A stretch of 64,000 nt of DNA from Hyaloraphidium curvatum SAG 235-1 (lineage: Eukaryota; Fungi; Monoblepharomycota): contig JAIVFI010000016.1 in NCBI GenBank assembly GCA_025558095.1, positions 496,001 to 560,000 of the forward strand, written 5' to 3'. Both the position numbers and the translations under genes were made by a program. The notes under the pieces were generated by a model that was not told the origin of the DNA, ran no database searches, and was given only the letters and a program-made list of their open reading frames with translations. Below are positions 1 to 64,000 of the stretch, piece after piece (position 1 is the first letter of the stretch; each line of letters starts with the position of its first letter).

Positions 1-9
1 CTGGGCCGA

Positions 10-1185
10 ATGGTGGAGGCGCAGTACCCCGCCTCGGCGCAGCCGCTGGGCTCGACGGGCGGCTTCTTGGCGAGCATCTCGCCGAAAACGGGCGAGATCG
101 ACTTCATCTCGACGGGGCTGCTGAGCCCCGTGCGCGAGTGCAAGATGATCTTCGTGGACGCGCCGAAGACGCCCAGCCAGGGCGGGAACCCGTACGGCCG
201 CCGGCGCCTCAACAGGCGGTCTGGCCCGGGAGACGGCGGCAGCGGCCCGCCGGTAATGCGCAGGGTCGAGCAGCCTGCCGGTCTGTGGGAGCACGTCCCC
301 GTCTCCCCGGGCGAGCCCGGCTACCCGTACGCCTCCTTCCCGGACTTTGACCCGCACGACGACCCGCACGGCCACCTCGCCCCGCGGCAGGCCGCCCCCA
401 AAACCGTCGCCTACGTCGTCTACCCCACCGACGTGAACCGTCTGGCGCTCATCAACGTCACCGTCACCGAGGCCACGCCGTGGTACAACCTCACCGTCAC
501 GGAGTTCTTCCCCGGGGTGGGCACCGACGGCTACGCGTACCAGAACGGCACGACGCAGCTGCAGCGCGTCGCGTTCCACTCCCTGACCGCGCGCGGCATG
601 CGCAACACCCACCACTCGGTCGACGCCTTTGCGACCGGCAGCGAGGTAAAGACCGGCACGGGGGACGGGTACCAGCCCACCCCGATCGACCCCTCCGCTG
701 CCGACGGCGCGTTCACCATCCTCGCCGCCATCTTCACCACCCTCTTTGTGTTGTTTACGTTCGGCATCGGCTACTGGAAGATGTGGGAGGCCGGCGACGG
801 GTGCTTCAAGCGGTGCCCCCGCAAAAAGCGCTCCCGCCCGCCGGGGATCCAGGCGCCGACGCCCGGGCCGGCCCCGCAGCAGGCGATGCAGGCGTACGCC
901 CCGCCGCAGGCGCAGGTGCCGGAGGACAGGGTGGCGCTGATGCACGCCGACGCGCAGTCGGTCGCGGACGGGTACGGGGGCAACGGGTACCCCCCGCAGG
1001 CGGGCAATGGGTATCCCGCGCAGGCGGGCAACGGGTACCCCCCGCAGGCCCAGCCCCAGGGGGGGAACGCGGTCTACCCCGGGGTGGAGCGGTACCTGGA
1101 AGATCCGATGCCGCGGCCGAGCGAGGACGAGTTCGAGGTGCCGACGTGGGACATGGCGGTGGACAGGCGGAGCCCGGTGCGGTAG
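10..1185 (+). CDS. Single-pass membrane protein of unknown function, probably the 3' part of a gene entering the window
   Basis: 391-aa ORF with one TM helix (AFTILAAIFTTLFVLFTFGIGYW) followed by a basic stop-transfer (KRCPRKKRSR) and a Pro/Gln/Gly-rich tail; N-x-T sites lie before the TM. Confidence 0.6.
   Translation: MVEAQYPASAQPLGSTGGFLASISPKTGEIDFISTGLLSPVRECKMIFVDAPKTPSQGGNPYGRRRLNRRSGPGDGGSGPPVMRRVEQPAGLWEHVPVSPGEPGYPYASFPDFDPHDDPHGHLAPRQAAPKTVAYVVYPTDVNRLALINVTVTEATPWYNLTVTEFFPGVGTDGYAYQNGTTQLQRVAFHSLTARGMRNTHHSVDAFATGSEVKTGTGDGYQPTPIDPSAADGAFTILAAIFTTLFVLFTFGIGYWKMWEAGDGCFKRCPRKKRSRPPGIQAPTPGPAPQQAMQAYAPPQAQVPEDRVALMHADAQSVADGYGGNGYPPQAGNGYPAQAGNGYPPQAQPQGGNAVYPGVERYLEDPMPRPSEDEFEVPTWDMAVDRRSPVR
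979..1050 (+). repeat. 24-bp coding tandem repeat x3 (GNGYP[P/A]QA)
   Basis: ggcaacgggtaccccccgcaggcg and two variants in tandem. Confidence 0.85.
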
Positions 1186-1327
1186 CGGCCGCGGGGTGCG
1201 CGTGCCAGGTGCCATCTCTATGCGCTGTATGTATGGATGCCGCGGCGCGGTCTATGTAGCCAGATGCCTCTCTTGTGCCGCATGGACCGATATCCCGCAC
1301 ACCAACCTCCGAACGCGCACCGGGCGG

Positions 1328-2347
1328 TCACGCCCCCTTCTTTGCCTCCGCTCCCACCGCATCCACCCCCCCGGGCGCCAGCATTACCGCCGCCAGCGGC
1401 GCCACGGCCGCCTGCGCCAGCCCGAACCCGAGGGCATCCCACCCCGGGTATCCCTGCAGGAGGTAGAAGGGCGCCGTGAAGGCCGCCAGCATCACACCGT
1501 TGTTGCCCTCCTCCAGCACCTCCTTGTCCTTCCCCGCCTCCGGGTCCCGGAGCAGCAACGGTTCCAGCAGCTCCCTGCTCATGCTCCGGATCCCCATGAG
1601 CGCGAAGAAGGCCTGGACCAGGTTGACGCCGGGGAGGAGCGACAGCGGGGCGGCCAGGAGGAGGAGCGTCCACTGGCCGGTCTTGTAGAGGTAGAAGGAG
1701 CCCAGGAGGGGCACGACGAGGGTGCGGATGGGGCGGTAGCCGAGGGCAAAGTGGGCCAAGAGGGAGACGGATTGGGTCTGCAGGGTCCTGGCCCCGAACA
1801 GCGCGACGGCGCGGCGGAAGGGGATCTTCTGCGATTGCGGGGCGAGGGATCGGATGCGGGAGGCTTCGGCGGACGCCGGCTTGGATGCCGATGGCGGCGG
1901 GAGGCCGGCGAAGAAGAGGGCGTCCAGCGGGGCCGAAAAGACCTGCCGCACGAAGCTGAGCCCGATTTGAGTGAACCGAGCCGTCCTGACGCGCTCTTCG
2001 AGGTTGTAGTCGCGCGGCAGCGGGATTTTGCTCATCTCCGGCATCGCCAGCACCCGTCCCGCGAGCGCATCGATCCGCCGGGCCACGGGCGGCGCGAAAT
2101 AGTACATCGCGGCCGACCCGAGGAGCAGCGGGCCCATGGAGATGAGCAGCTGGCGCCGCACATTGGGGTCTAGCAGCGCGCGGGCCGCGCCGGCGATGCC
2201 GATGACGAGGCCGCGCTGGACGGCGCGGAAGAAGGAGCGGAGGCGCTCGGCGACCGAGGCGAAGGAGATTGGGATGCCGGAACTTGCCGGAGCCGGGGAT
2301 TTCGCGTCTACGGACGCGTTCGCGTCCGTGGCGCCGGTCGACGGCAT
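1328..2347 (-). CDS. Polytopic membrane protein, possibly EI24/Rrt8-Lds-like
   Basis: Likely start MPSTGATD at 2347; several hydrophobic segments; SMSRELLEPLL resembles this family. The longer ORF-track N-terminus overlaps the SDR and is not used. Confidence 0.5.
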   Translation of the reverse strand: MPSTGATDANASVDAKSPAPASSGIPISFASVAERLRSFFRAVQRGLVIGIAGAARALLDPNVRRQLLISMGPLLLGSAAMYYFAPPVARRIDALAGRVLAMPEMSKIPLPRDYNLEERVRTARFTQIGLSFVRQVFSAPLDALFFAGLPPPSASKPASAEASRIRSLAPQSQKIPFRRAVALFGARTLQTQSVSLLAHFALGYRPIRTLVVPLLGSFYLYKTGQWTLLLLAAPLSLLPGVNLVQAFFALMGIRSMSRELLEPLLLRDPEAGKDKEVLEEGNNGVMLAAFTAPFYLLQGYPGWDALGFGLAQAAVAPLAAVMLAPGGVDAVGAEAKKGA

Positions 2348-2478
2348 CCTGTTGTTTGGGCGTCGAACGTCACTCCGCCGGAGGCGTCCGATTCTCCAAA
2401 GACTAGTATGTGGCTCAAACAAGCTGTACCCTCCGTCTGCACTACTTCCTGCTATCCAACATTGTCCCGCCCCGACGA

Positions 2479-3642
2479 TCACGCGTTGAACAAGCTCCCG
2501 TCGTCGATCACGTACCCCTGGCCGCTCAGGTACGAGCCCTCGCTCCCGGCCAGCAGCAGGGCCACGTTGGCCACCTCCTCCGGCATGGCCGCCCTCTTCA
2601 GCGCGCCGCGCTGCACCATCGAGTCTCCCGCGCCGACCGTCTGCACCGCGCCGCCGGTCTCGACCCAGCCGAGGGTTTGCGTCATGTTGGTCGCAATCAG
2701 GCCCTGGGGGAGGCGGGTGAGGCGTGAAGCAAAGATTTGTCAATGGAGAACGCACCGGATGAATCGAATTCACTCTTATCTTGAGGGGCGCCCCCAGGGC
2801 GGCTGCGGCCTGCATGTTGGCGAACGAGAGGGTGGCGAGCAGCACGTCGATCGGTCAGCAAGATGAAGGAGTCGAGCAACGCCACGCACTTTGGTGATGC
2901 CCCGCACGGCCCACTTGCTCCCAAAGTAGCCCATCGTGACCGATCCGGCCCCGCCGACCATGCCGGCGACGCTGGACGTCGTGACGATGGCCTTCCATTC
3001 CTCCACCGTGTTCTTCTTCATGCTCTTGGCGACGTGCTTGAATCCGAGCACGACGCCCATTTCGTTGACCTCCATGATCTTGCGGTAGCTGTGCTTGGAA
3101 ATCAGCTCCCGACCCGCAGCGCGGGAGCACGTCACGCACGTCGCAATGTCCAGGTTGTCCAGCGTCGGGTTCGGAACGTCATGCGGCCCCGCGATGCCCG
3201 CGTTCAGGCAGGCCACGTCCAGCACGCCCATCTCTGCCTCGATCTTTGCGATCGCGGCCTCCCACGACGCCTCGTCCGTCACGTCCAGAGGGACCCACAT
3301 CGCCACGCCCTTGCCGTGCTCGGCCTCGAGCTGCGCGACGAGCTTGAGACCGTCCTGTTCGTTGGCGGGGATGAGCGCCAGGCGTCAGTCGGAGGCTCCA
3401 GGTTGGTTCGTCGAAAGCCAGAGCCCCCAACCTGTTCCTTGGCGTGAATGTCGCTGATGATGACCTTGCCGCCCTCCCGGGCGAAAACGCGGCACATGGC
3501 GAAGCCGATGCCGACACTATTGCGGAGTGTCGAAATGGTCATTTTCCTTTTGATGATGGGAACTGCTTTCCTCGGTTACGCACGCAGAGCCGCTGCCCGT
3601 AACGAGGCAGATGCGGGGTTTGCCCGTCGAGGCATTGACCAT
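2479..3642 (-). CDS. Short-chain dehydrogenase/reductase, multi-exon
   Basis: ICLVTGSGS..GIG (split by an intron), LNAGI, YFGSK catalytic YxxxK, IRVNSIHP, C-terminal YLSGQGYVIDDG. Confidence 0.9.
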
Positions 3643-3905
3643 GCGCGGAACACGCGCGGGGGCGGCGCTGCTGGTCTCTCCGGAAGGCATTCTTTCAGTC
3701 GGGAGCTGCGTGGGTGTTTGGGAAACTGGGAGGCTCGTGGGAGACACACTTGGGCGTGGCCGGGTGTGGCGAGGATGGGCGGCGGCGGCGCCGCGTGCGC
3801 AAAGCTCGATCGATCGACCGCGACTGCCCTCGCCGGCATAGGGGCTACCCGCTCTCCGAACAGCGCCAGCGGCGCGGCGCTAGCGAATCTGCTGGAGGAA
3901 AAGCC

Positions 3906-5462
3906 ATGGGGGACGCCGACGCACCGGAGGGCGGGCGGGACCGCGTTCCGGACGGCGACGGAACAGAAGCAATGGAGGGAGCCGGCGACACGGAAAACGC
4001 AGTCGCCGCCGACGCGGAGCCCAGTTTGGACTCAATACCGGCAAAGGGCGACGGAGATTTGTTGGAGCCGATGGACGGGGCGCGGCCGGCGGCAAAGGAC
4101 GCCGGGGACGCCGACCGGATGGCGGAACGGACAACGCGGACGCTGAACGGGACACCGCCGGGGGAGGCACCGCCGCCCGGACCGGCAACGGACGTCGAAG
4201 ACGCTTCGGAGGCAACGGCGTCTGCCCGAAAAGACCTCGACGGCACGCTCCGTTCCTGGCTGGTCCTCTTCGCCGGCTTCACCGGCGGCGTATGGTCGGC
4301 CGCGCTAATCGTCGTCTGGGGCATATTCCAACGCACTCTGATCGCAGAGGATTTCCTGCCGGGGGCGACCACCTTCCAGCTTTCCTTTGTCGGTACCATC
4401 TCATCCGCGGTCGGGATAGTCGCCATCGTCTTTGTCGGGCCCCTCTCGGACGTCGTCCACCCTGCCATCCTCTTCTTCGTTGGCGCCGTCGCCTGCGCCG
4501 GCAGCCTCTTTGCCTTCTCCTACACCACCGCGCTCTGGCAGATGTACCTCTGCAGCGCCCTCTTCGGCATCGGCGGCTCCCTCATATACACCCCGGGCCT
4601 GGTCATAACCAACGCCTTCTTCTCCCGCCGTCGGCCTTTTGCCATGGGCGTGATCGCGAGCGCCACGGGGATAGGCTCCTTCATGCTCAACCCGATCGCG
4701 CAGGCCTGCATCAGCGCGGGCGGGTGGCAATTCTCAATGCGGATCCTAGCGCTGATCTGCCTCGTGTGGGCCGGCGCGGCCGCGTTCCTGCTCCGGAGAC
4801 CGTACAAGCCCGCGCGCAGTCGGCCGACGTTCGTGAACCTGAGGCTGTTCAAGAACGCCACCTTTTCGCTGCTGTTTGCGGCCATGGTGGCCATCATGTT
4901 CGTTTTGTTCTTCCCTTCGACGTACATCCCGCTGATGCTCTTTGACGGCGGCTACTCGAACGCAACCGGTGCTGCAGTGGTCACTGCATATTCCGCGGTT
5001 CTCGCGGCTGGGCGCATTCTTGGCGGCCTCATCACCATGCGCTCCGGCGAGCTCAACATGTTCCTCCTCTCGTGCCTCGTCCCCCTGGTCGCCAGCCTCC
5101 TCTGGATATCCGCCCCGACGAACCTCGCCGCCACGTGTGCCTGCAGCATCGTTTACGGCTTCTTCTGCGGGCAGCCCCTCGTCGCGATGCCGCTCATCGC
5201 CAACGCCGAGTTCGGGGCCGAGTCGCTGGGCACGGTCATGGGCTCGCTCTGGCTGTGCTTCTTCCCGGGGGAGGTCTTTGGTAACGCGCTCATCGGGCTC
5301 ATCGTCGATGCGTACACGCCCTATGCCGCCGACGGGGCGCGGCTGCCGGCAAACTACGTGCCCGCGCTCGGGTTCGTCGCGGGCATGTGGATGCTCGGCG
5401 CGATCTTCATCGGCGGGCTGCGGTTCCGCCATGTGCGGTGGACGGTGAAGGTCAAGGTGTGA
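3906..5462 (+). CDS. MFS transporter, monocarboxylate (MCT/Mch)-like
   Basis: DGTLRSWLVL N-terminal motif, FFSRRRPFAMG, about 12 TMs; intronless. Confidence 0.9.
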   Translation: MGDADAPEGGRDRVPDGDGTEAMEGAGDTENAVAADAEPSLDSIPAKGDGDLLEPMDGARPAAKDAGDADRMAERTTRTLNGTPPGEAPPPGPATDVEDASEATASARKDLDGTLRSWLVLFAGFTGGVWSAALIVVWGIFQRTLIAEDFLPGATTFQLSFVGTISSAVGIVAIVFVGPLSDVVHPAILFFVGAVACAGSLFAFSYTTALWQMYLCSALFGIGGSLIYTPGLVITNAFFSRRRPFAMGVIASATGIGSFMLNPIAQACISAGGWQFSMRILALICLVWAGAAAFLLRRPYKPARSRPTFVNLRLFKNATFSLLFAAMVAIMFVLFFPSTYIPLMLFDGGYSNATGAAVVTAYSAVLAAGRILGGLITMRSGELNMFLLSCLVPLVASLLWISAPTNLAATCACSIVYGFFCGQPLVAMPLIANAEFGAESLGTVMGSLWLCFFPGEVFGNALIGLIVDAYTPYAADGARLPANYVPALGFVAGMWMLGAIFIGGLRFRHVRWTVKVKV

Positions 5463-5592
5463 AGCGGGCGCGCGTTGCCGGTCTCCCCGCGAAAGTGGAG
5501 CGGTACCTGGACGCCTCAATGCGGTGGCGAGATGTCTGCTAAATGCATTCTGAAAATCCACGCCGTATACATCCGCACATGGCCCAACCAAG

Positions 5593-6954
5593 TCAGAACG
5601 GCCCCCTGGAAAGAACCCGGCAAGACTCGCGGTGCTCCGCGTCCCAGGCAGCGCGCTGGCACTCCGTGGAACAGTATCTCGCGAACCTGCACCTCCCGCA
5701 GCGCCGGAGCTTGTCGTCCGCGGTCTCGATCGCGAAGCACCAGTCGCACCGGTCCGAAATGTCGCCTGCGACGTCCCTGTGCGGGGTCCTCGGCGCATGC
5801 CCGGCCTCGCGGTCGAGGACCGCCTCGACGACCGCCAGATCCGCCGCGAGCCCGTCCCATTCCGCGCCCAGGTCCACGGGCCGCCCTTCGTCGTCAGCCG
5901 AAAGATCGCGGAACTGCCCAAAATCCTCGGCGTACGTGCGCAGCCTGTTGACGGCGAGGAGCAGGGGGCAGAAGCCGCCGGAGGACAGCTGTGCAGCAAC
6001 GTGCGCCCGGTACGCTGCCGGGTGCTCGGCCACGATCCTCGCCAGGAAGTGCAGGGGCCGGCGGGCGTTACCGATACCCCGGGCGAGAACCGCCGGGTAC
6101 GGCATGGGCTCGAACATGTCAGGGGGCAAGCCGGCGACTGGGGAATCCATGGTGTCCAATAACCTGCGGAAGTAGGCCGCCGGCACCGACGCCGAGTAGA
6201 GCGATCCGAGCGCCAGCATGTCGAGGAAGCCCGCGTCCCCCGCGAGCCTGCTGCGCACCGGGCGTGCGCAGCACAGAAGATCGAGGATGTCGGCGACGGT
6301 GAACAGGTACTGGCGGAAGTCCCAGTCGTAGAGCGCCTCGAAAAAGTCCTGGTGCGACCTGTGCTCCCGGGGATGCGCAGCCGCGTCCTCGGCATTCAAG
6401 CGGGCCCGGCGCTTCCCGTCGGTGTAGGTGGCCGCGATCCGCCGGAGCGCGGGAAACGACGCCACGAAGATCGAAAGGCAAAGGAGCGCCCCCACATCGG
6501 GCGGCAGCGGCGCGTCCGGCAGCGGCCCGTCGAGTGTGTAGCGCTGGAGCCACCGCCGGATCTCGTCCGGGTCGCCGCTGCCGTGCAACGAGGGCCAGGC
6601 CAGCACGCTGCGCAGGGCATTCCGGGAGCTTTCCAGGCACTTGAGACCGGGGGCCGTCGGGCCGGGCCGCATGGAAGCGATGTGGTCGAACGACCCGTCG
6701 CCCTCGACGTCCGCCGGCGTCAGGTTGAGGAAGAACCTCCTCGCAGCTTCGTGCAGATGGTTTGCCGTGTCCTCCACGAACGCATCGAGGTCGCACGCGC
6801 TCCAAGCGGCACCCGGGCCCTCGAGGTACGTACGGATCGTGTTGCGCGCCCGCGCGTCTCTCCGGCGGCGAGCGGCGCCGCTGACGGCCGCGCTGACCGG
6901 CTGCAGGTGGCCCGCATCGTGCGAGCTCTGGGCGGCGTTCGGTGCCGGGGGCAT
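5593..6954 (-). CDS. MYND-type zinc finger protein
   Basis: C-terminal CDWC...RCGRCRFARYCSTECQRAAWDAEHRESC; likely ATG at 6954 (MPPAPN). Confidence 0.85.
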   Translation of the reverse strand: MPPAPNAAQSSHDAGHLQPVSAAVSGAARRRRDARARNTIRTYLEGPGAAWSACDLDAFVEDTANHLHEAARRFFLNLTPADVEGDGSFDHIASMRPGPTAPGLKCLESSRNALRSVLAWPSLHGSGDPDEIRRWLQRYTLDGPLPDAPLPPDVGALLCLSIFVASFPALRRIAATYTDGKRRARLNAEDAAAHPREHRSHQDFFEALYDWDFRQYLFTVADILDLLCCARPVRSRLAGDAGFLDMLALGSLYSASVPAAYFRRLLDTMDSPVAGLPPDMFEPMPYPAVLARGIGNARRPLHFLARIVAEHPAAYRAHVAAQLSSGGFCPLLLAVNRLRTYAEDFGQFRDLSADDEGRPVDLGAEWDGLAADLAVVEAVLDREAGHAPRTPHRDVAGDISDRCDWCFAIETADDKLRRCGRCRFARYCSTECQRAAWDAEHRESCRVLSRGPF

Positions 6955-7129
6955 CGTGGCGGGCGGAGTCGAGGACGCGGACCGAGCGTGGTGTTTAATG
7001 GCCACGTCATCATCTGCAGCCGGGGCTCCGCGTTCCAGGGCTCCACAACACTCGACAACAACTGACAACCGCGAGAGCGGGATCCGCCGTTCCTCCCGCT
7101 CCCATACCTCTGCCGCTCAAGCATTGAAG

Positions 7130-10100
7130 ATGAGCGGCGCGCCGGACCCGCCCGGCGCCGCGGACGCGCCGGAGCCGACCACTCTCGAGCGGCTCGCGGC
7201 GGCGCTCCGGTCGACGCTGCCCGAGATGCGGCTGCCCGACGTGCGGATCCCTTTCCTCGCGACCACGCCGCCCGACGAGCCCGCCGAGGACGCGGCGGCC
7301 GCCGCGAGGAGGAGGGCAAAGGAGCGCCGCGCGTCGCGCAACAACGACCCCGCGCTGCCGGCCCACTTCCTGCAGGGAGCCAACGAAGGCGCGGATATTG
7401 AGCCTGGAGAGGACGCGGAAGAGGCCTGCGAGGAGCTGCAGACGCTGGACAGGGGCGAGTCGTGGGGGAAGAGGGAGGTCGCGGACCAGGACGCTGCCAG
7501 GGATGCGGAGTTAGACTCGCAAGCGGACGCACCTCTCCTGGACGAGGAGCCCCGCCGGACGTCGCTGGAGGACGCTGGAGTCGTGCACGATGGGGCAAGG
7601 CCTGCTGCCGACGCCCGGGGAACGCCCGACGGGGCGCGGAGGCGGACACGGGACATGTCGGCACCCAACGCCCGCGAACGGACACCGGACCGCGGCACAG
7701 TCCCGCGCAAACCGCTCACGCCGGACGAGCACCGCCGGCTGCAGGACACCTACGTGGTTCTGGAGACCTCCCCCGCCCCGCACGCCTCCATGTCGGCGCA
7801 CCGCTTCCGCGCCTTCCCCGCGGACCGCCCGATTCCCGCACCCCCCGTGGGCCGTCTGCACCTCTTCGTCCTCGAGCTGAGCCTCCCCACCCTGGTCCCG
7901 CCCCCGCAGACGCCCTACGTGCGGCTGCGCATGGCCGACCAGAACTTCGACACGTGCGTCTCCTCCCGCCCCTCGGGCCTGTGGAACGAAGGCTTCGAGT
8001 TCCGCGTGCCGTACCACCTGCAGCTCTTTGGCACCGTCGTCCTGGACGTGTACCAGGGCAACGCAATCGCCATGGACCAGTGGGTCGGGCGGTGCGAGGT
8101 GCGCCTGGACGAGCTCGAGGGGCTGCCGCGGACGTACGAGTCGTGGTTCGAACTCTGGGGCCGCGTGTCCAACCCCGGGACGGCGCACGCCAGGGGCGAG
8201 GTGCCGTTGCTCTCGTTCGGCCCGCCGGCGGGGCTCGCGTCGGGGTTGGTCCCGCTGCACGCGAGGCTGGCCGAGGCCCGGGGGCTCGGCAGGATCGGCG
8301 CTCTCAGGCTGCGGATCGTGTACCAGTGGCAGCCGCTGGAACCCCCCCGGCGCGCCCCGCGCGGGGCCGACAACCCCGCGCGCGCGCGGTCCGCGTCGGG
8401 AAGCCCCCCGCGCGGCGGCGCGTCGGGCCCGCTCTCCCCCGCCGACTCGGAGCCCTCCTCCCCCCTTCACGGCGACGGTCGCGCCCGCCCTCCTTCCCCG
8501 CACGCGCAGACAGAAGAGGACCTCTTCTTCCCCGAGCTCCTCTACGACGAGTCCCAGGAATCCCCCCCCGGCTCCTCGCCGGACCTCCTCGGCCGCCTCA
8601 CCGAGTCGCTCGTCGGCGGGCGGGACAACCTCCGCCTCGTCCAGGCCATCCGCGCCTTGCTCGCCTCTGCGGGGCAGGGCATCGAGGAGTACCTCGGCAG
8701 CCCGTCGCTCCTGTCGGGCCTGCTGCTGCTGCGGAGGTTTCACGCGAGCCTGCCGCCCCCGGAGCCGAGGAGGGAAAGGATGGTCAGGGCGCTGGGGGTG
8801 ATCGAGGAGCTCAAGTGGTCGTGGCGGTTCGCGATGGCGGCGTACGGGTGGGTCGGGCTGGGGTTCCAGGCGGGCGCGAGCGGGGCGAGCATCAAGAGTG
8901 GGTTCCCCTCCTGCTTCCGCCCCTGGTCTCGCTGACCGGTCCGTGCCTGCCGCAGCTCCTTCGGCAAACCACCACGCGCACCTTCTGCAGAAGAACCCGG
9001 ATGCGGCGTCGATCGTCGAGTTCCTGCGCATACCGCGCGAGGACCTGATCGAGAGCGAGGTCAGGTCCGCAGGCGTCTTTGCGCCGTTCCACTACCTGTG
9101 CGTGGACCGCATGCGCGAGGAGCTGGTGCTCGCCATCCGTGGCTCCCTGGTGAGACGGTGCGACACCGCGATATGGAAAACGGTCTGACCGCCCATCTCG
9201 CAGTCGGCCCGCGACGTCCTCACCGACCTCACCTCCTTCTACACCCGCTGGAACGGCGGCCTCGCGCACCACGGCATCCTCCGCTCCGCTCTCTCCTTCC
9301 GCCGCACCCTGGCCCCCACCCTGCCTCCGCTCATGCGCCGCCTCGGCCTCTCCAAGCTCCGCGTGGTCGGCCACTCCCTCGGCGGCGGCACCGCCACCCT
9401 GCTCACGATGATGCTCCTGGACGACCGCGCCGCGCTGTGGCCGCCGGCGCAGTGGCCCGGCGGGGTCGAGATACGGTGCGACGCGTTCGGGACGCCGCAC
9501 GCGGCGAGCGAGGAGGTGTGCAGGAGGGAGGAGTACCTGGAGTGCATACGGACGGTCGTGTGCGGGTGGGATTTCTTCGCAAGGGCGTCGTACGGGAGCG
9601 TGGAGGACCTCAAGAGCATGGTGGTGGCGGCGGTCGAGGCCGCGGGAGGTGACGGGCATCTGAAGGAGGTGTGGAAGTGGCTCTCGTCAGAGACCACGCT
9701 CAGCGGTGGGTTTCCTTTCGCTGGCATTCGATCCGGCGCACGGCTGACGTCGCCGGGGCAGACGAGGACCCCAAGTTCGCCGCGCTCGCGCAGATCCGCG
9801 CCGCCCTCGGCCTCGGCACCCCCGGCCGGCCGCGCAACAGGAAGCTCTGGCCCCCGGGCACGATCTACTTCCTGCACAAGCCGCCGGCCGAGGACCGGGT
9901 TGACGCCAAGGCCGGCGACGGCGTCGAGCGGCGCCAGGGAGGAGGCTGGGTCATGGAGCGCGTGGGCGGGGACGAGCTCGAGGAGATTGTGCTGCGGCCT
10001 AGGTGAGCTCGATGGGCAGCGGAGCATCGCGGTTGGCTGACGTTCCGCTCATAAGCATGCTCGTCGACCACTTCCCGTCAACTTACGACTTTGCCATCGA

Positions 10101-10212
10101 GCAGGTGCACTACGACGCGCTGCGTTTCAACGGCTACGTCCCAAAGGACGACCCGTCGGCGGCGGCTGTCGGCGAAGAGGTGGAGATGAAGGAGATTCCG
10201 AAGCGTTCTTGA
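7130..10212 (+). CDS. C2 domain + class 3 lipase (DAG-lipase-like), about 5 exons
   Basis: C2 elements (PYVRL..WNEGFEF..DQWVGRCEV); LVLAIRGS, AHHGIL, GHSLGGG nucleophile elbow, LWPPGTIY, MLVDHFPSTY; introns near 8898, 9149-9203, 9706 and 10002. Confidence 0.85.
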
Positions 10213-10273
10213 TCAAGGCTTGATTGCACTTTGTACACAACCACCTGGAATCGCGGGTATCACGTTACACGCT

Positions 10274-13200
10274 CTACGCGGCCATCTTCTTCTCCAGCGC
10301 CTCCATGACGGCGCCCGCCAGCATCGACACCTTCTTGTGCAGCAAGATCAGCGACCGTTGGTCCAAAAGTTCGAGGTCGTTGCGCTGGTTGAGCACCTTC
10401 TCGACCAGGCTTTCGATGCCGTCCGCGCCAACGTAGGCGGCGACGACGGCGTCCACGTGGGGAGGATCGGCGGCGCGGGGCACGGCCGTCCTCGCGGCCT
10501 CCGACTCGGCGGGAGATCGGGGGCGTTCCAGCACCGGCGGTTCCTCGTCGCGAATGCCCCTGAAAGCAGACACCCGCCGGGCCGATGTCGGAGATGTCGG
10601 CATGTCGTCCGGGTTCTCCTCCCGATCGCCCAGTCCGGATGCCGGCGATCGCTCCGCATCCATCTTCCTCCGCTTCGCCTCCGAGGCCGGTGTCGGACCC
10701 GGCAACGGCAGCAGCTCCTGGCTGTGATCCAGGCTGTTGTACAGGTTGGGGATCGAGGCCTTGCGCTTCCGCCTACGCTCCTCCTGGCTGTCCTGATCCT
10801 CGGCCGCGGGACGCTTGACAGGCGATATGATCGGGGGGATCGGGACGAAATCTTGGGTGTCCGCCTGCGCTGGCGGGACCCAAGGTTCCGACACCGGGTG
10901 CGAAGCCACGTCGCTGCCTTTCGCCTCGCCGCCTTTTGCAGCCTTGATCTTTGATGCGAGCGAGACTGCGCAACGAGTCAGGCTGGGCAATGGACGGGGA
11001 TCGGCGAACCCACATCTGCTCTGCTTCTTCGCGCTGCTCAGGAGGCGATCGTCCGCGGTCGAGACGTCATCGTCCGGAATGGCGTCGATGATGAGCGAAA
11101 ACTGCTTCCGCAGCCACATTGGTACGTCGTTGGGGCTCGCTGATTTCAGGATCCTTTCGAGCGTCGGGCCGATCTGGGGCCGAACAGTCTTGGACTTGTT
11201 CACGAGCTGCACCCAAAGGCACGCATCAGGATCGGGCCTGCACGGAGGCATTCGGGGCTCACCTTGATGATTGCTCCCAGCTCCGACAGACGCTCGCGAC
11301 TGTCTGCCACGCCGTTCTTCTCGTACGCTTCCGCGCAGACAGTCACCAACTCCTCCAACTGGGCACGACCAGGAATCAGAAAAACGCAAATGAATGGCAT
11401 GTGAAGGCGGGAACCAACCTTTTCGCTGGTCACCCCGCTTCCCTCGTGGAACATCTTGGTGACCGTGTCCAGCACGCGGAACCTGTTGTCGGCAAGAAGA
11501 TCCGGGAAGGCGGAGAGGGTGGATACGCATAGCGTGGCAGCGGTCATGAGCGGAGGCGTCACATCAGGGCGCTGTGGCGCCTCCAGGGCCTCGTCGAGCA
11601 GAAGGAAGAACTGCCTGCCGATGAGCGAGACCATGCTGAACCGGGGGCATAAACAACCGGTCACCGCGCTTTCGAGCAGTGCCCACCTCCTCTTCCTTGC
11701 GGACACGAGGTTGCCAGAGACGTCCTTGACCATCGTCCGGAGAAGCTCTTGGTAGCAAAGGCACGACCAGTCGAAAAAGCAGGGACCGCTGGGCTCAACT
11801 GCGGCGACCCTTTCCAGCACCTGCTCGAGAGCGTTGCTGGGATTCCGCTGCTTGACGCGGGCCGTGTCCCAAAAGGACGACCAAAGATCAAGCCATGCGC
11901 CGGAGCTGTTCTCGCGGAAGTCGTTTGCATGCCGCAGGGGAAAGAGGAGAGCCGCGAGGACCTCGTGGAAAGTATCCTCTTCCGAAAACACGTCGGAGGT
12001 CTCCCGGATCTGTTGCGCAAACACATGCGCAAGGACGCTCCAGAGGCGCAAACGACGCTTCTCCACCGGACAGTCCTCGATCGCGGCGAGGACTGCAAGG
12101 TGAAAGTCCAGGGAGGCGGTGCCCTTGCCAATGTCCAGAATCTTGGCAAAGAGCTCCAGGATCACGGCCTCTCCGTCCTCGTCGGCCTTCGGCAAGGCAA
12201 CCCATGCGCGCATGACAGAAATCAGCGGCGAAGAGCGCAGCCGGGGAGGATTGGGTACGTGGGAGTCCATGGCGAGCAGGGTTTTCAGCAGCTCCGCCGG
12301 GTTCCGGGAACCTGCGTCCGATTTGGGCTTCATGGCCAGCACCCGCGGCGTCATGTCCGAAAGGAGGATCCCGAAGAGGAAGGACTGCGCTTTCAGGCGC
12401 GAAAGAGGTGTCCGTCTCGGGGTGGACATGTGCTCCGCAACGTAGCTGATGAGTCCGTCCAACGCCCCCTGCACGTCGGGCGACATGCTGAGCTCCAAAC
12501 GGGCCTGCGACGAGACGCACGACAAAAGAGCCTGCCAGTACCGGGCCGCTGTCGGTTTCTGCCGTACATCTCGGGTCAGTGTCCTTGTCTTTCAAGGCTC
12601 GTCCAATGGAGAAACTCACCACAACTTCAGTTGATTCGGCCGCGAGAAGCCCATCCAGAACCTCAGCAAACTGCGCAATGTGAGTGCAGATGAACTTTGG
12701 ATCGAGCGGCACGAGGTCCGAAGCTTCGATTGGCGGCTCAATCAGCAGCCGCCGCGGATCCGGTGCAGCCGCGGCCTTGAACGAGCCTGCTGGTGATTCG
12801 AGGTACCGTTCTAGGACACGCCCGGTCAGATCGAACTCGCTAGGTCAAGCAACCAAAACTCACCCATGACGCAGAACGCGGCATCTTCTACCGTGGGGTC
12901 GTACTTGGACGCAACTCGGAGGACGTCAAAGAGAAGCTTTGGAGCGAACTGTGGGAGCGTCAAATAGAGCGCTATAACAGCGAAGGCGGCTGAACTGACC
13001 TTGGTCACGTTGCTGCCGACGACATACAGAAGCGCAATCCAATCCTTGACGACATTGAGCTTGTTCGCAGTGGGCTCGCGGCGGTTCCGCAGGCACTCCA
13101 GGTACGGAGTCATGATGAGGGTGAGTCGCTTCTCGTGCAAAAGGTGTTCGCCGGCCGTGAACGAGTAGCTGCAGATTGGGCGTCAAATGCGAACACGGTC

Positions 13201-14509
13201 GATTGGCAGAGGTGCACCGACATAAGATAAATCCATGCGGCATAAGCACCGCTCTTGACAGCCTCCTCCTTGGAGTTAAAGTACTTCTCGATGATCTGCA
13301 AAGTGGGTCAGAAGACCTGCGGATCCAGCATTTCGGCGGCCCACCTTGAGGAAAACATTGAGAGTTGCCGTCCTGTGCATCGACGGGCCGCACACCGCCA
13401 CGGTGATTTTCCATGCCCGGAGCGCCCGCTCGTCGCTGAGTTTCTCCAGGTCGGGCACGAATTTGGTCGGTGCGGTCTTGACAAAGTCGTCCAAAAGTGA
13501 TTTCTCAATCGCTCCCGGCTTCTCGTCCACGAGTAGGACCTGGAAAAGGGCCTCTGCTCGCGATTGAACGGTTTCCTCCGGGTGAACGAGGTGCATCAAG
13601 GCAGGGATGACCCACAGCCGGGCCTGGGCAAGGACCGGCTGTCGCGTCTGAGCAAACAGAGTGGTGAGGGCCTGAAAGGGCAAAAGCTCAGCAAGTCGAC
13701 GACGACGCAACAAGAGCAACGCCCACGGTACAAGACTCGGCACAGATGGTGGTGGAGCGAACAGGAATCTCCATGCCGTAGACGATGAGCTCCATGATGG
13801 GAGAAATCGATGCCCTGACTTGCTTCGCGTGAAGTCTCTGCGCGCCGAGAAACCTAGACAGCGGCAGCAAATAAGCAAAACGACTCCAAGAAGGATGCCG
13901 TCATATGCCAACCAGATGCACAAGGTCAGGGTGACCCTGTCCTCGTTTGCCTTGGCCTGGCGACCGCGCAAGACAATCGAGTTGAGGACGTCCTGAAATG
14001 CTTCTATGTCGTTGTTGCCGGAAGAGAACTTAGGCTCACAAGCCGTGCCGGTCAGCGGATGACTTACGGTGAAGCGGTGCCGGAGCCTGGTCGCCGTAGT
14101 GGCAGAAGAATCCGCCGCAGCGGATGGCGCAGTGCGTCCTGAGCGTGCAAGGAGGGAGCCCATCAGGTCCCAGTCACCGCGCAAGAGACCAGTATGCCAA
14201 CACTTTGGACTGTCCGTCTTTCTTGATGTCCCGGGCGATGGTGTCGAGCAGGAGGGGAAAGTCCGGGACCGCGAACAATCCCGGGACGGCCGTATCGTCC
14301 GTGTTTCGCGACACGTTGAGCAGGTTCATGTACTCGTCCACGCGTTGCTGGGATCCTTCGGGCGTTTCCAACAGCGTCCGGAGTTGCGCGGGGAAGGATG
14401 CGGCCGGCGCCGCCGCGGCGGCGCGGAGGGCCTTTGCCGTGGCCGGCGACGACGGGGCCGCGCCATCGCGCTCGGGGCTGCCGGATTCGGGTCCACTGCC
14501 CAACATCAT
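10274..14509 (-). CDS. RIF1: Telomere/replication-timing protein Rif1 homolog, multi-exon
   Basis: Rif1_N-like HEAT segments (QQRVDEYMNL, IIEKYFNSKEEAVKSGAYAAWIYLM, KRLTLIMTPY) followed by a long disordered C-terminus; many short introns. Confidence 0.7.
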
Positions 14510-14639
14510 GACCAGGTGAAAGCGTAGGATCACTTCATGGCCGGGAGCGGGACGCAGGCGCGCTGAATTCGGGCGTCGAGGAGTTTGGTTTTGATTTCCT
14601 CTTTCGACAACCAGTTCGACAACCGCTTTCTATGAGAAA

Positions 14640-15729
14640 TCAAAGCTTGATTCCCGCCCGATTGGTCTTCCATTTCATCAGGTCCACGCCGTTCTGGGGC
14701 GTCGCCCTCAGCGCCTCCCCGGCCAAGCTTTCGTCTTCGATCGCGCGCTCGAAAGCATCCACGACCTTGCCGGCAATTCAGTGTTTGGATGCTTCTCAAT
14801 AAAAGGAGGCTCACCGTGTCGATCGGCACCACAGCCTTCATCATCCAATCGTAGTGGGCCTGGCCGTGCTTGTCCTTCGACCGTGAAAGGGCGTCGAGGA
14901 AAAGCGGCGTTGGTGAGTTGGAGGGACAGACGGTGTTGACGCGGATGTTGTGCTCGCGAGAAAGGTGCTCGAGAGACCGGCCCAGCATGACCACGCCGCT
15001 CTTGGTGAGCGAGTACACCTGTTGCGGTGCGAGGTGCGAGGTGCGAGAGTGAGAGGCGATCCAGATATCCGCCCAACAACCAGCATACCGGACTCCATTG
15101 TTGGGGATAAAGACCAGCGAGGGATGCCTGGTGGTCGGAGGGATCAAGAACAGCAGGGCAGAAGGGCGTTGAGCGAGCGCCGCAGGAACATGCCGTGACC
15201 GACGTTAGCGAGTTGCGACAAGGCAGCGGAGACCAAACTCACGGTGTTGACAATGGCGCCGCCCTTCCCGTGCTTTACCATCTCCGTGAGGGCCAACCGG
15301 GTCCCGTAGAGCACGCCCCAGATATTCACCTCCACCATCTTGCGGTAGGAATCCTCCACGTCCTCGATGTAGTTTATCGGCGACTCGGCAAGTCCGGCGT
15401 TGTTGACGACCACTTGGATCGGCGTCTGGAAGGCCTTCTTCGCAGCCTCAAACATGCCGATGCAGTCCTCGCGCTTGGAGACGTCGGTCTTGACAAAGAT
15501 GGCCACCTTGCCGTGCTTCTCGCACAGCTCCGCGGCGAGCTTCTCCCCCGCAGCCACATTCACGTCCGCAATAACGACATTGGCTCCTTTCCGCGCCAGG
15601 CGCTGGCAGAGGACGAGGCCGAAGCCGGAGGAGCCGCCTTCGTCGGCAAGTCGATCAGCCTCCGCTCCAACACATCCGGCACGACTACTTGCCTGTGACG
15701 ATTGCGGTCTTGCCCTTGACGTCGAACAT
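14640..15729 (-). CDS. SDR, 15-hydroxyprostaglandin-dehydrogenase-like
   Basis: MFDVKGKTAIVT|GGSSGFG, VVVNNAG, VYSLTK, IRVNTVCP; ends ...RAGIKL*. Confidence 0.85.
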
Positions 15730-15910
15730 TCTGCCGCAAGGAGGGTGGGAGACGATTGACGTACGACCCGGCCGGTCTCAGAGCCTCTTTGGTCCAGCGC
15801 ACCCCGCCATTTCCCCCGCGCCGTCGCAGCTCGACGTCGGCGACAGGAGCTGAACAAGAGAAAACTGCAGTGCTGAACACTCCGGTGCCGATTCCGGCAG
15901 CTGCGGGGAG

Positions 15911-16734
15911 ATGAACGTGATCAAGTTGCTTTCCGACGGGGCGAGTCCGACGCGTCGAGGACCGCGCTTTCCCCGGTCTGAACCTCTAATCCAGATTGCC
16001 TCGCCCGATTTTTCGAAGCCCCGCAACATAGGAGCCTGCGCGATCTCGTTCGGCGGTGCGTCGCCAGCCCCAACCCCCAGACGCGCCCCTGACCCCCCCC
16101 CCCCCCCCCAGCCGGCCTGTATGCGACAGTCACCACCTTCACCCGCATCCGCGAGGGCTCCACCCGCCCCATTCCCGACGCCGGCCTCGGCCTCCCATCC
16201 TTCCCCGGCGTCCCCTCCCTCCCCTTCCTCCTCACCCCCTCGACCCTCGCCGCCAACCTCGACGCCTGGGGCCGCCGCGGCCGCGGCGCCCTCGAGGCGT
16301 ACCTGTACCCGGAGCTCATGGCCATCTTTGCCGGCGCCTTCTTCCTGGCGCTGGCGCTGTCGTTCCTCCTGCGCGAGGCGGGCGCGTCGACGAGGGGGAA
16401 CCTGGCGCCGGTGGCGGCGCTGCTGGCCGGGTTCGGGGAAAACATCGGGATGATCGTGCTCATCAACGCGTGGCCGGCCAAGGGGTTCGGGGGGTACCTC
16501 ATGGCCTTCATCTCGGCGGCGCACACGGCAAAGATGCTGGCGGTCATCTCCACGATCGTGCTCTTCGTCATGGCGTTTGTGGGGGGGCTGCCGGGGGTGC
16601 TGAGGGAGATGGGACTGCAGGGTGCCGAGGCCACGCGGCCTACGGCGGCGCTTTCGCAGGGGAAACAGGCGGCGCCGGCTGCGGGCGCTGCCACGCCCGA
16701 AGGGGGTAAGAGGAGGGCCAAGAGAGCGACTTGA
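15911..16734 (+). CDS. Small multi-pass membrane protein of unknown function
   Basis: Exons joined across introns at about 15941-15994 and 16056-16111 give about 4 hydrophobic helices (AIFAGAFFLALAL, VAALLAGFGENIG, MLAVISTIVLFVMAF). Confidence 0.55.
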
Positions 16735-16771
16735 AAAAGCGCAATGTATGTACAGTAAAACGCGAAACCGG

Positions 16772-17695
16772 TCAGCGACCCAGAGCCTTTGCCCTCGCCC
16801 GCTCTAGCATCCATCCGTAGCCCTCCGCAGCGGCCAGCGTCACCATCAGGGTGGAAAGGAACGAAAGCCCCAGCGACTGCGTGACCCTGTCCACTCCTTC
16901 TCCAGCGTCCCGGGGCGGTACGGGAAGCTTCCCTGCCATGGGCAGTGTAAGGGCCACGAAAACCGGGCGGATCAGGGGGATCCCGAGGAGCAGGATCGAC
17001 AGCTTGGTCATCCGGAGGCGGTGCTCGAACGCGCGGCGGGGCTTGGCGACGATGGCCTCGTACGCCTTCCAGGCCTGGTAGAGGACGTAGCCAGCGAGCA
17101 GGAAGCCGAGGGGCATCATCCTTTTTCGGCCCACGCGCGAATTCATCCCGAGCCTGAAGCCCGACAGAGTCGCAGGGACGAGGGCGAGCAGCAACAGACG
17201 ACCAGACCAGATGTGCAGCTTGGGGTAGCGTTCCCGCAGGGCGGAGGAGAGCTGCAGGGGCGCGAGGAGGCCCCATATGATGGTGGTAGCGTTGTGCGTC
17301 AGGAAGACGGGTGTTTCCTTCCCTGCGTCGGGCGGAGAGCCGTCAGCCGTGTGTACAGTACAACACATACGCGGTGAAACGACACCCACAGTACCACTTT
17401 TCAGACTGAATGAGCCGACTCCACGCAGCGGCATCCGCGGACGAGACGGCGCCCCTAGTCTGGGCGCTAAAGAACTTGCCGATTTCGTCGTGCGGGAGCT
17501 GTTTCGGCTTCCCAGCTCGCAGATACGGGGCTAGGTAGTCGTTCCATGCGGGTGCGGTGGTGAACGCTGGGGGCCGGAAAGAGTCAGCGGATCTTCCGCC
17601 AGGGCCGGATGGCGCCCACCGGTGAAGACGAGCAGCGACGCGCCGGGCAGCAGGAAGTCGCCGACCGCAGGCGGCACAACGCGCACGTTGGCCAT
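16772..17695 (-). CDS. DUF2306-like membrane protein (3 exons)
   Basis: THNATTIIWGLLAPLQL...RYPKLHIWSGR...FEHRLRM His pattern; start MANVRV at 17695; two GTGGG...CTGAC...CAG introns. Confidence 0.7.
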
Positions 17696-17885
17696 CGGCG
17701 GACGGTTGCCGCTGCGTTCGGGGGTGGTTGCGTCGACCCGCCAAAACAACGCCGCGGAGAATCGTTCCTCCACAAACACGCGGTGAATCACAAGCTCGCC
17801 GGGCGCAGACGTGGCCTGCAATTTGTGCAGAACGCGTCCCGCGATCGGCTGTCCCCGTGCCGCGGCCGCCTCCCCCCCGCCCGCG
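17696..17885. promoter_or_regulatory. Putative bidirectional promoter between the DUF2306-like genes
   Basis: 190-bp gap between divergent ATGs. Confidence 0.4.
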
Positions 17886-18626
17886 ATGTCGCGGCTGAAC
17901 GCGCTCAGGCTGGACGCGTCGGACACCTACAACCGGGGGGCGAAGCACGTCCTCCTGCCGCTGGTCATCGCATACGTCGTGGTTGCTGCCTCATCCCGCC
18001 ACACCTACGAGGCCGGCAAGCCGGATTCGGGACCACCGCTGCGGTACACCGCCCCCGACGGCCTGCGCCTCGCCCTCTCCGCGCCGTTCCCGGACTCGCT
18101 TTTGCAGCTACATCGCTTCTGCGGGATCGCACTACTCTTACTGGTCTTGGCGCAGAAGCACCTCACAGTGCCCGCCTTGGCCCGGGCTGGCCCCGGCTCT
18201 CGCTCCCTTCACGCCCTGCTGGGCTACCTCGCGATACTCTGCATGGCCGGCATGGCCAGCGCCGGCTTCCTGATGCGGGACAGGCCGGCTTACTCGGACT
18301 TTGGCCTCGCCATGTGGCTCTTCTTCGTCCCCTGGCCCGTGATCGCCCTGGCAGTGCTCGCCGCCGCCCGCGCGGGCAAATGGGAGCTCCACGCGCTCGC
18401 GGGCAACGTCGCCCTGCGCGCGTGCCTGGCGGTGCCCGCCGCCAGGGTCGCGGGGGCGTACTTGCAGGCCCGCGGGGAGGCGGGGGAGGGCTGGCTCGTG
18501 GAGCAGTGGGGGTATTACGTCGGAATCGGCGCGATAACGGCCGTGGTGGGGCTGTGGACGGCGTGGGATGCATGGCGGTGGTGGCAGGACATGGCGAAGC
18601 CGGTGCCGGGACGTAAGGCCGAGTGA
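17886..18626 (+). CDS. DUF2306-like membrane protein
   Basis: LHRFCGIALLLLVLAQ...SLHALLGY...AARAGKWELH His pattern; about 6 TMs; intronless. Confidence 0.65.
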   Translation: MSRLNALRLDASDTYNRGAKHVLLPLVIAYVVVAASSRHTYEAGKPDSGPPLRYTAPDGLRLALSAPFPDSLLQLHRFCGIALLLLVLAQKHLTVPALARAGPGSRSLHALLGYLAILCMAGMASAGFLMRDRPAYSDFGLAMWLFFVPWPVIALAVLAAARAGKWELHALAGNVALRACLAVPAARVAGAYLQARGEAGEGWLVEQWGYYVGIGAITAVVGLWTAWDAWRWWQDMAKPVPGRKAE

Positions 18627-18923
18627 ATCGCGACTTTCTATTGCAGCCTCGGGTTTGCGATCCTGCTGGCGCTGATCTGGAGGCGGTGAGAGCCGGGCCT
18701 CCGGGGCGGTTGGGTGACCGTGACCACGCCAGAGATGGGTTCGTGGCCTACACGCGTCGATTCCTTCGCGAAACAGCGCGTCCGAAGGCCGTTGCCTCGG
18801 CTGCCTCGGCACCCGTGCTCCACTTCGTGCGCTGGACCGGACACCGCGAGTGAAAATGGGCCAAACACTTCATTTTGTCCATGTACACATCTGCACGACG
18901 TCCAAAGGCGCATTTTTCCGCGC

Positions 18924-21821
18924 TCACTTCTGGCGGAAGTTGCAGAACCACAGGGCGAGGTAGGCGACGAGCAGCCAGCCGATGCCGTTGATGAAGGCCA
19001 CCGCCATGTAGAACCTGCAGAGAGCGAAAGCGATCAGATCGAGCGCAACGCGGCGCCGAATGCGACGTACCCGGTCGAGGTGACTTCGTAGTGATCGATG
19101 CCGAAGCCGACGATGGCGGCCGAGGCGTTGCGGATCCACCCTGGAGAAGAAAAGGGGGATCAGCACCAATCATGCGCGAAGGAGAGGCGAGAAACCCACA
19201 TTCGAAGCCGAGCGACGAGGCGACGTACGCCTCACCGTTGATCGAGGTGCACACAAAGGTGGTCGGCAGAGGGTTGGCGACGAGGTAGTTCGCGAAGCCC
19301 ATGAGCGAGGCCGCGGCGGTGGTCTGGTTGAGCGAGGTCTGAAGGGCCGCCTCGTTGCTGACGGGGATGTTGACGGCCGCGCTGAAGGCGGCGCGGGCCG
19401 CAGCAGTCATGGTGTTGAGATTGTCGATGGTGCCAGCGGCGTTGTTGGCGGCAACGGCGCCAGCGCGCGCGACCTCGAGGTTCGTAAGCGCCCGGGCGGT
19501 GCGGTAAAGGGAGTTGACGGTGTCGTTGACGGCTGCGGGGGCATCTTGCCTGACGCGCGGGAAGTGGGTGCGTTAGATCGCCGCAAACCCGAGTGCGGAC
19601 AATCGGTGCTCACCAGATGCCGAAGCTGTTGAGGCCTTGGACAATGGTCGGGTTGGCGGCAGCGGCGGTCGCGGTCAGGTTCTTGGCGGCGCCGCCGAGG
19701 CCGCGGACCGCAATGCCGGTGGTGTCGAAGGGCACGCGCTCGCGGTCCAGGCAGTAGAGCGGCTGGCCGACGCACTCGTCGCGCATCATGGGAACGTAGA
19801 GCATGCGCGGCCAGGCGAACCACTGGAAGAAGGCGCGCACGGCAGGATGGCGGAGGAAGAGGAACTGGTCGGTGATGTAGAAGGCACCCATCATCAGGCA
19901 GACGTAGAAGTGCAGGGTGAAGGTGGCGCTGGGAAGGGCGGCGGATCAGATCAACGCATCGGTTGCTCGGACACAGAAACTCACTTGGCGTAGGGGATCG
20001 AAGCGGCGATGTAGGCGCAGACCATGTTGAGGCCGGTGGTGTGGAAGGCCTCGGGGATGGTGTAGCCGATGTAGCGCCCGGGATAGACCCAGTTCGACAT
20101 GTTGAACATGATGGCACCAACGCAAGCCTGCGATTGGGTCAGGCGGACGTCAAAAGCAGGGAAATGCATGCAACCAACCATGATGGCCGAGACAAAGATC
20201 CATTCGACGAAGAACATGACGAGCACGTGGGCGAGACGGTGGTAGTAGCCGGCGGCCTCCTCGTGGTAGAACATCTTGCGCTTCTCGACCCAGTAGGCGA
20301 TGGCGGACGAACCGAAGCCGGCGGTCATGAGCTTGTACGAGAAACCCTCGGCGGCACGGCCCTCGTAGCCGCCTGCGCGAGATCCGTCAGGGCACGATCG
20401 CCATGCGATCCGATGCGCGCACGAAACCCACCGACGTTGCGGTCAAGGCGCCAGAAAGCGCCGCCGAAGAAGCAGCCGACGATGATGCCGGCGAGGAAGC
20501 GCGAGGTCGACATGATGGGGTTGCGGATGTAGATCATGACCTGGCGCTTGAGGAGCTGCCAGACCTGGATGTAGAACGGGGCGGTCTGGTAGAAGCCGGC
20601 GCGGTCGAGGATCGACGGGGCCGCGTCGGCCTTGGTGACGACGTCGGCGATGGAGCCCTGGCCGGTGTGGATGGCCTCGACCTTCTTGGAGAGGATGGTG
20701 CGCTCGGACGAAGCCTCCCATGTCTCGATCAGGCGGTCGGGCTGCGCGGCAAGGGCGTCGGCGTAGACCTCGGCTGCGGCGGTGCGTGTGAGCAGCCGTT
20801 GATCAGTGATAAGAAGTGATCAACGCACCAGGGTTGCCGGCGACCTGGATGCCGAGGCTCTCGAAGTACAGGATGGCGTCGACGACGCGGCCGAAGTAGC
20901 AGAGCTTGCCCTTGGCGAGCAGCAGCAGGTAGTCGAACTGCGACAGGATGGTGTACGAGGGCTGGTGGATCGTGGCCACGCAGGCGAGCTTGCGGAGGCG
21001 AGTGACCTCGACGACGTTGGCGATGATTTCGCGGCCGGTGTTGGAGTCGAGGCCGGTGGTGGGCTCATCGAGGAAGAGCACCGAGGCGACGGGCAGGAGC
21101 TCGAGGGCGACGTTGCAGCGCTTGCGCTCGCCGGTCGACAGGCCGCGGACGATGGCAGAGCCGATCCTACGGTTCTCGCAGTAGCCGAGGCGCATGACCT
21201 CAAGCACGTCGTTGATCTGCATCGATGCTTAGCTCGGGTCACGTTGCTGATGGGGAGATCACGCACCCTAGCCTCGCGCTGGGCCTGGCTCCAGTCCTTG
21301 GGCAGGCGGAGGGCGGCCGCGAAACGCAGCATCTCCCTCACCGTCAGCTCGGGCGGCAGCAGGTCGTCCGAGGTGACGTAGCCGGCCTCCTTGACGAAGG
21401 TGCGCTGGAGCAGCTGCGCTCCGTTGAGGCGGACGTCCTGGGTCCACTTGCCGGTGGTCTTGCGGAAGGCCAGGATGTCGAGCAGTGTCGACTTGCCGGC
21501 GCCCGAGGGGCCCATGATCGCAAGAGTCTCACCCGGCTGGCGGGGGACGTTAAGCGGGGGACCGAAGTCGGGAACGTCGGCACGCACCTTGCAATACCCG
21601 GAGACCATGTCCAGGAGCACCTTGGGCTTGCGGTCGACCTTCAGCACGCAGCTGATGTCCTTGAACGAGAAGAAGGCCGGGTTCAGCTGGTTGGGGTCCG
21701 TGACGGCCCATGAGGCCAGCCGCGCGATGCGGTCGCCGGCCTTGGGAAGGGCGATGGAGGGCGCCGCGGCGGCGAGTTCCTTCTCGGCGAGCACGGCTTC
21801 GGTAGCGGCGTTGGCGGCCAT
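18924..21821 (-). CDS. ABCG half-transporter A (NBD-TMD), multi-exon
   Basis: Walker A GPSGAGKST, signature LSTGERKR, Walker B LFLDEPTTGLD, H-loop IHQP, ABC2-type TMD; ends LWFCNFRQK*. Confidence 0.92.
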
Positions 21822-22273
21822 CGTGTCGTTGGTGTCTGCAGCCGCCGATGCCCGAAGCAGTCCTTGCGAGACGTCAATGGCGAATGCGCAATGGCAGTCG
21901 AGCCACCGATCCCGTCTGTCTCCCGACGCGGGCCGCCAGGGCGCATTCGGAAATTGATCGGGTCCAGATCAGAACCCCGCAAAGGCCGGAAAGCGGCGGC
22001 GGCTGCACGGGGCGCGTCCAAAGCCCGCGCCAGTTCACCTTGCTAGAACTAAACCAATTTGTCGGGGGCCGCGGGGCAAACGCGTTGGTGGGGAGCCGGC
22101 GATCTGCGGCCGAAAGCGGTTTCCGATCGGCGGCAACTGTCGTTGCGCACCGCGATCGCGGATCCCCAGTGCCCTAGCTACCGAGCTTTGTCTCCCCCCG
22201 ACATTGCTGGGGAAACTGCTCACTTCATTCGGCTAGGCAACCGACGAACCCCGACGCGCAACGTAGCACCGAG
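21822..22273. promoter_or_regulatory. Putative bidirectional promoter shared by the two ABCG genes
   Basis: About 450 bp between divergent ATGs; contains a CCAAT near 22054. Confidence 0.45.
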
Positions 22274-25066
22274 ATGGCATCGGAGGACGCCGCTACGAAC
22301 GTCGCCGCGACCGCGGACACGCCCCGCGGCCAGGCCCCGGTTGGCTACACGGTGCGCTCCCCGCGGCCGTCCCCCGGCGGCGCCCGCTGATCCGCTCGCC
22401 GGCAGGTCACCTGGGAGAATGTGAACTGCAGGATTCCGGTCACGACGGGCTTCATCTGGAACAGGGAGAAGAAGGTCGTGCACTCGCTGATCGATTCGAC
22501 CGGCTTCGCCCGCCCCGGCGAGTCCCTCGCCGTCATCGGCCCTTCGGGCGCCGGCAAGACCACGCTGGTCGGTGGGTAGAGCGGGCGCCGGCGATGCGGT
22601 TGCCTGGGCCGCCGCTGACGCTTCCGCGTCCTCCTTGCTCGCAGACATCCTGTCCCAGCGCAAGTCGCTCGGCCAGCTCACCGGCGAGGTCCTCGTCAAC
22701 GGCACCAAGCCCGACGAGTTCTTCAAGAAGCGCCTGGGCCAGATCACCGTCATGATGGCCCACATCCCCACCATGACCGTGCGTGAGACGCTCATGTTCG
22801 CCGCCGAGTGCCGCATGCCTCGCAACTCCACGAGGGAGGAGCGCATCGCCCGCGTCGACGAGGTCATCGCCGGCCTCAAGCTCACCAACGCCCAGAACAC
22901 CCCCGTCGGCGACGAGCTGATCCGCGGTGTCTCGTCCGGCGAGAAGAAGCGCACCGAGGTCGCCACCGAGATGATCGCCCGCCCGCGCATGCTTTTCCTC
23001 GACGAGCCCACATCGTGAGCTGATCTGCGCTTCTCTCCCTTTCGAACGATGCGCTGACACCGGTTTCCGCTTCAGGGGCCTCGACGACTTTGGCGCCCGC
23101 TTCACCATGGAGCTGGTGCTCAAGTACGTCAAGTCGGAGAACGTCTGCGTCGTTATCGTCATCCATCAGCCCTGCGAGGCCGTCTTCAAGCTCTTCGACA
23201 ACACCATGATCATCTGCGAGGGCCGCACCTGCTACTTCGGCCCTACCTCGGTCTCGGAGTCCTACTTCAGCACCATGGGCTACCCGACGCCCAAGCTGCA
23301 GAACCCCATCGAGCACTACCGTAGGTTCCGCGCGCTGCGTGCATGGGCAACTCGTGCTGATCTTGCTCTCGTCCGCAGTCGACGTCTGCTCGGCCAACGC
23401 GACCGCCGCCGCCGACTACTACGACAAGTCGCCGCTGGCCGCTGCCAACCTTGCCGAGATTGCCCGCCTCAAGTCGCAGCAGTACACCGCGGTGCGCTAC
23501 TCGGAGCACATCGTCGAGCGTCCGTGGTACGACCAGATCAAGCTGCTCGGCCACCGCGTGCTCCTCCGCTACTGGCGCAACCCGTCGACCTCGTGGGGCC
23601 GCCTGTTCATGTTCACCCTGCTCGGAATCCTCTTCGGTGTCTTCTTCCTGAACGTGGGTTGATGGCTGCTTTTCTTTCCGTCTGATCAGGGCACTGATCT
23701 CCCCTGTGATCAGCTCACCAACAACCTTGCCGGCATCCGCAACCGTCTTTCGGTAACCACGACCTTCACCTTCCTCGCCATTTTCGTCGCCGTGGCCGCC
23801 GTGCCGCAGTTCCTTGAGGACCGCGAGCTCTACCTCCAGGAGCTCGACACGGCGTTCTACACCACCATCCCTTACTGGCTCACCTACCTCCTTTGCGAGT
23901 GAGTTGTATACGCATGCCGTTGTTCCGAGCCTCTCATCGAACCTTCTCGCTTCCAGAGTCTGCTTCACCACTGTGATCACGACCCTCCAGCTCATCATCA
24001 TCTGGGCCATGGCCGGCTTCCCCTGGCAGGCGTTCGGCCTCTCGTACTCCATGATGTTCGTCATGTTCTGGCTCGCCACTTCGATCTCGCAGGCCTGGTC
24101 CGCCTGGTGCAAGACCCTCGTGCAGGCCTACACCGCCCTCTGGGCCGCTGGCCTCATCTTCTACGCCTTTTCGGGTGCCCAGGCTCCGCTCGGCATCGTG
24201 TCGCCCGGCCTCAGGTGGCTCGCCGACATCAACTACTGGCGCTGGTGCCTGCAGTACGTCGTGAGTACCCGGATTTTGCCTCGGTGATCAACGATCAACC
24301 TGACCCTCATTCTCCTCCGCAGATCTGGCAGGTGATGAAGGACTACATTATGGACTGCCCCACAACTCCCTCGGTCAACTTTGCCGGCCCTGCCGCCCGC
24401 GGTTTCGTCAACGCCCTCAACAACACCTTCGTCGGCGAGCCCGGCAACGCCGTCAACGTCGCTGCCTTCTGGCAGGGCATTCGCCTCATCAACGCCAACC
24501 AGTTCGTCTCCGGCCTCGACGACGCCACCGCCGGCACCCGCTCCGATCTCGCCGGCAACTCGCAGGCGACTGCCAGCCTCGTCGCGCCGATCTCGAACGC
24601 CACCAACTTCGCCCCGACCCCGGCCGGCTGGGCCCCTGCCGTCGGCTCCTTCGTGAGTATCGCTTTCCCGCATTCTTCTTTCAGGGAGAAGCTGACCTAG
24701 CTGTTGCAGGGCCTGTACCAGAACGCCTCCACCACCCTCACCCAGATCGCCCAGAACTCGGCGATCTTCCCGCCCGGGTACTTCTGCCCCGTCGGTCAGG
24801 GTGTCGACTTCATCCGTCGCTACCGCGACCTCTCGCCCGAGAACCCCGCGACGAGTGAGTGTCTTCCGATAAGTTGTCCCGTTCGGATCTGAGCTGACGA
24901 AACCCCCCTCCCCCAGCATATGTCGCATACCTTGTCAACATTGCGCTCTTCGTGTTCTTCTGCGTGATGGTGGATAGCTTGTTTGATTTGCGGGTGTCCG
25001 GACTGACCAAACCTCCCGCAGACCGTGACGGGCCTGATGTTCTCCCGCAACTACCGCAAGAGGTAA
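22274..25066 (+). CDS. ABCG half-transporter B (NBD-TMD), multi-exon
   Basis: Start MASEDAA; GPSGAGKTT, VSSGEKKR, LFLDEPTS|GLD, IHQP; TMD; ends MFSRNYRKR*. Confidence 0.92.
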
Positions 25067-25237
25067 ACGGGGGTCTCGCGGACGGGAGTCGTGTCGAATT
25101 GGAGAAAACCGGAATCGTGTTGATTGTGTGCCGGGCAAACACAGTTGTGAATCAACATCTGCCCGCGTTCAGTGTCTGAGGCAAACAATAGTCCAGGTCA
25201 GCCCCCCGCAGAGGTGTCGCGTCACCGTCGGGAGCAA

Positions 25238-26022
25238 TCAGTAATCGATGGTCATTCCCGCTGGCATGTCGGGCTGGGTCCGCGGGTGGGTGTCGCGGAA
25301 GCAGGGCTCCTCGGCGACGAGCCTCGTATAGAGCCGGTTGATGATCGGGTACTTGTCCGCAACCGGCACGTTGAAGCGGAACTGATGCCCGGCAGTCAGT
25401 CAAGTGCAGGGAGAGCGCGCAACCGTAAGACCCACCGCGTTGAACGCCTGCGGCACGAGGCAGAGGTCCGCCAGGGTGACCGTGTCGCCGAAGCAGCACT
25501 TCCCCGCGGTCTCCTTCAGCAGAACCTCCAGGGCATCGAAACCCTTTTCGATCGTCCACCGAGCAAACGCCTCCCTGCCCTGCATGTCCGACCCGGCCAC
25601 TTTTGCCAGCACCCCGACATTCTGAACCGGGTGGATTTCCATGGCGATAAAGTGGGAGATGGCTCGGACTCGTTCCCGAGCCAGCGGGTCCGAGAGAGGG
25701 GGTAGGAGCTGAGGAAGGTCCGGGAAGCGCTCGTCCAGGTACTCTGCGATCGCGAGGCTCTGGTAGAGGGTGACGCCGTCGATGACCAGGGTCGGGAGGA
25801 GCATGGTGGGGTTCAGCTGCTTGTACGCGTCCTCTTTCTGGAGAAAAGGCTTCATTAAGTCGGCGAAGAGGGCAGGAGAATAGGAATACCAACTTGAACG
25901 CCCTTGATGAGGTCCACCGTCCGCGTTTCGTACTTGAGCCCCTTGTAGGCGAGCGCCGCTCGGATCCTCCACGAGCTCCCGGAGCGAAAATAGCCGTAGA
26001 GCACAATGTTCTCCGAAGACAT
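25238..26022 (-). CDS. maiA: Maleylacetoacetate isomerase / zeta-class GST
   Basis: [49 protein letters not shown]; two introns. Confidence 0.9.
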
Positions 26023-26298
26023 CTTTGTCGAAAAGCTCTTTTGGTTTGCCTTTGCCGCGTTTGCTCGATTCGTCAATCCGGAGTTCTGTTGTTTGGGTGG
26101 CGGGGAGGCAACTTCACTCGGCGCGGGGGCAAGTCGTCCAACCACGCAAATCTTGGGGCTCAATGGCTACAGGAATAAGCAGAAACTACTCCACTCTGGC
26201 TTAGAGGCCGTGACTAATCTATTCTGGTGCGAAGCCGCATAATCCACCTATCCCGTGCCGCGAATGTCGAAGCGGCCCCACACCTGAGTATCGAACAA

Positions 26299-28114
26299 TC
26301 AGAAAGTGTCCTCGTCCTCGTCTCCGCCTTCACTGAACTGCGAAGCCACCTCCTCGATCACGTTGTGAAGCTCCTCCGTCATGTCCTGGCCCGTCTCGTC
26401 CTTGAACACCTCGAGAAAGCACTTGGGCGTCTTGTCGATGTCGGTGCCGATGATCCACCCGATCGCCGCCTTGCCCTGTGACAGAAGCCTGCACTGCACG
26501 TCGAGAAAGACGAACGCCGCGGGGTGGTATTCGCCGGACTCGACGCGGTCAGGGACGACCATGTTGAAGATGCCCACGCGGAAGTGCCCGTTCGCGAAGA
26601 TGGCCTCGAGGTCCGGGCTCCCGCCCTGCTCCAACCAGCTCTCCACGGCGTTCGAGTAGAGCACGAGGCGGAGACATTCGAGCACAGGACAGTGGCGGCG
26701 GATCTGTGCGAGGTTGGCGTCGCCGGATCCGAGGATGGCCAGCTCCGCGAGGTTCGGGAACATGACGGGCGTCGCGGGGTCGTCGAGAAGGCTGGGCATC
26801 AGAAACATCTCGCCAGGGTCGTCGGAGTGGCGGAAGCCGCAGGTGCAGATGGAGTTGGTGATCGAGAGGCGACGCAGGTTCTCGTAGATGGCCGGGCGGT
26901 CTCCGAGGAGGACGCGGGTACTCTTGACGACGAGAGTTTCGAGCTTGGTCAGCGCCGCGATGAGCGAGTCGATCTCGGTCTGAAACCGCAACGGAAGCAA
27001 AAGGGCACCGCGATAGGCATCGACTCACCTTGATGACCACGTCCGCACCATCAAGCGACAAGCGCTTGAGGGCCTTCATCTTGTCGGTGGCAGCGGAGAC
27101 TGTGTGCAAGAGCTCAGACAGCCTCGCTTTCGTGTTCTCGTCGGGCTCGATATCGCTGCCGTCAGCATCGTCGTCGCCACGTTTCTTCAGAGGAGAGAAA
27201 GCAAAGTGAAAGGTATCGATTCCAGGCCCGAGAATGACCAGCATGCGACCGATCTCCGTCGCGGACCCCTGCGGATGCTTCTCCCTTCCAACGACGTAAC
27301 CGAGGCAGAGCTTGTCGAGCTTCCAGCCGGGCCGCGACAGGAGTGTGAGCAGCTCGGGATGGCACGAGTGGAGGCAGAGCTGTTTCAGTTTGTGGCCTTG
27401 TGCGAGCACGCCGTCGCCGAACATAGTCGCGAAGCCGGGGAACAGCGGCACCTCGAAGCGCAACCTGCGGATCGAGCGGAACCGGGCGGGCTGGGAGCGG
27501 AAGAAGAGCTCGAGAGCGTGGTAGACGTCCATCCAGCGCGCAGCGGTCGTCTTGTCCCGGCCCTCCATGCACGGGAACAGGTTCTCAAACTCGACCGCGC
27601 ACGCGAACCCGTCGGGAGCGAACCAGTCGATGCCGGCGGCCACCGAGCGGAGGAGCCTGCAGGTCGACTCGACGGCGATGCGGTGCACGAAAGCGGCGCG
27701 CCTTGTTTCCGTCTCGTCGGAGCGGAGGCCGTCGAACGCGTGAGAGACGATGGTGGCGAGGATCTCGGGGGGCAGCGAGGTCAGCTCCGGAACCGGCGCG
27801 AAGAGCGGCGTTTCCGAGGTCGGCGGCGCGTGCGAGAGCTCGGCAATCTCCTCGGGCACGACCTGCGCGGACTTGACGACGGCGGGCTCCGGTGCGTGAG
27901 GTGCTTTCTCGGCGGCTACGGTGCGAACGCGGGCTCCACGGACAAAACGTGTGGCAAAGAAGACCACGGCAGCGAAAACGGTGGCGAGCACGAGCACGGC
28001 GAACGTCGGAGAGCAGTCGAGGCCGAGCGCGGCGGCAATGGTTGCGGGAAGCGCGTTGAGGGACGCGAGTACCGACGACGAAGAGAGGGCCTCGGCGAGC
28101 GCGCGGGGCTCCAT
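26299..28114 (-). CDS. F-box/LRR-like protein with an N-terminal hydrophobic anchor
   Basis: F-box-like LTSLPPEILATIVSH..VESTCRLLR; LxxLxL repeats; intron 26981-27029 joins the two ORFs. Confidence 0.65.
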
Positions 28115-28461
28115 GGCGGGCTTCGGCTTCAGCAGACGCGGAAAGACGACGAAGAAGGCGCGTCGGCGGGCGTGTGGGTCACTGGAGTGGGGGCGGCGGC
28201 AGCTCTGGGCGCGGAGAAGCGTGCGGTTTGATGGCGGCCGCCGGCTCGTTCGAGCTTCGCCCGCGTCAAATCAGCTACGCGACCTCGAGTCGAAGTCCAT
28301 GTAATGCATTAGCTTCCTTGTTGACCTATGTGGTCGTTGATGGAACGTTCTGTGGGACCTTGGGACGCCGCGCAGTGGACGCAAGAGGCTCTGTTCGTGT
28401 CACCCGAACGCCGAGCACATAAGTTGGGAACGACAGTGCTGTGAAGGACAGGAGCAGCGTC

Positions 28462-29485
28462 ATGAGGACCGCAGCTATCGTTCTCGCCTGCCTCGTTGTT
28501 CTGTTGTTCCTCTTCCTGCCTCCCCTGCTTTCTGCACCGGCCTTCGATGCCCGCATTGCCTTCCTTTCCTTCTCTCGCTGGCCCCAGAGGAGGAAGGCAT
28601 TCGACAGTCCGGCAACAGTCTCATCGGATGCTTTCCCACCCCTTGTCATCGCAGCGGACGTTCTGTTTGTCATCTTTACGTTCCCCGGGTCACCTCTTAC
28701 TCCCGCCTTTTCGCGTCGCCTCGACGCCTTCCCACTCCTGAACCGTTCCGATCCTCACGTACGCTTATGGAGTTCCGGCGACCGGAACCTCACCTTTGCC
28801 TACGTCTTCTACACGGGCAACGCCTCCATCGGCCAACCCAACCTCCCCATCGCGTCCTCGTTCGACCCCTCGACGCGCACGCTCACCGTCCCCGTGGGGG
28901 CAGACTACCGCTCCCTCCCCCACCGCACCGCCGCTATGCTCCTCCGGCAACATGCCGGGTTCTGGCCCCATGGTTCCCGCGTGGACTTTGAGCTCCTCGT
29001 GCGCCTGGACGATGACAGCTTCACGTGCTTCGACCGCCTCTTCGCGGGGCTGTACGACAAGGTGCGCTTCGCGAAGGACGAGCCGGATGCTAGAGCAAAG
29101 GCGGAGGACGTGTGGGGAGGACCGACGGTCGTTGCTTTCGCGCGCTCGGATCCCAACGATCGGTGGTACGGTTCTTGGAAAGCCGGCGAGCGCGGCAAGC
29201 TCAAGATCTACGGCCTCGACGACGCGATGGTGGGGATCTGGGTGCACAAGACGTTGGAGTGGAAAGAGTGGGAGGAGTACGGCGACAGTATGGGCCAGCA
29301 CGTCCAATACCGGATGCACGTGCGCGAACGAGGAGGAGGCTGAGGGCGGAGGCACGTGGGTTTGGTACGTTCAAAAAACGATCGGGGCTAGCGATGCTGC
29401 GACTGATTGCTACCTTGCTAGGCATGGGTGTCACGAGTTAGCAGAGCACGAAGCGTGCGAGGTGAACGTGGCACCGAAATGTTGA
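28462..29485 (+). pseudogene. GT31 (galactosyltransferase-like) type II membrane protein, probably degraded
   Basis: Signal anchor, DYRSLPHRT, VRLDDDSF, DDAMVGIW; the GGxGY segment is missing; the Cys-rich C-terminus is in another frame with no plausible intron. Confidence 0.45.
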
Positions 29486-29568
29486 TCAAAATGAGTCATC
29501 GCCTCTGTCGCCCACGTCGGCCGCCTACCCCGTCCAATGCACCAGAAATCGAAGAGAGCAAAGCCCGA

Positions 29569-30773
29569 ATGAGTAGCGGCAAAGGCTCTCAAATGCCGCG
29601 AGGGCGGAACGAGGGAGCCGCCCCACCGAAGCGCCCGCGGCGCACTGCACCTCGACGTTCCCTCCCCGCGGCCCCCGAGCCGTCGTTGGACAAGATGCCC
29701 ATCGAGATGCTCGAAAACATCGTCAGGTTTGTGTTCGGGCCCCAAATAAGCCCGAGGCAGCGGCTCTGACCGTCCGTCGAACCGAGAAGCCGGATACCGA
29801 TGATTCTGCTCCCCTCGATTGTCGCCCTCGCGTCGTCCTGCCGCGCGCTGCGGGAGGCGGTCGGCGCCATCGCACCGTGGAAGTCGCTGCTGGAAGACCT
29901 GTGGGACGAGGCAGAGGAAGAGGAGAGCGAGGATGACGAGGACTCGGAAGGGGCCATCAAGGCGCCTCGGAAGCGCCGCGTGCCAAGGGACCGCGTCGAC
30001 CCGCGCGACCTAGTCCCGAAACGCGGCAAGCAGACCGTCGACTGGCTTTGGGTGCTGGGCAAGTACGCGGTGGGCTTCCGCCGGGAAACGACCCTCGATC
30101 CGGGCTGATCTCCTCGCCCTTGACAGAACCGTCTCTGCCTCGGCTGCTTCGCCCTGTTCGACAAGGCCAAGGACGTCTACCCCGTCGGCGGGATCCCCAT
30201 CGCCCTGCTGGAGCACGCTTTCCTCGACCTTCCTGCGGAAGAAGTGCCCGATCTCTCGGGCGACGACTACTGGGACCTTCCTGCCGGCTGCTCTGCCCTG
30301 TGCGCCGAATGCCGCGTCCATCTCTGGACCACCACCACCAAGAACGTCGCCCGGCCGCGGGAAATTGCGGAATGCGCCGAGGACCTCGACGCCGCCGCCG
30401 GCTGCGAGATCAACGCCACCGAGGCGCGCAGGCTGTACCGGCTCCACGGCGAGGACGACCTGCTGGGCCTGGGAATGCGCGAGGAGGTGGTGTTCGAGCG
30501 GAGGAGGTTCACGGTGTTCGAGCACATCTACAAGAAGGGTGCGGTGCTGCTGCGGGCGTGGAACGTGCACGGCGGGCCATGGGGCTTGCGGGTGGGTGCG
30601 CGCTCACAAGTATGAGGCGTTGGTGACCGCGGCGCGCGCAGGCGGTCAGGAAGCACACCAAGACGCCCAAGAAGCGGCGCAGCAGGTGGCCCAAGCGGGA
30701 GGTCTACGAGGCCGTGGTCCCTTGGAAGGGCAGCAGCTCGAAGGAGAAGCGGGCTTACTTCAAGTTCGACTAA
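29569..30773 (+). CDS. F-box-like protein with an XPA-C-like module
   Basis: LDKMPIEMLENIVR..ALASSCRALR; CxxC pairs; INATEARRLYRL..DDL..HGG; introns near 29727, 30070-30126 and 30591-30640. Confidence 0.6.
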
Positions 30774-30932
30774 TCGGACGCCTCGGATGCACCACCTGTT
30801 ATCCTTCGCAAATAGCATTGGCCGAGCCCTACATGGAAAGCAATACAAATAACGACCCGTCGCACCTCGACCCTCGCCTCGCACCCCCACCCTCGCCTCG
30901 CACTCGCAACCCGCCGCGCCCGCCTCCGCCGC

Positions 30933-33026
30933 CTACTGCTTCCCCCCCAACCTCTTCCCCCACCCGCCAAACACGCTCCCCAGCCCCCTCCGCACGCTCG
31001 GGCTCTCGCTCGGCGTCGCCGCGAGGCTGGTCCCGGTGCCCGTGGCGGAGGAGGCGACGGCGCGGACGGGGGTGCCCTGCGGCTGCGGCGGGGCCGGTGC
31101 CGGGGCGGGAGGGGAGGCGCGCTGCGTTGCGGGCGCGGGAGCGGGTGCCGGTGGTGCGGGGGAGGTGGAGGGGAGGGGTTTTGTGGGGGAGGGAGGGAGG
31201 GAGAGGGGGGCGAGGGAGACGTCGGGCGCCGAGCCGAGGTCAAAGTCGATCACCAGCGGCTCCGGCTCCTCCGCCGGCGGCGGCGCCGCCCTGGCGGGCT
31301 CCGCGGCCGCGGGCTTGGGTGCCGCGGGGGCGAGCGCCAGGGCGTCCAGGGAGATGTCCAGTGCGAGGTCGAGGGAGGGCGCAGGGAGGGGGAGCGAGGG
31401 GAGCGTGGGCTGCAACGGCTGCGGGGCCGGCACCGCCCTGGCCGAGCGCGAGGGCGAGGCTTTGGGCGCCTTTCGCCTGAACGAGATGAGCACCGGCACC
31501 CCGCCTTCCTCGAACAGGGGCAGCCGGACCACCCCCGCCGGCTGCCTCCGGAACGCCGACACGAGCAGCTCCCTCAGCCTGGCCTCGATGAACTTGTTCG
31601 TCAGGTCCGCGTCCAGCACCGTCGGATCGTGCCCGCAGAACCGCATCATCAGGTCCACCACGTCCTCGGTCTCCCTGTCCGATTGGGCCCCCGACGCCGA
31701 CGGGAGCGCCGCGCCGACGTGCGGCAGGTCCGCGTGGCCCTCGTTCACCCACCCGTCCCAGAGCACCTCGAAGATGTCGGCGCGCTTGCCCGGGTCGCGC
31801 TCGCACATGCGCGAGAAGAGCCGCTGCGCGGCCGGGGAGCAGTGCGAGGGCAGCTTGAGGTCCGTGGTGGTGATAATGTGCACGGCCTTGCGGGGGTCCG
31901 TGATGGAGAAGGGGAACTGCGAGACGAGGAGGGTGTACAGGATGATGCCTGGACGTCCGGAGGGGTGTCAGAAAGGGAAAAGGGGGGGATAGCACGCGGA
32001 GGGCGCCCACCGAGAGCCCAGACGTCGATCTTGTCGGGGCGGTACGGGTGCTCGAGGTGGATCTCTGGGGCCTCGTACCAGATGGAGCCCATCCATTCGG
32101 TCAGCGGCTTTTCGGGGTCGAAGAAGGTGGCCATGCCGAAATCGATCAGCTTGACGTTCATGTCCTTGTCGAGCAGGAGGTTGTCCAGCTTGAGGTCGCG
32201 GTGCGCGATCGAGCGCTACGAAGGGACCAGCCGCTTAGCGACCACATTGGGTGCAAGAAGGCGAACAAATCACCTTGTGGAGGTAGGCGACGGCGCCCAC
32301 CAGCTGGCGGAACATGCGGCGCGCCTCGTCCTCGCCGAGGCCGTAACCCGAGGTTCCCTTTTCCAGCAGGTGCTTGAGCAGCCCGCCGCCCGGGCACACC
32401 TCCATGGCCAGCCTGATCTCGTTTGCCGGTCGCCGCTCCGCCGAGCCCTTTTTCGCCAGCGGCAGCTTGGAGCCGTCGTCGACGGCAGCCGGGTCGACGG
32501 CCGTGCCCGCCGTGTCGTGGCTGCGCTCTGAGTGGGTCCTGGCCAGCGGCGCAGCGGCCTGCGGCTTATCGGCGGCGTCGCGGTCCGTCTGGTCCTGCAC
32601 GGCCTCGAAGGTGCGGATGATGTTTGGGTGCGCGAGTGTCTGGCCGAACAGCAGCTCGTTCATGAGCATGCGGCGCTCGAGCGGGTCCGCGATGGGCTGG
32701 CCGGTGGCCAGCCGCTTGAGCGCGAACGACTCTTTCGTCGCGGTGTGCACGGCCAGGTCGACTGGGCCGAACGTGCCCGATCCCAGGTGCACTGCCGTCG
32801 GCGAGTACGGCGAGGCGGGCGGCGTCGGCAGCAGCAGGTCGGCGGGGTTTGGCGGCGGGGCGGTGAGCGTGGCCGACGATGCGGTGGGCGACACGGCGGT
32901 CTGCTTCTCGGGCGGGGCGTTCGGCGAGCTCGGCGACGCGGGGGGGATCGGGGCACGCGCCGGCTTGGCCACGAACCGGGCAAACAGCCCCGCGCGCGGC
33001 TGCGACGGCGTGGCGGGCAGCGACAT
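30933..33026 (-). CDS. Ser/Thr protein kinase, CAMK/CAMKL-like
   Basis: GSGTFG, FALK, HRDLKLDN, DFG, APE, DVWALG; two introns. Confidence 0.9.
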
Positions 33027-34117
33027 CGCGGGCCGTGCGGAAGGGAGAGCGGAGGGGGAGGAGGGAGCCCCAGGGACGGCGGGCGGCGGCGCGACTCCGG
33101 CGGCGATGCGGCGCCGCCCCGGGCGGATCTCGCGGGCGCGTGCTCGGCCGCCCTCGGAGAGCCCTTGGCAGTGGCCGGGTGGCCGCAGGAAGCAGCGGCC
33201 GGCTCGAGCGCGTGCAAGGCCCCTCAGAAATGCGCTGCGGAGCCCGGCTCGTGGTCACCCCTGCAAACCCGCCGCCGAAATCCCACATCCCGCGTCCCTG
33301 ACCCTTTGACAGCCGGCCGCACCCAAGCTCAGATCGGCATCCGCATTTCGGGCATGCATCATGCCCACCCCGTGCACGGCAAAGCCCCCCCGGCACGGTG
33401 TGGATCGGGCCCAGACTTGGGACCCTGGCGCGCGGCCCGGCGGTCGACCTCGGAACGCGTCGGGCGTCCCCGATCCGCCGTCGGAGCGATGCCGAAATGC
33501 GGATCGGCGGGATGGATGGATGTCCGGAGCCCGAAGCCGAACCCAGCCGCGCCCGGGAGCTCCGGCAGAAATCCCACTTCGGATCCGCGAAAGCCACGCA
33601 CCGTGCGGCAAACAACCAACGCCTGCCCGCGGGCCGGTCCGCAAAAGCGCACATCAATCACATCCCCGCCTCCCCGCCTCATCCCGCCTTCCTCTTGGCT
33701 CGGCAGCACGCCCCCGATGTACCCGACGACAATGCACGCGCGCATCGCCCCTCCCTGTCCCCGCGCCGTCCCCTCATTCCCCTCTGCATGCTGGCAGCAA
33801 ACCATACTCTAGTCAGGTAGCGCGCCCCTTCATGGCGCTGCCACCGTTACAGATGTGGGAGATTCAAACGTCCGCGAGAGTTGGCGGGACGCGGGAAGAC
33901 GCGCCAGCCATAGTTTTTTTGGACGGACATCCGCTTCGAGACCGAGGCCGGCGAGGCGCGGGAGGAGGGCTCCAGTGGCACTTGACCGGCAGCACTAGTA
34001 CCCGGCATCGACGGTGGCAATAGACACGCAGCGTGGCTTCGCTACTTTTCGTTCGCGCATATGCCAATCCCGCGGTCCTCTGCTCTTTTCTCCAACGACG
34101 CAGACCCACCACCCCAT

Positions 34118-36557
34118 CTAAACCCTCGCCGCGACGTACCAAAGCCACCACAACCTCAGCCTCGACACGATCTCCAGCCTCCAGATCAGCGTCCTCACCA
34201 GCGAGCTCTCGAACCACCACTTTGCCAGCGCCCTCCCCGCCCGCGTGGCCGCCAGCGCCGTCATCGGGCCCGCCACGAGCACGCGGTACAGCGGGCCGAG
34301 CAGCGGCAGGCCGGGCGCGGGCTTCTTGGGGGCGGCGCCGCGGACGACGTCCACCACGTACGCGGCCTCCTCGTCCGTCGCGGGGGCGACATTGGAGCGC
34401 CACGCGACGTGCCCGTCGGGCCGGACGAGCACCAGGTCCCGCTCGTACACCCCCCTCGCGTTGGCCAGCATCGCGTCGGAGGAGCACGCCGGCCCGACGT
34501 CGGCGAGCTTCATCGGCATCCCCACGGCCTCTGCGCGGGCGAGCAGCCGCGCGCAGTCCTTGGCCGCGTCGAAGCGGAGGAGCGTGAAGCCCATGGGGTC
34601 GAAAAGGTCCAGGATCGAGACCGTCTGCGGTTGCTGGTACGTCGTGATGGGGTCGGTGGGGAGCTCGGGGGGGAGGGAGAGCCAGACGTGCGGGGCGCGG
34701 GAGCCGGGCCAGGTCGTCGGGCTGCAAACACGCGACGGTCAGCGTCCGATGGCCACAAATGGGCGGGCAGGGACGCACATGTAGAACTGCACGCTCTGCT
34801 CGGGCTCGCGACCGCGCCGTCCGCGCCTGCCGCCCTCGGCGTGCTCGTCGTCGAACAGGACGATCGGCGAGCCGTTGTAGCGGTACCCGAACTCGAGCCC
34901 GCGGGCCTCGTTCTCGAGGTTGGTCAGGCCGTACAGGATCGCGGTCATCCGGCGACGGGCTTTGTTGCCGGCGGGGCTGTGCTCGTAGAGGGTCTTGCCG
35001 AGGGCCTGGAAGGCTTTCGGCGGGGCGGAGTCAGCAGTGCAGCATGCGAGTCCCAAGCACGGGCTTACCGTTGTTGATGACCACCCTCACCCCCGCGTGC
35101 TGCGCGCTCCCGTACATGTTGCGCTCCGCCACCGGCCTCCTCTCGGCCTCGATGCTCGGGAGCAGCCCCGGTCCGCCCCACCCCTTCACGACCGCGCCCA
35201 GCTTCCACGCCAGGTCCCAGGCGTCCCCGATCCCGCTGTTCATCCCGTACCCTCCGGTCGGGATGAACTGGTGCACCGCATCCCCGGCCATCCACACGCG
35301 CCCGCGGCCGTACACGGGCGAGACGACGAGGTGGCCCTTCCACCTGTTGGCCAGCACGATCTTGTGTTCGAACGGCTCGACGTCGCCGAGCGCCCAGCGC
35401 AGCGCCTCCGAATGGCCGAGGTCGTGCACGTGCTTGGGCACGCCGAATTCGGGCATGTGCATCGTGAACCGTTCGAAACCGTCCTGCGAGACGAGCGTGC
35501 CGCGGGGGGTCTGGATGTGCCACTGCTCCCCGAACGGGCAGACCAGGTCCATCCGCGGGGTGCTGAAGTTGATGGTGTAGGTCGGGAACGCGTCGTAGAG
35601 GCCCCAGCACTTTTCCTGCCCCAGGATCCTGCGCACCCGGGACGAACCGCCGTCGCACCCGGCGAGGTACAGGCACCTCACACTGCGCTCCTTGCCGTCC
35701 TTGTCCTGCAGCACCGCCGTGACCCCCTCCCCGTCCTCCTCGAAGCTCGTGAGGCCCCAGCCGAACAGGACGGTGACGGGGCGGCCGGCGGCCTGCGCGT
35801 CGTCGAGCTCCTTCTTGATCAGCGGCTCGAGGACCACCTGGGACATGCGCATGTTGGTTTCCAGGGGCTGCGCGCCGTCGTTGACCGCCAGGATCTTGCG
35901 GTTGTTGTCGAACGTGTTGCCGTAGTTGAAGTAGGCGAGCTGCGCGGGAAGAGCGCGTCAGACCGCGCCCAGGGCGATATCGCAGGAAGGGGGTGCCCAC
36001 GTCCCAGCACTGCGCCGCCCTGGTGTTCCAGTTCGTGGTCCACTGCACGTCGACGTTGCGCTCGCGGGGAACTGCGGCGTCGCGGATCTTCTCGGCGAGC
36101 CCGGCGGAGCGGAAGAGCTCCATCGAGCGGCCGTTGGTGATGTCCACTTCGGATCAGGGAAGAAGACCGGGAAATTGGAAGAGGGTAGGCCGGCGCCGTC
36201 GAGAGAAGGCAGCGAGCGTAGAGAGGGACGTCAGCGGCGGAAGAAGAGGGGGAAAGGAGGAGAAGGTAGGCAAGCATGGTGGAGATATGGCGCGGGCGGG
36301 GAGAGGGACGTCAGCGACGCGCCATGTTTCGGCCACTGGACGACGTACTCTTGGGGAACGACGTCGTGGTCTCATTCCTCTCGCAGAGTACAGTCTTGAC
36401 CCCGTTGCGCTGCAGCAGGTACGCCGTGAAGAGGCCGATGGGTCTGGCGGGAGAGGGCGGCGTCGGCGCGCTGTTCGGGGCCCGTGGGAGCGAATCCGGC
36501 CCACCCGCCGCCGACTACGAGCACTTCGGTCGAGAGCATGTCGGTTTTCTCCGCCAT
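34118..36557 (-). CDS. FAD-dependent aromatic monooxygenase (PheA/TfdB-like), multi-exon
   Basis: VLVVGGG, LAGCDGGSS, GRVWMAGDAVH..PTGGYGMNSGIGDA, C-terminal LVLVRPDGHVAW. Confidence 0.9.
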
Positions 36558-36848
36558 TGCGTGCCGTCGGAGTGTGTAACGGTGGGAATGCGTGGCGGTG
36601 GAGTGAAGGACGTCGGGCGTCTCCCAGCATCCGCCTCGCCCCCACTGGCGGGCAAACTCGAGGCTTGGAGCCGTCTTCGCCTCCGTAACCCTCCGGCAGT
36701 ATCTCCGCAAAAGGATTCGCTACAGACTGGCGCTCAACGATCGTCTTTCGGACAGGAATCGTGTTCTCTACCATGCCAACACGCCCGTCCTCCCCCAACT
36801 CTCCAACGCACCGCGACCGAGACCCCAAAACGCCTCAGCTCCACCAGC

Positions 36849-38880
36849 TCACCACCCATCCCCCTCCTCCCCGTCCTCCCCGACCACGTAGCACTCCATC
36901 GCATCCCCCACCCCCTTACCCCCCGCGAGCTCCGCGCACCGCCTCCGCAGCCTGCCCGCGATCTCCCACGGCGCGCCGCGGTGCAGGACCATCAGCCGCA
37001 TGGCGTCGCAGGGGGGCAGCACGCGCTCCGGGATGCCGGTGAGGTCGAGCGCGGGAGGCGCGGAGGAGCCGATCTCGGTGTCGCCCGAGGCGTCCGAGAG
37101 CGGGGTGCAAGGGCGATCGGCGGGGTCGGAGGCGGAGTCCAGGCCGAGGACGGTGGCGTACATGCGCTGCAGCTGGTAGTGCGTCGCGTACCCCAGCTCC
37201 AGGTGCAGGTCGATCCGCCCCGGGCGGACGAGCGCGGGATCGAGCAGCTCCGGGTGGTTCGAGGTCATGATCACCACAAGGCCTTCGTTGGTCGAGTACC
37301 CGTCGAGGCAGTTGAGCAGCGCGGAGAGGGTGGGGCCGAAAAAGTCCGAGAGGCCGAGGCCCTTCTTGTTGCTCGGGCCGGACTTGCGCTTGCGGCGGAA
37401 GGCGGGCTCCTCGTCCTCCGAATCGGACGACGAGTCCGAGTCGCCGCCGTCCGCATCCGTCGGCGAGGCGGGGCGCGGAAGAGGCGGGGGCGTCGGAGAC
37501 GGGGAGCCGGCGGTACGCGCGTGCACGATGGTCGACTGGGCGTCGACGTCCTCGAGCACGATGATGGAGTTCTTGGGCACGTTGGAAAAGGCAGACTGCA
37601 GCATCGCGTCGTCCTTGATCTCCTTGAGGTTGAGGTAGTACAGGTCCCGCCCGTAGGTTGCCGAGATGGCCTGCACGAGCGAGGTCTTGCCCGTCCCCGG
37701 CGGGCCCGAGAAGAGGTACCCGCGCCGGTACGGCATGCCGATCTTGGCGTAGAACTCCCTGTCCCCGGCGAACCGCTCCAGGTCGCGCAGCAGCACGTCC
37801 TCCTGCGCGCGGTCCAGGGCCACGGAGCGCAGGCCGCGGGAAGAGTGCAGCGTGTGCGTGCGCATCCAGTAGCCGCCGTCCGAGCGGATCTCCCAGCGGC
37901 CGCGGCGCTTGGACATGTTGAGCCAGGCGCGGTGGCGACGGGAGATGCGGAGGAGCCAGGCCTGCATCCACTCGACGGTCGCGGGGGGACAGGGGTTGTC
38001 CGAGGCATCGGCAACGCGGGAGACGACAAGGGCGGGCTCGGTCGGGGTCAGGCTGGTGTTGAACTCGGACTTCTTCTTGTCGCCGGTGTCCTCGCCGGTC
38101 TCGGCGGTGTCGAACCAGACTGAGGAAAGGAAGGTTGTCAGCCGACGGTCATCGGCAAGGGAAGCTGCCGAGCCCACCTTCGAAGAGGAAACCGTCGCTC
38201 GAAAAGCGGATTCTGGAGCTGTCACGGGGCAGGACGTTGAACGAGTCGAGCGCGTCCACCTCCTGGGCCTTCGCATCCAGTTCCTTCCCCCCGAACTCGT
38301 CCGCCTCGCCAGGCAGGTCCCCGAGCACGGCCTGCATCCGCCGCAGCTCGTCCGCGGGCACCTCGTCGTTGGTCACGACCATCCGGAAGGCGCCCTCGGC
38401 CTGCGAGCGCGACGAGCGGGACACAAGCCAGGCGAGGGCCTGCCAGTGCGAGTTGGGCACCTTTTCGCTGTACTGGTCCAGCTGGAGGTAGTCGACGCGC
38501 ACGGTGACGAGGTCCGACGCCTCCTGCTGCGTGCCGAGCAGGGCCGAGGCCAGCTGGCCGGCGAGGGAGAGGAGCGCGACGGCGAGGGTGGCGAGCGCGG
38601 TAGTTATGAACATGTCCACGGCGAAGTTGCCGGTCTGGAAGGAGGTGCCATAGCGAACGGGCAGGTATGCCAAGAGCATCGCGTGGAGTTGGCCAGAAGT
38701 CAGGAGATGGCGCACGGGGGCCAGTGCGCCGTTGTCGTCGAGGGCGGCGTGCTTTAGCGCATCGAGGAGGGCGCGGAGCCGCGGCGAGCGGGGCAGCGCG
38801 CGGAGGACGCGGAGGGCGGCGGCGGCGGCGCTGGCTGCGCGGATGAGTGCGGGGCCGCGGAGGCCGTTGGCGGGCGCCAT
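36849..38880 (-). CDS. BCS1-like AAA+ ATPase
   Basis: YAKIGMPYRRGYLFSGPPGTGKTS, IIVLEDVD, LSALLNCLDG, TSNHPELLDPALVRPGRID; one intron near 38120-38226. Confidence 0.88.
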
Positions 38881-39383
38881 GGGCGGAGGCGGGGGCGATG
38901 CGGCCGCGGGAGGTGATGACTGGTGCTGCGATGCGTGTCTCGCGTCCCTTTTGTAGGTCTCCTTTGCCCGGTGGAGATGTTCTTTGGACCTGAGTGAAGA
39001 AAGGGTTCGGGACTGCTGTCCCCGATTGCTGTTGTTGGCTGGGCGTCGAATGCAAACACCGTCGCCACGGAACAGCAGCGAGAGCCGACACCCGCGCTTC
39101 CGGACTCGGTGCCGATTTTAAGTCGCGCGTTGTCGCTGGCGCTTCGTGCGTGCTGGCGGATCTTCCCCTGCTCCGCCACGCGGCACGGCGGAGGCACAGC
39201 ATTCCAGGATCATCCCCCTGCTTGCCACGCAAACACCGATCCGCAAACCTGTGTTCGCCACGCCAGCAGACTAGGCACATAATGGGCCCTGTTCGGCGGG
39301 CAATCGTCGTTGTCTATGCGGCAGGACCCGGGGAAACACGTACACGACATGGCATGCACCGTAGCTCCGGCCAACGAACGGTC

Positions 39384-40710
39384 CTACCCCGCGCAAACCA
39401 CGTCCAGCGTGATCGTCAGCCCCGCGCTCCTCAGCACGCTCCACAGCGTCACGCATACCGTGACCACGGTCACCAGCATCCTCCTCGCCGCCCCCACCGT
39501 GACCACGAACCCGAGCACCCTGGCCTTCCACCTGTCCGCGTCCATGTACGACCCCAGCACCTGGTCGTGCAGCGCCATCCTCCCCGCAATCTCGACGACG
39601 CGCGGGTTCCAGGGATCGTGCTCCCGCGCCCGGGCCGCGAGCTCGCGGAGCGCCCGGCGCGCCTCGCTGTAGGCGTCCAAGACCGCCGCGATGTGCCCGT
39701 TCGAGGCGGCGATGTTGGAGACGTCGGAAAAGACGGCGACGCCGACGTACAGGAGCAGGGCGGGGATGAAGGCGGGGAGGCAGGCGCCCAGAGTGAGGAA
39801 GACGGCGGCGGAGAGGAGCAGCGAGGCGGCGTAGAAGCCGAGGAAGACGGAGATGTAGGCCATGAAGGAGAAGCGCTGCTGCCAGACTGCCGTGAGCTCC
39901 GAGTGCAGGATCTGGTAGGGTTACGGGGCGGGGGCGGCGCCGCGCGGCGGGAGCGGATGCGCGGGATCGGCCAGCTCGGCTTTGAAGCGGTCGAGGAGCG
40001 ACCTGAGGCACATCCACACGGCGCGGTGGTGCACCCGGCGGGAGAGCTCGAGCGTGCCCAAGCTGGCGCGGAACCGGGTGCCCAGGATGTTCACGAGTGA
40101 CACCCCCACCTCGACCGTGGCTGCGGTGCCGGGATCAGGCACGCGCAGGGGCGGAACCGCGACGAGACGACTCACCGTACATCGCGACGAGGGAGCAAAT
40201 GCCCCACCATGTCGACATCGCGACGTCGCGGAAGGTAAAGGCAATCGTCCAGGAATAGAGGAAGACCGCCGCGGTGACGGTCACGACCCTCGCCGAGGCG
40301 TCGACGTATGCGAACCCCGTCACGTTCCGCAACGTTGAGCCCGCACACGTGCCCCTGGAGCACGGGCAGAGCGCGTCGGCGGGGTCGTGGTCCAAGAGAC
40401 GCGTGGCCGGCGGGCACGTGTCGCCGCCCTGCGCCTCCCACCACACGACGGCCGTCGGATCGGCTTCCTTCAGCTCGTCTGCGAGCTGGCACCACCGCAC
40501 GACGCTGGCGAGGTTGTGGCTTGTGACATGTCCGGCTCTCCGTCCGCCTTGGGCGTCGGGGTGAAGCGCAGCTTCCAGCGGGCAAACAGCGGCGGCAGGA
40601 CGAGCATCACGATCCGAAACGCCCGGGAGGCTGTGCTGGGTCCCCGGCCGCCGCCCTTGGCCCGCCCCGGGTCCGGGGATTGCCCCGGGAGGCTTGGCCG
40701 GGGATTTCAT
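39384..40710 (-). pseudogene. Multi-TM GR-like/DUF3537-like protein copy A, disrupted
   Basis: Paralog of 51291-52671; in-frame TAA at 39921-39923; the upstream TM segment is in a different frame; one intron near 40121-40175. Confidence 0.65.
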
Positions 40711-40823
40711 GAGGGACCTGCATCGCGTATAAGAGCGGACGCGTCCCGGAGACTGGAGACATCGACAAGCACTCCCTCGAGCACCCGACAACTGCTGCAC
40801 CTGCCTCCCCCGACAACACCACA

Positions 40824-41797
40824 ATGACCGCCGCGTTCGACCGCAAGGACCTCGAGTTCGCCAGCCACGGCGTGACGTGCCGGGGCTACCTCTACCGCCC
40901 CACGGCGTCCTCCGGGCCCGTGCCATGCGTTGTCATGGCGCACGGCTTCGCCGCCACGCGCGAGTGCTGCATCCTCCCCTACGCCGAGGCCTTTGCTGGT
41001 GGGTTTAACGCAGCTGTTTCCTCTCCGATGTGCGGCTGACACCCTCCCCTGCAGCCGCAGGCTACGCCGCCTTTGTCTTCGACTACCGCAGCTGGGGCGC
41101 CAGCGGCGGCAAGCCCCGCAACGTGCTCGTGCCGTCGCGCCAGGTCGACGACTACCTCGCCGCCGTCGCATTCGTGCGCACGCTGCCCGGCATCCGCGCC
41201 GACGCCGTCGCCGTCTGGGGCACCTCCTTCGCCGGCGGCCTGGCGACCATGGCCGCGGCACGCGACGGCAAGGTCGCGGCGGTGATCGGCCAGTGCCCGC
41301 TGATGGATGGCTTCGGCGCCGTCACCGAGGCCATCAAGTACGCCGGCCTCTGGCACGTCATGAAGCTCAGCTGGCATGCGACCCTGGACATCTTCGCGGC
41401 CCTGTTCCGCATGGACCCTCACTTCATCCCCGCGGCGGGCCGGCCCGGCGAGGTCGCCGCCATGACCTCGGCCGACTCCTATTCGGGCTACAACGCCCTG
41501 ATCCCCGAGGGCGTCGACACCCGCGTCGCCGCGAGGGTGATCGCGCTGCTCCCCTTCCATCGCCCCGTCTCGGAAGCCCGCAAGGTGGCCTGCCCGGCAT
41601 TCCTCCAGATCTGCGACAGGGAGACGGTGGCCCCGATCCCCGCGGCGCTCGAGGCGGCCAGGAGGATGCCGAGGGCCGAGGTCAAGCACTACGACATGGG
41701 GCACTTCGACATCTACCAAGGGGAGGCTCGGGAGGCGTCGATCAAGGACCAGCTGGAGTTCCTGCGGCGGCATGTGCCTGTGGCTGCCAAGTTCTGA
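40824..41797 (+). CDS. Alpha/beta hydrolase (S15/CocE-type, bacterial-like)
   Basis: VMAHGF, FDYRSWGASGG, WGTSFAGG nucleophile elbow, GHFDIY; one intron near 40999-41053. Confidence 0.88.
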
Positions 41798-41948
41798 GCT
41801 CGAGGGCGGGAATCCGGGCGGCAGACGAGTTGTGAATACGCCTTCTTCGCAGTTGAACATACTTGAAGTGATATCAGAGATTCTTGAAGACCGTGCTGCT
41901 CCACCCATGGCCGTCGACCCCGTCCATCCTCTTCCTGCGCCCCGGGAA

Positions 41949-42684
41949 TCAGCTCTTTTCCAGCCCCTCCTTGTGCTTCGCCAGCGCTCCCTCCCCGAGC
42001 CCGCTGGGATCCCACGCGCGCAGCATCGGCAGCACCTCGGCCGGTTCCGAGGCAGAGAGCATCGCCGCACGGCGGAGGTCCTCCCGCACGAAGCCGGACG
42101 AGACCGCAGCGTCCAGGAGGGATACGAGGGGGGCGTAGTAGCCCTTTGTCGAGAGGAGGAGGACGGGTTTCGTGTGCAGCTTGAGCTGTGTGGCGACCGT
42201 CAGGAAGAGCCGCGCCTGCGCCTACAATTCGAGCAAACCTGCGTCCACGTCGTCATCTCGAACAGCTCCTCGAACGTCCCGATCCCCCCCGGCAGCGCCA
42301 CGAACGCGTCCGCGAGCTCGGCCATCTTCGTCTTGCGCTCGTGCATCGTGTCGACGTAGATGCACTCCGTCAGATCGGGGTGGTCTATCTCCTTGATCCG
42401 CATGAACTTGGGAAGCACGCCGACCACTTGGCCCCCGGCCTTCAGCGCGCTGATGTTGGTCAGACGCGTCGCGGCCCGGTCCGGCACAACACCCACGCGT
42501 CCGCGACCCTCCCCATTAATCCGACTTTCCCTCCTCCGTAGACGAGCCGCACGCCGTTTTCGGCCAGTAAACGCCCCAAATCGTCGGCTGCCTGGGCAAA
42601 CGCCGGGTCGTTGCCCAGGGAGGAACCACAAAACACGCAGACGGACGCGACGGAGTGGGCCGCCGGTGCCGTAAGGGCGGACAT
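41949..42684 (-). CDS. LOG-family nucleotide phosphoribohydrolase
   Basis: [34 protein letters not shown]; two introns. Confidence 0.92.
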
Positions 42685-42981
42685 CGCGGCAAGGTAGGAT
42701 AGATGGATCGATGGAGGGTGTCGGTGGCGAGAATGAAGGCCAACTCAGAGCGCAGATTCTTGCCACTCTCAAAACCCCTCTTGCGACGAGGCCTTTTCGC
42801 CCCCCCGGCAGAACTCCCTCAGAGACTCTTTAGCGCGGGCGAAACGACCTCAGTGCCAGCGCAAACTCACTACAGACACATCTCCGACCCCGCTCCTCTC
42901 CTCAGGTGCGCCGCGAGCCCCGCCGCACCGCCGCGCACCGCTGACTGTCCCCGTCTCCCAGCCCGCCCCAAAACACCGAAA

Positions 42982-43269
42982 ATGCCCTGCGGTTGCGGTT
43001 CGGCCTGCAAGTGCGCTGCCGCCGGCAAGGAGTGCCGCTGCGGCGCCAAGGAGCCCGAGCCCGTGCTCGCGGCCAACCCGACGGCTGCTGCTGACGCCTG
43101 CACCTGCAAGGCCGGCAAGTCGTGCGGCTGCGACGCCGGCGGCAAGCCGTGCGGCTGCGCGACCAAGAAGGCGCCGGCCAAGTACGAGTGCAAGTGCAAG
43201 GGGGGCAAGGGCTGCGGCTGCACCGACGGCACCAAGGAGTGCGGGTGCGGCAAGAAGTCCACCCTCTGA
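42982..43269 (+). CDS. Metallothionein (95 aa, 18 Cys)
   Basis: Nine CxC motifs in three clusters; Lys/Gly/Ala-rich; probable 5'-UTR intron at 42906-42961. Confidence 0.85.
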   Translation: MPCGCGSACKCAAAGKECRCGAKEPEPVLAANPTAAADACTCKAGKSCGCDAGGKPCGCATKKAPAKYECKCKGGKGCGCTDGTKECGCGKKSTL

Positions 43270-43444
43270 ACTCGAACTCTGACCCCTGAGGTCGTGCGGA
43301 CATGGGATCGGGCCGGACCAGGGGGCCGTTGCCCATAAGAAGGGATCAAAGCAGTGTAGCCGTTTTGATTTTGGCCTGCAATGACATGGTGTAAACTGTA
43401 AACGGTCCCGCTGCTCCAGGCTCTCCTAGTCCGGGCGCCGCGCC

Positions 43445-44695
43445 TCAGAGGTTCGGGCGGATGAGGAACTTCTGCCCCGTCGCCTGCTTGGCGTACTCCA
43501 TGATCTTGTCCAGGGCCAGCGCACCGGGGAGCGAGACTTCCGCCGTGTATGAACTGGCAAACGTCGTCGTGATCTCGTCCGCGACCCGTTTCCGCAGCCT
43601 GTCCGCCTCCTTCTTACCCACTTTATCAAGGTAAGGCATAAGCAACCACCCTCCAATGCTCCAGGCCATGCCGAAGGTGCGGTTGATCTCGGTCGGTGAC
43701 CTGTCCAGTCCTCCGTAGATGTAGACCTGCGTGGGTTGGTCACTCTTGCCTCAACACACGGAACCCAGCGTGCAATCCCTCACCTGCTTGTGCGTCGACG
43801 ACCCGTAACGCGAGTACTCCTTGGCCGAAGCGTTGGCCGCGGCCTCCATGCAGGCCAAGATGGTCCCCGCCTGCTTGCCTCCGCCGATCGCATCGAAGGC
43901 GATCGTCGCGCCCGTGTCGATCAGCGCCTTGGTGAGGTCCTCGCGGAAGGTCGGCGAGGACGAATCGCAGACGTGCTTGGCGCCGACCTTGCGGAGGATT
44001 TCGGCCTGCTCGGGCCGGCGTACGATGTTGACTAGGGGCACGTTGTCCGCGTTGCACAGCTTGACCAGCATCTGGCCGAGGTTGGATGCGGCGGCGGTGT
44101 GAACCAGAGCCTATCGGTGGACGAAGGTCAGAACTCGTTGAGGAGATCCCAGAGAGGCAGACGACAGCACCTTGTGCCCCTCGAGCTTCATGGTCCCCAC
44201 CATGCCCAGCGCCGTGAGTGGGTTGACGAACATGGCCGCCGCGTCGGCAGGCTTGACGCCCGAGGCGACCGGCAGGCACTGGTCCACCTTCAGGACGCGA
44301 TAGGTGGAGTACATTGCCCCGCCAAAGGTCCCAACGACCTTTCCAAGCAGCGCTTTGGCTTGGGGCGAGTCGCCCGTCGCGATGACCGTCCCGGCACCCT
44401 CGTTGCCGACCGGGAGAGCCTTGCCGACACGGGCCTTGGCTTGCCGAAGCGCGCCCTCGGGCACCCGAAATTTCGCAACGGCCGACGCCCCGCTGCCCTC
44501 GAGCTTGCCCGTCGACACATCGGCGCCGGCGAGCAAAAGACCCAGGTCCGAGGGGTTTATCGGGGCAGCTTCGACGCGCACGACGACCTCGTCGGGTCCG
44601 GGGGCAGCGAGGGGCGATTCGCGCAGGAGGAGCGAGAGGGTGCCGTCGGCATCGATGAGCGAGCGGAGCTGCAGCGTCGTCTTCGGCGCGGACAT
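43445..44695 (-). CDS. MDR-family oxidoreductase (enoyl-reductase-like, bacterial 'NADH oxidase' type)
   Basis: EAAPINPSDLG, VGNEGAG, MFVNPLTALGM, AAASNLGQ, FGMAWSIGGWLL; two introns. Confidence 0.88.
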
Positions 44696-44863
44696 CTTTG
44701 GCGTCGTGCTACCTGTTGCCAATCGCGAATCACCCCCACTTTTATGTTCGGATGCGGAGTTATCCGGTCGGTCCGCGACGCCAACGCGGACGCGACGCGA
44801 TCGACTCGACTGTTTACGTTCCCCTTTTGCGGGGGCCACGATCGACATCGGACTAGTCCGAAG

Positions 44864-47119
44864 ATGATATCCTTCTCCGAACTCGCGTCCTACCGGCCCG
44901 ACGTCATCGTCGCCGGCGGCGGCACAGCAGGATGCGTGGTCGCTTCCCGCATCTCGGAACGTCTCCCATCGATGCGCGTCCTCCTCGTGGAGGCCGGTCC
45001 GGACAGCAGCGGCATCGCCATCATCGACCGCAGCGACAGAGTTCGCGAGGCGAAGAGATACCACGATTGGGGTTTCAAGACGGTTGCTCAGCCGGAGTTG
45101 CGGGGCCACGAGGTGGCGATCGAGAGGGGCAAGGTGCTCGGGGGAAGCTCGTGCATCATGTGGATGGTGGATCGTGCCTTTTTTCCGCGGCTTGGGAACG
45201 TTCCTGACGCGTTTCTGACGTTTCTGACGCGTTTCTGAAGGGGCACGTCCGCGGGAACCCGGAAGACTGGAATGAGATAGAGAGACAGACTGGAGTGAAG
45301 GGCTGGAGCTACCGCGACATGCTGCGTGAGTTTCTCATGCAGGCTTGCAAGCCACGATGGTAACGCGCTTGCTTGTCGCAACTTCGGGGCAGCCGCCTTC
45401 AAGCGTTTCGAGAACTTTATCAGCGACCCTGCGCTTGCCGACGCTGGCTACCACGGCACTTCGGGCCCCATCGCCGTACGCTCTGCCGGATTCAATGTGC
45501 TCGGAACGCAGTTCATGCGGGCGTGCAACGCCCTCGGCGTCGGTCTCGGCGCCGGCGGCCGGATCGACCCTTCCAAGGGCGACGTGGAGAAGGGCCCGAG
45601 CGACTACAACGGCCGGGTGCAGGCCGGCACGGGGCCCATGCAGGTGACCAGCGTTTCCGAGGCCAGCTTTGTAATTGGAACTCGAAGGCTGACTCGGGCG
45701 GTTCCAGATGTTCATGGATTCCTCCTTTGCTCGATCGGCCAACACGGCCAAGGGCTACATCCACCCGTTCATCGACCCGTCGCTGCCTGGCTACCGGCCT
45801 AACCTGCGCGTGCTCGTTCGCACTCAGGTCACGCGGGTCCTGTTCGATGCCACTGGCGGTGGCGAGCCCAGGGCACGGGGAATTGAGTGCCTAGTCGACG
45901 GCAAGACAGCGACCATCATGGCCGCTAAGGAGGTTGTTGTTTCTGCAGGAGGTGGGTGGCGATCAAGAGCGCCGATCCGGAGGCACGCCGCAATACTAAG
46001 CTGACTCGCTCTCCCCAGCCTTCCAGTCTCCGCAGCTGCTGATGCTCTCGGGCATTGGACCTCGAGAACACCTCGCAGAGCATGGAATCGAGTGCATTGT
46101 CGACAACCAGCATGTCGGTCAGAACCTCGGCGACCGTGGGTGCCTCACCATCCCTCGTTCGATGTACCCGATTTGACGTGCTTCACAGATCTCCTGGTGC
46201 ACATTGCCTTCCGCTCCGAACCCTGGCCCGAGATGCCACTCTGGCCGACCGTCACCTTCTTCAGCACGCCGAGCTACGCGGAGAGGTTGGAAAAGGCTGG
46301 TGTGCCTGTCGCCCCGAACATAGAATGCAAGGATGTTTCTTCCATCAGTGCTTGTTCCCCCCTGATCTTCCTTCTCGCAGCGTACCCGCTCTCGACCGCG
46401 CTGGAGTTCATTCTAGCAGATCGCCAGAAGGAGGTACGTGGCTGCCCTACGCAAGGGCGGAGATACTCACCCTGAACAAATAGACCATCGATGTTCAGCC
46501 TCTCGGACCCCTTTCCCCCGACGAAACCTGGGATGCTGCGGTGCACCGCGCCAAGGGCTTCATCACCAACGTACCTACCAGGTTCGAGCCGAACTTCCAC
46601 TTCCAAGTCGTGCTGAACAAGGTCAAGAGCCGGGGCTCCGTCACCCTGGCGGGGGCAAACCCGCTTCTGCCGCCCAAGATCGACCCGCGATATCTGAGCG
46701 AGCGCGAGGATTTGGAAGACTTTTGCGAGGGGCTTGAGGGAATCAGGGCAATTGTCGGGGAGATGCGTAAGCGCAACTCTGGACTCCATGAAGAAATCGC
46801 CGAGGAAGCGATCCTGGGTGAGGTGATGAGGGTGACGGGCCTGGACCGAGAAGCAGCGCTCGCTCATAGGCTCTACCTGGAGGAATTCATCCGGAGGCAG
46901 GCCGCGACCGTGTGGCACCCTTGCGGGACGTGTGCTCTTGGTAGAGTTGTGGATGGGCGGTGCCGAGTGATGGGGACGAGGGGATTGCGGGTGGTGGATG
47001 CCAGCTTGTTCGATCCGGCCGCGGGAAACATCATGTCCGCGGTGGTTGCGTCGGCGGAGCGAGCGGCGGAGTTGATGTTGGAGGACTTGCAGGGCGAATT
47101 GATCAAGAGTAAGAGCTAG
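44864..47119 (+). CDS. GMC oxidoreductase, multi-exon
   Basis: [46 protein letters not shown]. Confidence 0.9.
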
Positions 47120-47160
47120 ATTGCAGATATCCTCTGGTCTAATCTATAGTGAGTTCTGAT

Positions 47161-47949
47161 CTATAGCATGCTCCGTGCGCCTCGATCAAGCTCCCGAATC
47201 ACCACCCAGGTCCCTTGCATGGAGACCTTGCGGCCGATGACGAGATACGCGTCGATCAGTCCGTTTAAGGCCCGTCCGAGTATCTTCTTGGACAATCGCC
47301 CTTCGACCACGGTGCCAATCAGCTCGGGCTCAAGCTTGGAGCCATCCTGCTCAGAGGGCACTTCAGGCCGAGAAATGACATGAACGAGCGAGAAGGTTTC
47401 GGGATACTTGCTCGCAAGGAAGTGCCACTCTTTCGAAAAGAGCCACGCGTCCGACCTCGTCCGGTTTGCAAGGATCAAGAGTACGTTCCCGCCGGCTTCG
47501 AGCACCCGCTGCGCGGTGAGCGGCATTTCCGCAGCCCCGATTCCGAAGGCGACTAGCGCGACTCGTGCCCCGGGGTCGGTACGCAGCGTTTTAGTCCTCG
47601 TCCGCGCGATGTACGCCACGTCGCCGGGGCGCAGTGAGGCGAGGTACCCTGACATCGTTCCTCCGGGGTACACCTTGACGCAAACCGCAAATGACCCTTT
47701 AGTGTTTGCCGGGGTCACAATGGAGTAAGTCCGGCTCCTGAACCAGGAGTCTGGGCGACGAATCTTCACGTGGGTGTAAGGCTGCTCGAATCCAAGCTCC
47801 GCATCTTCGGATTCCAGGGCAAACGTGATGCGGACGACGGGGGGAGACGCGCCGGGAGCGGAAACGGTTTCGACGGAGACGACGGGGAAAGGCCTGAAGG
47901 CGATGCCGGGCCGCAGTGGCCCGCGCAGTGACGATGGGAAAATGCCCAT
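47161..47949 (-). CDS. FAD/NAD(P)-binding reductase (cytochrome-b5-reductase/FNR family)
   Basis: RTYS FAD motif, VKVYPGGTMS, AFGIG, LILANRT; start uncertain. Confidence 0.75.
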   Translation of the reverse strand: MGIFPSSLRGPLRPGIAFRPFPVVSVETVSAPGASPPVVRITFALESEDAELGFEQPYTHVKIRRPDSWFRSRTYSIVTPANTKGSFAVCVKVYPGGTMSGYLASLRPGDVAYIARTRTKTLRTDPGARVALVAFGIGAAEMPLTAQRVLEAGGNVLLILANRTRSDAWLFSKEWHFLASKYPETFSLVHVISRPEVPSEQDGSKLEPELIGTVVEGRLSKKILGRALNGLIDAYLVIGRKVSMQGTWVVIRELDRGARSML

Positions 47950-48175
47950 GTGTTTCAAAAGCAAATCCCGTCCTTCGGTTGCTTTTCGTGCGGGCTAAGG
48001 CGATTCGCAAGCCGTTACCGCTGTCCGCCTTCGTTTATCCTTGTGGTATTGGTGCCTCAGCAAAGTTTGCAAATCAGTATTCGGAACCGTTGGAGGCGAA
48101 GCGCGCGGTTGGGGAGACAAGGGACTGCCCGCCGCGGCTTCGTTGTCCGAAGACCGTCCCCCTGCCGTTGCAGAC

Positions 48176-51166
48176 ATGGAGGCCGCGGGGGGCGGGCCGC
48201 CTTTCGTCTGCCGAGACTGTGGTTTCTCGTTCAAGCGGTTGGCAAACCTCCGGGTCCATGAGAAGAAACACACTGGGGAAGCCGAGGTCTTCACCTGCGA
48301 GCTCTGCCCGGGAATCGAGTTCGGAAGGGTCTACGAGCTGCGGAGGCACATGGTGGTGACCCACGGCGCGCCCGGGGCGACGCCTTCGATCCAGAAGCAC
48401 GTCTGCAGCGAGTGCGGGTCCGAGTTTCGGCGGGCGGATGCTCTGAAGCGGCACCTGCGGCGAAGCGAAATCGTCCCGTGCCGCGAGCGGAAGGGGATAC
48501 CGGCCAGCGGGTCGCCTGTCAAGCCGCGGAGGACCGCGAACGGAGCCATCAAGCGGACCATGTCCCTCGCGCGGACTGCTCCTTTCGAACACGGCCCCTC
48601 TTTTGGCAGCAGCACCGAGTCCTTCGCGAGGGAAGGCTCGGAGCTTTCGTTTCACTCGAGCGGCGAGGCCGCCGTTTTCGAAGGAGGCGCGCCGTCCTAC
48701 GATTTTGGCCTTCTCGCTTCGGCGGCTGCCATCGCGGAAACGCCCTACGGGCGACCCGGGTTCGAAGATCCGACTTTGCCGGTGCCCCCGCCCCGCAACG
48801 ACTCGCCGTACGTGGACGGCGCTTCCGTCAGGTGGAATCCGGAGACCGTTCCCGCGACTCCCGCGACCCCTCAGCCTCCCGGACCGCTCACCCCGGCAAC
48901 GCTGGAGATGATGGGCTACATCACGCATGATCAGGCCGTCGGAGCCGGGGCTGCGATCGCGGGGCCGGTGCAGAGCGCGATCCCGGGGGATGCCGCTGCC
49001 CCACTACCGGATCAGGAAGACGACGGCCCGTCGGAGGTGCCGTACCCGATATTGGTCAAGGCCTTGCTTCCCCCGCAGCCCATTCCGGCGCCGCTTGTCT
49101 CGCTCACGACCCTGTATCCCTCGATTCCTCAAGCCCTTCTGCCGCCTTGGCCTATCATGTCGTACTTGCTGGAAGGCTTCTTCGAGTTCGACTTCCTGAG
49201 GACGCCGTGCTTACATCCTCCCACCTTTTACGACGACGTCGTCACTGGCCGCGCGGACCCGAACGTACTCTTGGCCGTGATGCTGAACGGCAGGAGGATG
49301 GCCAACTCAGAGATTGGCCTGCATCAAGTTAGCCTCGCCGGCGGCGGCTGGGAGCATGTGTTCGCGCCTGATGGAGCTTGGCCGGCGCTGCTGAAGGATG
49401 AGTGCGTCGCACGTGCCAACGCCGAGGCGCGGGCCTTGCGCGAAGCGCCTCCACCCGAGCTCGACACAGTCGATCCCGATCCAGCGCTCTTGGCTCGGCT
49501 TTCAGCGCTCGCGACCTTCGCTCAAATCTGTCGTCATGGCTTATCAGCAATGGGGGCAGTCGGCGAAGCGGTGGCGATGACGGACTTTTGGGCAGAGACC
49601 TTCCGACTGCTGCGCTTCGGCGAACTCCCCGGCGACGACTCATACAGTTCTCCGCACGATCTGCCCGAGTTCATCCGCCACGAGGTGCGATCGCGGCAGT
49701 GCGCAGCCCACATGATCGCCGATGCCGCGCTATCGGATGCCCTGGGCGTGCTCCCTGTGCTCGTCGATGGCCGCCGGGTTGTGATGGACGATTCAGGCCG
49801 GTTCAACGTTCCCTGGGGCAACATGGCCATCACCGCAGGGCCCAACATCCTCTTCGAGTCTCTTCCTGCGGCGAGGACGCCCCCACACGTGTGGGCGGGC
49901 ATTCTCAATGCCGAACGAACGATCGAGCTGGATGAACCCCCGTACGAGGTCCGCACGTCCCTTCTTCGGCTGTTCGAGGGCCTCCGTTGGCCGCGCCTCG
50001 GCATCGCCCACGCCCTCATCTGCATGCCCCCTTTCGACCCCCGCCGCGCCCAATGGGCGCGTGTGGCGGGCCGCGGCGCGCTCCGCAACGGCTACATCTG
50101 GATGCAAGCCGGTTTGACTCCCCTTTGGGCGCTGTTCGTGCGGTGCAAGGCCTTTTTCGTCCAGCGGGGTTGGAAACTGCATTCGCCGCCCGATGGACAC
50201 GAGGAGGACGAGGTCGAAGGGAGACGCATGAGGGGAGAGCTGCTGGCTGGGATCTCAGAGTATTTCAGGGAGCTTCATCCCAAGATTGGAAAACTGATCG
50301 CGAAAGCGGACGGCAAGGGGCTCAAGGACCTGACCGAGCGAGAGTGGGGGCGGCAATGGCGGACCACATTGTAGGCACCTCGGAGACTGCTCGCGTTCAC
50401 GGCTCGCTGACGTGTGGTTGCCACTCGCAGGCCCAACGCTATCGTGATCATGTTCACCCACCTCCTGATCCTCAACTCGCCCTCGGACATCTTCGACCGC
50501 GTCATCGTGGACGAGGGATGGCCGTACAGCCCGCAGTTTGTGGAGGCAGAGGCCCTTGCGATGACGGTTAGCAAGATCTGCCGCTCTTCGATGCGTGTGG
50601 AGCCCCCTGAAGGCCCCGCACGCCCGGGGGAGCTGGAAGAGGATCGCCAGCGGCGGTATCGCCTCCGGCGCGAGGACGAGATGAAGCGAATCAGCCCGGT
50701 GTGGGGACTCGTCGCGCTGCGGGCGTGCTGGGTGCATGTCGTGGCCATCAGGAAGTTCCGGGCGCTGTTGAAGCAGCACAGCGGAGACGCGGAGCTGATT
50801 CAGCTCGCACTGGGGACGGTGCGCAACCTGATTGAGGATGTGGACGGTGTTCTCGAAGGTGCTCGTTGATGTGCAAAGAGCATGCAGCTTTCGCTCACCC
50901 TGCTCTCGCTAGGTCTCGGGAGTACCGGCTCGTCTTTCAAGCAGATTCACTCGGCTTACAATGTGGTTCGGGATCTGGTCGAGCGCGACATCATGTGGGT
51001 TCCAGCGCAAGATGGCCATCCCGGCGCACGCCCTCATCTTCTCCCTAGGACGCTCGTCGACCCGAATCACCCCGAGAGCCCTGAAGCTGTGTGGATCGGG
51101 CCATCACCTGAGGAAATGAGGAAGCTGCGCTTCAACATCGAGTCTTCGAGCACGTTTACGAACTAG
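48176..51166 (+). CDS. C2H2 zinc-finger transcription factor with a fungal-TF-like middle domain
   Basis: Three zinc fingers (CRDC..H..H, CELC..H..H, CSEC..H); FF....PCLHPPTF motif; introns near 50371-50430 and 50859-50912. Confidence 0.8.
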
Positions 51167-51290
51167 GTTGGCTTCGGCGTCATGTACTAGGTTGGTTTGG
51201 CGTCATGTTCTTTCGTCTTCTTCTTCCCATTACATACGCTTCGAAGGCAACACCGTTTCATGCCCGGCCGAAGCCGTACATCGCAGTACG

Positions 51291-52671
51291 TCACACGGCA
51301 GCGGGGCAGAAGCTCTCGACGGTCAGCACCACCCCCGCCGACCTCAGCAGCGTCCACACGCCGATCGCCAGCGTCCCCGCCCCCGCCGCGAAGCTCCTCA
51401 GCCCGCCCCACCCGATCGCGATCCCCCACATCCTCGCCCGCACCCCGTCCAGCTCCCCGAACGCGCGCACGGCGCCCTCCCAATCCCGCATCTCCCCGGC
51501 CAGCTTCTCGTCCCCGGCGTAGCCCGCGCGCGCGGTCCATTCCCGGAGCAGGCCCGCGGCGGCAGCGTACCGATCCGACGCTTTGCCCGGACCGGCATTG
51601 GACGCCGCCAATACCGCCAGGTCGTTGCCCACGAGCACCAGGCCCACCATGTTGCACAGAAGCAGGCCGATATTGATGCAGCCCGCGGCGGCGGCGGTGA
51701 AGATGCACGGCAGGATCCAACCCGGGAAGATGAGCGCAAAGAGGTGGCGGGAGCGCGCGAGGTCCTGCAGGCGAGGCGCCACCGCGACGCCAGGCGGGAG
51801 CGCAGGATCGAGTGCGGGACGATGTCCGGTGCGGCGGGGGAGGGCTGCGGAGGAGGCAGGCCGCGCTCCGCGGAATCGAGACGGGCGAGGAGGGAGGCGA
51901 GGGTGGAGCGGAGCGAGAGGTCCACGGAGCGGAGCTGCACGCGGTTGGAGAGTTCGATGAGGGCGGCGTACGAGGGGTTGGTGCTGAGCACGGAAAAGAG
52001 GTTCGTGACGAGGGTGAAGAGGAGGCCGATGGAGGCAGCTGCGGCCTATGCCGATGACCAGACCGGGCCGCCAAAGATACCAGCGGTGTCCAGGCGGGAA
52101 AGATGAAGGTAGCCAGCTGGGAGAGGACGAGCATTGTGGCTATGGTCACGAAGCGCGACCAGCCGAAGGCGGCGGGCAGCCTGCCGGTGCAGCCCAGCGC
52201 GTGGCAGGGGCACATGCTGTCGCCGTCCTCGTGGCGCACCAGCGGCGACGTGCCCTCCAGCACCAAGGCATGCCACCGCACGACGCCCTCGAGCACGTTG
52301 CCGTAGATGGCCGGCACGCCGGGCAGGCGCAGCATGAAGATGGCGTACATCGCGAAGACGTAGATGTTCGAGAACGCAACGGCGGCGAAGCCCACAGCCA
52401 GCGCCTTCTGCGAATAGCGGCCGTCGTTGTAGACCCATGCCGATGCCATGAGCGGCAGTCCCGAGGCGATCCAGCCCAGGAAGTATGTTGGGAGAAAAAG
52501 GCGCGTCCGGAGCGCCTTTTTTCCTGGGCGGGAGGGGGAAAGGAAAGGGGGAAGGAGAAAGGGAAAGGGGGGAGGGGGGAGAGGGGGGCCGAACGGGCGG
52601 TCCTCCTCGGCGGTCGAGAATCTCGGAACGATCGCGGCCCACTCCGCGGCAGTGAACCGAGGCGCGTCCAT
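51291..52671 (-). pseudogene. Multi-TM GR-like/DUF3537-like protein copy B, disrupted
   Basis: Start MDAPRF; frameshift near 52062 plus TAG at 52046-52048; a second frameshift near 51778; the homologous sequence is spread over three frames. Confidence 0.65.
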
Positions 52672-52773
52672 GGCCGCCGCGGGCGGATCCGTGCGCTGTT
52701 TGCCTCTGTTTGGGTGTCGCGTCATCAGGACGTCCATGAACCTCCCCAGACAAACCGAGCGTGGGTATAGCAA

Positions 52774-53856
52774 ATGGACTCGGACTCGGGCTCCGATGAC
52801 GTGGCACGGCCGGGCAAGCGCCGGCTGTCGCCGTCGTCGGAGGGCTCCGCGGGCGGCGCGGCGCGGGACGACGACGACGCGTTCCCGCGCGACGCCGCGA
52901 AGCTCGCCCGCCGCAGCGCCGACAGCGGCTCCGACGACGATGCGACGCGCCCGCCGCCGCTGCGGTGCGCCGTGACCCCCGCCTGCCTGCGCCTCGGCGC
53001 GTTCCCGTCGCCCGCCTTCTTCGAGGCGCACGTGCTGCGATTCCACACCAACGTGTGCTCCGCCTGCCGCCGCCTGCTGCCCACGCCGCACCTGCTCGCG
53101 CTGCACGTGGAGGAGTGCCACGACTCGTTCTTTGCCGCCAGGGCGGCGAGGGGGGACAGGTGCTACGCGTGCCTGGCGCCCTCCTGCGCGAAGAAGTTCC
53201 GCGATCCGGCGAGGAGGAGGAGGCATGCCATGGACAAGCACGGGTATCCGAAGGAGTACAATTGGGGGGTGGTGCTGGGCGTCAGGCAGAGGGACGGGGT
53301 GGCGGGGACGGCGTCCGAGTTTGGCGGGACGGCGGGCAAGGTCGGGGCCGCGACGCCGTCGGGGTGGAAGTCCAAGGGCGGGAGCAAGCCCAGGGCGATG
53401 GACGTCGATGGTGGTGCGGCCGCCGTGCCGGACGGGGCACCTGCAGCGTCTTCATCCGATCGGACACCCGCCGGCCGCGCCGACGGGGACCGTCCCGAAG
53501 CGGACCGCCCAGCCAACCCCTCCCCCACCCCCTCCCCATCCTCCTCCGACTCGGAAATGGACCTCACCGCCCCGCTCACCCGGCTGCAGCTCGCCCCCCG
53601 CCCCGACGTCATGAAGCGCAAGGGCCGCGGCGCCCACGCGGCGTTCTACCACCCCCGCGCGCCCGAGGAGCCGCCGCCAAGGGCCAAAGAGGAAGGGTGG
53701 GGGGACGGGAAGATCGCGTGGGCGTGGGGGAAGATCGTGCCGAGGAGCGTGGCGATGAAGAAGAAGGGGGAGGCGGGGAAGGCGGGGAAGGGGGCGGATG
53801 GGGGGCAGGCGGACAAGGGCGGGGAAGATGAGGTGAAGGATGTGGAGATGGAATGA
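52774..53856 (+). CDS. ZNF511-like C2H2 zinc-finger protein
   Basis: FEAHV..FHTNVCSAC..LPTPHLLALHVEECHDSFF..YACL...C.KKF....RRRH..DKHGYP. Confidence 0.85.
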   Translation: MDSDSGSDDVARPGKRRLSPSSEGSAGGAARDDDDAFPRDAAKLARRSADSGSDDDATRPPPLRCAVTPACLRLGAFPSPAFFEAHVLRFHTNVCSACRRLLPTPHLLALHVEECHDSFFAARAARGDRCYACLAPSCAKKFRDPARRRRHAMDKHGYPKEYNWGVVLGVRQRDGVAGTASEFGGTAGKVGAATPSGWKSKGGSKPRAMDVDGGAAAVPDGAPAASSSDRTPAGRADGDRPEADRPANPSPTPSPSSSDSEMDLTAPLTRLQLAPRPDVMKRKGRGAHAAFYHPRAPEEPPPRAKEEGWGDGKIAWAWGKIVPRSVAMKKKGEAGKAGKGADGGQADKGGEDEVKDVEME

Positions 53857-54168
53857 GCTGTAGCTAGGCGCAAAGGTCTCGAAGGCACGGTTGCTTGTTG
53901 GTCTCGACGACGATCGGCTTGTGAAAGACCCCCGAGAACCAAGGTGGTCGCCCGCGCACAGCCATCCAACTTCCCCGAATCAGACCCGAGCTCCCCATCA
54001 GGCAAACACCTCGGCCGCACGCCGCCCATCCCTCGGCGCTCTACGCCCGCATCGCACTCCACCGCCTCGTGCGCGCGCCGTCCGGGCAGCGCGGAGATAC
54101 AGGTCACCGGTGCCCATCCCTCGCGGCGAGCGTCCCTCACACATCGTCCCTGGCCGCCCCCAAAAGCG

Positions 54169-54664
54169 ATGTCGTCGAACCGCAGCTCTCAGATGCCCGC
54201 GGCGACCCTGTCGGCGACGACGGTTGCCCCGCACCAGCAGGGCGCGCAGGAAAGCAACCAGGTGGGAACTTCCGTCCCCCTCGTCGTCGGGCACCGCTCA
54301 CCTCCCAAATTCGCGGGTCACACAGCCTTCCCCCGCCAGTGCCCTCTCCACCGACGCCCCGGCTCCCCCCCGCACCCCTGCCAGGAGCCCCCGGCCTGCC
54401 CTGACCGTGCGCATCCCCACCGCCTCCCCCGGATACGGCCCGCTCACGGAGCGCCACACCGGGCGGCTCGGCAGCCCGGAGAGGCCCAGGAGCCCGCTGC
54501 GGAAGGAGGTGCTGCCGCGGGACGAGGACGGGGACGAGGAGATGGAGGAGGCAGACGGCGGACAGGCGGAGGAGAGGGGGAAGGCGCGGCAGGGGGGCGG
54601 CAAGGAGGAGAAGAGGGCAAAGAGGATGAGGAGGACGAGCTCGGGGAACTTGGGTGCGCAGTGA
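54169..54664 (+). CDS. Small low-complexity hypothetical protein
   Basis: MSSNRS exon plus a GTGGG...CACAG intron into an SP/TP-rich exon with a basic, NLS-like tail. Confidence 0.35.
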
Positions 54665-55152
54665 TGGCGGAGACTCGAAGGGGACGAAAATTGGCGAGAG
54701 GGACACATGGACTTGCACCGGCTCGGACGGCGGGTGGATGCGCGGCTGTCGCGCGGACGCGCCGCGCACCTGACTACCGGAGGGATTGATTTTTGACTCA
54801 CGGCAGAGCATGTAGCGCTTGTAGGCTAATTGAGGGACCAGCGTGACTTGGTGGCCGGCCGGGGAACGGAAGCCGTCTGTCGTGCACGACGCGGCGAGGG
54901 GAGCGGACCGTTTGACGGGGACGATCGGAGCATGTCGATTCTAGTGGTCCATTGCAGGCAGGCAAACTGTGAGTCGCATGCTGTGTTGCGTTGCGACACG
55001 CGGGGGCGCAAAAAGGACACGCGTGCGCAAGGACGCCCGGAACCGGAGATCGGAAACCGCCCGGCATTGCCCTTTCCCCGCTTTTCCAAACCGTTCCGCG
55101 GGCACGGATCCGACCTACTCCGCGATCGCGCTTGCTCTGAACGAGAACAAGG

Positions 55153-56963
55153 ATGTCCCCGCGGGGCGCCGCGAGCTTCTGGCTGGCCGCGGCGGCCGCC
55201 GCACTGGTCGCGCTGGGCCTGTCGCTCGGCGTCGTCGCGGCGCCTGTCAACGGCTCCCTTTCCGTGACGTCCTTCTTCTCGTCGCTGCGGAGGCGCCAGG
55301 GACCCCAGATGGGTGAGAACTGCTGCAACGCGCGGTGCCCTGACTGTGACTCTCCAGCTGACGGAGTCCGATTCACCGCAGACTGGGGACGCAACTACCG
55401 TGTCCTGCAGAGCATCGCGGCACAGGCTTCCCTTGACGTCTACGGCGCCGACGTATACGAGTACTCCTTCAGTATTGCCGGCGCGGACGGCAGCTGCGAT
55501 ACAGCCCGATTCGTTCGCAGGCACAGGCACCCCGAGGTCGCCGTCTACGAAGATTTGCGCCTGGGCTGGCAGATGCTCGTCTTCAGGGGCACGGACGGAT
55601 TCGAGGACTTCACAGACAACCTGTTGGCTTTGGGAAACAACTGCGATATCGGGGGTCCGTGCGGGCGCGTGCATTGGGGATACTACAGGGAGTTCCAGGT
55701 GCGGATGGGATGGCTCCAGAGCGTCCTCGACTTCAACTCCCGCATGCTTGTCACGGGGCATTCCCTCGGTCAGTCTGCTGGCCTCGCAATTTGGATGCCG
55801 GTGTTGATGGATACGTGTTTGACAGGCGGCGGAATGGCGGTTCTGGGAGGTCTTTACGTGCAGCGCCGTGGGGCCCCTGAAGTCCACGTTGTCACTTTCG
55901 GGCAACCCAGCGTGACGGACGAGACTTTTCGTTCCGTTTTCAACGGCGCCGGAATTACCTACGACCGTTTCTTCACATCGTGCGGCCCCTACATCGACTG
56001 GGTGGTTCGGGACCTTTATCCGGGCTTCAACCATTTTGGAAACCATATACCCCTGGCAGCATCCAGTTGCGACGATCTGCACAGCTCGACGCTCTACGCA
56101 TCGCTCCTGCAACCACTACGAGGGGACGTGCAATGCACGGCGCCGCCTCCCCCGCCATCTTCCAATCTCGGGTGCACATGCACGAGCAGTTGCGGTCCCT
56201 CCCCTGAGGAACCGCGCAGCTGGTGCTGGACCCAGGCGGGCTGCGGACAGCAGCACACCACCCTCGGCATCTGGACCAGCTACTGGGACTACTGCGACGG
56301 GCAGCACGGGGGTAGCGGCTCGGAAAACTACGCCAGCGACCATTCGTCGGCCTCCACGGGCGCATGCGGCGGCCCGCCGTACTCCCGCACGCCTTCGGAC
56401 GACACGCCCGAGATGACCTGCCGCGGTAAGTAAGCCTATGCAACGTTCTTCCTCTATCCGCATTTCTGATCTTGCACGCAGCTCCAACGGGTGGTCCGAG
56501 TTATCCTGGAAGCTCGTGGACGTGCCTCCAAGACGAAGGCGGCGCGGACATGTGGGTGCCGGTCAAGCGGACGGAGCAGGGACAGGTCGGATGCATGTCA
56601 ACGAACTCTTGGGACTGGTGCGTTTCCTATAGCCATCGTCCTTGCAGCACTGACTTCCTTTTGTCCAGCATTTGGGCTCCGAGGTCCTGCTGCGAGAGAG
56701 TTGCGGCCTCCGGGGATGACACGTCGCCTTACTTTGAGGTCTGTTGTCGCTGTGGTTGCCACTGCATTGCCATATTTATAATGTGCATTCAGTGCGGAAG
56801 CTTGCACTACAGGATCTGGGGCACATCGGGATACAGCGACCCGTACGTTTGATTCTTCTTTGAGAGATCTGCAGCTAATCGATCGCTCCTCAGCAACCAC
56901 TGGTGCTACAGGGGCTGGCAAGCTCTGAACCCGGGCCAGCCCATGCCGGTGGTTCAGTGCTGA
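55153..56963 (+). CDS. Secreted class 3 lipase with C-terminal Cys/Trp-rich modules
   Basis: Signal peptide, VFRGT, VHWGY, GHSLG, TFGQP; after intron 56426-56481, further exons end ...NHWCYRGWQ...VQC*. Confidence 0.75.
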
Positions 56964-57363
56964 TCTTGCAGGCATCTGCGGCCATCTTCCCCGCTCTGGG
57001 TCATCGACGCGACCACCTCCAACGCGTTCGACATTGGGGCATACCTATAGCATCCACATAGACATTCCCTCAGTTATTCATCGCACTCAATCTTAGCTTC
57101 CGCGCTTCCGAGCATGTAGACTTGTCAACAGAGATGATTGATTGGACACCTTCGATAACGGCCCGCCGCAAGTTGATGCGGGCATCCAACCCCTAGTGTA
57201 TGAAGCCTTGCTTGCAGTCGCGGCTTATTCGCTTGTATGGTGCAACCGAAGCGTTTTCTTCAAAGTCCGGGCAAGGGCGTGAGGCGGGGAGCGGCCGCCG
57301 CTTCCCACATTTGCCTCTCGGCTTGACGCGAACATCTCGGGCCTGCAGCCGCGGCCGAGGACC

Positions 57364-58938
57364 ATGGCCGACCCTCCCGGCGCGGGATCGCCGGGTAAAG
57401 ATCCGGATCAAAACGTCGATGGAGAGCTCGCGCCGCCTGCGCCCTCTCTTTCGGTTGTGGCGACTCCGGAAGTTCGCGAGAGTCTCCCCGCGCCCGAATT
57501 GCCGCCGGAAGGAACCGGCAACGGCGCTCTGGAGGTGAAGCAATCCTACGAGTCAGTTGGCTCGGCGGAGAGCACCGTCGCCGTGCCCACCGCGGACCCC
57601 GCGGACTCGGATGCCAGAACCCCACCGGCTGCTGAACCAGATCCGGCGGCGGGGAAGTTGGTCATGGACTGGAAGCTGCTCCTGCTCATTGCGGTCGCCG
57701 GCTCCGTCGCCGTCGGCCAGCTCTACAACACTCAGCCGCTCTTGAGTACTGTCGAGGTGGTGTTCGGAGTGTCAACATCGACCGCGGGGTCCGTGGTCGC
57801 GCTCACGCAAGGCGGATACGCAATTACGCTGATCCTCGTGACTCCGCTCGCCGACATTCTTCCCCGGAAAGAACTCATCTGCGGCCTCTACGTCGCCACC
57901 ATCGCCTGCACCGTTGGCTTGGCACTCGTGCCCAACATCGTCGGCTTCCAGGTGCTTTCCTTTTTCATCGGCTTCTTCACCTGCTCGGGACAGGTGCTCA
58001 TGCCGCTCGCGGCCGAGCTCTCGCCGCCGGGCAGGATGGGCAGGAACCTCGCTATCATCTCCACTGGCATGACCCTCGCGGTTCTGATGGCTCGCCTCAT
58101 GTCCGGCATCATTTCGGACCGCCTTGGCTTCCGCCAGGTGTACTGGATCGCCGCCGGCGTGCAGGGCTTCGTCCTCGTCCTGATGGTGCTGTTCCTCCCC
58201 CGAGTGCCCCACGAGACGGCCAAGGAGAGCTACCCGACCCTGCTCCGCTCCATGGTCTCGCTGCTCTTCCACGATCCCGTGCTGCAGCACAGCGCCGCCA
58301 TTGCCCTGTTCTGCTTCGCCGCCTTCACGACCTTCTGGACCACCACATCCTTCCTCCTTTCCTCCCCTCCCTTTTCGTACACGGACGCGCAGATCGGCCT
58401 GCTCGCCGTGCCAGGCGCCGCAGGCGTCCTCATGGTTTCCTTCGTCGGCCGCCTGGGGGACCGTTTCGGGCCGTTTGCCGTCATCGGACTCGGCATCGGG
58501 CTCACCCTGGTCTCGTGGATCCAGTGCCTCATCTTCGGATCTTGGGCCGCGGCATCCGTGTTCGTCTGTGCCTTTGCTCTGGACTTTGGGGTCCAAGTCC
58601 AACAAGTTTTGAATCAGATGAGGATCTTCGGCACGCGCGCACGGGCGTCGGGCAAGCGGAGCAGGCTGAACGGCATCTACATGCTCGTCGGCTACTCGGG
58701 AACCTTCATCGGCAGTGCCGTCGGCACGGCTTGCTACGTGAGGGCCGGATGGACCGGCGCTGGTGGCGCAGGAACCGGATTTGCGCTGCTGGCCCTGATC
58801 GTGTGGATCGGAGGAGGACCGGGAGGCAGGCCCAAGTCCTGGGGAGGGGAGGAGGAGTGGCGATGGCCGTGGGTCCGAGCGCCCGTTGCTCCTGCGCCGA
58901 CTGCGGACGTGGAGATGGCGGCGAAGCCGGATAACTAG
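57364..58938 (+). CDS. MFS transporter (YnfM/YbcL-like)
   Basis: LYNTQPLL, TQGGYA..L..TPLAD, RSRLNGIYM..SG..IGS; about 12 TMs; intronless. Confidence 0.88.
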   Translation: MADPPGAGSPGKDPDQNVDGELAPPAPSLSVVATPEVRESLPAPELPPEGTGNGALEVKQSYESVGSAESTVAVPTADPADSDARTPPAAEPDPAAGKLVMDWKLLLLIAVAGSVAVGQLYNTQPLLSTVEVVFGVSTSTAGSVVALTQGGYAITLILVTPLADILPRKELICGLYVATIACTVGLALVPNIVGFQVLSFFIGFFTCSGQVLMPLAAELSPPGRMGRNLAIISTGMTLAVLMARLMSGIISDRLGFRQVYWIAAGVQGFVLVLMVLFLPRVPHETAKESYPTLLRSMVSLLFHDPVLQHSAAIALFCFAAFTTFWTTTSFLLSSPPFSYTDAQIGLLAVPGAAGVLMVSFVGRLGDRFGPFAVIGLGIGLTLVSWIQCLIFGSWAAASVFVCAFALDFGVQVQQVLNQMRIFGTRARASGKRSRLNGIYMLVGYSGTFIGSAVGTACYVRAGWTGAGGAGTGFALLALIVWIGGGPGGRPKSWGGEEEWRWPWVRAPVAPAPTADVEMAAKPDN

Positions 58939-59028
58939 CTAGATCTTGTGAGAGAGGATTCAATGCAGTGCGCGTGTCCTCGATAAGTGAGCAAAGCTTC
59001 AGATTCAAGCCATTCCATGTACAGAGCA

Positions 59029-62000
59029 TCATTCTCCAAACTTCATCTGCAGATCCATCGTCCATGTAAGCGGGTGCATGTCTGCCCGCGCGTCTCCGGG
59101 CCCCAGGAAACCAAAGTCAAGCCCGCCCGTCGCAGGGTCCCCGGGCACCGCGACCGAGTCGGGTGCCACTTGGACCACATCGCCGCTGCACGTGATGACG
59201 GCGTACCCCGTCCCCTTCACGTTCTCGCTGAAGACGGCGTGGTCGACCCGGAAAGCGAGCACCGCGTTGCCACCGAGGGCGGCGCTGTGGGCCCTGACCA
59301 CGGCCAGCATCTCGCCAAAGAACCCGTGAACAAAGCCTCCCATGCCCTTGCTCTGGTCCGTCGCGTCGTACTCGAGGTACGACTCCTTGACAAAGTGGAA
59401 CGAAAGCACGCCCAAGTACCGCACCACTCGGCAGCCAGGGATGTGCGAGAGAGGCGTAATCTCAACGAAGCGGACAGGCGGAGCGGATTGGATCACCGCG
59501 TTGTCGGCGGCCCAGGTCCCTGTGCGACCAAGCGTGTCGCCTCCAGCCGCCAGCGACATGGGCACCGGCGTCGTCGTGCCGCTCGGCCGTTCTCCCTGAC
59601 CTTCCACAGTCAGGAACTGTAGGACCTGGGGAGCATCGCCCGTCGAGTCGCCCCGGCCCCTCGGGGAGCCGCTGTCGGATCCCGAACGAGGCGTGGGGCC
59701 GTTGCTGCCGAAAGAGTGCGCTCCCTTATCCCCAACGCCGGCCAAGGCAAGGTCGACCATTCTGTCAAACTCCTCCCGGGTGTCCGAGCCCACGCTGTCG
59801 GGCAAGCTGTCCGGATTCTTGCCGTTCTCGGCCCCAGGGCTGTCGCTCTCTTCCTTGGGGATCGGAGGCAGGGATTTGAGGAGGCTCGAACTCGAGAGGA
59901 AGAGGTCAAGCTGACTGGCGAGCCTGCTTTCGGGGAGGTGCATCGCCTGCCCCACCACGCTCGCCGTGAGGCGGATGTAGACCTCGTAGTCGTCCAGCAC
60001 CTGCACGTCGTGCTCGATGCCGAGCACGGCACACGGCTGCATGTAAGAGAGCCGAAAGGCCAGCTCCTCGTACATCTCGCGGAAGAGCGCCGCGAGCTGA
60101 CGGTTCGGATGGTGCGAGGCAATCGCAATGATGCCCTGCCGAACCACGACAATGAATTGCGAGTTGGCATTGCGCGTGACCTTCAGGTGCGCGAGGCGGG
60201 GAGGGAGGGACTCGATGCTCAAGAGCTGGAAAGCATCCGAGAAGCGGCGGTCCAAAAGCACTGCCATCTGTGGGATGACCATAGTCAGCGGCGAACCCCG
60301 ATTTCGATTGTAGACGGCTCACCAAATCCTCGTCCGTATCATCGTCAATCTGCACGATGACGGACGACTGAATAACCGGTACGGTCCTCGCGTCATTCGC
60401 GCTTCCCCATGAGCCCCGTCGCCTTCTGCGCCCCTCGTCGCCCGAGTCCGAATCCGCGGAATCGGAGCCCGATGCCGCCGTCCCGTCATACGTCGCCGTG
60501 TCCTCGTAGACCGAGCCACCGGTGCCGTTCTGCTCGCCTTCCTCCTCTGCAGCCTTCGCCCTCCTGGCTGCTGCCTGCGCCAGCGAGCGCGACAGCTCGG
60601 CCTCGATTACGCGCCGGTTGTCCTCGCTCAGCTGCACGATGCGCTCCTGGATCTCGAGCAGCTTGCGGTCCTCCTCGTCGATGACGCCCAGGTTGCGAGC
60701 AATCTTGAGGGCCGCGGGGAGCGGCAGAGCCTTGAGGTACATGCCGGTGCCGACGGCGGTGGCAACGATCAGGTTGTCGCCGACGGAGAGCTGGAACTTG
60801 AGCCCAAAGATGGCGTTCATCCCGTAGATGCGCAGCTTGTAGATGAGCTGCCTGTGGATGTCGTACTGCACGAACGGGAGGGCGTCGCTGACAATCTCGG
60901 CATCCTGCTCGCCCTCTGCCCGCTTCTTCTGCCGGCACACGTGCGCCTCGATAAGCACAGTCTGGTCCAAAGTTTCGAGCTCCGCGGGAGGCTCCATGGT
61001 CGCGAGGATCATCTCGGGGACGTAGCGCCTTCCGCACCGGCCGCACTTGGTAAAAGTCATCGGGAAAGGGGTCGCGTGGCGGTTGTACGAGATGTGACAA
61101 ATGCTGCAAGCTGAGTGCAAAGGTTAGTGCTTGGAATAGAGCAAGAGGCGCAGAGTCGGCCACGCACGTCTCTTTCGGCGGGCCCTCCGACGCCGGTCGA
61201 ACCCGACAGACGACGCGTTGGTCCCTTCCCTCGCCACCGACATGCCGTTGGGCGAGGACAGCCTCCTCCCGCCCATGCCCGAAGCCACCGACTCCCCATC
61301 GTCGGCGACCGGACTCGACGCGCCCGACCCGACCATCTGCCTGCCCCTCCATCTGGCCGGCTGCGGCTCCTCCGCCGCCAGCAAGGCCAGGTCCAAGTTG
61401 GCCGCGGTGCCGCTCGCCGTGAGCACGTACAGCTCGTCCGATATCGTCGTGGTCTCGGTGTACCCGACCACGTAGGAGCACCCCAGCGCGCGGGCGTGGC
61501 TCTCGATCTCGTCCCGGAGCTCGGTCCACCACGCGTCGCGGACTTCGTCCTCGTCGTCATCGGCCTCGATGAGCTTGACGCTGCGGGCCGTGACGAGGCC
61601 GCCGATGCTCGAGACGGCGCCGTTCGGGAACTTGGAAACCGTGACGAGGCGGCGGTCCGTGGAGAAGGCGCGGAGCTTCGGATTCAGAGCTACAGTGGCG
61701 GCGGTGGTTTGTCGGGCGACAGAATAGGGCTGCGGGGCGTTGTTTGGGAGCGCTGTGACAGGCGTGCTGGGCCGGAGAACGCTGCCCGGAACGCCCGGCG
61801 TGCTGTGGGCATCACCAGTCGACGGTGCAAGTTCCGCGGGCGACGGTTCAGGAACGGGGATGAGGAGCTTCTCCGACGGCCGGCTGGAAGTCCGCCCTTT
61901 GGGCTCGGGCTTTGCCAGCGCACCAGTGCTATCGGCGGATCCAGAAACAGGAGTTGAGGTCGTTATCTCGACGGCCGGTTTCGGGGTCCCGGAAGCCGTA

Positions 62001-63230
62001 GGCGGTACGGTAGCGGAAGCCGAGCTGGTCCTAGCATGGCGAGGTCGTGGTGCCTCCGGTGCGATCTCCTCATTGTTCGCCCCGTCCATGCCCGATTCCG
62101 AGGCAACGGTGCCCTGCAACTTGACCTCCGCGACCGGGTAAGGAACAGGAGTGGGTTGCGCTGCGGTGAGAAGCACGGCGGTCCCCTTGGCGCGGTAGGT
62201 GATGATGCGCTCGCTCTTCTCAAGGTCCAGATACTGCCGGAAGCCGACCACGGCGTTGCCGCCCATGGCAGCGACCCGCTTTCCCAATTGACGGCGGATG
62301 TGGCCCGAGAGCCGGAACAACAAGAGCTGTCGCGACTCGTTGGAGAAACGAGGGGTTCGGAAAGTGTCCCTGGAAAACCACCCCGGTTCAGAAAGTCGTC
62401 GAACAGAAGAATGATTCCGAAAACTCACGCCCAATGGTACTCCGGATCATCGTTCCAGTCCAGCAGTTCGACAAATCCGAGGACCTGGCTCACCCGGTAG
62501 TAGTAGCCGCCAGGGCCAGCGAACGCCTGGCCGGGATACACCATGATGTCGCCGTGGGTAGGCGACTCGGGCCCGATATCCGACGGCACCCTGATCACGT
62601 CCCTCCCGTCGTCGTCCATGGTCCCTCTCCGCTGGACCGGCGGGCCCGGCGGCGGGCAGGCCACCATGCTCGGCGTGCAGAAGTACTGAACGCCCGCCGA
62701 CGAGTCCCTGAACGGGTTCGAGTCCCCGAAAAATTGCAGCCTGATCTGCACGTTGATTTCGCCGCGCACGCCCAGCAGCGTGTCGACGATCGGCACCCAG
62801 CCCGAGATCTGCCCGGGGGACCCCCGCGCCGCCCCGGCCGTGCCCTCGTCCCACGCGGCCGTCAGCAGCGGGTTCAAATCGAAGAACACGAGGCCGATAA
62901 TGTCGTCCGACGTGATGACGTCCGAGTCGACGACGCGCAGTTCCAGCGGCTCGTTCTGGATCACCGAATCGTCCCCGACCTCGAAGCGGAAGTCCTCGTT
63001 CCACACGGGGTTCAGCGTGCGCCGCGCCGTCTCCGTCCGCTTCACGTCAAAGTCCGCCAGCCGCAGCTCGACGTACGCGTCCGTCAGCTCGGTCTGTGCG
63101 CGCAGCAGCAGCCGGGACGCGGGACGGAGTCAGACGCGTCAAGCGGCTCCGCGCGGTCGGGACGTACCCGGACGTCCATGATCGGCAGGTTCCGCGCCGC
63201 CGCGATCCGGACCTTGAGAATGGACGGCAT
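59029..63230 (-). CDS. C2CD5: C2 domain-containing protein 5 homolog (C2 + YbjQ-like repeats)
   Basis: MPSILKVRIAAARNLPIMD, LNPVWNEDFRFEV, MGGNAVVGFRQYLDLE, RDAWWTELRDEI, LGGNAVL; multiple introns. Confidence 0.88.
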
Positions 63231-63441
63231 CTTGGCCGTCCGTCGCCGGCGGCGGTCCGCAGAATCCCACCAACGCGGGGTCGAAGAGTTTGTTTAAACT
63301 CGAATCGGAAGCGGCAACAACTGGATCATCGCGTGGTTAGAACCTTAGCCACACCCGACGTCGGCGAATCGGAGCCGAACTTCCCGCGTTTCCGACCTCG
63401 CGAGCACCTCGTCTCCCCTTTCTTTCGTGAATCGAAACTCG

Positions 63442-64000
63442 ATGGCCCCTTACAAGCTGCTTTGGAGCCCGGGCTCGTGCGCTTCGGTCGTTCAGCTGGT
63501 CAGCAGACTCCAACGAATTGCGCCCTCCCGAGCTCACCGCACGTCTTGCAGTGCCTCGAAACCGTCGGCGCCGAGTACGAGTTCATTCCGAAAGATGAGC
63601 TCGCGAAGCTGTCGCCCTTGAAGCAGGTGGGGCCTGGCTTCGAGCCGTGGGAGACGGACGCTGATGTGCTTTCCCCTCTCCCCAACCGAAACCAGATCCC
63701 TGTCCTCATCCTCCCGGACGGCACGCTGATGACCGAGTCCGTGGCCATGATCCTCCGCCTGGACGATGACTTCCCCGGCAAGCTGCTCCCCGCCCGCGGC
63801 ACCCCCGAGCGCGCGCAGGCCTACCGCTGGCTGCTGTTCACCAACGTGGACCTCCACGAGACCGTGGGCAGGTGGTACTACGCCCAGCGATTCACCACCG
63901 GGGACCCCGCGGGGGTCAAGGAGGCCTGCCTGGCCCGGCTCGCCCAACTCTTCGAAGTCCTGGAGCAGAACGCGTTCCAGGGCGGCCCGTACGTCCTGGG
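63442..64000 (+). CDS. Glutathione S-transferase, truncated by the window end
   Basis: MAPYKLLWSPGSCA, QIPVLILPDGTLMTESVAM, ERAQAYRWLLF; introns present. Confidence 0.85.

Follow-up and report, generated by a model that had tools for sequence, protein, structure and literature searches.

Head-to-head ABCG half-transporter genes in the chytrid fungus Hyaloraphidium curvatum: a candidate heterodimer encoded by fourteen gene pairs

The stretch of DNA analysed here (the window; 64,000 nucleotides of contig JAIVFI010000016.1) contains two divergent genes, A and B, that encode intact, spliced and transcribed ABCG half-transporters. The features of the locus, in window coordinates, are:

18924-25066, both strands: the locus, with gene A on the minus strand and gene B on the plus strand
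18924-21821, minus strand: gene A, an A-type ABCG half-transporter of 815 aa with 9 exons and 8 introns; ATG at 21821, stop ending at 18924
21821-21588, 21536-21267, 21216-20829, 20773-20432, 20372-19985, 19928-19614, 19549-19200, 19140-19071, 19014-18924, minus strand: coding exons of gene A, stop included
20959-21512, minus strand: nucleotide-binding domain (NBD) motifs of gene A: Walker A GPSGAGKST (21512-21486); Q-loop position GYVTSDD, with Ser for Gln (21383-21363); signature LSTGERKR (21141-21118); Walker B VLFLDEPT (21081-21058); H-loop ATIHQP (20976-20959)
19014-19852, minus strand: last extracellular loop of gene A (about aa 567-786), in which conserved cysteines enclose an insert of about 200 aa that is rich in Ala, Asn and Thr and has several N-x-S/T sites
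21822-22273, no strand: spacer of 452 bp between the two ATGs, holding both 5'UTRs and a core at 21916-22190
22274-25066, plus strand: gene B, a B-type ABCG half-transporter of 731 aa with 11 exons and 10 introns; ATG at 22274, stop ending at 25066
22274-22351, 22406-22571, 22645-23014, 23076-23320, 23379-23653, 23714-23898, 23957-24260, 24323-24652, 24710-24854, 24917-24969, 25022-25066, plus strand: coding exons of gene B, stop included
22538-23172, plus strand: NBD motifs of gene B: Walker A GPSGAGKTT (22538-22564, ahead of an intron); Q-loop region GQITVMM, where the canonical Gln is missing (22737-22757); signature VSSGEKKR (22929-22952); Walker B MLFLDEPT (22989-23012); H-loop IVIHQP (23155-23172)
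24231-24918, plus strand: last extracellular loop of gene B (about aa 532-700), with an insert of about 150 aa that differs from that of A

The gene models were derived from frame analysis and from GT..AG joints in exact-match RNA contigs (run X1). A first-pass annotation had described two divergent NBD-TMD half-transporter genes with ATGs about 450 bp apart, and indeed the spliced models give 452 bp from ATG to ATG with the same end coordinates. For gene A, RNA contigs back the intron at 19613-19550, the exon boundary at 19199/19200 and a junction at about 21537/21588 (with a loose end at 21538), and the model is co-linear with the NCBI models of the paralogs P0003 and P0005. Seven of the ten introns of gene B are seen as GT..AG joints in RNA contigs and three come from frame and splice-site modelling; the protein is co-linear with the NCBI model P0015, at 80% identity. 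An apparently degenerate Walker A in gene B proved to be an artefact of reading through into the intron, the spliced protein having GPSGAGKTT. The joined spliced proteins were used only in local BLAST against fetched loci and in trees, and the input to the database, fold and complex steps consisted of exon or ORF references or of the database's own proteins of sister loci.

Pfam places ABC_tran N-terminal to an ABC-2 type transmembrane domain (TMD) in both half-size chains (ABC2_membrane_7/ABC2_membrane across both genes), which is the reverse, ABCG order. The two proteins are clearly diverged, with 31% identity over 400 aa, and both genes have strongly C-ending codons (C3 of 0.64 in A and 0.63 in B; GC3 of 0.91 and 0.92), as the annotation had stated. 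Its fungal setting was also correct, the host being the chytrid fungus Hyaloraphidium curvatum. Many of the long ORFs around the locus are GC-driven artefacts, and the ten long flanking ORFs searched for functional hints had no Pfam match.

Spliced exact-match RNA contigs of A and of B are found in the same run, showing that both genes are transcribed. One exact-match contig covers 21666-21915 on the A side and another begins at 22191 on the B side, so the untranscribed core of the spacer is at most about 275 bp. The spacer is presumed to be a bidirectional promoter. By blastn, its nucleotide sequence resembles none of the spacers in the paralogous pairs. A k-mer scan of the spacers found GGGAGACA/TGTCTCCC in 8 of 11, compared to at most 7 in shuffles, which is a weak lead; the other enriched words turned out to be coding sequence of B exon 1.

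Among proteins of solved structure in the PDB, the best relatives of A and B are the fungal PDR transporters Pdr5 and Cdr1 (232-278 bits, mainly over NBD2-TMD2), followed by ABCG2 (194 and 214 bits for the two halves). ABCG8 scored 145 bits with A and 179 with B, compared to 127 and 132 bits for ABCG5. These top matches would fit an origin of A and B as the two halves, N and C, of a full-size PDR transporter, either never fused or split later on, and language-model searches of the Atlas with the two loop inserts, which returned nothing above 0.90, gave a weak resemblance to the PDR_CDR loop domain (0.87-0.90, below the tool's reliability mark). However, A and B form one clade of sister paralogs apart from all N and C halves of 15 full-size ABCGs (SH-aLRT 100, and 99 in a second tree), both prefer the C-half of Cdr1/Pdr5 over the N-half, and a simple split would not yield the head-to-head orientation. 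We therefore consider an origin from PDR halves highly improbable. Because, by PDB scores, both proteins prefer the PDR C-half, then ABCG2, and rank ABCG8 over ABCG5, they are not orthologs of ABCG5/ABCG8 either.

Walker A (GPSGAGK[ST]T), Walker B (LFLDEPT) and the H-loop (IHQP) are present in A, B and all relatives. The Q-loop Gln is absent from both types, with Ser in A and Val or Thr in B, and the signature deviates from V/L-S-G-G-E (LSTGE in A, VSSGE in B); both features are conserved across chytrid genera. When gene A is aligned to ABCG2, the Q-loop Gln to Ser and signature Gly to Thr changes are common to all A-types. The Q-loop and signature changes of both types are a family-specific deviation and not decay. 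NBD asymmetry marks most obligate ABC heterodimers. Counting against an A:B heterodimer, we found none between A-types and B-types, and no loss of a catalytic motif specific to one type, in an alignment that included the chytrid relatives. Since both halves keep Walker A, Walker B and the H-loop, lack the Q-loop Gln and have an S-T/S-G-E signature, the two composite ATP sites of an A:B dimer look equivalent, and not like a live site paired with a dead one. The likeness to ABCG5/ABCG8 that the annotation had drawn thus holds for gene organisation (head-to-head, 452 bp) but not for orthology, with both halves ranking ABCG2 over ABCG8 over ABCG5, nor for an asymmetric ATP site.

The Hyaloraphidium genome contains 14 head-to-head pairs, each of one A-type and one B-type gene (12 close and 2 divergent). 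That all 14 A-type/B-type loci have this arrangement argues that the pairing is not due to chance. Only four lone A- or B-type copies are present in the genome, all of them partial, degraded fragments; over 13 or more duplications, neither partner has gone missing on its own to leave the other intact. The trees of the A-types and of the B-types agree in their branching: the pair at 18924-25066 nests inside both clades, and both recover the group {C5a,C5b,C9,C36} and the group {window locus,C12,C32}+C10 (the labels denote the paralogous loci). Similarity among paralogous loci ends at the two stop codons, and therefore both coding sequences have been under selection while their surroundings diverged. 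A and B have essentially no intron positions in common, with one pair lying a few residues apart.

The divergent pairing is also retained in related genomes, a check that the annotation had proposed. Gonapodya prolifera has two A/B head-to-head pairs, and one such arrangement each was found in Synchytrium microbalum, Zopfochytrium polystomum and Chytridiales sp. JEL0842. However, linkage is not obligatory, as A is not linked to B in Dinochytrium or Irineochytrium, and Chytridium lagenaria has a B-type without an ABCG neighbour. In Gonapodya sp. JEL0774, a 6.4-kb contig carries one A-type with no B-type beside it. Across chytrid genera the branching of the A sub-clades is matched by that of the B sub-clades, even in genomes where the two genes are not linked. 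Two chytrid phyla retain the head-to-head pair, and observation and inference together place the module, already head-to-head, before the split of Monoblepharomycota and Chytridiomycota. An A-like protein from the holozoan Corallochytrium forms a basal branch of the A clade, so the module may be older still.

Both proteins have large, different inserts in the last extracellular loop. The counterpart of the A insert in P0005 is predicted to form a bundle of long helices (mean pLDDT 88.9) that had no PDB match at E<=0.001 in Foldseek, and its length is conserved in all 15 aligned A-types. The B counterpart in P0015 is predicted to form four long helices (mean pLDDT 74.8), with length conserved in 17 B-types, and this loop is the most variable region among the paralogs (mean identity of 47% compared to 84% in the NBD). 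Putative N-glycosylation sites are present in the loops of both A and B. As the extracellular inserts diverge fastest, they suggest diversified substrate or acceptor specificity.

These results bear on the possibility, contained in the first-pass annotation, that the pair does in fungi what ABCG5/ABCG8 does in animals, exporting sterols as an obligate heterodimer. The head-to-head layout and short spacer resemble those of ABCG5/ABCG8 (PMC3724490), as do the N-glycosylation sites in both loops, but the best scores go to the C-half of Cdr1/Pdr5 and then to ABCG2, ABCG8 being preferred over ABCG5 by both halves. Neither half has a degenerate ATP site, 14 fast-diverging copies are unlike a housekeeping sterol pump, and no sterol-pathway genes were recognised in the flanks of the locus. 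This reading is thus improbable, and the data lend no support to a sterol substrate; amplification within one lineage and affinity to PDR and ABCG2 are more in keeping with a diversifying exporter family than with a sterol pump.

The heterodimer idea is in line with the established need of half-size ABCGs to dimerise in order to function. Complex prediction with the TMD and loop of P0005 and P0015 (75-80% identical to A and B) gave an ipSAE of 0.64 against 0.00 for the best control, a score that does not rank A:B against A:A or B:B; 51 of 78 solved complexes attained this mark, as did 2 of 108 mismatched pairs. The runs agree in at least 42% of contacts, the partner pLDDT is at least 59 and the predicted interface lies on TM1/2 and TM5, with no confident contacts in the loop inserts. 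The prediction may echo memory of solved ABCG dimers.

Alternatively, A and B could be two separate homodimeric transporters that act in the same process without binding each other and remain head-to-head only through a shared bidirectional promoter or an origin by inverted tandem duplication. With Walker A, Walker B and H-loop complete and canonical to the same degree in both, each half could form a symmetric dimer; the genes are unlinked in several Chytridiales, and neighbouring genes are copied together irrespective of any binding between their products. However, duplication at least 13 times over has left no intact lone partner, only decayed fragments, and the sub-clades mirror each other even where linkage is lost. 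The interface predicted for A:B is confident, though compatible with homodimers too. Overall, we regard separate homodimers as unlikely, though less so than a sterol exporter.

The best reading is that A and B probably form a co-regulated A:B heterodimer, as first proposed from the locus. At the level of sequence comparison, the heterodimer idea gains strong, if indirect, support from the 14/14 pairing, the congruent trees, the retention in two phyla and the decay of lone copies, and it is backed further by the selection on both coding sequences, by the transcription of both genes and by the complex prediction. The A and B polypeptides would assemble 1:1 through the usual ABCG interface, in which TM5 of one half meets TM1/TM2 of its partner, to give two composite ATP sites. 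Such a dimer would be a PDR/ABCG2-type exporter of a hydrophobic or amphipathic substrate, with two different helical-bundle inserts positioned above its exit. In Hyaloraphidium the 14 pairs arose by copying of the whole module. More tentatively, and at somewhat less than even confidence, we propose that the A/B module is an ancient obligate ABCG heterodimer that evolved independently and dates back at least to the Monoblepharomycota/Chytridiomycota split; different four-helix bundles on its two halves would jointly cap the exit, and copying of the module (14 in Hyaloraphidium) would diversify what is exported or to which acceptor.

To our knowledge, no heterodimeric ABCG half-transporter is known in fungi. 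In agreement with the annotation, which knew of no fungal equivalent, our search of the published literature found no description of the chytrid A/B ABCG family or pair, and a survey of fungal ABC proteins lists only Adp1- and YOL075C-type ABC-G proteins for Batrachochytrium dendrobatidis (PMC2848647). If the proposal is true, head-to-head ABCG halves would have persisted for hundreds of millions of years in a lineage besides that of ABCG5/ABCG8. The chytrid pairs would then replicate the animal arrangement independently and make it possible to ask whether selection acts on a shared promoter to keep two subunits in balance. A heterodimer that has neither a degenerate ATP site nor the Q-loop Gln would be useful for studies of ABCG mechanism, as would the new extracellular helical domain that is confidently predicted in this family. 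The 14-fold amplification probably marks the family as important in the ecology of Hyaloraphidium.

Heterodimeric half-size ABCGs whose substrate is set by the partner include Drosophila White/Scarlet/Brown and plant STR/STR2. We know of no conserved head-to-head pairs among their genes, which belong to other ABCG lineages, none of them fungal. The ABCG5/ABCG8 layout, in contrast, is conserved from humans to arthropods (PMC3724490), and like this animal pair A and B are two diverged half-transporter genes head-to-head across a spacer of a few hundred bp, retained over a long time. The products of both A and B, like those of ABCG5/ABCG8, are probably glycosylated in the last extracellular loop. 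Unlike ABCG5/ABCG8, the chytrid pair, which is not orthologous to it, has no degenerate ATP site, is amplified to 14 copies, carries much larger extracellular helical-bundle inserts and shows no evidence for sterols. With the fungal PDR proteins Pdr5 and Cdr1 the A/B family shares an enlarged last extracellular loop and the character of an expanding, fast-evolving exporter family, but A and B are half-size, are sister to each other and not to the PDR halves, and have two canonical ATP sites, whereas PDR transporters are a single NBD-TMD-NBD-TMD chain with one degenerate ATP site. Finally, human ABCG2 is likewise a half-size NBD-TMD protein with a co-linear NBD and the same TM2/TM5 dimer interface as is predicted for A:B; unlike the proposed A:B dimer, it is a homodimer encoded by a single gene, with the Q-loop Gln, a VSGGE signature and a short last extracellular loop.

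Across 18.9–25.1 kb of the window, Pfam matches to ABC_tran followed by ABC2_membrane_7/ABC2_membrane were found on both strands. We modelled the two genes, A and B, from three-frame translations, GT..AG searches and RNA contigs:

Gene A: ATG at 21821, stop codon ending at 18924; minus strand; nine exons, 815 aa
Gene B: ATG at 22274, stop codon ending at 25066; plus strand; eleven exons, 731 aa

A first-pass annotation had placed two divergent half-transporter genes at 18924–25066, and the model ends match these positions exactly. It had put the ATGs about 450 bp apart, and the modelled distance is 452 bp; the two proteins are indeed clearly diverged (31% identity over 400 aa) and their codons strongly C-ending (C3 of 0.64 in A and 0.63 in B; GC3 of 0.91 and 0.92). 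Because its exact-match contigs show GT..AG joints, run X1 behaves as RNA. It confirmed seven introns of B and, in A, the intron 19613–19550, the exon boundary 19199/19200 and the junction removing 21587–21537. Exact-match contigs were present on both sides, extending to 21915 on the A side and beginning at 22191 on the B side, and thus both genes are transcribed in one sample, with at most ~275 bp untranscribed between them. The Walker A lysine at first seemed to be missing from B, but this was due to reading through an intron: the spliced protein has GPSGAGKTT. The flanks, from 9000 to 35000, are 62–72% GC and carry many overlapping ORFs of 200–500 aa on either strand, none matching Pfam; ORF length is no evidence for a gene in this genome.

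The window pair is one of 14 A/B pairs in the H. curvatum genome. When all 31.9 Mb of the genome were scanned with Pfam, many minus/plus pairs of ABC2_membrane matches ~3 kb apart appeared, and candidate loci were compared by local tblastn with the window's two spliced proteins. Eleven further loci have an A-like and a B-like gene, each 50–90% identical to its window counterpart, and in all of them the two genes diverge from one spacer; two more distant pairs, on contigs C18 and C40, are 40–48% identical to the window's. These paralogs are H. curvatum proteins with DFJ74DRAFT locus tags. When the whole genome was searched with one A-type and one B-type protein, neither type turned up as an intact lone copy; what stood alone were four partial and degraded fragments, two of A-type (C27 and C34) and two of B-type (C21 and C39). 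Nucleotide similarity among the paralogous loci starts and stops at both stop codons, and is absent between their spacers; selection therefore acts on the A and B coding regions of every copy, and outside them the loci have diverged.

Several further features of these loci were observed. The four lone remnants (L019, L020, L025 and L026) have no opposite-strand partner and may be decaying copies. The C18 pair (L017, 613800–622300) and the C40 pair (L018, 276600–285400) apparently have few or no introns, and their B-types have the signature V/I-S-T-G-E, like A-types. Contig C5 carries two near-identical pairs ~16 kb apart in mirror orientation (L001, 572300–580300; L002, 588700–596700), which points to a recent large inverted duplication. 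Finally, an octamer, TGTCTCCC (GGGAGACA on the opposite strand), occurs twice in the window's spacer, at 21917–21924 and 22189–22196, each copy no more than 2 bp from the end of an exact-match RNA contig (21915 for A, 22191 for B). It was found in 8 of 11 paralogous spacers, compared to at most 7 in shuffles, and is a weak lead to a common element at the promoter or start sites.

Maximum-likelihood trees, built separately for A genes and B genes and each covering 12 close pairs and three outgroup pairs, have well-supported groups in common: C5a, C5b, C9 and C36 (pairs named by contig), and the window, C12 and C32, with C10 next. All Hyaloraphidium copies are monophyletic in both trees. Together, these results indicate that the module was copied as a unit within the Hyaloraphidium lineage. 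The first-pass annotation was correct in calling the pair fungal, since H. curvatum belongs to the Monoblepharomycota, a fungal phylum. Full-length relatives were returned by searches whose seeds were real exons lying inside stop-free ORFs of a sister locus, and likewise by a profile search with seven A-types; the genomic contexts of the relatives were then fetched:

Genomic arrangement of A-type and B-type genes in other chytrids
Gonapodya prolifera: A/B head-to-head, two pairs
Synchytrium microbalum: A/B head-to-head, adjacent locus tags g00983/g00984 and g04082/g04083
Zopfochytrium polystomum: A/B head-to-head
Chytridiales sp. JEL0842: A/B head-to-head
Dinochytrium kinnereticum: A-type and B-type on separate contigs, unrelated genes beside each
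Irineochytrium annulatum: two A-types without an ABCG neighbour
Chytridium lagenaria: one B-type without an ABCG neighbour
Gonapodya sp. JEL0774: one A-type without a B neighbour on a 6.4-kb contig

Divergent pairing is thus conserved in the first four of these related genomes. In a joint tree, the A sub-clades mirror the B sub-clades. The unlinked genes fall together in a single sub-clade, and its sister, JEL0842, has kept the linkage. The head-to-head arrangement is therefore most simply ancestral and lost once, and it is older than the Monoblepharomycota/Chytridiomycota split.

Two cytochrome P450 genes directly adjoin a Synchytrium microbalum pair (L014 1–5213, QEAO01000003.1), and may mark a metabolic cluster and hint at a substrate. 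Public annotations have merged A-type genes with their neighbours: that of JEL0842 (L027 744–7100) is fused with a RasGEF gene into 1756 aa, and that of Phlyctochytrium bullatum (P0041) bears the name 'Aspartokinase'. In Dinochytrium (L021), the gene immediately upstream of the A-type is an aspartokinase gene, which together with the Phlyctochytrium name suggests that synteny around the unlinked A-type is conserved.

Only a few A-type clusters scored above 600 bits when 1.84 billion representatives were searched exhaustively with a profile, and all the named ones are chytrids. Below these came a Corallochytrium limacisporum protein (P0145, 463 bits), a Logan contig (P0149, 446 bits) and then full-size ABCGs. 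P0145 and P0149, half-size ABCGs outside fungi with an LSTGE/ISTGE signature in common, lie on long branches at the base of the A clade in the joint tree, and because of this basal position a pre-fungal origin is possible. In Batrachochytrium dendrobatidis, a classical survey of fungal ABC proteins reported ABC-G proteins of the Adp1 and YOL075C types only (PMC2848647). Literature searches returned no description of the chytrid A/B family, in line with the first-pass annotation, to which no described fungal equivalent was known.

In all genera, the last extracellular loop of both types has a large insert between conserved cysteines, about 210–240 aa in A and about 170–190 aa in B. The A insert is predicted to be a bundle of long helices (mean pLDDT 88.9), with no PDB match to the fold at E ≤ 0.001, and the B insert is predicted to have four long helices (mean pLDDT 74.8). 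In the Hyaloraphidium paralogs the inserts evolve fastest, with mean identities for NBD, TMD and loop of 0.79, 0.59 and 0.51 in A and 0.84, 0.70 and 0.47 in B.

Complex prediction was carried out on the TMD and loop of the C12 sister pair, P0005 and P0015, which are 75–80% identical to A and B. The pair scored 0.64 versus 0.00 for the best control, a mark that 51 of 78 solved complexes attain, as do 2 of 108 mismatched pairs; agreement between runs covers at least 42% of contacts, and partner pLDDT is at least 59. In both chains the confident contacts involve TM1/TM2 and TM5, where ABCG halves usually meet, and none falls in the extracellular inserts. The predicted complex is a likeness to ABCG dimers, and its score does not address a preference for A:B versus self. 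The main rival explanation, that A and B are two co-regulated homodimers, seems to us rather unlikely. An A:B heterodimer is probably the best explanation, mainly because the 1:1 pairing has never been broken through many duplications, the trees are mirrored, and the arrangement is conserved across two phyla.

Every A and B examined has a canonical Walker A, Walker B and H-loop. In place of the Q-loop glutamine, A has Ser and B has Val/Thr; the A signature reads LSTGE and the B signature VSSGE, in some cases VSTGE. All these changes are kept across genera. No one-sided motif degeneration between A-types and B-types was seen in the sequences examined, so the functional asymmetry of ABCG5/ABCG8 and the PDRs is not mirrored here. 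Among all PDB sequences, the C-terminal half of Cdr1/Pdr5 was the best match of both types (232–278 bits), followed by ABCG2 (194 bits for A-type, 214 for B-type) and then plant half-size ABCG25, ABCG8, ABCG16, ABCG5 and ABCG1, in an order slightly dependent on type. In a tree made up of A-types, B-types and the two halves (N and C) of 15 full-size ABCGs, A and B were each monophyletic and sisters (SH-aLRT 100), separate from every half; the possibility that they are unfused PDR was therefore rejected. The suggested sterol role is unsupported; instead, the affinity to PDR and ABCG2, together with a 14-fold amplification in which the loops diversified, points to a putative family of exporters with varied substrates. 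The likeness to ABCG5/ABCG8 drawn in the first-pass annotation extends neither to orthology, which we rejected on the PDB scores, in which ABCG8 outscores ABCG5 against both types, nor to ATP-site asymmetry; it does hold for the head-to-head layout.
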